39,798 nt of DNA from an uncultured Clostridia bacterium (GCA_944393475.1 CALYAI010000002.1:1-39798), one strand, 5' to 3'; positions 1 through 39,798 are shown, counted from the stretch's first letter. Notes: generated from the letters alone by a model not told the origin. A program made the numbers and translations.

Positions 1-1112
1 GCTACTTTGTATGGAGCTACCTCTGGATGTAAATGTAATACTTCTCTTGTGTCTCCATCATCTAATTTTTCTTCTTCGTATGCATTACATAGAAATGCAA
101 GAAATACTCTACCTACTCCTAGTGATGGCTCGATTACATATGGAATATATTTTTCTTTTGTTTCTGGGTCTAGATATGTTAAATCTTGATTTGAATGTTC
201 CATATGTTGTTTTAAATCATAATCTGTTCTATCAGCAATTCCCCATAATTCTCCCCATCCAAATGGGAATGCAAATTCTATATCTGTTGTTGCTTTGCTA
301 TAGAATACTAATTCCTCTTTAGAGTGATCTCTTAAACGTATATTTTCTTTCTTAATACCTAAACTTAGTAACCAATTTTCGCAAAATTCTTTCCAGTATT
401 TATGCCATTCTAGATCTGTTCCCGGTACACAGAAAAATTCTAATTCCATTTGTTCAAATTCTCTTGTTCTAAATATAAAGTTTCCTGGAGTTATTTCATT
501 TCTAAATGCTTTTCCTATTTGTGCAATTCCCATAGGTATTTTCTTTCTAGATGTTCTTAAAACATTTTTAAAATCTACAAATATACCTTGGCATGTTTCT
601 GGTCTTAAATATATTTCTGCTGTTTTATCTTCTGTAACACCTTGGAATGTTTTATACATTAAATTAAATTTACGAATATCTGTAAAGTTTGATTTTCCAC
701 AGTTTGGGCAAGGTATTTTATTGTCTTTTATAAAATTTATTAATTCTTCATCACTCATACCATCTGCAATCATATCTTGTCCATGGTCATGAGCCCATTC
801 TTCTATTAATTTATCTGCTCTATGTCTTGTTTTACATTCTTTACAATCTATAAGTGGGTCAGAAAAACCTCCAACATGTCCTGAAGCAACCCAAGTCTCT
901 GGATTCATTAATATTGCTGCATCTAATCCTACAATATTTGGCTGTTCCTGAATAAATTTCTTTCTCCATGCATTTTTAATGTTGTTTAATAGTTCAGTTC
1001 CCAAAGGACCATAATCCCAAGAATTTGCTAGTCCTCCATAAATTTCTGATCCAGGATAAACATATCCTCTTGATTTGCATAACGCTACCATTTTTTCCAT
1101 TGAATCTACCAT
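1..1112 (-). CDS. glyQS: glycine--tRNA ligase (class II, single-chain GlyQS type); the 3' end runs off the window
   Basis: The reverse-strand translation from the ATG at 1112..1110 reads [38 protein letters not shown]..., a typical GlyQS N-terminus. The frame stays open to position 1. A T-box leader lies directly upstream. It is absent from the ORF track because it has no stop inside the window. Confidence 0.9.
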
Positions 1113-1159
1113 AATAAAACCTCCTAATACTTTATTTGCCAAGTACTAGAAGGTTTATA

Positions 1160-1350
1160 AATCTAAAAAACTTCCGTACCCAGCATATTAGCTAGGGACG
1201 AAAGTTATATTCCGCGGTTCCACCCTAATTGATAATTTTCATTATCCACTTCGTTTATTAGTGCTCCAAAGCTCCCCATATTTTTTAGTTATTAGTTTTC
1301 ACCAACCACTAACTCTCTTTAAACTTTCCAAATACTTTTTCTTTTTCATT
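1160..1350 (-). promoter_or_regulatory. T-box riboswitch leader (presumably glycine-specific) with an intrinsic terminator/antiterminator
   Basis: On the minus strand there are stem-I-like AGAGAG and GGTGAAA elements near 1290-1320. The conserved T-box sequence AATTAGGGTGGAACCGCGG lies at 1212-1230. A terminator hairpin follows, with arms at 1191-1204 and 1171-1184 and a T-run (complement of 1165-1170). It sits immediately 5' of glyQS. The specifier codon (GGA or GGG candidates in TATGGGGAGCTTTGGAGCAC) could not be fixed without folding. Confidence 0.85.
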
Positions 1351-1370
1351 GCACTTTATAAATTTATATA

Positions 1371-1399
1371 TGTATATCACATTTTTATTAAAATTTCAA
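1371..1399 (-). promoter_or_regulatory. putative sigma-A promoter for the T-box/glyQS transcript
   Basis: On the minus strand: -35 TTGAAA (1399-1394), a 17-nt spacer, then an extended -10 TGATATACA (1379-1371). Confidence 0.45.
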
Positions 1400-1404
1400 G
1401 ACTA

Positions 1405-1436
1405 ATAAAAAAATTCTTTTCAATTAACGAGAATTA
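1405..1436 (-). terminator. weak candidate terminator after the 712-aa gene
   Basis: A 6-bp AT-rich stem (AATTCT/AGAATT, 1430-1435 and 1412-1417) is followed by a T-run on the minus strand. The stem is short and the loop long. Confidence 0.25.
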
Positions 1437-3562
1437 TCTTTATTAAGACCTGTTTCTTGCCCTCTTAAAATTGATTCCATGCTTTCTATTTGATTCATTA
1501 TCTCACCTGTTCTTATTCTAGCTTTTGTAGCTTCAATACTTTTTGCTAAAAATCCACTATATCTTCTTTCTGTTAATTTTGCACTTACTAAATCAGTTAC
1601 ATTTTGTTTTAACTTAGATTTTTCACTTTCATCTTGCCCATAAAATGCTTTATCAATAAGCATTTCTGATAAACTCTGTGCTTCTGCTATTGGAATCTTT
1701 TCCCTTTTAAATGTTTTTGTTATTGCAAGATAATCTTCTACAAATCTATCATAATCTATTGAATCTGCATTTTTATGATCAGTTTCCTCATCACTTTCTT
1801 TTGAAGTCATATATTCTCCATATTCTATTTTAGAGTACATTTCATTGAATACAATCCTTCTAAAAAAGCTCTCTTTTACATCTTGAATATTTTCTCTTGT
1901 GGCTTGTATACTTCCATTTGTAATTCTAAATCGTTTAATTTCTGTAGACAATAATTTATCTGTTTCTGTTGCATCATCTATTCCTATAAATGTTTCTTGT
2001 TCATCACTAGCCAATATAACTCTATATATTCTATCAGAACCTTTCACTTCATTTGGAAGTCCATCCCTACCTATGCATAATCTAACACTAACTCTTCCTT
2101 CTGGTGAAAAGTCTGTAACTCTATTTAATGATAGCTTGTCTAATTGACCAGTATCATTATTTAGTATATACATATTCATTTCGCCTGTATCACTTTGTAC
2201 TTCTATAAATCCCCTTGTGTCTTTTACATTTAGTTCATAGTAATTAGAAATTCTCTTTTCTTCTTCATTTTTTGCCTCAATTGATTGGAAACTCGCTAAA
2301 ACTCTACCATATTTTTGTGCTATATCCAATACCATTCTAGAGTCCTCCGGCAAGTTGTAAAAATCAATTTTCTTTATTGCATCTTCTATTTCTTCCTGTG
2401 CCATATTAGTTGCTCTTGCAATATTTCCAATTTTATTTAGTCTTTCGATATCGGTATGCCAAGGTTCTTCTTCATCTTCCTCCAAGAAGCCTTGTAATAA
2501 TTTTTCTTTAGCATTAAGATTTAATGATCTATATGGCTCTTCATCTTGATTTATTTTTCTATATTCTACTTCACCATTAGAAACTCCTTCGTTTATTGCT
2601 CCAATTATTTGAGTAGTGATTTTAAATTCTACCTCTTCTTTATTATTCTCTGGTAGACCAATTAATAGATGACTATTTTTTATTAGACTTTTTATAGTTC
2701 CTTTCAACTCTTTTTCAAAACATTTGCTACTTCTTTTTTGATCAAGATGTAATGCTTTACAAGTAGAATTATATTCTATATTAACTCCAATTATTTCATT
2801 TATGAAAGATTCAAAATCAACCTTTCCATCTTTAATATAATGCAAATCTTTAATTTGTCCCTTTTTAAATTCAAAATAAGCACTTACTAATGATTCTATT
2901 CCATATTGCATTTCTCTATTTGCAATATATTCATCTGCTTTTCCTGTAGAAAATAATAATTTATTTACTTCAGAGAAATGTTTATTTATTTCGTCTAAAT
3001 AATATCTCATTGTTGGGTTGTCTTTTCCTGCAGTCATTTGCAGATACTTTTCAAAACCTATGCCACTAGTAATATAATATTTTATTAATTGATCAGGATA
3101 CATTGCATATAGTAAAGATGCTATACTTACATTTTTATCATATGCACATTTACTTTCTCCAAATAATTTTATTGTGAAAAATTCTGTAATTCCTTCTACA
3201 AAAAAATCGTTAAAAATTTTGCCCCTTGATACTGCATGAAAAATCTCATGTCCTACAACTCTTTTATCTTTTCTTAAACTTTTAAGTACCCTTACTCTTG
3301 ATCTTCCGGTTTTTTTATCCGTATCCTGCTCACCAACAGCTATATTTCTTAAGTTTCCTTTTTCATCACTAAAGCTCCATACGGATTTTACTATTATTCT
3401 TCTAGAAAGAGGTCTAAATTGGTTATCTAATACCCATTGTTTAAATCCTCTTTCTCCTAAGAAATTATATATATCGCTAAATATATCTATAGTAACTTCT
3501 TTCATTTTTCTTTCAATTTGCTTATTTTCTTTTACACTTGCTCTTATTTGACTTTTTTCCAT
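1424..3562 (-). CDS. large hypothetical protein (712 aa) with an N-terminal zincin-like HExxH motif
   Basis: The ORF is long and uninterrupted in AT-rich DNA. A GAAGGA RBS lies 5 nt before the ATG. HEIFH at aa 105-109 (nt 3236-3250) is followed by FFVEGITEFF, a gluzincin / peptidase-MA-like arrangement. No signal peptide or TM segment is visible. The rest is helical and charged, with no motif I recognise. Confidence 0.6.
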   Translation of the reverse strand: MEKSQIRASVKENKQIERKMKEVTIDIFSDIYNFLGERGFKQWVLDNQFRPLSRRIIVKSVWSFSDEKGNLRNIAVGEQDTDKKTGRSRVRVLKSLRKDKRVVGHEIFHAVSRGKIFNDFFVEGITEFFTIKLFGESKCAYDKNVSIASLLYAMYPDQLIKYYITSGIGFEKYLQMTAGKDNPTMRYYLDEINKHFSEVNKLLFSTGKADEYIANREMQYGIESLVSAYFEFKKGQIKDLHYIKDGKVDFESFINEIIGVNIEYNSTCKALHLDQKRSSKCFEKELKGTIKSLIKNSHLLIGLPENNKEEVEFKITTQIIGAINEGVSNGEVEYRKINQDEEPYRSLNLNAKEKLLQGFLEEDEEEPWHTDIERLNKIGNIARATNMAQEEIEDAIKKIDFYNLPEDSRMVLDIAQKYGRVLASFQSIEAKNEEEKRISNYYELNVKDTRGFIEVQSDTGEMNMYILNNDTGQLDKLSLNRVTDFSPEGRVSVRLCIGRDGLPNEVKGSDRIYRVILASDEQETFIGIDDATETDKLLSTEIKRFRITNGSIQATRENIQDVKESFFRRIVFNEMYSKIEYGEYMTSKESDEETDHKNADSIDYDRFVEDYLAITKTFKREKIPIAEAQSLSEMLIDKAFYGQDESEKSKLKQNVTDLVSAKLTERRYSGFLAKSIEATKARIRTGEIMNQIESMESILRGQETGLNKDNSR

Positions 3563-3584
3563 ATCATTCCTTCTTTAAATGTTT

Positions 3585-3887
3585 TTATTTCATGAATGTA
3601 AGATAAATTACAAGCACTATTTCTGTTAATAAGATTGTTGGAAAACCTATAGTGAATTTTAGCTTTTTAGTTTTGTGTCTAAATGCATACATTCCAACTA
3701 TTCCTCCTACTCCACCGCCTAATAGAACTAGAGTAAATAGTCCTGCTTCACTAATTCTCCATTCTCCTTTTTGTGCTCTTCTTTTATCCCACCACATTGC
3801 CAAAAAAGCTAGTAAATTTATACCTATTAAATATATTAAAATATTTTTTGGTGTTAATATTGCTTTTAATAATAATTCGTAATCCAA
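3585..3887 (-). CDS. DUF1294-family small membrane protein
   Basis: MWWDKRRAQKGEWRISEAGLFTLVLLGGGVGGIVGMYAFRHKTKK matches the DUF1294 signature. The start is TTG with a GGAGGAAG RBS 6 nt upstream. Confidence 0.75.
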   Translation of the reverse strand: MDYELLLKAILTPKNILIYLIGINLLAFLAMWWDKRRAQKGEWRISEAGLFTLVLLGGGVGGIVGMYAFRHKTKKLKFTIGFPTILLTEIVLVIYLTFMK

Positions 3888-3904
3888 TATATTCTTCCTC
3901 CATA

Positions 3905-6900
3905 TTAAGCAAATAAACTCATTTGATTACTTTCTGTCATTCCTTTTAAACATCCTGCATTTCTTAAAAGATCTATTACTGAACTTCCTGCTTTTGCCCT
4001 CATTCTTATATCATCTATACACATAAATGGTTCTTCTTCCCTTGCTTTTACAATGCTGTCAGCCGCAACAGTTCCAAGTCCAGGAATACTATTTAATGGT
4101 GGTCTTATTCCATCTTCTTCTGCTATAAATTTTGTTGAATGTGACTTATATAAATCTATTGGTAGAAAATTTATTCCTCTTTCATACATTTCTAGTACTA
4201 ACTCTAATATTGCATACATGTTTTTATCCTTTGTTGTTGCAGAGTTTCCTGCTAGATCAATTTCTTTCATCTTATTTATTACTTTTTCTTTTCCATGGCA
4301 CATTATGTCACTGTCAAATTCATCGGCTCTTATTGTAAAATATGCTGTATAATATGCTTTTGGCTCATGAACTTTAAACCATGCAATTCTAAATGCATTT
4401 GTAACATAAGCTGCTGCATGTGCTTTTGGGAACATATATTTTATTTTTTCACAAGATTTTACATACCAATCTGGTACATCGTGTTCTTTCATTTCTTCTT
4501 TATAGTGATCCCACTTTGGTTCCTTACCTTTTGCAACCTTTCCTTTACGTACAGATTCCATTATTTTAAATGCATCATTTGGTGGTAATCCTTTTTTTAT
4601 TAAATATATCATTATATCATCACGACAACATATTGCCTGTGACAATGTAACTGTTCCTTCATCTATTAAAGTTTGTGCATTTCCAAGCCATACATCTGTA
4701 CCATGTGATAGTCCAGATATACGAATTAATTCATCAAATCTTTTCGGTCTTGTATCTACCAACATTCCTCTTACAAATTTAGTTCCAAACTCTGGAATTC
4801 CATAGCTTCCAACTTCTGAATGTATTTGCTCAGGAGTTACTCCTAAAGCTTTAGTTGAACTAAATATTGACATTGTATCTTTGTCATCTAAAGGAACTTT
4901 TGTTGGATCCACTCCTGTAATATCAAATAACATTCTTATCATTGTTGGATCATCATGACCAAGTATATCTAACTTAAGTAAGTTCTGATCTATTGAGTGA
5001 TAATCGAAATGTGTTGTTATAATATCTGAATTCGGATCATCCGCTGGATGCTGTACAGGTGTAAATTCATATATTTCTCTACCTTTTGGTACAACTATAA
5101 TTCCTCCCGGATGTTGACCTGTTGTCCTTTTTATTCCTGTACAACCTTGTGAAATTCTTGCAACTTCTGCATTTGCAACTGGTATGTTTCTTTCTTCGTA
5201 ATATTTTTTTACATATCCAAAAGCTGTTTTATCTGCAACTGTACCAACAGTTCCAGCCTTAAATGTTGTCCCTTTACCAAATATTACTTCTGTATATCTG
5301 TGTGCTTTTGCCTGGTATTCTCCGGAGAAATTTAAGTCTATATCTGGTTCTTTATCTCCATTAAAACCTAAGAATGTTTCAAACGGTATATCCATACCAT
5401 CTTTTACCATTTTAGCACCACATTTTGGACAATCTTTATCCGGCAAATCGAATCCATTCTCATAACCATAGTCCGTAAAATCTGAATATTTACAATTTGG
5501 ACATCTATAATGTGGTGGAAGTGAATTAACCTCTGTTATTCCTGTCATGTTGGCAACAAATGATGAACCAACAGATCCTCTTGAACCAACTATATATCCA
5601 TCTTCATTTGATTTCCAAACTAGTTTTTGTGCAATTATATACATAACGGAGAAGCCATTTGATATAATTGAATTTAACTCTTTATCCAATCTCTCTTTAA
5701 CTATTTCTGGAAGCGGATCACCATATAATTCGTGTGCTTTTGAATATGCAATTTCCTTTATCGTTTCTTCGCATCCAGGTATATGTGGTGGACATTTTTC
5801 TGGCGAAATTGGGCTTATCCAATCACACATATCCGATACTTTGTTAGTATTTGTAACAACAACTTCATATGCTTTTTCTTTTCCTAAATATTCAAATTCT
5901 TTTAACATTTCTTCTGTTGTTCTTAGATACAATGGTGCTTGCTCATCAGCATCATCATATCCCTGTCCTGCTTGTAACATTCTTCTATATATTTCATCTT
6001 CTGGATCCATAAAATGTACATCACATGTTGCAACAACTAACTTGTTTAATTTTTCTCCTATTTCTACTATTTTTCTATTAATATTTTTTAGTCCTTCTTC
6101 ATCTGCAACAGTTCCATTTTTTACCAAGAATTCATTGTTTCCTAATGGTTGAATTTCTAAATAATCATAGTCTTTTGCAATTTCTTCTATTTCTTCATCA
6201 GTCTTTCCTTTTTCTATGGCTTGATATAGCTCTCCTGCTTCACAAGCACTTCCTAAAATTAAACCTTCAGAATATTTTTTATATATTGATTTTAATATTC
6301 TTGGTTTTTTGTAAAAATAGTCCAAATGTGAAATAGAAATTAATTTATATAAATTTTTTAGTCCAACATAATTAGTAGCAAGTATTATAGCATGATATGT
6401 AGGTAGTCTTTTGTAATCTGCTTCTCCTGCAATCTTTTTAGTTATGTCATCAAGTGTTTTTACATCTTTTTCTTTTAACATTTTTATCATTACATTTAAG
6501 ACTTTTACTGTAGTATCCACATCATCTAGGGCTCTATGGGCTACTTCTACCTTTATTCCTAGTTTTTCTGCAATTAGTCCTAATTTATATTTTTTAAAGT
6601 CTGGGAATAGATCTTTTGCCAATCTTAATGTGTCCAAATATGTATTTTCCAAACTTAATCCAAGCTCATTTGCATTATATTTTAAAAATCCAATATCAAA
6701 ATCTGCATTATGTGCAACCAAAACAGAATCTCCAACAAACTCTATTATTTTAGGCATTACTTTATCTATTGTTTCTGCATCCTTTACCATGTCATCCGTA
6801 ATATTAGTAACCTCTACAACTCTTTGTGGTATAGGCTTTTCTGGATTTACAAAACATGAAAACTCATCTATTACTTCTCCATTTTTTACTTTCATTATTC

Positions 6901-8635
6901 CAACTTCTGTAATTTTTTCTGTTCTAAATGAAAATCCTGTTGTTTCTAAATCCAATACACAATATGTTGTATCTATGCTCTGTCCTTTAGAAAAAGATAC
7001 TGGTGATACTTTATCTGGAGCAAGATATGCTTCTACACCATATATTATTTTTATATCATGATTATCAAAACCTAATAATTTATGAGCTTCTGGAAATGAT
7101 TGAACAACTCCATGGTCAGTTATTGCAATTGATTTCATTCCCCATTTCATAGCTCTTTTTATTAAATCTGTAGCAGAAGTTATACCATCCATTTGACTCA
7201 TCTTCGTATGCATGTGAAGTTCAACTCTTTTTTCTTCTGCATTGTCCATTCTTATTTCCTTTTTAGGTGGTTCTATTTCCACTATTGTATATGCCATAAC
7301 AGTAAGTTCATGTGAAAAAGAATCCATTTGTGCAGTTCCTGCTATCTTTATAGCTTTTGCACTTTTTATTCTTCCCATAACTTTCTTAGCATTTTTCTTA
7401 TCCAAAAATGCCTTACATGTTAAAGTACTTGTTCCATCATACAAATCAAAGCTGAATAAAACTCTTCCAGATTTTAATTCTCTATCTTCTGAATTGATTA
7501 CTTCTCCTTCTAGTGAAACTTTTTTATCATCAACACCTAGATTTTTAATTTTTACAAGTGGTTCATTTATATTTAATGAATTTCCTAAAATTAATGGCGA
7601 ACTATTATCTTCTTCTGGAAGCTCAGGTACTTCTGCATCTGTTTCTATAACAGAATTTGCTATTATTGTTACATCTCCTGCAAATGTATCTAATCCTGCT
7701 CTTCCTATCACTTTTATTGCTTTCGCTTTTTCTAATTTTTCTAGTATTTCTGTTCCTTCTTCTGGCGTAGAAAAAGATTTGCAAGTCATAATTCCTGTAC
7801 CATCATAGATATCCATAATTATCATTTTCTTGCCAGATTTTGTATCTCTTGAATCTAATTCTGCTATTCGACCTTCTATTGTAACTTTTCCAGAATTAGC
7901 ATTAATATCTTTTATTTTTACTCTATTCTCTTTTGCCTTTGATGGTTTTCCAATAATGTATTCAATATTATTTTCTGTAAATTCTCTTGGATCCAATCCT
8001 GGTTCTTCTGTCTCTTCAGGCGGAATATCTGCATCTGTTGGCATCGGTATCTCTGCAGCTTGTTCTTTAATTTTTTGCATTTCTTCTATTCTGCTTTTTA
8101 TAAGTTTTTCTTCTAATATCCTATTACTAGCTTCTATTTTTTCTAGTTCTTCTTTGTTTATTTCTTCCTCTAAATTTATTTTATATTCTTTGCAAAAAAG
8201 ATTTTTAATTGTTATCTCTACTTGTTTATCTGTTTTTCTGCTCCTTAAAAAATCCGCACCCTTTATGTGCATCTTTACATTTATAATATTTTCTTTAACA
8301 TCAATTGTACTTTTCATTAACAAAATAGGCTTCATTAATGGATGTTTATGGGCCATATAGCAAATAATATTTGCCCATTCATCTTTAATTTGTGGAATTT
8401 CTGTGTCTTCATCATATTTAAATATAATCTCCACATCTTTTATTTTAAATCTTTCCATTAAATATTTTTCAAAATCCCAAATATCTTTTATTTGCACAAA
8501 TTTATCGCTCACTAATTCGAGTGTTATTTTGCTTATTTTTTTATGTATTTCTATCTTGCAAATATAACACTCCTGTATTTGGGAACTGCTTTTATAATCA
8601 CTAAATATTTCTTTAATTTTCTTTAAGCTTTCCAA
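3905..8635 (-). CDS. polC: DNA polymerase III, PolC type (Gram-positive replicative polymerase), 1576 aa
   Basis: It contains a PHP motif (VELHMHTKMSQMDG), a DEDD exonuclease (VLDLETTGF...AHNADFDIGFL), polymerase core motifs and a zinc-finger CPNCKY...CPKCG. The start is TTG with an AGGAG RBS. The OB domain is present twice (see findings). Confidence 0.97.
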   Translation of the reverse strand: MESLKKIKEIFSDYKSSSQIQECYICKIEIHKKISKITLELVSDKFVQIKDIWDFEKYLMERFKIKDVEIIFKYDEDTEIPQIKDEWANIICYMAHKHPLMKPILLMKSTIDVKENIINVKMHIKGADFLRSRKTDKQVEITIKNLFCKEYKINLEEEINKEELEKIEASNRILEEKLIKSRIEEMQKIKEQAAEIPMPTDADIPPEETEEPGLDPREFTENNIEYIIGKPSKAKENRVKIKDINANSGKVTIEGRIAELDSRDTKSGKKMIIMDIYDGTGIMTCKSFSTPEEGTEILEKLEKAKAIKVIGRAGLDTFAGDVTIIANSVIETDAEVPELPEEDNSSPLILGNSLNINEPLVKIKNLGVDDKKVSLEGEVINSEDRELKSGRVLFSFDLYDGTSTLTCKAFLDKKNAKKVMGRIKSAKAIKIAGTAQMDSFSHELTVMAYTIVEIEPPKKEIRMDNAEEKRVELHMHTKMSQMDGITSATDLIKRAMKWGMKSIAITDHGVVQSFPEAHKLLGFDNHDIKIIYGVEAYLAPDKVSPVSFSKGQSIDTTYCVLDLETTGFSFRTEKITEVGIMKVKNGEVIDEFSCFVNPEKPIPQRVVEVTNITDDMVKDAETIDKVMPKIIEFVGDSVLVAHNADFDIGFLKYNANELGLSLENTYLDTLRLAKDLFPDFKKYKLGLIAEKLGIKVEVAHRALDDVDTTVKVLNVMIKMLKEKDVKTLDDITKKIAGEADYKRLPTYHAIILATNYVGLKNLYKLISISHLDYFYKKPRILKSIYKKYSEGLILGSACEAGELYQAIEKGKTDEEIEEIAKDYDYLEIQPLGNNEFLVKNGTVADEEGLKNINRKIVEIGEKLNKLVVATCDVHFMDPEDEIYRRMLQAGQGYDDADEQAPLYLRTTEEMLKEFEYLGKEKAYEVVVTNTNKVSDMCDWISPISPEKCPPHIPGCEETIKEIAYSKAHELYGDPLPEIVKERLDKELNSIISNGFSVMYIIAQKLVWKSNEDGYIVGSRGSVGSSFVANMTGITEVNSLPPHYRCPNCKYSDFTDYGYENGFDLPDKDCPKCGAKMVKDGMDIPFETFLGFNGDKEPDIDLNFSGEYQAKAHRYTEVIFGKGTTFKAGTVGTVADKTAFGYVKKYYEERNIPVANAEVARISQGCTGIKRTTGQHPGGIIVVPKGREIYEFTPVQHPADDPNSDIITTHFDYHSIDQNLLKLDILGHDDPTMIRMLFDITGVDPTKVPLDDKDTMSIFSSTKALGVTPEQIHSEVGSYGIPEFGTKFVRGMLVDTRPKRFDELIRISGLSHGTDVWLGNAQTLIDEGTVTLSQAICCRDDIMIYLIKKGLPPNDAFKIMESVRKGKVAKGKEPKWDHYKEEMKEHDVPDWYVKSCEKIKYMFPKAHAAAYVTNAFRIAWFKVHEPKAYYTAYFTIRADEFDSDIMCHGKEKVINKMKEIDLAGNSATTKDKNMYAILELVLEMYERGINFLPIDLYKSHSTKFIAEEDGIRPPLNSIPGLGTVAADSIVKAREEEPFMCIDDIRMRAKAGSSVIDLLRNAGCLKGMTESNQMSLFA

Positions 8636-8646
8636 TTTTGCATCTC

Positions 8647-9132
8647 CTATTTGTTATCCGCTGTTTTCTCTCCCATTATTTTTAATATTTTTTCATATAT
8701 CATTTTTACATTTTTAACATCATGTATTATTATTAATCTTTTTGTTATTTTTTTATCATCTGTATAAATTACTATATTTCCTATTTTAAATAATGTCTGC
8801 AAAAATGTTTGACCATATTTAATTTGTGTCATATTTACATATTTTACTGTTTGCAAATCATCATTAATTTTATTATTATATTCCAATCTATCACTATAAA
8901 AGTTATAAATACTATTTCTATATTTAATTCTATTATATAAAACACTTATAATTAAATATAATAAATATATAACTAATATTGCTATCCCATACCCAACTAA
9001 TTGATTTTCCGCTATTAATACCCCAACAATTAGAAGTATTATTAATAATGTTGTTACATGGTTATATAAAAAATTAAATAATACATTATATTTTATTTTT
9101 AATGATAATAGTGGTCTTCCTTTTTTCTCCAT
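8647..9132 (-). CDS. membrane protein with two N-terminal TM helices and a bacterial PH-like (YdbS/YdbT-type) C-terminal domain
   Basis: Two hydrophobic segments (LLIILLIVGVLIA, YGIAILVIYLLYLIISVLY) precede an ~85-aa soluble domain. This architecture is typical of bPH_2 proteins. The family call rests on architecture only. Confidence 0.45.
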   Translation of the reverse strand: MEKKGRPLLSLKIKYNVLFNFLYNHVTTLLIILLIVGVLIAENQLVGYGIAILVIYLLYLIISVLYNRIKYRNSIYNFYSDRLEYNNKINDDLQTVKYVNMTQIKYGQTFLQTLFKIGNIVIYTDDKKITKRLIIIHDVKNVKMIYEKILKIMGEKTADNK

Positions 9133-9148
9133 TTTTAGTACCTCTTCT

Positions 9149-10186
9149 TTAAAAAATTCTTGTTATATCTTTATATGAAATAACTATCGAAAGTGAAATT
9201 AAAATTATAAATCCTGCCATTTGTATTCCTAATTCCAATTCTTCCTTCATAGGTTTTCGTCTAATTGCTTCTATTAATAAAATTAATAATTTTCCACCAT
9301 CCAAAGCAGGAATCGGTAATAAATTAGTAACTCCAAGTGATATAGAAATTATTGCAAGTAAATATATAAATTCTACCAATCCAGTTGTTTGTGATACTAC
9401 ACTAGAAATTCCAACAGGTCCCATCATTTGATCCAAACCTACATTACCTGTAAATAACATTTTTATGCTTTCTAGTATTGATCCTAAAAACTCCCCTGTC
9501 CTATAAAAAGCATAATATATATTATTTGCAAAATTGTTTTCTGCCATTTTAAAGTTAATTCCTAAATAATATACTGGAATATCTCCAAGTACACTTGTAT
9601 CTTCTGTTTCTTTTTGTGTCGGTGTTAGCTTTATCTCTTCCTCTTTTCCATCTCTTTCTATCTGTATTAGCAATTCTTCTCCATTCGATTGCTGTACAAT
9701 TTTATCTATATCTGCTTTTGTTTTAATATCTTTGCCATTAATTCTTTTTATTTCGTCTCCTGCAATAATTCCAGATTGTTCTGCTGCAAAACCTTCTACA
9801 GTTGAATCTACTACTGTAGAAACATTATTACCAATTGAAGCAATTATTATAAAAAATACTAATATACCAAAAACAATATTTACGATTGCTCCTGCTGCAA
9901 CTATTGCCATTCTCTTTGGTATACTTGCATTATTAAAAGCTCTTTTATCGTCTGATTTTGTCTCTTCTCCCTCTAATCTTACAAAACCACCAAGTGGAAT
10001 TAATCTTAGTTCATACTTAGTTTCTTTTCCCTGTTTTGTTAAAATTTTTGGTCCAAATCCAATTGCAAATTCATGAACCTTTACTTTAAATAGTTTTGCA
10101 ATAAAAAAATGTCCTGCTTCGTGTATTAAAATTAAAAAACCTAATAGAAAAATTATTTTAATTGCATTAATCAAAAAAACTATCAA
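9149..10186 (-). CDS. rseP: RIP (site-2) zinc metalloprotease RseP/RasP
   Basis: HEAGHFF (HExxH) lies in TM1, followed by a central PDZ-like segment and NLLPIPALDGG. It sits in its conserved position after cdsA. The start is TTG with a GGAGG RBS. Confidence 0.9.
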   Translation of the reverse strand: MIVFLINAIKIIFLLGFLILIHEAGHFFIAKLFKVKVHEFAIGFGPKILTKQGKETKYELRLIPLGGFVRLEGEETKSDDKRAFNNASIPKRMAIVAAGAIVNIVFGILVFFIIIASIGNNVSTVVDSTVEGFAAEQSGIIAGDEIKRINGKDIKTKADIDKIVQQSNGEELLIQIERDGKEEEIKLTPTQKETEDTSVLGDIPVYYLGINFKMAENNFANNIYYAFYRTGEFLGSILESIKMLFTGNVGLDQMMGPVGISSVVSQTTGLVEFIYLLAIISISLGVTNLLPIPALDGGKLLILLIEAIRRKPMKEELELGIQMAGFIILISLSIVISYKDITRIF

Positions 10187-10202
10187 GAAGAAACCTCCTC
10201 TT

Positions 10203-11012
10203 TTATATTAATACTAATAAAAAATATGCAAATGGTGCTATAAATATTATACTATCAATTCTATCCAGCATTCCTCCATGTCCAGGTATTAAATGGCTAA
10301 AATCTTTAATTCCTACAAATCTTTTTATTGATGATGCTGCAAAATCACCTATTTGACTTAATAAACTTAACATTAGCCCTATAATACCAATGGAAATATA
10401 ATTAATATTAGTTCCTGCAAAATTGTTAATTAATACTGTATATATTAATATAAGCACGACTGCACCAATTGTTCCAGCTACACATCCTTCTATTGTTTTA
10501 TTTGGACTTATTTTGCTGAATTTATGTTTTCCGATTAATTTTCCAAATGTAAAAGCAAATACGTCCGTTCCCCATGCGGCAAATATTACATACCAAATTA
10601 GAAACACACCATTTTCTGCTGCTCTAATTATTGGCATAAACATTAAAAATATTACTATATAACAAATTCCAAATATTGTTATAGCTGAATCTATTATGGT
10701 TGTTTTCATCTTTGTAATTAATATTTGTGCAAAACATAAAAAAATTGCAATTGGTACTACTGCACCTATTATAAATATTATGTATTCCTTAGGAAATACA
10801 TGTATTAATGCTATTATTGCACATGCTAATAGTCCTAGCCATATCAATGGTTTTGCTTTTTCATTTATCTTAAAAGCATGTGCATATTCATAAAAACTCA
10901 TTCCAGCTATAATAGCAAAAGCAATATCTATTATAATTTGATTTCCTAGTATTAGAACTATTGCTACTATTGGTAATCCTATGACTCCTGTAAGTACTCT
11001 TTTTAAATTCAT
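10203..11012 (-). CDS. cdsA: phosphatidate cytidylyltransferase
   Basis: A polytopic membrane protein with the C-terminal signature SSIKRFVGIKDFSHLIPGHGGMLDRIDS. Its start overlaps the uppS stop (TAATG). Confidence 0.9.
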   Translation of the reverse strand: MNLKRVLTGVIGLPIVAIVLILGNQIIIDIAFAIIAGMSFYEYAHAFKINEKAKPLIWLGLLACAIIALIHVFPKEYIIFIIGAVVPIAIFLCFAQILITKMKTTIIDSAITIFGICYIVIFLMFMPIIRAAENGVFLIWYVIFAAWGTDVFAFTFGKLIGKHKFSKISPNKTIEGCVAGTIGAVVLILIYTVLINNFAGTNINYISIGIIGLMLSLLSQIGDFAASSIKRFVGIKDFSHLIPGHGGMLDRIDSIIFIAPFAYFLLVLI

Positions 11013-11725
11013 TATTTTCCTCCAAATTTTCTATTTCTCTTTTGAAATTCTAAAATTGCATTATTAATATCTTCTTCTGTAAAATCAGGCCATAATTTGT
11101 CTACAAATAGAAATTCTGAATATACAATTTGCCATGGTAAAAAATTACTGGTACGCAATTCACCACTTGTTCTAATTACTAAATCTGGATCTGGTTCTCC
11201 CTTAGTATATAAATTATTTGAAATTGTTTCTTCTTTAATATCTTCTATATTTAATTTTCCATCTCTTACTTCTTCTGCAATTTTTCTTACTGCTGTTAAA
11301 ATTTCATTTCTTCCACCATAGTTTAGAGCAATATTAAATGTTACTCCAGTATTATCCTTTGTTCTTTCCTCACACTTTCTTATACTTTTTTGCATTCCTT
11401 CATTTAATACAGAAATATCTCCCAGTACTTTTACTTTTATATTTTCCGTATCTGCTCTTTTGCTATAGTCATCTAAATAATTTTGAAGAAGCAACATTAA
11501 TGCACTTACTTCTTCCTCTGTTCTTTTCCAATTTTCTGTAGAAAAAGCATATACTGTAATATACTTAAGTCCTATCTTATTTGCATATCTAACTATTTTT
11601 TCTAGTGTCTTTGCACCTTCTTTGTGTCCCATTTTTGCAGGTAAGCCTCTTTGCTTTGCCCACCTTCTATTTCCATCCATTATTATAGCAATATGCTTTG
11701 GAAAATTTTCTTGCTCAAATTCCAT
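11012..11725 (-). CDS. uppS: isoprenyl transferase (undecaprenyl-diphosphate synthase)
   Basis: HIAIIMDGNRRWAK, YAFSTENWKR and RTSGELRTSNFLPWQ are cis-prenyltransferase motifs. Confidence 0.93.
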   Translation of the reverse strand: MEFEQENFPKHIAIIMDGNRRWAKQRGLPAKMGHKEGAKTLEKIVRYANKIGLKYITVYAFSTENWKRTEEEVSALMLLLQNYLDDYSKRADTENIKVKVLGDISVLNEGMQKSIRKCEERTKDNTGVTFNIALNYGGRNEILTAVRKIAEEVRDGKLNIEDIKEETISNNLYTKGEPDPDLVIRTSGELRTSNFLPWQIVYSEFLFVDKLWPDFTEEDINNAILEFQKRNRKFGGK

Positions 11726-11768
11726 AAAATTCTTCCTTTCTATAGTTTAAAAAAGAAATACTTTTTAA

Positions 11769-12317
11769 TTAAACTGTCATTATATCTTTTTCTTTAGCTT
11801 CTGTTAATTTATCAATTTCTCCTACATTTTTATCCGTTATTTTTTGGATATTATCTTCTGCTATTTTTAATTCATCTTCTGTTATTTCAGAATTTTTTTG
11901 CATAGCTTTAAATTCATCCAAACCTTCTCTTCTTATAGAACGAATTGCAACTTTTGCTTCTTCACACATTTTTCTAATATCTTTAACGATTTCTTTTCTT
12001 CTTTCTTCATTTAATTCTGGAAAGTTTAATCTAATAACTTTGCCATCATTATTTGGATTTATTCCTAAATCTGATGCTAAGATCGCTTTTTCGACTTCTT
12101 TTAATATACTTGCATCCCATGGTTGTATAACAATTAGTCTTGCTTCTGGTACAGAAACACTTGCTATTTGATTAATTGGTGTTTGAGTACCATAATAATC
12201 TATCTTTATTTTATTTAAAACTGCAGGATTTGCTCTACCAGCTCTAATCTCTGCTAAATTTTCTTTGTATACACTTATTGTTTTACTCATTTTTTCTTCA
12301 ATTTTACTATAATCCAT
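11769..12317 (-). CDS. frr: ribosome recycling factor
   Basis: The product resembles RRF over its full length (RAGRANPAVLNKIKIDYYGTQTPINQIASVSVPEARL...). Confidence 0.95.
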   Translation of the reverse strand: MDYSKIEEKMSKTISVYKENLAEIRAGRANPAVLNKIKIDYYGTQTPINQIASVSVPEARLIVIQPWDASILKEVEKAILASDLGINPNNDGKVIRLNFPELNEERRKEIVKDIRKMCEEAKVAIRSIRREGLDEFKAMQKNSEITEDELKIAEDNIQKITDKNVGEIDKLTEAKEKDIMTV

Positions 12318-12356
12318 TTTACTTCTCTCCTTTTTTATTTAAACCGGTGCTAAATT

Positions 12357-13085
12357 TTATTCCACTACCGTTCCTATTTTTTCTCCTCTAGCTACTTTTA
12401 TAATATTTTTTGGATCATCTATTCCAAAAACAACTAAAGGTATATGATTGTCCCTGCATAATGATGTTGCAGTAGAATCCATTACTTTTAAATCTTTATT
12501 TAGAATATCTAAATATGTTATCTTATCGTATCTTATTGCTGTTTTATCTATTTCTGGATCTGCAGAATAAACTGCATCTATAGACTTTCCAAGCAATATT
12601 ACATCTGCATCTATTTCTGCTGCTCTTAAAGCTGCAGCTGTATCTGTTGTAAAATATGGGTTTCCAGTTCCGCATGCAAATATAACTATTCTACCTTTTT
12701 CTAAATGTTTTAGTGCTTTTCTTTTTATATATGGTTCTGCAATTTCTCTCATTTCTATTGCTGTTTGAACTCTTGTAAATACTCCTCTTGCTTCCAAAGC
12801 ATCTTGAAGTGCTAAACCATTCATTGCTGTAGCTAACATTCCCATATAATCAGCTGTTGTTCTTTCCATTTGATGGCCATATCTTCCTCTCCAGAAATTT
12901 CCGCCTCCTACTACTATTGCAACCTGTATTCCTAATTCCGATGTTTCTTTTATTGCATCACAGAGTTCTCCTACAACTTTTGCATCAATTCCTGTTTTTT
13001 TATCTCCAGCAAGTACTTCTCCACTTAATTTTAGTAGTACTCTTTTATATGGCTTACCATTTTCCAAAATTATACACTCTCCCAT
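12357..13085 (-). CDS. pyrH: UMP kinase
   Basis: [23 protein letters not shown] and the rest resemble PyrH. The ATG at 13085 has no RBS. An in-frame TTG at 13067 preceded by GGAGAG would give [10 protein letters not shown]..., a more typical N-terminus. Confidence 0.92.
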
Positions 13086-13316
13086 CTTTTATAAATTAGC
13101 AAGCTTATTCTATCATATAATTTTATGAATTTGTATAATTTTTTAATATTTTCTTAATTTTATTACTATACTTTTTCTTTATTAAATATTTTGTCAATTT
13201 TTTTACCGACCAACTAGTTATTATTACTTGCTTAATTATAATATTTGTACTATTATAATACATATAATACAGCTTGAGTAAAACATATATCAAAACGTGA
13301 AAGGAAGATTGTGTAT

Positions 13317-15053
13317 ATGAGTAAAAAAAATCTGGCTGAAAAATTACAAAAAAAATATCACAAAGCAAAAAATGTTACAGATCTAAAAGATCTATTATAT
13401 AAGTCTGCTACTAGATACACTAGAAGACCTGCTTTTAAATTAAAAGATAAAATTGGAAATATTTATAAAGTAACATATCAAAAGTTCAAAGAAGATGTTA
13501 TGGCTTTAGGAACAGCTTTAATTAATCTTGGGTTAAAAGATAGCAATATTGCTGTTATAGGAAAAAATAGCTATGATTGGGCAGTTTCCTACATAGCTGC
13601 AACAATTGTTGGAGTTGTAGTTCCAATAGATAAGGAATTAAAGATTAATGATGTAACTAATTTTATAAATGTTTCTTCTTCTAAAGCTGTTTTAGGGGAT
13701 GACAAATTTATACAGGAACTTATAAAAAACAAGTCTTCAATAGAAAATAAAAATATATTATTTATAAATTTCAATTCAGATAAAGATACTAGTAATTATA
13801 TGTCTTATAAATTAGTTCTATCTGCTGGATATGACCAGTTAGAAGAAGGAAATAGAGATTTCGATAATATAAAAATAGATCCAGATAGTATGAAAATACT
13901 TATTTTTACTTCTGGAACAACGGGTAATGCAAAGGGAGTTTGCTTATCACACAAAAATATTGTTTCTAATATAATGTCAACATTTGGTATTGTTAAAGTA
14001 AAAAGAAATGACCAAGTTCTTTCTATTCTACCTTTACATCATACATATGAATGTACTTTAGGGTTTTTGCTTGTAATTTATAGTGGTGGATGTATTAGTT
14101 ATTGTGAAGGTCTTCGTCATATTACAAATAATATTGCTGAATTTAAGCCTACAGTTATCCTATGTGTTCCATTATTATTGGAAAAAATGTATAAAAAAAT
14201 AGAATCAACTGTTAGAAAATCATTGCCCGAAAAATATGCAAATATTGAAGGAGATTTAATTGCAAATTTACCTTTTATTATAAGAAAAGTGGTAATAAGT
14301 AAAGTTAAAAATTCACTTGGTGGAAGATTAAGAGCTTTTATAGTTGGTGCTGCACCACTTTCACCAGACGTAATAAATTCATTTAATAATTTGCATATAA
14401 AATCAATTCAAGGATATGGACTTACAGAATGTTCCCCATTGGTTGCAGGAAATAATGATTTTTATATTAAACCAGATGCAGTAGGATTGCCTATTCCGAA
14501 TGTTTCTTATAAAATAGAAAATCCAGATTCTTCAGGTGTTGGTGAAATTATTGTAAAAGGACCAAATGTAATGCTCGGTTATTATAATGATGAAGAAGAA
14601 ACAAGGAAAACTATTAAAGATGGTTGGTTTCATACTGGAGATTTAGGAAAAATTGATGATGATGGCTGGCTATATATTACAGGAAGACTAAAAACAGTTA
14701 TAGTTACACAAAATGGTAAAAATATATATCCAGAAGAAATAGAACATTATCTAAATGAAAATCCATTAATAGCAGAATCTTTAGTAACAGGACTTCCTGA
14801 TGATAAAGATGAAGAAGTATATGTTAATGCTCAAATATTTCCTAATATTGATGCTATAAAAGAATATTTAAAAACTTCAATTCCTCAAAAAGAAGAAGTT
14901 TTTGCTGTTATTAAAGATATTGTTTCTAGCGTAAATAAAAAATTGCCAAATTATAAACACATAAAATCATTTATTATTAAAGATGAAGAATTTGAAAAGA
15001 CTACTACCCAAAAGATTAAGAGATTTGGCAAAAATGTCGAAAATAACAATTAA
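13317..15053 (+). CDS. AMP-dependent (long-chain) acyl-CoA synthetase/ligase
   Basis: The AMP-binding motif FTSGTTGNAKGV is present, along with GYGLTE, GWFHTGDLG and C-terminal KIKR. I prefer the ATG at 13317 because the AAGGAAG RBS lies 9 nt upstream. The track's GTG at 13311 is only 3 nt from that RBS. Confidence 0.8.
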   Translation: MSKKNLAEKLQKKYHKAKNVTDLKDLLYKSATRYTRRPAFKLKDKIGNIYKVTYQKFKEDVMALGTALINLGLKDSNIAVIGKNSYDWAVSYIAATIVGVVVPIDKELKINDVTNFINVSSSKAVLGDDKFIQELIKNKSSIENKNILFINFNSDKDTSNYMSYKLVLSAGYDQLEEGNRDFDNIKIDPDSMKILIFTSGTTGNAKGVCLSHKNIVSNIMSTFGIVKVKRNDQVLSILPLHHTYECTLGFLLVIYSGGCISYCEGLRHITNNIAEFKPTVILCVPLLLEKMYKKIESTVRKSLPEKYANIEGDLIANLPFIIRKVVISKVKNSLGGRLRAFIVGAAPLSPDVINSFNNLHIKSIQGYGLTECSPLVAGNNDFYIKPDAVGLPIPNVSYKIENPDSSGVGEIIVKGPNVMLGYYNDEEETRKTIKDGWFHTGDLGKIDDDGWLYITGRLKTVIVTQNGKNIYPEEIEHYLNENPLIAESLVTGLPDDKDEEVYVNAQIFPNIDAIKEYLKTSIPQKEEVFAVIKDIVSSVNKKLPNYKHIKSFIIKDEEFEKTTTQKIKRFGKNVENNN

Positions 15054-15090
15054 CAAAAGAGGGTGCTTAAAATAGGAGTCCAAGAAACAA

Positions 15091-15124
15091 GAAATCCAAC
15101 TTAGTAAGAGTTGGATTTTTCATT
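15091..15124. terminator. bidirectional intrinsic terminator between convergent genes
   Basis: The hairpin AAATCCAACT-(loop)-AGTTGGATTT is followed by a T-run. It lies between the acyl-CoA synthetase (+) and lepB (-). Confidence 0.6.
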
Positions 15125-15148
15125 CTAAAAACTCTGTTATACTTAATT

Positions 15149-15787
15149 TTATTCCACCTTTCCAAATTCATCAAATGGCCAAAATCTAAATGCTACAATG
15201 CTTTCTATTTTATCCTGTGGTATACAACCAAATGCTCTACAGTCATGACTATTTTCTCTATTATCACCCATTGCAAATACAGTTCCTTCGGGTACTGTAA
15301 AATCAACCAAAAGCCCCCCTTCGGATTCTGTTTTTATATCACTTGCCAAATAATCTTCTTTTAATTCTGTTCCATTTATATATACTTTGCCATTTTGAAT
15401 TTTTACATGTTCACCTGGTAAAGCAATAACTCTTTTTATATAACTTATTTTCCCTATTTCTAATACATTATGAATAAATTTATTTACTACTCCTTCAGGT
15501 TCTTTATATATGGCTGTTGGAGTCTCTTTAAATTGCTTTTCATTTAAATATTGCTCTGTTGGTGCCTCAAATGTTATAATCTCTCCTCTTTTTGGCAAAT
15601 TATTACCTAAACGTATTGTTCTATTTAATATAAGTCTCTGATCCTCTATTAATGTTGGTTTCATAGAAACTGATTGAACCTTAGTTGGAGTCATAATATA
15701 ATATCTAATCCACAAGCCTAATACAACTGCTATTATAATACAAATTATCCATTCTAAAACGTTCTTTAATTCCTCATTAATATCCAT
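15149..15787 (-). CDS. lepB: signal peptidase I
   Basis: An N-terminal TM segment is followed by SVSMKPTL (catalytic Ser box), YIKRVIALPGE (Lys box) and GDNRENSHDCRAFG. Confidence 0.88.
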   Translation of the reverse strand: MDINEELKNVLEWIICIIIAVVLGLWIRYYIMTPTKVQSVSMKPTLIEDQRLILNRTIRLGNNLPKRGEIITFEAPTEQYLNEKQFKETPTAIYKEPEGVVNKFIHNVLEIGKISYIKRVIALPGEHVKIQNGKVYINGTELKEDYLASDIKTESEGGLLVDFTVPEGTVFAMGDNRENSHDCRAFGCIPQDKIESIVAFRFWPFDEFGKVE

Positions 15788-15821
15788 TTCTTATATTTGC
15801 CTCCTCTTATGTACATTGCTC

Positions 15822-16613
15822 CTAAGGTCTTAATAAATCTTCAAGAACCACTTTGCTTCCATATTTTATAATTATTGGAACTGACTTTGTTAGTTTTACT
15901 CCTTCTATATTTGTTTTTACATCTCTTGAACCAGGTATTACTACTGCATCTCTCGGAATTACTATTTGACCATTCTCATTTGGTGTTATAATATTTCCAT
16001 TTACATTATCATAAACTGGTGTACTTCCTGTAATTGTAACACCTGCTCCAATTACAGCACCTTCCTCAACTATTGTTCCTTCTGTTATTTGTGATCCAGC
16101 TCCTACAAAGACATTGTCTTCTATTATTACTGGATATGCACCTACTGGCTCTAGCACTCCTCCGATTATTACTCCTGCACCTAAATGTACATTCTTTCCT
16201 ATTTGTGCACAAGAACCAACTAATGCTAAAGAATCAACCATTGATCCCTCATCTATATATGCACCAATATTTGTATAGCATGGTGGCATGAATGTAACAC
16301 CCTTTCCAATATATACTCCATCTCTTATTGAAACAGTTCTAGAAACAACTCTTACTTTGTCTTCTAATCTTACTTCTCTATCACCCATGGTGTCTTTATC
16401 AATCATTCCACCACCAAAGTCCATAATTTCTCCATACTTAAATCCTAATAGGATAAACTGTTTTACCCATTTATTAACTTTCCATTCTCCACTTTCTTTT
16501 TCTGCAACTCTTATCTTTCCAGAGTTTAAGTCTTCCTTAAATTCTTCCCATACAGGCATAAAGTCCATTCTTGTTAGATTTTCATCTTTTAATAATTTTA
16601 AATATTTTTCCAT
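15822..16613 (-). CDS. dapD: 2,3,4,5-tetrahydropyridine-2,6-dicarboxylate N-succinyltransferase (DapD type)
   Basis: GKIRVAEK..GEWKVNKWVKQFILLGF and YTNIGAYIDEGSMVDSLALVGSCAQIGKNVHLGAGVIIGGVLEPV..PVIIEDNVFVGAGS closely parallel E. coli DapD as I remember it. Hexapeptide repeats are present. A GGAGGA RBS precedes the start. Confidence 0.82.
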   Translation of the reverse strand: MEKYLKLLKDENLTRMDFMPVWEEFKEDLNSGKIRVAEKESGEWKVNKWVKQFILLGFKYGEIMDFGGGMIDKDTMGDREVRLEDKVRVVSRTVSIRDGVYIGKGVTFMPPCYTNIGAYIDEGSMVDSLALVGSCAQIGKNVHLGAGVIIGGVLEPVGAYPVIIEDNVFVGAGSQITEGTIVEEGAVIGAGVTITGSTPVYDNVNGNIITPNENGQIVIPRDAVVIPGSRDVKTNIEGVKLTKSVPIIIKYGSKVVLEDLLRP

Positions 16614-16703
16614 AATTTCCTCCTACCAGATCTTTTAATCTGCACACATAATATCACAATCATATTTAATTATCAATTCATTTTATAATTATATTTACCC
16701 CTA

Positions 16704-16732
16704 TATACAAAAGCTAAAAAAAGGTATATAAT
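16704..16732 (+). promoter_or_regulatory. putative sigma-A promoter for murE
   Basis: -35 TATACA (16704-16709), a 17-nt spacer, then -10 TATAAT (16727-16732). The AT-rich background makes chance matches likely. Confidence 0.3.
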
Positions 16733-16750
16733 ACGTGCGAGGTGAAATTT

Positions 16751-18250
16751 ATGAAAATTAAGGATATTTTCAATAATATAGAAATAATTGAATCAGTTGG
16801 TAGCTTGGATTTAGAAATAAATAATCTTACTTCTGACTCAAGGGTTATAGAAAAAAATGATATGTTTTTTGCAATAAAGGGCTATGACTTAGATGGAACC
16901 AAATTTATTCCAAGTGCAATAAAAAATGGTGCTACTGCAATTGTTGTAGACGAAACTTGCTCTTTTGCTGATTTTAATATTCCAAAAGATATATCATTTA
17001 TTAAGGTTAGCAATATTCGTCATGCTCTTGCAATTGCAAGTTGTAATTTATATGATAATCCATCTAAAAAATTAAAATTAATTGGTGTTACTGGTACAAA
17101 AGGAAAGACAACATCTACATTTATGATAAAATCAATATTACAGCAACATGGTTATAAAGTTGGATTAATTGGTAGTATTGCCATTTATATTAATGATGAA
17201 AAATTAGAAGATTGTGATAGGACTACTGCAGAAAGTTTTAAAATCCAAAAAACTTTAGCAGAAATGGTTAAACAAAATGTAGATATTGCAATTTTGGAAG
17301 TTTCTTCACAAGCAATGAAGTTGGACAGGGTTATTGGTTGTAATTTTGATGCTGTACTATTTACAAATCTTTCTGAAGATCACATTAGTCCAAAAGAACA
17401 TAAAGATATGGAAGATTATTTTAATGCAAAATTATCTTTAGCAAAAATGGCTCCTTTTGTTGTTTATAATCTGGATAATGAATATACTGCTAGAATTCCT
17501 AATTTGCTATCTGATAAAGAATTAAAAAGTTTTGCGATGAATGTTAAAGCAGATATAATGGCAGAAGATTTAAATTTAAGCAATACCGGTGTTGATTTTT
17601 CTCTATGCATGAATAGTAAAAAATATCCTGTAAGGGTTTCTATTCCTGGAAAATACATGGTTTATAATTGTCTTGGTGCTATTGGCATTGCAGAACATTT
17701 TGGAGTAGATATAAAAAATATTCAAACAGCTTTAAGTCATATTAAAGTTTTTGGTAGAAGTGAAATCGTTCCAAATAAATTGGGACTTAAAATATTAATA
17801 GATTACGCTCATACTCCTTCTAGTCTACAATCCATTTTAGAAACTGTAAAACCATATACAAAGGGTAGAGTTATCTGTACATGGGGTGTTGGCGGAGATA
17901 GAGATTCTAAAAAACGACCTATAATGGGAGAAATTTCTGGAAAGCTAGCAGATTTAACAATACTTACTTCAGACCAAGTTCGTACAGAAGATCCTAATAA
18001 AATTCTTGACGATATAGAAGTGGGATTAAAAAAATCCGGTGGTAAATATGTTCGTATTCTAAATCGAACAGAGGCTATAAAATATGCTTTATCCATTGCA
18101 ACTACGGATGATATTATAGTTCTTCCTGGTCTTGGAAGTGATTTATATATAGAATATATGCATGTTAAATATCCATATGATGAAAGAGTCGTAATTCACG
18201 ATGCAATAGAAGAAATGATTGCTTCTGGGCAAAAGAAACCAATTGAATAA
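16751..18250 (+). CDS. murE: UDP-N-acetylmuramoyl-L-alanyl-D-glutamate--diamino acid ligase (MurE)
   Basis: The P-loop GVTGTKGKTT is present, with Mur ligase middle and C-terminal domains (DYAHTP, GGDRD). I prefer the ATG at 16751 because GAGGTG lies 6 nt upstream. The track's GTG at 16742 lies inside that RBS. Confidence 0.9.
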   Translation: MKIKDIFNNIEIIESVGSLDLEINNLTSDSRVIEKNDMFFAIKGYDLDGTKFIPSAIKNGATAIVVDETCSFADFNIPKDISFIKVSNIRHALAIASCNLYDNPSKKLKLIGVTGTKGKTTSTFMIKSILQQHGYKVGLIGSIAIYINDEKLEDCDRTTAESFKIQKTLAEMVKQNVDIAILEVSSQAMKLDRVIGCNFDAVLFTNLSEDHISPKEHKDMEDYFNAKLSLAKMAPFVVYNLDNEYTARIPNLLSDKELKSFAMNVKADIMAEDLNLSNTGVDFSLCMNSKKYPVRVSIPGKYMVYNCLGAIGIAEHFGVDIKNIQTALSHIKVFGRSEIVPNKLGLKILIDYAHTPSSLQSILETVKPYTKGRVICTWGVGGDRDSKKRPIMGEISGKLADLTILTSDQVRTEDPNKILDDIEVGLKKSGGKYVRILNRTEAIKYALSIATTDDIIVLPGLGSDLYIEYMHVKYPYDERVVIHDAIEEMIASGQKKPIE

Positions 18251-18258
18251 AACATTTT

Positions 18259-18286
18259 TAGCTACACTTTTAGTGTAGCTTTTTAT
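18259..18286. terminator. intrinsic terminator shared by convergent murE and dapF
   Basis: The hairpin AGCTACAC-(tttta)-GTGTAGCT is followed by TTTTT. Confidence 0.6.
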
Positions 18287-19137
18287 TATATATTAATATT
18301 TCCATCATATACTTTTGTAGCAATTCCTCTCATAATAATATGACCATTTTGTTTATTATAATTTATTGCCAATTCTCCTCCTTTTAGAATTGTTTTTACA
18401 AAACCTGAACATATTCCTCTATAATAACTTATAGCAAAAGCAGCACATGCTCCAGTACCACATGCAAATGTTTCTCCTACTCCTCTTTCCCATGTTCTAA
18501 TTTTTAAAGTATTCCTACCTAAACATTGTACGAATTCTATATTAGTTTTATTAGGAAAACATTCCATATTTTCTATAACCTTTCCATACTTATTTATATC
18601 TAAGCTCTCTACATTATTAACAAAAACCACCAAATGAGGGTTTCCCATTGATATGTAATTTCCTATAAACTTAGTATTGTCCACATTAATATTAATAACT
18701 ATCGGAAGTTTGTAATTATTTTTTACTCTAATATTATTGTTATCTTCAAATATTGGTCTTCCCATATCGACTTCTATTTCCTCAACTACTCCATTTCTTA
18801 CAATTAAGTATGCATACCTTATGCCTGCTTTTGTTTCTATTTTTAAATTTTGTTTTTGAACTATTTCCTCTTCATAAACATATTTGCAAAAGCACCTTAT
18901 CCCATTACCACACATCTCTGCTTCTGTTCCATCTTTATTAAAAATCCTCATTTTAGCATCTGCAATATTGCTTTCTTCTACTAAGATAACTCCATCTGCA
19001 CCAATTCCAAAATTTCTATTACACATATACCTAACCATCTGAGGTATTTTGCTCTTTACTATTATATTTTTATCTTTTATACAATTTATACAAATATAAT
19101 CATTTCCCAATCCATGCATTTTAGAAAAAGTAATCAA
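18286..19137 (-). CDS. dapF: diaminopimelate epimerase
   Basis: FSKMHGLGNDY, MCGNGIRCF and FACGTGACA provide the two catalytic Cys motifs. The track's ATG at 19152 is itself part of the GGAGGTG RBS. A TTG at 19137, 5 nt after it, gives MITFSKMHGLGNDY. Confidence 0.9.
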   Translation of the reverse strand: MITFSKMHGLGNDYICINCIKDKNIIVKSKIPQMVRYMCNRNFGIGADGVILVEESNIADAKMRIFNKDGTEAEMCGNGIRCFCKYVYEEEIVQKQNLKIETKAGIRYAYLIVRNGVVEEIEVDMGRPIFEDNNNIRVKNNYKLPIVININVDNTKFIGNYISMGNPHLVVFVNNVESLDINKYGKVIENMECFPNKTNIEFVQCLGRNTLKIRTWERGVGETFACGTGACAAFAISYYRGICSGFVKTILKGGELAINYNKQNGHIIMRGIATKVYDGNINI

Positions 19138-19256
19138 AATGTTCACCTCCATATATTAAAATATGTATGTTTTTTATTTTTTGTTACTTAATATGTAAAT
19201 CATCTTCCTTTTATACTTTATATTTGATATAATTTTTAAAAGGTAAGGTGAGAAAA

Positions 19257-20147
19257 ATGAAAAAATTTAATTTACATACTCATTCTAATCATTCATTGGA
19301 TGCAGTTCCAAATATTAATGAAATTATAAATATAGGATTTAATAATGATATTAATTATATTTCTATTACAGATCATGACAATTGTGATGCCTACCTTGAA
19401 TTGGATAAATCTAAAATAGAAAAGCATGGAACACTTATATATGGTATGGAAGCAGATGCTGTAATTAATAATGTTACATATGACATTTTGTGTTATGGTT
19501 TTAATTTAGAGCCTGTTACTATTTGGGCAAAAGAACAATATGGTACTATAGGATCTAGACAAGCTAAAATTTATGAAAAACTAGTTGAATTATGTAATAA
19601 TTTAAATTTAGAATTGGATCATTCTGTTCCATATAATTCGGATAAAGAGTTTGCACATGCTGCAATATATAGAATATTAGGATCAAATCCCAAAAATATT
19701 AGCTTTTTAAATAAATATGAATTAAATAGTGTAAGCGATTTATATAGAAAAAGTACAATGGATCCAAATTTTCCATTATACATAGATATGACAATTGTAT
19801 GGCCAACAATAGAAGAATTAACAAAGATAATACACGAAAATGGTGGAAAAACATTTTTAGCACATCCTTACAGATATGCAAAAACTAGAGACATATTAGA
19901 TATTTTAAATTCATGCTATAAATATGTTGATGGTATAGAAATTTATAATGATCCAAAAGATTTTGACGAAGTAAAATATTTATATACCTTTGCAAAATTG
20001 CATAATCTTCTTGTTTCTGCTGGATCAGATTTTCATGGAAATGATAAGCATAATATTATTAATGTTGATACACTTCCAACAGAAATGCAGGAAGATATTG
20101 AATCTTGGATTAAAGATATTAATGGAAAAATAATTTTTAGCAACTAA
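19257..20147 (+). CDS. PHP-domain metal-dependent phosphoesterase
   Basis: NLHTHSNHSLDA, ISITDHD, GMEAD, LAHPYRY, GIEIYN and SAGSDFHG form the PHP metal-ligand pattern. The ATG at 19257 is preceded by AAGGTG 6 nt upstream. An extended -10, TGATATAAT, lies at 19225-19233. Confidence 0.75.
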   Translation: MKKFNLHTHSNHSLDAVPNINEIINIGFNNDINYISITDHDNCDAYLELDKSKIEKHGTLIYGMEADAVINNVTYDILCYGFNLEPVTIWAKEQYGTIGSRQAKIYEKLVELCNNLNLELDHSVPYNSDKEFAHAAIYRILGSNPKNISFLNKYELNSVSDLYRKSTMDPNFPLYIDMTIVWPTIEELTKIIHENGGKTFLAHPYRYAKTRDILDILNSCYKYVDGIEIYNDPKDFDEVKYLYTFAKLHNLLVSAGSDFHGNDKHNIINVDTLPTEMQEDIESWIKDINGKIIFSN

Positions 20148-20166
20148 TTATTTTAAGGAGGCTTAT

Positions 20167-20718
20167 ATGGAAAAAAGATTAGTTAAACTTAGTCTACTAG
20201 CTCCTGCTTCTGTAGAATTATCTGAAGAAGGTTTAGCAATATATGACGAAAATAGAGAAAAATTTGAAAAAGATGCACAACTTAACGGTAATAAATTAGA
20301 AATGCCTTTAGTTAACCTAATGCGTTTATTTGGAGATCATATCCATGATTCTAATAATCCTTTCGTTACAAATTCTATCGAATTGGATAATCCAAATAAT
20401 GACCAAATAGTTGGGAGAACTAGCTCTACAAGATATCGTTTACCTTTAGACACTAAAACTGCATTTCTTATAGAAACACATAATATGCAAAAAGTTTTAA
20501 TTTTCCTACAACACTTAAAAAATAGAGAATGTAATTATAAAGTATCTAAAAAGGGAATTGTAACTTCATTACGTGACCTTATGCCTTTATTTTCACAAAA
20601 TATAATTAATACTAAATTAACAAATACAACATGGTTTCCTATTTTAGGAGTCAAAACAGAAGATGTAGAAGTAGTTCAAAGTAAATCTTCTTCATTAGAT
20701 GATACTGGCGAAAGATAA
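20167..20718 (+). CDS. hypothetical protein (183 aa) co-transcribed with the PHP gene
   Basis: A strong AAGGAGG RBS lies 6 nt upstream, and the gene starts 19 nt after the PHP stop. It has an internal two-fold repeat (LVNLMRLFGDHI and LRDLMPLFSQNI). I recognise no family. Confidence 0.6.
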   Translation: MEKRLVKLSLLAPASVELSEEGLAIYDENREKFEKDAQLNGNKLEMPLVNLMRLFGDHIHDSNNPFVTNSIELDNPNNDQIVGRTSSTRYRLPLDTKTAFLIETHNMQKVLIFLQHLKNRECNYKVSKKGIVTSLRDLMPLFSQNIINTKLTNTTWFPILGVKTEDVEVVQSKSSSLDDTGER

Positions 20719-20721
20719 TGC

Positions 20722-20757
20722 AAAAGAACTTCAGGTTCAAACTGAAGTTCTTTTTAT
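20722..20757. terminator. bidirectional intrinsic terminator
   Basis: A perfect 12-bp hairpin AAAGAACTTCAG-(gttcaaa)-CTGAAGTTCTTT is flanked by A/T runs. It lies between the convergent 183-aa and 592-aa genes. Confidence 0.75.
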
Positions 20758-20762
20758 AATAC

Positions 20763-22541
20763 TTATCTTCCATTATCGTCCAAATCTTTACCTTGGTCAG
20801 GTCTACTTGCTATTTCCTCTCTCTTTTTTCGCAAACATTCATATGCCTTTCCAACTTCCTCTGCTTGTAAATATAGAGGAAGGTTTATGCTAAGCGTTGC
20901 ACCAAATCTACCCAAATCATGAGATATTACTCCATCCGTAGGTTTAATTTTTCTAAAATCTTTTTCTTCAATTCCACCCTCTAATGAAAGTTCTATATTA
21001 GATTTTTTACCTACTAACATTCCTGGTGGCACCACTTTTTGCAAAGTCTCGCACGCTAATTGATTCTTAAATTTATATAATTCTCCCAACCTAATTTGAC
21101 TAATTTGCTCTGCTGTTGGACGAGGCTTTTGCGATTGCTCTCTTTCGTATTGTTCTTGCATTCCAAATATTTCTCTTATTAAATCTTTTTCCTCTTTTGT
21201 TGGTCTATTTTCATCATTTATAAATTGTTTTAGTTCTTCTATATTTGCTAGTACTTCTTCGTCTGTTGCAAATGCATAGTTACCTTCTTCTGTTTTTCTT
21301 ATCCCTGATGCTAAAATAAATTTTGCAGTTTCTAAATATTTAGAATCTCTTTCTTCATTTATCTCCATGTTTTCTAAAAACATAGCTTCTTGCTCTCCGC
21401 TAAATCGACTAAAGGTACAACTATAATTTTGACTAAGAATACTCATAAAAGGACCTATTTCTTCCGATGTAAGTATTGGTGGTTCTTTAGATATATAAGC
21501 TTCATCCCTCATATAACTTATAATTCTGTCTCTTGTAGCTAATATATCTTCTGCATAAGCTCTAGATGACCAAGCATGTGCAGCATTATTACTATCTGTC
21601 TCTGCTATTTCATAACCATTTATTCTTAAAAAATTTTGTAAACATATTGTTGGATCTCCATCATAATAAATAATGTTATAATTACCCAATTCTTCTTGGC
21701 TTATTGGTAGTTTTCCACTATCTTGTATATTTACCATTATAACAGCATCTTTACTAAGATGTATACTTGTACCTTTAGTCCAGGTATCTGAAGAAGACTC
21801 AGATTCTAATTCTGCCTGATGCTCACTGTAATTATCTATTACAATATAATTTGGCCTATCCCAATTACCTTCTCCTGCTCCTGTACTTTCTACTCTTGCA
21901 TTAATTGTACAATGTACTTCGTGCCTGTGTACTAAAGTCCTAAACTCTTTATTTACGCCATTATATTTAACAGTAACAGGATAGCCCAATTTAACTCCAT
22001 CCCAATCTGATAAAATTACATTATTTCTTGGGAAAAAGTTTGTACAATGAACCAATACCTTCTTTTCTGGATCTATTATTGAACAATTTATTTTACTATA
22101 TTCTCCCAAGCTAGTCGCAGTATCTGTTATTATTAATTTACCATCTTGTTCCCTAAAAGATCCATCATGCTCTCTTGTTTGTCTTATTCTTGAAATTACA
22201 GCTTTTTCATCTGCGATTAATTCTTCTTCATTTTTTTCCAATCTTTTTTGTTCTTCTTTTGCACTTTCCAGTTGTTTTTCCAATCCTTCTATTTGTCTAC
22301 TTACTTCATAATATTTACCTCTATGGAATATATTAGCTATTCTATCCCATATCCTAGATTTTTCTTTAACAACCATAGCTCTAGAACTTTCTGTTTCTAA
22401 TCTTTCTATTTTCCAATCATTAGCATTTATGTCTCTTCTAACTCTTTGTAGTTCCATATCTACTTTTTTTTGTAAAATATCTAATCTTTTACGTTCTCTT
22501 AAATCATCAGTAATTCTTTTTGCTTTAAAATCTTGTAGCAT
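20763..22541 (-). CDS. hypothetical protein (592 aa) with an N-terminal coiled coil
   Basis: The ORF is long and clean, with an AAGGAGGA RBS upstream (complement of 22546-22553). The first ~125 aa are heptad-like and charged. The central region contains VLVHCTNFFPRNNV...LVHRHEVHCTINARVESTGAGEGNWDRPNYIVID. The C-terminal half is helical and acidic. There is no signal peptide or TM segment, and I recognise no family. Confidence 0.65.
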   Translation of the reverse strand: MLQDFKAKRITDDLRERKRLDILQKKVDMELQRVRRDINANDWKIERLETESSRAMVVKEKSRIWDRIANIFHRGKYYEVSRQIEGLEKQLESAKEEQKRLEKNEEELIADEKAVISRIRQTREHDGSFREQDGKLIITDTATSLGEYSKINCSIIDPEKKVLVHCTNFFPRNNVILSDWDGVKLGYPVTVKYNGVNKEFRTLVHRHEVHCTINARVESTGAGEGNWDRPNYIVIDNYSEHQAELESESSSDTWTKGTSIHLSKDAVIMVNIQDSGKLPISQEELGNYNIIYYDGDPTICLQNFLRINGYEIAETDSNNAAHAWSSRAYAEDILATRDRIISYMRDEAYISKEPPILTSEEIGPFMSILSQNYSCTFSRFSGEQEAMFLENMEINEERDSKYLETAKFILASGIRKTEEGNYAFATDEEVLANIEELKQFINDENRPTKEEKDLIREIFGMQEQYEREQSQKPRPTAEQISQIRLGELYKFKNQLACETLQKVVPPGMLVGKKSNIELSLEGGIEEKDFRKIKPTDGVISHDLGRFGATLSINLPLYLQAEEVGKAYECLRKKREEIASRPDQGKDLDDNGR

Positions 22542-22654
22542 ATAATCCTCCTTTGTTTTTATCTTTGCATTATTAAAATCATATTTATTACTATTTATTT
22601 TTTATAAATATATAGTATTAATATAGAAAAATCAAGCAAACTCACTAAATTCCA

Positions 22655-22695
22655 CAAAAAATAACAGTATCTATAAAATCTTAGATACTGTTATT
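22655..22695 (-). terminator. intrinsic terminator of the tRNA operon
   Basis: A 13-bp hairpin (22660-22672 with 22683-22695) starts immediately 3' of the tRNA-Phe CCA. A T-run follows on the minus strand. Confidence 0.65.
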
Positions 22696-22696
22696 T

Positions 22697-22772
22697 TGGT
22701 GCCTCGAACGGGAATCGAACCAGTGACACAGGGATTTTCAGTCCCTTGCTCTACCAACTGAGCTATCGAGGC
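22697..22772 (-). tRNA. tRNA-Phe (GAA), CCA encoded
   Basis: The reverse complement GCCTCGATAGCTCAGTTGGTAGAGCAAGGGACTGAAAATCCCTGTGTCACTGGTTCGATTCCCGTTCGAGGCACCA folds as a cloverleaf by hand. The acceptor stem is GCCTCGA/TCGAGGC and the anticodon loop is CTGAAAA. Confidence 0.95.
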
Positions 22773-22843
22773 TTATTATTAAATTGTTGATAAGTATATT
22801 TTTTCTTATATGTTTTCCACACCATTTCCTATATATAAAAAAA

Positions 22844-22920
22844 TGGCGACCCGGAACGGGCTCGAACCGTCGACCTCTAGCGTGACAGGCTAGCGTTCTA
22901 ACCAACTGAACTACCGGGCC
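22844..22920 (-). tRNA. tRNA-Asp (GTC), CCA encoded
   Basis: The reverse complement is GGCCCGGTAGTTCAGTTGGTTAGAACGCTAGCCTGTCACGCTAGAGGTCGACGGTTCGAGCCCGTTCCGGGTCGCCA. The acceptor stem pairs 7/7 (one G-U) and the anticodon loop is CTGTCAC. Confidence 0.95.
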
Positions 22921-22931
22921 ATAAAGAAAAT

Positions 22932-23007
22932 TGGTGGTCGCAATAGGGCTCGAACCTATGACCCCCTGCTTGTAAGGCAGATGCTCTCCCAGCTGAGCTA
23001 TGCGACC
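22932..23007 (-). tRNA. tRNA-Val (TAC), CCA encoded
   Basis: The reverse complement is GGTCGCATAGCTCAGCTGGGAGAGCATCTGCCTTACAAGCAGGGGGTCATAGGTTCGAGCCCTATTGCGACCACCA. The acceptor stem is GGTCGCA/TGCGACC and the anticodon loop is CTTACAA. Confidence 0.95.
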
Positions 23008-23026
23008 ATTTCTTCCGACGAGATTT

Positions 23027-23055
23027 AGTATACTATTTTTTTTATTTTCTGTCAA
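23027..23055 (-). promoter_or_regulatory. near-consensus sigma-A promoter of the tRNA Val-Asp-Phe operon
   Basis: On the minus strand: TTGACA (23055-23050), exactly 17 nt, then TATACT (23032-23027). This is ~20 nt upstream of tRNA-Val. Confidence 0.65.
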
Positions 23056-23133
23056 TACTTTTTTTATATTTTTTTATTTATTCTAATAAAACTAATAAAT
23101 AAAATCTTGTAATCTCTTTAAATATAGAAAAAG

Positions 23134-23158
23134 AAAAAAGGTCTTTCGACCTTTTTTT
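23134..23158 (-). terminator. intrinsic terminator after hup
   Basis: The hairpin AAAAAAGGTC-(tttc)-GACCTTTTTT has a T-run on both strands. Confidence 0.7.
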
Positions 23159-23193
23159 GCATATGAATTCATATTTAATATATAAAAATTCAA

Positions 23194-23472
23194 TTATTTT
23201 TTGTTTACTAAATCTTTTAAAGCTTTTCCAGCTTTGAATACTGGAGCTTTTGATGCAGGTATTTTTATTTCTTCTTTAGTTTGAGGATTTCTTCCTTTTC
23301 TAGCAGCTCTTTTTCTTACTTCGAAAGATCCAAATCCAACTAATTGAACTTTATCACCTTTTACTAAAGATTCTGTAACTACATCTACAAATGCATTTAC
23401 TGATGCTTCAGCACTTTTTTTTGTTTCTCCTGTTTTTGCAGCGATTGCTGCGATTAAATCAGCTTTGTTCAT
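23194..23472 (-). CDS. hup: DNA-binding protein HU
   Basis: [15 protein letters not shown]...[46 protein letters not shown] is a canonical HU sequence. Confidence 0.95.
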
Positions 23473-23638
23473 TTAAATTACCTCCTAAATAGTTTGTGTT
23501 TATGTAGTGCTTTCAAATGCCTACTAAATCTTATATTCGCCAATATCTTTTAAAATCCTTCTTTTTTTTTATTATTTTTTCTTCAACTTTAATTCTCTCT
23601 AAGAATTGCTGTCTTTTTTTACCAATAACATTTTTTTC

Positions 23639-25279
23639 TTAAGCTTTTTCTTCCTTATATATACCAAGCTTTTCAAGAATTTTATATACTTTTTGTCCAT
23701 ATGGAATCATATAAAATTCTTCTTTTGATAAAATTTTTAAAGCAATTACAGAAATAGCGTAAATAATAACTGCAAATATAATTGCTATTATTGTTGCCCA
23801 AGCTTGTGATATTATTCCTAAAAGCAAATTATATATGAATAATGAGCATATTGACATTATTATTGTTGCTAATATTGGTTTTATTAAAAAATTTCTTACC
23901 TTTAAATTTAATTTAATATTTCTTCTTAAGGTTGTAAATGCTATTGAAAATGCTATCATATGACATACAACGGACCCTATTGCTGCTCCATTTGCTCCAA
24001 ACATAGGATTAGAAACTAATGCTAAATTTACAATAAGTTTTGCAATCATTCCTATTCCTAAAGAAATTGCTGGAACCATAATTTTTCCAATTCCCTGTAG
24101 TGTACCATTTATTGTTTGGTCAAGAATTGTAAATATTATTGTTAATGCAGATATTTGTAATAATAATGCACCATCTGGTTGCATTGGATATAACAAATGC
24201 AATATTGGATCTGCAAAAACTATCATTCCTATTGTACAAGGAAGTCCTATTAACATACTTGCCATTAAAGAAAATGATACTCTCTTTGTTGCATTTTCTT
24301 TATCTCCCTTTGCAATTGCACTAGTAATAGTTGGAACTAAAGCTGTTGCAAAAGCAATGTTTAAAGCAAGAGGTAATGATGTTAATGTATCCACTTTTCC
24401 TCCCAATATTCCATATTGTGCTTTTGCATCTGTTTCTGTCATAAACTTTTTTAATCCACCTACAACTGTAAATGAGTCTATATTTTTATTAAATGATGAC
24501 ATTATTGCACTTAAAGACATTGGAATAGAAACACTTAATATTTTCTTTACAATGGTTTTTACATTTTGATATTTGTAATTTATTGTTTCTTTTAATTCTT
24601 TTACTCTTTCATTTCTTGTAATTCTATAAAATCTTAATAAATACATAAAACTCATTAGAATTGATAAAGTTGTTGCAACATTTGCTGCTGCAGCCATCCA
24701 AACAGTGTTTGAACCTGTTACCTTAGAAACAATTTCTACGATAATAATTACTAAAATTGTCTTAAAAACTTGTTCCAGTGTTTGTGACTTTGCAGTTACT
24801 CTCATGGCTTGCTTTCCGTTACAATATCCTCTTAAAACAGCAGATACTGTAACAAAAAATATTGCTGGTGATAAAGTTACCAATGTATATTTAGCCTCTG
24901 GAATATGTAACCAATACTGTGCAATTATATCTGCTCCTAAAAATAGTAATAATGTACCTATTAATCCTATTACAGCAAATGTAGCTAAAGCTATTTTAAA
25001 TATTCTTAATGCTCCTTTATGATCGCCTTTTGCTGTTCTTTCTGCAACTAATTTTGATATAGCATTTGGAACACCTATTGAAGATAATGTAAGTAATAAT
25101 GCATATATTTGGTATGAACCTGAATATATTGCATTTCCCTGGTCTCCAAAACCTTCTTTATTAGTAAGATATAAATTATATACTAATCCCAATAATTTAA
25201 TAAGGACTTGCGAAAACATAAGAGAAAGTACCGCTTGCATAAAGCCTTCTTTTAGCACTTTGTTTTTTTGCTTTTTCAT
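23639..25279 (-). CDS. spoVB: SpoVB-like MOP-superfamily flippase (polysaccharide / lipid II flippase family)
   Basis: The protein is polytopic. GVPNAISKLVAERTAKGDHKGA and VLRGYCNGKQAMRVTAKSQTLEQV parallel B. subtilis SpoVB motifs as I remember them. Assigning it to SpoVB rather than a MurJ-like paralog is inference. Confidence 0.7.
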   Translation of the reverse strand: MKKQKNKVLKEGFMQAVLSLMFSQVLIKLLGLVYNLYLTNKEGFGDQGNAIYSGSYQIYALLLTLSSIGVPNAISKLVAERTAKGDHKGALRIFKIALATFAVIGLIGTLLLFLGADIIAQYWLHIPEAKYTLVTLSPAIFFVTVSAVLRGYCNGKQAMRVTAKSQTLEQVFKTILVIIIVEIVSKVTGSNTVWMAAAANVATTLSILMSFMYLLRFYRITRNERVKELKETINYKYQNVKTIVKKILSVSIPMSLSAIMSSFNKNIDSFTVVGGLKKFMTETDAKAQYGILGGKVDTLTSLPLALNIAFATALVPTITSAIAKGDKENATKRVSFSLMASMLIGLPCTIGMIVFADPILHLLYPMQPDGALLLQISALTIIFTILDQTINGTLQGIGKIMVPAISLGIGMIAKLIVNLALVSNPMFGANGAAIGSVVCHMIAFSIAFTTLRRNIKLNLKVRNFLIKPILATIIMSICSLFIYNLLLGIISQAWATIIAIIFAVIIYAISVIALKILSKEEFYMIPYGQKVYKILEKLGIYKEEKA

Positions 25280-25391
25280 TTTATTATCCTTTCTTTTTTC
25301 TATTGTATTAAACTAAATCATATTATATTAATAAATTTATTCACAATCAAGTATGGAATACGACTTTTTTTAATAAAATCTCTTAAATATC

Positions 25392-25420
25392 TTGTTTTTT
25401 TCGCATTTTTATAGGATAAT
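25392..25420 (+). promoter_or_regulatory. putative sigma-A promoter for the coupling-protein-like gene
   Basis: TTGTTT (25392-25397), a 17-nt spacer, then GATAAT (25415-25420). Confidence 0.3.
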
Positions 25421-25462
25421 ATATATGTGTAATTATAAATAAAATGAAAGTGGTGGCATGTT

Positions 25463-27793
25463 TTGAAACTTTTCGATAAATTTTTGAAAAAATTAAAAAC
25501 TAATAGAAATACTTTTTTAACATATATTTTAACTCTTATATCTATTTATATTCTTGTAGATAGAGTTGTAGAGTTACTATTTTTATTTTTTAGTGGAATA
25601 TCATTATCATATTGGGGACCAGTTAAATATACTTTAGCAATAGCATGTGTTGTTTTTGCTTTCCTATTTTCTGGTGCTTCATCATTCACATCTTCTAAAA
25701 AAACAAAATTATCATTTATGTATACATATATAACTGTACTGTATACAATTATAATTTCAATGATTGTACAATGGATAAATGAAGGTATGTGGCTTTTATT
25801 AATGTCCATCCCTAATTATGTTGGATTAATTACAACTTCTTCAGAATTAATAAAACCTGCTTTTACAGCAATAGCAATATATATACCTTTAACAACTTTC
25901 TTTGCAATATTTAAGTTTATATATACAAAAGTAAATGATAATGAAGATATGAGAAATTCTATATTGGATTTTAAAGGTATCGATTTATCAGAAGGTCCAA
26001 AAAATGTAGGACCATATACTTGTGAAAATATTCTTTGTATGGACACGGACTTAGGAAAACCTGCTGTCCTTGCAGAAGACAAAAGATTTGAATCTACTTT
26101 AATAGTTGGTTCTTCAGGTACTGGTAAAACATCAATGGTTATAGAACCAATGGTAGCAAGGGATATAGAGAAAAAATTATTCTTCGAAGAAAATGCTAAA
26201 GAAATGGGATTTACAGCTTTAAAAACTGGTCTTGCAACACTTCAAGCACCATTTAATAACGAATATTTAAATAAAAATTTTAATCTAAACATGTTAAAAC
26301 CTGTTGAAAGCAAACTAAAATTATATAAAGCTTATATGAAAAAAATGATTTTAGATTCTTCTTCAGAAGACATAAAATATAAAAACTTAGGAATTACAGC
26401 CATAGCACCGGACTTTGCTTCTATAGAAAATATGATGAAAGTAGCGGATAACTTTAATATACCATATAATCTAATCGATCCAGATAATATGGATTCTATT
26501 GGTATTAATCCATTTACTTTTGATGACCCATTAAAAACAGCTGTTGCTATTTCTTCTGTACTAAGAAGTATGTATAATACAACACATACAGATGTTGAAG
26601 AAGCTTTTCGTGATAATGTAACAAGTCAAGCAATAGAAAATCTATCCATACTATTAAAAGTAATGTATCCAAAATTAAATGATGGAGATCTACCAACATT
26701 AACAGATATGTTAGAAATGTTAACTGATTTTGATGTAGCAGAAGATATGTGTAGAAAAATGGAATATGATGAAGAATTATCTGCTAAATATAAAATGCAA
26801 ATAGCTTATTTTAAGAAGAATTTTTATAGAACTGGTTCAGGAAGAGCAGATACGGAAAAATTTGTATATTCAGCTGTTACACAATTGGATAATCTTCTAA
26901 GAAACGAAGGTGTACGAAATATCCTTTGTAATAGAAATGATAACATTAATTTCGATGAAGTATTGGAAAATGGTGGTGTTACATTTGTATGTACACGTAG
27001 AGGAGATTTGGGTGCAGCAACACATAAAGCATTTGGATTATTTTTCTTAATATTAATGCAATATTCTGTTCTAAGAAGACCTGGAAACGAAAAGAATAGA
27101 GTCCCTCATTTCCTATACATAGATGAATTTCCAGACTTCTTATGTAAAGACATAGATGCAATATTTACCCTATACAGAAAATATCGTGTTGGTACATTAA
27201 TTACAGCCCAAAACTTAGAGCAATTAGGAAATCAAGTATATTCAAGATATAGACAAACTATTCTTGCTAACTGTGCAAATAAACTTTTATTTGGTGGTGC
27301 AACACCTGAGGACAGAGAATGGTGGTCTAAAGAATTTGGTAACAGAAGAAAATGGAGATATAAAAATGACTACCACACTGAAAAAGGATCTTATGACGAA
27401 AAATATGGTCAAATCGAATATGGTTGGACTGCATATTTTAAGGCTGATAAATTAAGAGCTTTAAAACCTAAACATTGTGCATATAAAATAGTAAGTCCTA
27501 AAGGTGGAGTTCAAGTAGGAAAAGGTAAAGTAGATTTTATAAGTTCAAAGTATAAAGAAAAACAAAAAATTAAATATTTTAATTTTGAAAAATATACTGG
27601 TGGTATTTTTGATGAATCAGAACCAAGATTTAAGAGAAAACCTAAATTTAATTATGGTAATGTAGACTTCACAGATAAAAATAATTCAACAGAAATAGAT
27701 CCAATAAAAACAGATACTTCAGATTCAAATTTCTTATTTGATAATGATGATGCAATAATTGTAGACTTAAAAAAAGGAAATCCTAATAAATAG
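25463..27793 (+). CDS. VirD4/TraG/TraD-family type IV coupling protein-like ATPase, membrane anchored (776 aa)
   Basis: About 5 N-terminal hydrophobic segments span aa 18-155. Walker A GSSGTGKTS lies at nt 26108-26134 and Walker B HFLYIDEFPDF has its DE at nt 27122-27127. RKYRVGTLITAQNLEQLG...ANCANKLLFGG matches the T4CP C-terminal motifs. A Lys-rich tail of ~120 aa follows. The start is TTG. Confidence 0.75.
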   Translation: MKLFDKFLKKLKTNRNTFLTYILTLISIYILVDRVVELLFLFFSGISLSYWGPVKYTLAIACVVFAFLFSGASSFTSSKKTKLSFMYTYITVLYTIIISMIVQWINEGMWLLLMSIPNYVGLITTSSELIKPAFTAIAIYIPLTTFFAIFKFIYTKVNDNEDMRNSILDFKGIDLSEGPKNVGPYTCENILCMDTDLGKPAVLAEDKRFESTLIVGSSGTGKTSMVIEPMVARDIEKKLFFEENAKEMGFTALKTGLATLQAPFNNEYLNKNFNLNMLKPVESKLKLYKAYMKKMILDSSSEDIKYKNLGITAIAPDFASIENMMKVADNFNIPYNLIDPDNMDSIGINPFTFDDPLKTAVAISSVLRSMYNTTHTDVEEAFRDNVTSQAIENLSILLKVMYPKLNDGDLPTLTDMLEMLTDFDVAEDMCRKMEYDEELSAKYKMQIAYFKKNFYRTGSGRADTEKFVYSAVTQLDNLLRNEGVRNILCNRNDNINFDEVLENGGVTFVCTRRGDLGAATHKAFGLFFLILMQYSVLRRPGNEKNRVPHFLYIDEFPDFLCKDIDAIFTLYRKYRVGTLITAQNLEQLGNQVYSRYRQTILANCANKLLFGGATPEDREWWSKEFGNRRKWRYKNDYHTEKGSYDEKYGQIEYGWTAYFKADKLRALKPKHCAYKIVSPKGGVQVGKGKVDFISSKYKEKQKIKYFNFEKYTGGIFDESEPRFKRKPKFNYGNVDFTDKNNSTEIDPIKTDTSDSNFLFDNDDAIIVDLKKGNPNK

Positions 27794-27805
27794 GATTTCT
27801 TTTTT
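27777..27805. terminator. bidirectional intrinsic terminator between convergent genes
   Basis: The hairpin GAAATCCT-(aataaat)-AGGATTTC is flanked by A6 and T6 runs. It overlaps the TAG stop of the + gene and abuts the stop of the - gene. Confidence 0.55.
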
Positions 27806-28748
27806 ATTCCATTTCTAATAATTTTAAATCAACATTTACTATTTTATATTTGTTAGTACTTTCATCCAATCTAAATTCTATTAAAGTATCTTCCAATGAT
27901 TCTTTATTCTGTCTTAAATCTGTTGTAAAATATAATTTTATTTTTGATATTTCTACCCTTTTTGTTACTATAGCTCTAAAGGTTTCTGCAGCATGTTTTT
28001 CATCTTCACAAACAAATATTAGTTGAGGCATTATTGCAAATCCAGAATCTCCTGGAACAAAATTGTCATAAAAATCGTTATACAATCTCATTTTTTCTAC
28101 TAACTTATTCTCCCAATCCTCTTCTCTCCTTACAACTTCGAATAAGAATGATATTGATTTATTGTTTTTAGTTAATTTTACACTTCCACCAGAAGCTTTA
28201 AATGTCTTTCCTGTGGCTTTTGCAGTAAGTTGTGGTTTTACCACGTATGAATCAAATGCTTTTACTTTTCTTAAATATGCTAATAATGTTTGGTTACCTG
28301 CAAGTCTTTTCTTTATTAAAGCAACAGGTTTTACATTATCTGTAGGTTGCCATTTACATTCTATATCTCTAGAATTTAATAAATATTTCCCCATTTTTTC
28401 TAAGCAATATATTCTATATATTCCTTTTCCATCTTCTGAATGGAAATAATATCTTGTTAATATTTTTGTTTTAATTAATTGTTCTAACTTTTTATTTAAT
28501 TTATCTTGTGATTTTATATCTATTCCTTTTATTTGTAGTAATTGATAAATTTGTCTTGATGTTATAAATTCAAATTCGTTTACAATCTCTAATATTTGGA
28601 AATGAAGATCTGTAATATGTCCTAAATTTATTTTATTAATGATTTGATTCATCGAAACATAACCATCTTTTCCGTCAAATACTTTTATTTCACCTTCTCT
28701 AATTGCAAAAGGTGATACTTCTGCTTTTATTTGACTATCTTCTACCAT
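27804..28748 (-). CDS. replication-relaxation-family-like protein (wHTH plus a possible nuclease-like C-terminal domain), 314 aa
   Basis: ITDLHFQILEIVNEFEFITSRQIYQLLQ...LNKKLEQLIKTKILTRYYF...YCLEKMGKYLL fits the wHTH pattern of the replication-relaxation family. The C-terminal part contains FLFEVVRRE...LIFVCEDEKH. A GGAGGA RBS abuts the stop of the upstream S1 gene. The family call is by eye. Confidence 0.5.
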   Translation of the reverse strand: MVEDSQIKAEVSPFAIREGEIKVFDGKDGYVSMNQIINKINLGHITDLHFQILEIVNEFEFITSRQIYQLLQIKGIDIKSQDKLNKKLEQLIKTKILTRYYFHSEDGKGIYRIYCLEKMGKYLLNSRDIECKWQPTDNVKPVALIKKRLAGNQTLLAYLRKVKAFDSYVVKPQLTAKATGKTFKASGGSVKLTKNNKSISFLFEVVRREEDWENKLVEKMRLYNDFYDNFVPGDSGFAIMPQLIFVCEDEKHAAETFRAIVTKRVEISKIKLYFTTDLRQNKESLEDTLIEFRLDESTNKYKIVNVDLKLLEME

Positions 28749-28761
28749 ATAAGATTCCTCC

Positions 28762-29250
28762 TTAACATATTATTAATTTTATTTTTTTCTTTTCTGGAAT
28801 TATTTTCTTTATAAATACATCTACTTGTTTTCCATACTCTATTCCTTCTTGATATTCTGCCATTCCAACAAGGTTTGGTTTTAATTCTATAAAAATACCA
28901 TTTTTGTGTGACTCAGTATTTCGTATAATTCCTTTTACTTTTGTTCCTTCTTTAAATAATTTTGCATTTTCTTCCCATGTTCCAAGTAATTCTTTGTATG
29001 TAAACATTATTCTATTTTTTTCTTTATCAATACTTTTTACTTTTACATCTATTTCTTGTCCTATGGAAAATCTATCATATGGACTTTTTATCCTTGCAAC
29101 GGACATGTCTTCTATATGTAATAGTCCTACTACGCCATTTTCTAATTCTATAAATGCTCCATATGGTTGTATACTTTTTACTTTTCCTTTTACAACCATA
29201 TCTTTTTTTAAAGAATCATCAAACGGAATATATTTTTTGTAATTCATCAT
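28762..29250 (-). CDS. S1 RNA-binding domain protein (two S1/OB repeats)
   Basis: VVKGKVKSIQPYGAFIELENGVVGLLHIEDMS and VKGIIRNTESHKNGIFIELKPNLVGMAEY are S1 motifs. Confidence 0.8.
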   Translation of the reverse strand: MMNYKKYIPFDDSLKKDMVVKGKVKSIQPYGAFIELENGVVGLLHIEDMSVARIKSPYDRFSIGQEIDVKVKSIDKEKNRIMFTYKELLGTWEENAKLFKEGTKVKGIIRNTESHKNGIFIELKPNLVGMAEYQEGIEYGKQVDVFIKKIIPEKKKIKLIIC

Positions 29251-29314
29251 TATTTCCCCTTATCATTAGTATAATCTGTTATTATTATATAGTTTTCTTT
29301 TATTTTAATCAATA

Positions 29315-30052
29315 TTATTTAATTAAATCTTCTATTTCTTTTCTACTTAAATATCTATATTGACCTAATCTTAAGTCTTTTACATTTATATTTCCTATAC
29401 ATGCTCTATGTAAAGTTAAAACTTGCTTATTTATAGCTTTACACATCCTTCTTATTTGTCTATTCTTTCCTTCATGAATTTTTATTTGAAATCTAGAAAT
29501 ATTTTTAGTCTCATCAATTTTTAGAATTTTAGTTTTTGCTGGTTTTGTAGTATATCCACCTATATCCACACCATTTTGCAATTCTTTCATGTCTTGATCT
29601 GTAATCTTCCCTCTTACTGTAACGTTGTATGTCTTTTCTATTTCATGGCTTGGATGTGTTATTATATTTACAAATTCTCCATCATTTGAAAGTAATAATG
29701 CCCCAGATGTATACATATCCAACCTTCCTACAGGCACAACTCTTTCTTTTACATTTTTTAATAAATCCATTACTGTATCTCTGTTAAATTGATCATCCAC
29801 AGTTGTTACATACCCAATTGGCTTATTTAATAATATATATACTTTCTCTTTATTTATTTTTACTTCCTTTTCATCCACTTCTACCTTGTCCTTATGTGGA
29901 TTTATTTTGCTTCCTAATTGATTTATAACACTTCCATTAACTTTTACTCTGCCATCTAAAATTAATTGCTCAGCTTTTCTTCTAGAAGCTATTCCATTAT
30001 CTGCTAAAAATTTTTGAAGTCTAACTTCGTTTTTTTCTTGCATTTTTTTCAC
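29315..30052 (-). CDS. rluB: rRNA pseudouridine synthase, RsuA/RluB family
   Basis: An S4 domain (RLQKFLADNGIASRRKAEQLILDGRVKVNG) is followed by the catalytic VGRLDMYTSGALLLSNDG and HEGKNRQIRRM. Confidence 0.85.
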   Translation of the reverse strand: MKKMQEKNEVRLQKFLADNGIASRRKAEQLILDGRVKVNGSVINQLGSKINPHKDKVEVDEKEVKINKEKVYILLNKPIGYVTTVDDQFNRDTVMDLLKNVKERVVPVGRLDMYTSGALLLSNDGEFVNIITHPSHEIEKTYNVTVRGKITDQDMKELQNGVDIGGYTTKPAKTKILKIDETKNISRFQIKIHEGKNRQIRRMCKAINKQVLTLHRACIGNINVKDLRLGQYRYLSRKEIEDLIK

Positions 30053-30160
30053 CTTTTTATGTATATTTTATTTTTTATTTGCATATTATATATTATAATA
30101 TTAGTTTTTAATTTTCTTTTTATTCTGTTTTTAATGGAGTAAAAAGATTTATATAGATCT

Positions 30161-30188
30161 TCCAGTACTGTTCTAGTACTGGATTTTT
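30161..30188. terminator. hairpin just 3' of rluD (weak terminator candidate)
   Basis: TCCAGTACT-(gttct)-AGTACTGGA is 9 bp. The T-run directly follows only on the plus strand. On the minus strand a second short hairpin and then TTTTT follow. Confidence 0.3.
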
Positions 30189-31116
30189 AAATTTCTATTT
30201 TTCTGCTTTCTAATTGTTTTAAAATCTCATTAAAATATTTTGGTATTGGTGCCTCTACAATCATTTTATTTCCTGTTGTTGGATGTTTAAATTCTATACA
30301 TTTTGCATGTAACATTTGCCCCTCTACATTAAATTCATTTTTACCATTTGAATATACCATATCTCCAACAATTGGATATCCTATTTTTGATAAATGCACT
30401 CTAATTTGATGTGTTCTTCCTGTTTCTATATTCACTTCTAACAAGCTGTATCCTTGATATCTCTGAATAACTTTAAAATGAGTTATTGCACTTTTTCCGT
30501 CTTTATCAACATCCATTTTTTTTCTATCTTTTTTGCTTCTTGCTATTGGCATGTCTATTGTTGCCTCGTTATCTTTTACAATACCTTTAACCAAAGCAAT
30601 ATATGTCTTTTTTACACTATGTTCTTTTATTTGCTCAGAAAGATTAACATGTGCCTTATCATTTTTGGCAACAATTATTACTCCAGAAGTATCTTTATCA
30701 AGTCTATGTACAATACCTGGTCTTTTTTCTCCACCAATTCCAGATAAGGAATCTTTGCATTTATATAATAAAGCATTTACTAATGTTCCTGTATAATTAC
30801 CATTTGCAGGATGTACAACCATTCCCTTTGCTTTATTTACTATAATAATATCATCATCTTCATACAAAATATCCAAATCAATATCTTCTGGAATAATTTC
30901 TGTATCTGTAACTTCTGGTATTTCTATAGAAATAATATCATTTACTCTTACTTTATATGATGGCTTTTCTTTTTTATTATTTACTAATATTTTTCCTTCT
31001 TCTATTAATCTTTGAGCCATCATCCTTGTTATATTGTTATTTAAAATAGGTACTATTTTGTCAATTCTAAAATTAACATTTTCCTCTCCTATTTTATATT
31101 TTTCCACTTTTATCAT
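30187..31116 (-). CDS. rluD: 23S rRNA pseudouridine synthase, RluA family (RluD-like)
   Basis: It has an N-terminal S4-like domain, HRLDKDTSGVIIVAKN and GRTHQIRVH. Confidence 0.88.
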   Translation of the reverse strand: MIKVEKYKIGEENVNFRIDKIVPILNNNITRMMAQRLIEEGKILVNNKKEKPSYKVRVNDIISIEIPEVTDTEIIPEDIDLDILYEDDDIIIVNKAKGMVVHPANGNYTGTLVNALLYKCKDSLSGIGGEKRPGIVHRLDKDTSGVIIVAKNDKAHVNLSEQIKEHSVKKTYIALVKGIVKDNEATIDMPIARSKKDRKKMDVDKDGKSAITHFKVIQRYQGYSLLEVNIETGRTHQIRVHLSKIGYPIVGDMVYSNGKNEFNVEGQMLHAKCIEFKHPTTGNKMIVEAPIPKYFNEILKQLESRKIEI

Positions 31117-31666
31117 CCTTTTCTTTTATTCTTTCCATTCTTACATTATTTGCATATATAGCAAAAAACAGTGCCAATAATATCCAACCTAAAACTATTA
31201 AAATATCTGCTATATTAAAATTAGGAAAATTTATTAATCCAGATATATCTATAAAATCCACAACATATCCTTTAAATAACCTATCTATTAAATTTCCAAA
31301 TCCCCCAGCAAGCACCATTGCAATTGCAAAACCAGTTTTTTTATCTATTTGGTTCGCCTGCATACTTACAAATTTTATTATTATTCCTAAAACAATTATA
31401 TTTGCTACAATAAACGAAAATGTACTATTTTGCCCTATACCAAAAGCTCCACCTCTATTTTGAACTGTGTGAAATTTTAGGATTTCTGGTATTATTATTA
31501 TATCTTTGTTTACAAAAGCAAACTTTGTTATTTGGTCTATTAATAAAAATATTAAAACAATTATAAATATCTTTCTAAACACTTTCTGTTTAGCTATTTT
31601 TTCTCTTTCTTCTCTTTCTTTTATTTGCTTTGCTAAAGAACTAGTAGAATTTTTCTCTTCTTCCAT
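31094..31666 (-). CDS. lspA: lipoprotein signal peptidase II
   Basis: NRGGAFG, GGFGNLIDRL..GYVVDFI and FNIADI are present. It has a ~30-aa charged N-terminal extension. Its 3' end overlaps the rluD start by 23 nt. Confidence 0.88.
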   Translation of the reverse strand: MEEEKNSTSSLAKQIKEREEREKIAKQKVFRKIFIIVLIFLLIDQITKFAFVNKDIIIIPEILKFHTVQNRGGAFGIGQNSTFSFIVANIIVLGIIIKFVSMQANQIDKKTGFAIAMVLAGGFGNLIDRLFKGYVVDFIDISGLINFPNFNIADILIVLGWILLALFFAIYANNVRMERIKEKDDKSGKI

Positions 31667-31674
31667 ATGTCCTC

Positions 31675-33327
31675 CTATTCAACATTTCTTTCGTATATTA
31701 CAAAACGCTCATCTGAGTATAATTCTTTATATTCATAATTTCTAGATAAAAATAAATTCAATTTAGCATTTTTAAAACATATAACATGTGTAATATCATA
31801 ATCTTCAAATTTATTTTCATAATATGTCCCTATATTTGAAATATTTAAAAAGTCATCAAAAACTGTGCATCCAGGGTTAAATTCAGGAGTATATAAATCC
31901 GCTCTAGAATCTATAAATACTGGTATTCCTCTAAATAGCATATAACTTCCGTAATTATATTCATTATATATTCTTATATTATTTATATCTAAATTAGCTA
32001 ATATATAGTCACATGCTTCTACAGGGTATGAAGATTCATCAACATAAGTGTCATCTTTCTTTGGTTTATATATGTTTGTACTTATAATTATAACAATACA
32101 CAATGTAATTACTATTCCATATAATCCTGTCATTTCTTTAAATAGTCTTTTCATATCATCCATACATTTATATTTTCTAAAGAATGCTAATACCAGCTTG
32201 CAATATATTGGCATTCCTAGTAATACCAATATTGATGTCTGCCTTCTTGACATTAAAGCTAATATTACTAATCCTCCAAACATAAATAAATCTCTTAATT
32301 TAATTTTAATATCTGTAAGCATTAATCCAGCAATTACTAGTACTATTAAAATTAAAATATCTTTTTGATTAATTAATGTTAGTGGTAAGTGTTCATTAAT
32401 ATTTTCTGTAGTATCACCCTGCATTGTATCTATTAAATATGTGTATGGCGTTGTTCCCAATGGTGTGCATAATCCTAATAAACCAGCAATTAACATTACT
32501 AAAATTAGGTATTTAATGTTTTTATTTCTTTCTATTTTTATTTTATATGGATTCTTTCTATTGCTTTCTCTTCTTTGTTTTATTTCTTCTCTCTCTTGTT
32601 CTATTTTAGCTATTTCATCTTCTATTCCTTTTACTTTTTCTTGATTTTTATTTAAGATTTTTTTCTTAACACTAAAAAGTAGTTTTTTAATTTTTAGTAC
32701 TAAATCTAAGTCAACAATTACACATATTAAATATTCTGCTATATATGGTAAGAATAGAACAAAGAAAAATGGCCAAACAGCTACATGTAAATTTGCCATT
32801 AAAACACTAATTAAGAGTAGTCCTATAGCATATCCTATTTTTCGATTTCGTATAAATCTCTCTATAAAAAATACTTCCAAAACAAATAATATAAATGTTA
32901 CTAATTGTGCTCTTGCAGTTATATATGATTTTATTAAATATATCGCTCCCAATGTAAAGATAAATGGAACAATATGATTTTTAGTCATTTTTACATTTGT
33001 AAAATATAATGCTAGTCCTAATATGCAAGTAAAAATTACTGTTGCAATATAAATAGCTGTCCATCCTCCTAAGTGATATAAGAAGTATGTCATTAAATCA
33101 TATAGCCAATGTGGATATTCATAATTTAAATTTTCATGCCAAGAAAAGTGGTCCTTCCCATCTATTCCATTCTGTGTTATTGATTCTCCAATTGCTACAC
33201 TATAATATGTATCATTTTGAAATGTTATTGGAGTTATTGCTATACAAAATACAATTATACATATAACAGCTAATATATTAAATATAAGTATTTTTTTCTT
33301 AGGTAGTTTTTCACTTTTGTTTTTCAT
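31675..33327 (-). CDS. large polytopic membrane protein, possibly a GT-C-fold glycosyltransferase
   Basis: There are at least 10 hydrophobic segments. An early extracytoplasmic loop contains TFQNDTYYSVAIGESI...HFSWHENLNYEYPHWLYD. A charged coiled-coil-like loop (KVKGIEDEIAKIEQEREEIKQRRESNRKN) and a soluble C-terminal domain follow. The family call rests on architecture only. Confidence 0.4.
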   Translation of the reverse strand: MKNKSEKLPKKKILIFNILAVICIIVFCIAITPITFQNDTYYSVAIGESITQNGIDGKDHFSWHENLNYEYPHWLYDLMTYFLYHLGGWTAIYIATVIFTCILGLALYFTNVKMTKNHIVPFIFTLGAIYLIKSYITARAQLVTFILFVLEVFFIERFIRNRKIGYAIGLLLISVLMANLHVAVWPFFFVLFLPYIAEYLICVIVDLDLVLKIKKLLFSVKKKILNKNQEKVKGIEDEIAKIEQEREEIKQRRESNRKNPYKIKIERNKNIKYLILVMLIAGLLGLCTPLGTTPYTYLIDTMQGDTTENINEHLPLTLINQKDILILIVLVIAGLMLTDIKIKLRDLFMFGGLVILALMSRRQTSILVLLGMPIYCKLVLAFFRKYKCMDDMKRLFKEMTGLYGIVITLCIVIIISTNIYKPKKDDTYVDESSYPVEACDYILANLDINNIRIYNEYNYGSYMLFRGIPVFIDSRADLYTPEFNPGCTVFDDFLNISNIGTYYENKFEDYDITHVICFKNAKLNLFLSRNYEYKELYSDERFVIYERNVE

Positions 33328-33363
33328 ATAAATGATCTCCTTTATTTAAGATATTGCCATTAT

Positions 33364-33393
33364 AACAAAAAAAGACTAAAAATAATAGTCTTT
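33364..33393 (-). terminator. intrinsic terminator after the SSB-like gene
   Basis: The hairpin AAAGACTA-(7 nt)-TAGTCTTT is followed by a T-run on the minus strand. Confidence 0.5.
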
Positions 33394-33412
33394 TTAGTCT
33401 TCTTTTTATTTA

Positions 33413-34078
33413 TTATATAACCTCTTTATTTTCTTCCTTCTCTTCTTCTTCATTTACTATTTCTAAACTACTTATAGATACTTCATATGCTGTTCTAGTT
33501 TGTGTAGTTCCATCAGCTAATTTTTTCTCATAATTTCTTGATTGAACTCTACCTGTTATTTTTACCTTTGTTCCAACCTCTATATTTTGGCAAAATCTTG
33601 CATTTCTTCCCCATGCAATTGCAGGTATGTAATCAGATTTATTATATGCTCTATTTACTGCTAATAAAATATCTGATATTTCTCTTCCGAATGGTGTTTG
33701 ACGATAAATTGGTTTTTTACAGATAAATCCAATTAATGTAACTTCATTTGAAACTTTTTCGCTTGACTCTTCTTCAGATATATATCTAATATCTTTAGCG
33801 AAAACTGTTAAAATTAATCTGTTCTTTTCATTTTCGTAACTATTGTAAGATCTAAATTGTCCTTCTATCGCTACTTTGTCTCCGATTTCTAATTCTTTTT
33901 CTAAAATTAATCTTTCTGAAATTGTTATTGGAATAATGTCCGCATTTCCACTTAAACGAGGAACTTCTAGATTAAATACGTAAAAACTTTCACCATAAAT
34001 TTCGTGACTAAAAACTTTTTCACTTGTAACCTTTCCAACCAATACTAAATGGTTATTTTCTAAATAATTCGTGTTCAA
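33413..34078 (-). CDS. single-stranded DNA-binding-like protein with two tandem OB folds and an acidic tail
   Basis: Two OB-like halves are present (LVLVGKV...IEGQFRSYN and VTLIGFI...ITGRVQSRNYE). The acidic C-terminus is NEEEEKEENKEVI. The track's ATG at 34093 is followed by GGAGGA and has no RBS of its own. A TTG at 34078, 7 nt after GGAGG, is preferred. Confidence 0.55.
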   Translation of the reverse strand: MNTNYLENNHLVLVGKVTSEKVFSHEIYGESFYVFNLEVPRLSGNADIIPITISERLILEKELEIGDKVAIEGQFRSYNSYENEKNRLILTVFAKDIRYISEEESSEKVSNEVTLIGFICKKPIYRQTPFGREISDILLAVNRAYNKSDYIPAIAWGRNARFCQNIEVGTKVKITGRVQSRNYEKKLADGTTQTRTAYEVSISSLEIVNEEEEKEENKEVI

Positions 34079-34218
34079 TTTTTTTCCTCCCATACTAATT
34101 ATATTTTATCTATCGTTTTCTTTTATGTTTTTTCCTCTTATAAATGTCCCGATATACCTATTATACTACATTTTTTTGGGTTTGTCTACATAAAAAGTTA
34201 TTTTTTGGATATTTATGT

Positions 34219-34386
34219 TTATTTTTCTTGTAAAATTATGTCATTTCTAGCTCCATTTATTACCATATTAGAAGTCGATACCACTTGATTATCCTCATAA
34301 GTAGAAGCTACACAGTATAAAACAACTATTGTGAATACTGTTACTACATATGCAATTATCTTTTCTTTATTTATTACATAAAACAT
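34219..34386 (-). CDS. small membrane protein, 55 aa (below the ORF-track cutoff)
   Basis: My hand translation reads MFYVINKEKIIAYVVTVFTIVVLYCVASTYEDNQVVSTSNMVINGARNDIILQEK. A GGAGGA RBS lies 7 nt before the ATG. It has one clear TM helix. Confidence 0.5.
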   Translation of the reverse strand: MFYVINKEKIIAYVVTVFTIVVLYCVASTYEDNQVVSTSNMVINGARNDIILQEK

Positions 34387-34461
34387 AATAAATCCTCCTG
34401 TTTTTATAATTTATATGTCTTTATAGTTATTGATATTCCTATATTGTTTCGACTATTTTTA

Positions 34462-34488
34462 ACATTTTTCTTTGTTTTACATAATATA
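34462..34488 (+). promoter_or_regulatory. sigma-K-like promoter candidate upstream of the Cys-rich gene
   Basis: AC (34462-34463), 16 nt, then CATAATATA (34480-34488) fits the AC-N16/17-CATAnnnTA consensus known from Bacillus. The AT-rich context lowers its specificity. Confidence 0.3.
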
Positions 34489-34520
34489 TAATATAGTAAT
34501 TAAAGAAAGGATGATATATT

Positions 34521-34928
34521 ATGGATTATGATAAAAAAATTTGTCCAATAGTTGATGTAGAAGGTGTAATAGAAAATGGTAAGCAATATGATATAGATAT
34601 AACTCTTCCAGAAGATAATAGAAATGTTATATTCGGAATAGTAAGAGACTGCTATAAAGAACCCGTTCCAAATGCAATTGTAAAACTTATAGAAATTATA
34701 TATGATAATGGATGTGAAGAAAAGTTGCCTGTCACACATACTATTACTGATTGTGATGGTGAATTTGTCTTTGGTCCTTTATGCCATAACAAATCTTATG
34801 AAATACAAATATGGGTTGATAATGTAAAACATGTTAAAATATGTGCAAAATGTGATTCGAAAGATACAGAATGTTTAAAAGGTGTTAAGTTAGAGTGTTG
34901 TAATGATTGTTGTGATTGCAAAGAATAA
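34521..34928 (+). CDS. Cys-rich small protein with a carboxypeptidase-regulatory-like (CarboxypepD_reg) beta-sandwich core; possibly a spore coat or envelope protein
   Basis: VIFGIVRDCYKEPVPNAIVKL...THTITDCDGEFVFGPLCHNKSYEIQIW fits the CarboxypepD_reg pattern. The C-terminus KICAKCDSKDTECLKGVKLECCNDCCDCKE has 10 Cys in 30 aa. A strong terminator follows. Confidence 0.6.
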   Translation: MDYDKKICPIVDVEGVIENGKQYDIDITLPEDNRNVIFGIVRDCYKEPVPNAIVKLIEIIYDNGCEEKLPVTHTITDCDGEFVFGPLCHNKSYEIQIWVDNVKHVKICAKCDSKDTECLKGVKLECCNDCCDCKE

Positions 34929-34932
34929 GTAT

Positions 34933-34965
34933 AAAAAATGAAGTGCAGTAGCACTTCATTTTTTA
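34933..34965. terminator. bidirectional intrinsic terminator
   Basis: AATGAAGTGC-(agta)-GCACTTCATT is flanked by A6 and T5 runs. It lies between the convergent Cys-rich gene (+) and the 44-aa ORF (-). Confidence 0.75.
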
Positions 34966-34988
34966 TTATTTAGGAAAAAGAACCTTCC

Positions 34989-35123
34989 TTATATCCCTAA
35001 TTTTTTTGCAAATTGTTTTCCTTTTTTTATCATTTTTTTCTTTGGATTTTCTTTTTCTGTCATCATATATATTACACCTGCAGAGATTAATCCTCCAACA
35101 AGCATTCCTTTCATAAATTTCAT
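34989..35123 (-). CDS. small protein, 44 aa, YtxH-like Gly-zipper helix plus a Lys-rich tail (below the ORF-track cutoff)
   Basis: My hand translation reads MKFMKGMLVGGLISAGVIYMMTEKENPKKKMIKKGKQFAKKLGI. A GAGGGA RBS lies ~5 nt upstream. It is the last gene of the minus-strand cluster. Confidence 0.45.
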   Translation of the reverse strand: MKFMKGMLVGGLISAGVIYMMTEKENPKKKMIKKGKQFAKKLGI

Positions 35124-35146
35124 AATATCCCTCTTTTCGGTTGTTT

Positions 35147-35536
35147 TTATTTAATAATATTATCTGTATTTTTATTTTTTATATACAATTTTATATAGGA
35201 ATATATTTCATGAATAGTAATTATTACCAAAAAAAATCCAAAAAATTTTTTTAAATAATTTGAGTTTAGTTTATTAGAAATAATTGCACCAATAACTGCA
35301 CCGATTGACCCTATAAATCCAATTAATATGCCTGTTTTTATTTCTAATAATTTTTGCTTTTTATTAACATATATTGCAATAATTGCTGTTGGAATGAAAA
35401 AAATTAAATTTATTGCCTGTGCCATATGTTGTTCCATTTTTAAAAAAATTGTAAGTATTAAAATAAGTATGGTTCCTCCTCCCATTCCTAATCCACTTAC
35501 AATACCTGCAATTATACTAGCAACAAATTCAATCAT
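35147..35536 (-). CDS. TauE/SafE (TSUP, DUF81) family half-size membrane protein, C-terminal-repeat equivalent
   Basis: Four TM segments are present with the SGLGMGGGTILILIL motif. An AAGGTGG RBS overlaps the upstream stop. Confidence 0.7.
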   Translation of the reverse strand: MIEFVASIIAGIVSGLGMGGGTILILILTIFLKMEQHMAQAINLIFFIPTAIIAIYVNKKQKLLEIKTGILIGFIGSIGAVIGAIISNKLNSNYLKKFFGFFLVIITIHEIYSYIKLYIKNKNTDNIIK

Positions 35537-35544
35537 ATTCCACC

Positions 35545-35892
35545 TTAAAAAAATAATAGTTTAATAGCCGAATATCCTAAAAAAATAATAAACATTAATT
35601 TTAGTATTTTATTAGATATTTTATTTAGTAATTTTGCACCTATAAAACCACCTATAATTCCACCTAATGCACATTTTATGGCTAAGCCATAATTTATATT
35701 ATCAAATTTTAAATAAAATATGCTACTTGTAATAACCATTGGTAATATGGATAAAATAGATGTTGCTCTTGCTTTTTCTTCTGATAGACTAAATAAATAT
35801 ACATATGTTGGTACTAATACCAATCCACCACCTGATGCAAACAATCCACTAATTAATCCTGTTATAAATCCTATAACAATTTTTACTATCAT
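35545..35892 (-). CDS. TauE/SafE (TSUP, DUF81) family half-size membrane protein, N-terminal-repeat equivalent
   Basis: Four TM segments are present with the SGLFASGGGLVLVP motif. Confidence 0.7.
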   Translation of the reverse strand: MIVKIVIGFITGLISGLFASGGGLVLVPTYVYLFSLSEEKARATSILSILPMVITSSIFYLKFDNINYGLAIKCALGGIIGGFIGAKLLNKISNKILKLMFIIFLGYSAIKLLFF

Positions 35893-35925
35893 ATTATTAT
35901 TTTTCCAATTTTTATAGTTTTTATA

Positions 35926-36123
35926 CTATCTTAATATTTCTTCTGCATATTTTGTTAATTCTAGATCACATCTAAGCATTTGTCCAACAATTTCTTCTTT
36001 TAAATGTTTATCCTCTATTTGTTCTGCCAAATCAAAAAATTTTGTTAGTTCTTTCATATATCTTTTGTTTTCATATTTCCAATTATGATTTGTTTCTCGA
36101 TTTAATTTAACTTTATTTTTCAT
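35926..36123 (-). CDS. small helical hypothetical protein (65 aa)
   Basis: I prefer the ATG at 36123 because AAAGGA lies 9 nt upstream. The track's TTG at 36132 abuts that RBS. I recognise no family. Confidence 0.4.
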   Translation of the reverse strand: MKNKVKLNRETNHNWKYENKRYMKELTKFFDLAEQIEDKHLKEEIVGQMLRCDLELTKYAEEILR

Positions 36124-36170
36124 ATGTATCAATCCTTTAGTTGATTATAACCTATAAGTTAAATAATGTA

Positions 36171-36214
36171 AAGAAAAATAGCGACATGTTAAAATGTTTT
36201 TATGTCGCTATTTT
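36171..36214 (-). terminator. intrinsic terminator after rarA
   Basis: A 13-bp hairpin AAAATAGCGACAT / ATGTCGCTATTTT is followed by TTTTTCTT on the minus strand. Confidence 0.7.
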
Positions 36215-36227
36215 AATATATCTTGCT

Positions 36228-37469
36228 TTACTCTACGTTTTCATCTTTTACATAATATTTCGTTCCCAACATTTTGTCCGGTAAATATTGTTGTTCCACA
36301 TAATGACCTGGAAAATCATGTGGATATAAATATCCTTCGTGATATCCTAATGCTTCCATTCCTTCTACAGGTGCATTTCTAATATGCATTGGTATCTCTC
36401 CAGTATCTTTGTTTGCAACATCTTCTAATGCTTTGTTTATTGCTAAATATGATGCATTTGATTTTTTTGATGTTGCAACATATATCGCTGCCTCTGAAAG
36501 AATTATTCTTGCTTCTGGCATTCCAATCATATGTATTGCCTGCATTGCAGATGTTGCTACAACTAGTGCATTTGGATTTGCCATTCCTACATCTTCTGAT
36601 GCACAAATTACAATTCTTCTAGCTAAAAATACTGGATCCTCACCTCCATTTAAGGCTCTTGCTAAGTAAAACACTGCTGCATCTGGATCAGATCCCCTCA
36701 TTGATTTAATAAATGCACTTATATTATCATAATGACTATCTCCGTTCTTATCGAATACAGCTTTTCTTTCTTGTACACATTCTTTTGCAATTTCATTAGT
36801 TATATGTATATATCCATCTGATGAAATATCTGTTGTAAGCACTGCAACTTCAAGACCGTTTAATGCTGTTCTTACATCTCCGTTAGCAGTATCTGCAATT
36901 TTTTCTATTGTTTCATTAGATATTTTTATGTCATAGCTTTTTAATCCATCTTCTCTTTCCAATGACATTTTTAGAACTTTTATTATATCATTTTTGGTTA
37001 GAGGATTCAGTTTAAAAACCATTGATCTAGAAATTAAAGCTTTATTTACTTCAAAATATGGGTTTTCCGTTGTTGCGCCAATCAATATTATTGTTCCATC
37101 CTCTACATATGGTAATAGTGCATCCTGTTGTAATTTATTAAATCTGTGAATTTCATCTATAAATAATATGCTTTTTCCTTGTGGATTTAACATCATATTC
37201 TTTGTTTCTTCTATTACTCTTTTTATATCAGAAACACCCGATGTTACTGCATTTATCTTATAAAATTTATATTTTGTTGTTTCGCTTATAACTCTTGCAA
37301 GTGATGTTTTTCCACAACCAGGAGGACCAAATAAAATTATGCTGGATAATCTATCTGCTTTTATTGTTCTATATAATATTTTGTCCTTCCCTAAAATATG
37401 TTCCTGACCTACATATTCGTCCAATGTTTTTGGCCTCATTCTATAGGCTAATGGTTTGCTTAGATCCAT
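36228..37469 (-). CDS. rarA: replication-associated recombination protein A (RarA/MgsA AAA+ ATPase)
   Basis: [68 protein letters not shown] and the MgsA C-terminal domain ([29 protein letters not shown]) are all present. Confidence 0.92.
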
Positions 37470-37479
37470 CTATATCACC

Positions 37480-38079
37480 CTACATTCCTAAAAAACTTAA
37501 TGCTTTTCTTATTATATCTTCTACTGTTAATGGTTTTATATCTATTTTAGATAATACATTTTCTATTTCCTGTCTTGAATATCCCAATACTTTAAGTGCT
37601 TGTACTGCTTCTTCTAATTTATTATCACTAATAATATTATCCATTACACCAATATCATTTGTTTGTACCGCTTCTTCTGTTTTTAGCTTATCTTTTAATT
37701 CTAATATTATTCTTTGGGCTGATTTAGTTCCAACTCCTGGAACCTTTGTTAATGTCTTTACGTCATTCGAAATTACTGCTAATGCAAATTTCGATGGTGT
37801 GATTGCAGATAACATATTTATTGCAGATTTTGCACCTATTCCACTTACACCAATTAGTAGTTCAAACATTCTTAGTTCTTCATTTGTTATAAAACCATAA
37901 AGACTTATTTCATCTTCTTTTACATTCATATATGTATATATTTTTACAACATTTCCTACTTCTTCCAATCTTTGTATTGCTGATTGTGACATGAAAATTT
38001 TAAAACCTATTCCATTCACATCTACAACAACATAATTTATTGATTTTGCTTCTAGTATTCCTTTTATATATGAAAACAT
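37480..38079 (-). CDS. ruvA: Holliday junction branch migration complex subunit RuvA
   Basis: MFSYIKGIL...VVVDVNGIGFKI..., the HhH motifs LIGVSGIGAKSA and LTKVPGVGTKSAQRIILEL, and a C-terminal domain III are present. The ATG at 38079 has AAAGGAGAAG upstream. The track's TTG at 38100 lies upstream of that RBS, so its N-terminal extension would read through it. Confidence 0.9.
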   Translation of the reverse strand: MFSYIKGILEAKSINYVVVDVNGIGFKIFMSQSAIQRLEEVGNVVKIYTYMNVKEDEISLYGFITNEELRMFELLIGVSGIGAKSAINMLSAITPSKFALAVISNDVKTLTKVPGVGTKSAQRIILELKDKLKTEEAVQTNDIGVMDNIISDNKLEEAVQALKVLGYSRQEIENVLSKIDIKPLTVEDIIRKALSFLGM

Positions 38080-38191
38080 AATCTTCTCCTTTGCAAACAA
38101 ATTTTCACTTTCGTATTATATCATAATTTTTCTTTTTTGCAATATGCAAACATTAATTTAAAATATTACATATTATATATTAGGTGATTAT

Positions 38192-39091
38192 ATGATTAAT
38201 TATTTATATTTAAGAGATTTTATCGATACTTCTAAGCAGAATTATGATTTTATTAAAATTTTTTCTATTGGGAAAACTGTTTTAGGAAATGAACTATATT
38301 GTTTTAAATTTGGAAATGGAAAAAAAGAAATTTTATACACTGCTGGAATTCATGCGAATGAATGGATAACTTCTCTTCTACTAATTAAATTTATACAAAA
38401 TTTATGTAATTCATATTCTTCTAAAGAAAAAATATATGGATACGACCCTGATTACTTATATAATAATTGTTCTTTATATATCATCCCAATGCTTAATCCT
38501 GATGGAATTAATTTAGTTGCTAATTTCTATAAAAAAAATTCTGAGGTATATATTTCTACTAATAACATCTCTAAAGCTTTTCCTCTTCTTAAATTTCCTA
38601 GTTCCTGGAAATCTAATATTAATGGTGTGGACTTAAATTCACAATTTCCTGCAAATTGGGATTTATGTAAAAAAATAAAATCTAATCTTGGTTTTAATAA
38701 ACCTGCTCCTAGAGATTTTGCAGGATCTTATCCACTTTCCGAACCAGAAGCAAAATCACTATACGAATTTAGCTTAATAAAGAATTTTTCATTATGTATA
38801 TGTTTTCATTCTCAAGGTGAAGTAATTTATTGGAAATATATAGATAATTTACCAGAAAATAGTTTAGAAATTGCGAAAGAATTTGCACATGTAAGTGGAT
38901 ATGAATTAGCTGATACACCATATAATTCATCTTTTGGTGGTTTTAGAGATTGGTTTATTCAAAATTTTAACAAACCTGCTTTTACTATTGAAGTAGGAAA
39001 AGGAGTAAATCCTCTTCCTCTAGATCAGTTTAATAAAATCTATCATGATAATTTAGGCATACTTGTTCTAGGTTGTTTAATAGGTACTTAA
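38192..39091 (+). CDS. M14-family zinc carboxypeptidase (gamma-D-glutamyl-meso-diaminopimelate peptidase-like)
   Basis: GIHANEWITS (HxxE zinc ligands), MLNPDG and CFHSQGEVIYW are present. An AGGTGA RBS precedes the start. Confidence 0.8.
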   Translation: MINYLYLRDFIDTSKQNYDFIKIFSIGKTVLGNELYCFKFGNGKKEILYTAGIHANEWITSLLLIKFIQNLCNSYSSKEKIYGYDPDYLYNNCSLYIIPMLNPDGINLVANFYKKNSEVYISTNNISKAFPLLKFPSSWKSNINGVDLNSQFPANWDLCKKIKSNLGFNKPAPRDFAGSYPLSEPEAKSLYEFSLIKNFSLCICFHSQGEVIYWKYIDNLPENSLEIAKEFAHVSGYELADTPYNSSFGGFRDWFIQNFNKPAFTIEVGKGVNPLPLDQFNKIYHDNLGILVLGCLIGT

Positions 39092-39516
39092 AATATGCCA
39101 ATAATGTCCATTGGTGCAATTGCTTTATTCTTTGCATTTTTAATGGCTGTTTTCACAATATCAGTTCTTAACATATCATCCATATCATTTAAAATTTCAT
39201 CATATGTATACCATTTAGCATCCAAGATCTCTTTTTTATCATATTTAATGTTTTCATTAATTAGTTCTGTACTAAAAATAATCATTGCGATAATATCATG
39301 CTTTAGAATCTTATTTCCAATATAGCATATTCCATTTAATTTCACATCACAGCCTGTTTCTTCCTTTATCTCTCTAATTGCTCCTTCTTCTAGACTTTCA
39401 TTGTTTTCTAAATGCCCTGCAGGGAAATTCCATTTTTTATACCACTTTCTTTCTGCTTCTTGAACTAATAAGTATTTTCCATCTTTTTCGATAATCCCAC
39501 CTATAGCTATTTTCAT
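39088..39516 (-). CDS. NUDIX hydrolase
   Basis: The Nudix box is GHLENNESLEEGAIREIKEETG. A GGAGGAGGA RBS lies upstream. The 3' end overlaps the convergent M14 gene by 4 nt. Confidence 0.88.
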   Translation of the reverse strand: MKIAIGGIIEKDGKYLLVQEAERKWYKKWNFPAGHLENNESLEEGAIREIKEETGCDVKLNGICYIGNKILKHDIIAMIIFSTELINENIKYDKKEILDAKWYTYDEILNDMDDMLRTDIVKTAIKNAKNKAIAPMDIIGIF

Positions 39517-39517
39517 A

Positions 39518-39798
39518 TTATTCCTCCTCCAATATTGCTTTTATTTCTTCGCGTTCTCTACACTCTTTTGGTATAAAGATAGCTGCTTTTTTATTCTGCT
39601 TTAAAGCTGCAATAATTATATCATTATCCCTTAATAACCTTTCACTAGCATATTTTACAATTATTCCTTTATTCTTCACTGCTTCTAGAACAACTTCTTT
39701 ATCATCTCTTAATTCTTTGCTCGCATAATATAGTACCTGTCCATCTATTTTACAACCTTCTAAAAGTACTTCTTTATCTGCTTTTAATTTTTCGGATG
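39518..39798 (-). CDS. DUF4116-repeat protein, C-terminal part (5' end outside the window)
   Basis: My hand translation gives ...SEKLKADKEVLLEGCKIDGQVLYYASKELRDDKEVVLEAVKNKGIIVKYASERLLRDNDIIIAALKQNKKAAIFIPKECREREEIKAILEEE*. It shows the repeating (D/N)KEVVLxAVKxxGxxLxYAS unit typical of DUF4116. The stop lies 1 nt before the NUDIX ATG. Confidence 0.6.
   Translation of the reverse strand, partial: SEKLKADKEVLLEGCKIDGQVLYYASKELRDDKEVVLEAVKNKGIIVKYASERLLRDNDIIIAALKQNKKAAIFIPKECREREEIKAILEEE

Follow-up and report, generated by a model that had tools for sequence, protein, structure and literature searches.

What a coupling-protein-like ATPase is doing tail-to-tail with a replication-relaxation-like protein amid the core genes of an uncultured Clostridia bacterium is the question raised by the segment CALYAI010000002.1:1-39798 (39,798 nt, the window in the following). 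An initial annotation of this DNA had proposed a domesticated two-component module for DNA translocation, DNA sensing or defence rather than an ICE remnant. It had delimited both ORFs exactly, and the motifs and the Lys-rich tail named for the larger protein are present as described. The ATPase gene starts with TTG, and the stops of the two convergent genes lie 10 bp apart (Table 1).

The coupling-protein (T4CP) identity of the 776-aa protein is borne out by three Pfam profiles, all exceeding their cut-offs, namely TraG-D_C (PF12696; 44.2 bits, cut-off 22), T4SS-DNA_transf (PF02534; 33.9 bits, cut-off 20.1) and TrwB_AAD_bind (PF10412; 30.8 bits, cut-off 20.5). An anchor of four to five hydrophobic or transmembrane (TM) segments between residues 17 and 155 is followed by a P-loop NTPase domain with Walker A (GSSGTGKTS, starting at residue 216) and Walker B (YIDEFPDF, 552) and by the motifs TAQNLEQL (581) and NCANKLLFGG (603). 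The final 136 residues consist of 17.6% lysine, and this tail terminates with an acidic peptide, FLFDNDDAIIVDL, which is conserved in the alignment of relatives. The G-x-x-G-K-T of Walker A, D554 of Walker B and Q583 are invariant across 80 species. With NCBIfam models, the ATPase stays far under the cut-off of conju_CD1115 (2.6e-15, 56.3 bits, cut-off 250) and also below those of TraD_Ftype (19.8 bits, cut-off 521) and Bacteroid_MobC (32.6, cut-off 900), and a PDB sequence search with the ATPase profile gave no match.

The 314-aa protein, RR314, matches Replic_Relax (PF13814) over residues 53–228 with 31.6 bits (E 2.2e-07), a small margin of about 6 bits over the gathering score of 25.3, and a homologue of 94% identity is named 'replication-relaxation family protein' by NCBI. 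Its AlphaFold2 model (pLDDT 77.6) predicts a winged helix-turn-helix (wHTH) at about residues 45–125, with a helix-helix-helix-strand-strand unit at 47–116, and a restriction-endonuclease-like C-terminal domain at about 140–310; the N-terminus carries a conserved disordered peptide (VSPFAIREGEIKxFDGKDGYVS). The replication-relaxation likeness noticed in the initial annotation is thereby supported. Searching the PDB by Foldseek with the full model retrieved FokI as well as wHTH proteins, with PadR, MarR and Fur at probability 1.0, and the C-terminal domain alone gave weak matches (E at least 0.012) to XisH, AF2093, YaeQ, Cap4, NucC, PaqCI, Can2 and HamA. Nearly all fold matches are PD-(D/E)XK proteins, but at E-values of 0.012–0.9 and TM scores of 0.3–0.5 they are weak. 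Of the suspected PD-(D/E)xK character, the FLFEV (201–205) and FVCEDEK (245–251) motifs and the fold resemblance hold, and E204, R207, E248, D249 and H252 are conserved in the subfamily, but distant relatives do not keep K251, the lysine of the putative D-x-K motif. A nuclease activity of RR314, and site-specific nicking in particular, is therefore only putative.

Upstream of RR314 lies the gene of an S1 protein (Pfam S1, 6.9e-21), which at 162 aa is a shortened version of a three-OB protein of 267–290 aa. Directly behind its TAA stop come GGAGGA and the start codon ATG of RR314, confirming the abutting ribosome-binding site noticed before, and from this junction S1 and RR314 are translationally linked. 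Moreover, the S1 gene immediately precedes RR in six of six plasmid families inspected, the window protein being weakly related to these plasmid S1 proteins, and in several relatives S1 and RR are fused into a single protein; the N-terminal halves of four such fusions (P0433, P0425, P0418, P0452) are homologous to the window S1 (31–42% identity, E 1e-35 to 2e-13). Because of this adjacency on unrelated plasmids and the fusions, the S1 gene is, judged by gene order and homology, a third member of the module and not a mere housekeeping neighbour, so that neither 'two-component' nor 'wired into a housekeeping operon' describes the locus properly. The stretch from the stop of rluB to the start of S1 contains a promoter-like site which could tentatively be the own promoter of the S1-RR bicistron, tentatively because such consensus matches are no commoner in the window than in shuffled sequence (64 versus 58 expected). 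For the ATPase gene, an alignment shows CTTGTTTTTTT...TTTTATAGGATAATAT and GAAAGTGGTG kept in the spoVB-T4CP intergenic region of nine species, down to 62% T4CP identity, and the conserved block listed in Table 1 probably acts as its promoter. A terminator scan of both strands and an inverted-repeat search revealed a hairpin overlapping the 3' ends of the ATPase and RR314 genes, predicted to be a bidirectional element resembling an intrinsic terminator.

Table 1. Features of the ATPase/RR314/S1 locus (positions counted from the first nucleotide of the window).
Feature	Position	Strand	Remarks
ATPase promoter, sigma-70-like (TTGTTT, 17 nt, GATAAT)	25392..25420	+	Conserved block; promoter role inferred
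ATPase ribosome-binding site, GTGGTGG	25450-25456		Conserved; after promoter block
T4CP-like membrane ATPase, VirD4/TraG/TraD-type, 776 aa	25463..27793	+	
Shared hairpin, 15-bp stem, 5-nt loop	27771..27805	both	Flanked by A-run and T-run
RR314, Replic_Relax (PF13814) protein, 314 aa	27804..28748	-	
S1/OB-fold partner, 162 aa	28762..29250	-	Two OB domains; Pfam S1
S1 promoter-like site (TTGATT, 17 nt, TATAAT)	29284..29312	-	Consensus match only

For assessing the surroundings, Pfam was run on the 27 remaining ORFs with a length of 120 aa or more (excluding those inside a longer opposite-strand gene) and on hup (92 aa). The families found are PolC, RseP, CdsA, UppS, Frr, PyrH, LepB, DapD, MurE, DapF and Hup, further MurJ/SpoVB-like, RluB, RluD, LspA, SSB, MgsA and similar, and three tRNAs are present. 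In line with the earlier description of core flanks, no other conjugative, T4SS or recombinase gene was found among these ORFs of the 39.8-kb window, which is also free of an island-like break in GC content or GC skew. Neither an integrase nor an att site, as expected for an ICE or IME, was detected within the 40 kb, the flanks being identical in dozens of species, and a repeat scan and alignment of the flanking intergenic regions yielded no oriT-like repeat array or conserved non-promoter element.

Among species-representative genomes, 369 relatives were confirmed by tblastn. In 28 of the best 80 of these, the ATPase gene is followed within 10 kb by RR in convergent orientation, most of the 28 retaining the full order hup-spoVB-T4CP><RR-S1-rluB-rluD-lspA, and the same order was found at nine of nine RR loci identified by protein (L081-L086, L102-L104). 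The syntenic locus hup-murJ/spoVB-T4CP><RR-S1-rluB-rluD occurs in dozens of species, RR stays behind rluB even at 39–43% identity, and the convergent ATPase/RR arrangement persists even at 21% ATPase identity. Recurrent flanking-gene families of the 80 related loci are housekeeping ones, with no T4SS genes recognised among them; the pair does co-occur at the S1/rluB-spoVB locus across genomes lacking T4SS genes nearby, a comparison that the initial annotation had proposed. Between species whose proteins have diverged to 54–66% identity, dN/dS amounts to 0.087–0.097 for the ATPase, 0.04–0.075 for RR314 and 0.03–0.08 for S1, hence 0.03–0.10 for the trio versus 0.11–0.20 for the flanking rluB and rluD, at a dS similar to that of these neighbours. 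By these comparisons, the trio is vertically inherited and fixed in the chromosome of a large clade of uncultured gut Clostridia with low GC ('Clostridium sp. CAG:354' and its relatives), and it is under strong purifying selection, stronger than that on rluB and rluD.

Since no ICE or IME is recognisable, the core locus is conserved without nearby T4SS genes and purifying selection is strong, the domesticated module remains the best reading. Specifically, the trio is considered, at somewhat better than even probability, a relaxosome-plus-coupling-protein module that descends from plasmids or phages, became chromosomally fixed and now serves the cell. That it serves the cell and not a mobile element is suggested by its place among the core genes, its synteny, purifying selection exceeding that on its neighbours and the absence of channel genes nearby. 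Alternatively, mobilisation might still be active, RR314 being a relaxase whose target is an oriT on the chromosome and which delivers chromosomal DNA, in an Hfr- or CloDF13-like manner, to its dedicated T4CP and a co-resident or elsewhere-encoded T4SS, with the benefit of gene exchange accounting for persistence. MOBC relaxase plus own-T4CP modules of CloDF13-type plasmids and streptococcal IMEs work exactly in this way, using the channel of a co-resident element (PMC5704250), the closest relatives reside on plasmids, one with VirB4/VirB11-like genes, and the Walker motifs are intact in the 80 species. However, neither an integrase or att site nor a T4SS gene or a break in composition was found within the 40 kb, the intergenic regions showed no oriT-like repeats, strict synteny with selection above that on housekeeping neighbours would be unusual for a transfer-only benefit, and a distant lineage (locus L097) retains an ATPase homologue with destroyed Walker A, which together render active mobilisation unlikely.

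The module is not indivisible. There are 41 loci with T4CP only, belonging to one clade and lying amid unrelated housekeeping genes, and 34 with S1-RR only, 31 of them in one cluster; from the matching clade patterns, both halves appear to persist in genomes where the locus has split. Because the parts are genomically separable, one lineage (locus L096) having RR without an adjacent ATPase and L097 lacking an intact Walker A, they may function separately, or without acting as a motor. In a second alternative, S1-RR314 would be a nucleic-acid-binding regulator or nuclease pair of the rluB operon, engaged in RNA/DNA metabolism or transcriptional control, and the independent membrane ATPase, with a role of its own, would be its neighbour for historical reasons only. 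In every chromosomal lineage seen, RR is found behind rluB, with or without S1 or an adjacent ATPase, the ATPase has its own conserved predicted promoter besides the 41-species clade, and a regulatory role has been suggested for Replic_Relax, a predicted transcriptional regulator assigned to the PD-(D/E)XK fold, by Steczkiewicz et al. (PMC3424549). Against this stand the convergent arrangement surviving at 21% ATPase identity, the recurrence of Replic_Relax with T4CP/FtsK-like partners in plasmids, IMEs and phages (PMC3357382, PMC5704250, PMC9703825, PMC11526630) and the coincidence of the best-match sets of RR314 and ATPase among 72,556 plasmids. A purely historical adjacency is thus regarded as quite unlikely.

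These shared best plasmid matches are C. botulinum p12/29-type plasmids, C. beijerinckii p1 and Thermoanaerobacterium pMU3262; on BTB_502p of B. thuringiensis Bt407, RR and ATPase are both present about 10 kb apart. On Firmicute plasmids, the three genes presumably belong to that part of conjugation in which DNA is processed and pumped. The Firmicute plasmid S1/RR/T4CP sets are the closest sequence relatives of RR314 (23–30%) and the ATPase (27–32%, the best plasmid relatives of the latter reaching 30–32% identity over up to 82% of its length) and have the same S1-then-RR order as the window. In contrast to the adjacency seen here, S1-RR and the plasmid ATPase gene are separated by about 6–10 kb in three families and by about 43 kb on pMU3262, and the plasmids of Clostridium and Bacillus have the two in divergent instead of convergent orientation. 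Furthermore, the plasmid sets have VirB4/VirB11-like, recombination and replication-type genes around them, pFWSKR40E1 (C. botulinum p12/29-type), for example, encoding wall hydrolases besides DUF87/VirB4-like and VirB11-like ATPases, whereas the window set is chromosomal.

The ATPase/RR pairing itself is of a known kind, contrary to the initial statement that no function had been described for such a pair; what is unusual is its chromosomal, fixed and channel-less setting. PF13814 is the family containing the MOBC relaxases, built of wHTH and PD-(D/E)xK (PMC5357655, PMC12857230), which are characteristically accompanied by their own VirD4-type coupling protein (PMC5357655, PMC5704250, PMC12857230). 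As in the window, a PF13814 wHTH-nuclease-like gene lies beside its own TM-anchored VirD4-type ATPase gene in pAD1/pTEF1 (TraX) and CloDF13 (MobC/MobB) (PMC12857230, PMC5704250), TraX adjoining a 'TraM recognition domain' coupling protein in the pTEF1 annotation, and the Pfam models of these systems are also those passed by the two window proteins. Yet these plasmids are conjugative or mobilizable and have an oriT, pAD1 even a full T4SS, and their relaxase and coupling genes are co-directional, whereas the window module is chromosomal, core, convergent and without a T4SS nearby, and RR314 has in addition the conserved N-terminal peptide and the S1/OB partner. Between the RR314 profile and the pTEF1 TraX homologue, no significant similarity was obtained (hhalign probability 0.3, E 0.19), a comparison of limited sensitivity with a single target sequence.

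The same Replic_Relax plus ATPase pair is also found in Bacillus phages (PMC3357382, PMC9703825). The 'DNA translocation operon' of phages 0305phi8-36 and SPO1, which is dispensable in the laboratory, unites a MobC-like relaxase homologue with a VirD4/FtsK-like ATPase without belonging to a conjugative element (PMC3357382), and other Bacillus phages have pairs of T4SS-protein/FtsK-like and replication-relaxation proteins (PMC9703825, PMC11526630). The RR314 model matches proteins of the latter over its whole length, among them phage G gp146 (E 4e-12) and a phage JL protein (2e-11), at TM scores of 0.57–0.70. Unlike the window ATPase, the phage ATPases are without a TM domain, and an S1 partner has not been reported for the phage systems. 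A precedent for chromosomal DNA being handled by a non-canonical relaxase and a coupling protein, with a purpose at the level of the cell or population, is the gonococcal genetic island. This island is horizontally acquired, has a complete T4SS and employs a MOBH relaxase rather than a PF13814 protein. Its TraI/TraD are linked to chromosomal DNA secretion (PMC6736028).

A defence-type module had been among the readings of the initial proposal. In an anti-phage or anti-plasmid system, RR314 would be a DNA-sensing nuclease effector and the ATPase a DNA-translocating sensor. RR-like domains do occur inside proteins of 1400–1735 aa with NACHT/STAND or Roc-COR modules, which are typical conflict-system architectures, the modelled C-terminal fold of RR314 resembles the nuclease domains of Cap4, NucC, Can2 and HamA, and there are weak matches of RR314 to retron-effector and HTH-type models and of the ATPase to PADLOC mad8 (1.1e-08). 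The mad8 match, however, concerns a single protein, and no PADLOC-DB system model was matched as a system. Defence islands are patchy and fast-turning, whereas the trio is core, single-copy, syntenic and slowly evolving, and its nearest relatives are plasmid genes beside replication, recombination and transfer-type genes. A defence function is accordingly deemed very improbable.

Taking up the domesticated module again, the trio was probably co-opted for a putative cellular task. By analogy with MOBC relaxase and coupling-protein systems, RR314 would recognise a specific DNA site via its wHTH and might nick or cleave there with its nuclease-like domain, the S1/OB protein as accessory factor holding the single strand or an RNA. 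The resulting nucleoprotein complex could then dock on the hexameric membrane ATPase, perhaps via the SPFA peptide at the N-terminus of RR314 and the acidic C-terminal peptide of the ATPase, which would spend ATP to translocate or remodel DNA. The trio might serve to handle chromosome or DNA at the membrane, to export DNA or to feed a channel encoded elsewhere. Going further, gut Clostridia of a whole order-level clade may have turned a plasmid relaxosome, composed of a wHTH-nuclease and an OB-fold partner, and its coupling ATPase into an essential, T4SS-independent machine for their own chromosome, with S1-RR being at the same time the missing plasmid relaxase or initiator; this combined proposal is doubtful. 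If true, the clade's machine may carry out site-specific processing and membrane-coupled DNA translocation in division or sporulation, or programmed export of chromosomal DNA, and large Firmicute plasmids typed 'non-mobilizable' despite their mating-channel genes would have in S1-RR the relaxase or initiator long missing from them. The plasmids bearing the uncharacterised S1/RR/T4CP sets are typed as non-mobilizable by PLSDB/MOB-suite, and the S1-RR cassette alone is present on C. perfringens pJFP838A and on a Paenibacillus plasmid.

ORF calling on the window placed the 776-aa coupling-protein-like ATPase and the convergent 314-aa Replic_Relax protein (RR314; RR for members of its family) exactly at the coordinates of the initial annotation, with only 10 bp between the two stop codons. 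The proposal made there that RR314 belongs to a housekeeping operon holds in so far as the stop codon of the preceding gene, encoding a 162-aa S1/OB-fold protein (S1), directly abuts the ribosome binding site and start of RR314, but S1 itself is a component of the module. A promoter-like match in the gap following rluB suggests that S1 and RR314 may form a bicistron of their own.

Features of the locus and of other regions of the window
Feature	Position	Strand	Remark
776-aa ATPase ORF	25463-27793	+	TTG start
RR314 ORF, 314 aa	27804-28748	-	ORF call and Pfam
S1 gene	28762-29250	-	TAA stop, followed directly by GGAGGA and RR314 start
Shared hairpin, 15-bp stem	27771-27805	both	terminator-like, at ends of the convergent genes
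Promoter-like site TTGATT-17-TATAAT	in the 64 bp separating rluB and S1		consensus match alone
183-aa and 592-aa ORFs	20167-22541	+ (183 aa), - (592 aa)	beside tRNA-Phe/Asp/Val cluster
550-aa polytopic membrane protein	31675-33327	-	syntenic upstream of lspA; no Pfam match
SSB, 226 aa	33413-34093	-	two OB-like halves, Glu/Lys-rich end
712-aa ORF	1424-3562	-	no Pfam match

The remaining window genes comprise housekeeping genes for PolC, RseP, CdsA, UppS, Frr, PyrH, LepB, DapD, MurE and DapF, together with three tRNAs, hup and genes for a MurJ/SpoVB-like flippase, RluB, RluD, LspA, SSB and MgsA. Over the 39.8 kb no compositional discontinuity was found, and a search of the flanking intergenic regions for oriT-like repeats yielded AT-rich repeats at chance level and the terminator hairpin, nothing else. 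With neither recombinase nor border nor composition shift in the window, and with strict synteny, an ICE or IME remnant is rejected, in line with the initial annotation.

The ATPase passed three Pfam models of coupling proteins (TraG-D_C, 44.2 bits; T4SS-DNA_transf, 33.9; TrwB_AAD_bind, 30.8), in agreement with its first classification, and scored far under every cut-off of the NCBIfam equivalogs. Its N-terminus bears 4-5 hydrophobic segments (residues 17-155), followed by Walker A (GSSGTGKTS at 216), Walker B (YIDEFPDF at 552), the motifs TAQNLEQL (581) and NCANKLLFGG (603) and a C-terminal tail with 17.6% lysine. Across GTDB species, each represented by a single genome, a scan confirmed 369 relatives, and in all of the best 80 the Walker A pattern G-x-x-G-K-T, D554 of Walker B and Q583 are invariant. 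A block of putative promoter and ribosome binding site is kept across species, and an acidic C-terminal peptide is conserved, reminiscent of the TraD tail that binds TraM.

RR314 passes the Pfam model Replic_Relax (PF13814) narrowly, at 31.6 bits against a threshold of 25.3, thus bearing out the suspected family. In an AlphaFold2 model built from 28 homologues (pLDDT 77.6), a disordered yet almost invariant N-terminal peptide, VSPFAIREGEIKxFDGKDGYVS, precedes a winged helix-turn-helix and an alpha/beta C-terminal domain. Fold search against the PDB returned FokI on top (E 5.8e-4), then many PadR/MarR/Fur winged-helix proteins. As to the presumed nuclease-like nature of the C-terminal half, this domain modelled alone matches almost exclusively PD-(D/E)XK proteins (XisH, YaeQ, Cap4, NucC, PaqCI, Can2, BstEII, HamA), but these matches are weak (E >= 0.012, TM 0.3-0.5). 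E204, R207, E248, D249 and H252 are conserved across the subfamily, while in distant members the apparent D-E-K motif has no conserved lysine. Among predicted viral structures, the whole protein resembles gp146 of Bacillus phage G (E 4e-12) and a phage JL protein (E 2e-11) at TM 0.57-0.70.

PF13814 has been placed in the PD-(D/E)XK superfamily (Steczkiewicz et al., PMC3424549) and is the domain of MOBC relaxases such as TraX of pAD1 and MobC of CloDF13 (PMC5357655; PMC12857230), which settles the family of RR314. MOBC relaxases of mobilizable plasmids and streptococcal IMEs are noted for their own co-encoded VirD4-type coupling protein (PMC5704250), and pairs of Replic_Relax protein and coupling ATPase also occur in Bacillus phages (PMC3357382; PMC9703825; PMC11526630). 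On pTEF1, the gene for an ATPase with TraM recognition domain is directly followed by one annotated as replication-relaxation family protein. Hence, a MOBC-type Replic_Relax protein with a coupling ATPase is a known kind of system, contrary to the initial statement that such a pair has no described function. The profile similarity of RR314 to the TraX homologue of pTEF1 is not significant, and direct similarity to TraX is undetectable. RR314, which found neither a sequence match in the PDB nor a tblastn match in 50,697 phage records nor a PHROG, is a member of a distant, distinct subfamily; the ATPase family has no sequence match in the PDB either. In the CloDF13 record, the mob region is fragmented.

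The RR family is small, with 377 clusters at E <= 1e-3 among the 1.84 billion cluster representatives searched. Four of the representatives (P0425, P0433, P0452 and P0418) are fusion proteins of an S1 module of two or three OB domains and the RR module; they keep the SPFA peptide where the two meet, and P0418 has added PASTA domains. The S1 halves are homologous to the window S1 (31-42% identity, E 1e-35 to 2e-13). Independently of the fusions, the only PLSDB plasmids with an RR314 relative are 16 records in six groups (C. botulinum p12/29-type, C. beijerinckii p1, Thermoanaerobacterium pMU3262, B. thuringiensis BTB_502p, Paenibacillus and C. perfringens pJFP838A), and in every group inspected a gene annotated as S1 RNA-binding domain lies immediately upstream of RR. 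The S1 gene, initially counted among the core flanks, is thus the third component of the module and not a housekeeping gene. The window protein, with two OB domains, is the shortened form of the CAG:354 lineage; S1 of other lineages has 267-290 aa, with three OB domains in the 267-aa form, and is split into two ORFs in two loci (related loci compared: L081:9167-9970, L102:9202-9985 and L103:9178-9985).

In two further representatives, P0426 and P0438, an RR314-type module with the SPFA peptide occupies residues ~310-620 of proteins of 1400-1735 aa, which also contain either NACHT/STAND and pentapeptide repeats or a Roc-COR GTPase, architectures typical of conflict or signalling systems. These RR-like domains inside giant proteins are the sole reason for still considering a defence system, one of the readings offered by the initial annotation; as PADLOC returned weak single-protein matches and nothing more, we regard it as highly improbable.

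The best 80 of the 369 ATPase relatives all stem from MAGs of uncultured gut Clostridia (53-88% identity). At 28 of these loci, RR lies downstream of the ATPase gene in convergent orientation within 10 kb, and most of them show the whole order of the window, hup-spoVB-ATPase><RR-S1-rluB-rluD-lspA-membrane protein, the few exceptions having insertions or lacking S1 or further genes. The same arrangement was found at all nine RR loci from an exact-protein look-up, so that the pair indeed recurs at one chromosomal site. A gene for a 1386-aa Phage_lysozyme2-domain protein between RR and ATPase at one of the nine, on a rumen or gut contig (L104:11149-15309), indicates that the convergent junction tolerates insertions. 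Identity at the convergent loci is higher for RR (66-95%) than for the ATPase (54-88%) and for rluB. At similar dS versus the nearest species for all locus genes (0.65-1.0), dN/dS amounts to 0.04-0.075 for RR314, 0.03-0.08 for S1 and 0.087-0.097 for the ATPase, compared to 0.11-0.20 for rluB and rluD. The trio is vertically inherited under strong purifying selection, with no mobile-element hallmark around it. In more distant lineages RR still directly follows rluB; in one with 43% identity, neither S1 nor ATPase is adjacent, and in another with 39% identity a convergent 757-aa homologue (L097:3698-5971, minus strand) is colinear with the ATPase along 500 residues, TM domain included, with Walker A decayed to GNNELKYKY, and looks like a retained pseudo-ATPase.

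A single clade of 41 of the same 80 loci has the ATPase gene among other housekeeping genes (polytopic membrane protein, glmS or obg, P-type ATPase, queA) and no RR within 10 kb. The adjoining 284-aa gene is not a divergent RR but encodes a polytopic membrane protein, with null HMM comparisons both ways, and hmmsearch with the RR profile on all ORFs of the 80 loci revealed no hidden RR in the ATPase-only loci. In turn, scanning metagenomes with the RR alignment gave 34 loci of the order membrane protein-rluD-rluB-S1-RR without ATPase within the 3-10 kb downstream, 31 of which fall into a single RR cluster. These mirror-image patterns suggest one ancestral rearrangement, after which both halves seem to have persisted. 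Contig names from the ATPase look-up did not overlap with those of the S1-RR-only loci, and the single nucleotide match between both locus sets was not colinear. That S1-RR and the ATPase are functionally independent appears distinctly unlikely to us, given their recurrent association on plasmids.

Among 72,556 plasmids, the best tblastn matches of the ATPase (30-32% identity, coverage up to 82%) are on the same C. botulinum, C. beijerinckii and Thermoanaerobacterium plasmids as RR, at 6-8 kb from S1-RR on the Clostridium plasmids, and a weaker match lies about 10 kb from the S1-RR cassette of BTB_502p. No other window gene is specifically common to the RR-bearing plasmids (matches of LepB and SSB are generic). 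The trio is thus an ancestral module of mobile elements, most plausibly the front end that processes and couples the DNA in a Gram-positive transfer system. The C. botulinum p12/29-type plasmid pFWSKR40E1 also encodes a DUF87/VirB4-like ATPase, a VirB11/PilB-like ATPase and wall hydrolases. PLSDB/MOB-suite types every RR-bearing plasmid, and CloDF13 as well, as non-mobilizable (records L087-L093 and L100), despite MPF-type genes on several; this typing evidently overlooks RR/MOBC-like proteins. On the three megaplasmids L091-L093 (BTB_502p, Paenibacillus, pJFP838A), the S1-RR cassette sits within a conserved block of RecD-like helicase or AAA ATPase, response regulator, S1, RR, (tmk), HTH and metal-dependent hydrolase, with RecJ on two of them; this block resembles a region of replication or maintenance more than one of transfer.

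By analogy with such transfer systems, RR314 would bind and nick a specific DNA site, the OB protein would assist on single-stranded nucleic acid, and the resulting nucleoprotein complex would dock on the membrane ATPase, which would translocate the DNA. Candidate docking elements are the disordered N-terminal peptide of RR314 and the acidic C-terminal peptide of the ATPase; the Walker A lysine K222 as well as E204, E248 and D249 of RR314 are testable residues. Coupling proteins and relaxases count as hallmarks of mobile elements, by which genome-mining tools call plasmids, ICEs and IMEs. Here, genes of both types evolve slowly and behave like part of the core genome in hundreds of uncultured species abundant in human and animal guts. 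Either the cell has taken over a conjugation front end for a function of its own, which would be a new exaptation of the FtsK/VirD4 motor family, or mobilisation of chromosomal DNA is a selected trait of the lineage; that it still proceeds through a helper channel we consider rather unlikely. A literature search for chromosomal or domesticated pairs of coupling protein and relaxase gave nothing relevant, and no paper on such a trio was found. New are the core-genome, syntenic and T4SS-less setting in a large clade, the S1/OB third component and with it the previously unrecognised unit of S1, Replic_Relax and coupling protein, and the link to large Firmicute plasmids typed as non-mobilizable. 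On the latter, from Clostridium, Bacillus, Paenibacillus and Thermoanaerobacterium, the trio provides candidate transfer or replication determinants.

Elsewhere in the window, the 183-aa and 592-aa ORFs have no Pfam, NCBIfam, PADLOC or meaningful PHROG match. The pair is poorly conserved, and of the related species one has the 592-aa ORF at 48% identity whereas the others gave no match, and the region looks like a variable spot adjoining the tRNAs. The SSB is 78-92% conserved and always found in one block with the 550-aa membrane protein, lspA, rluD and rluB.
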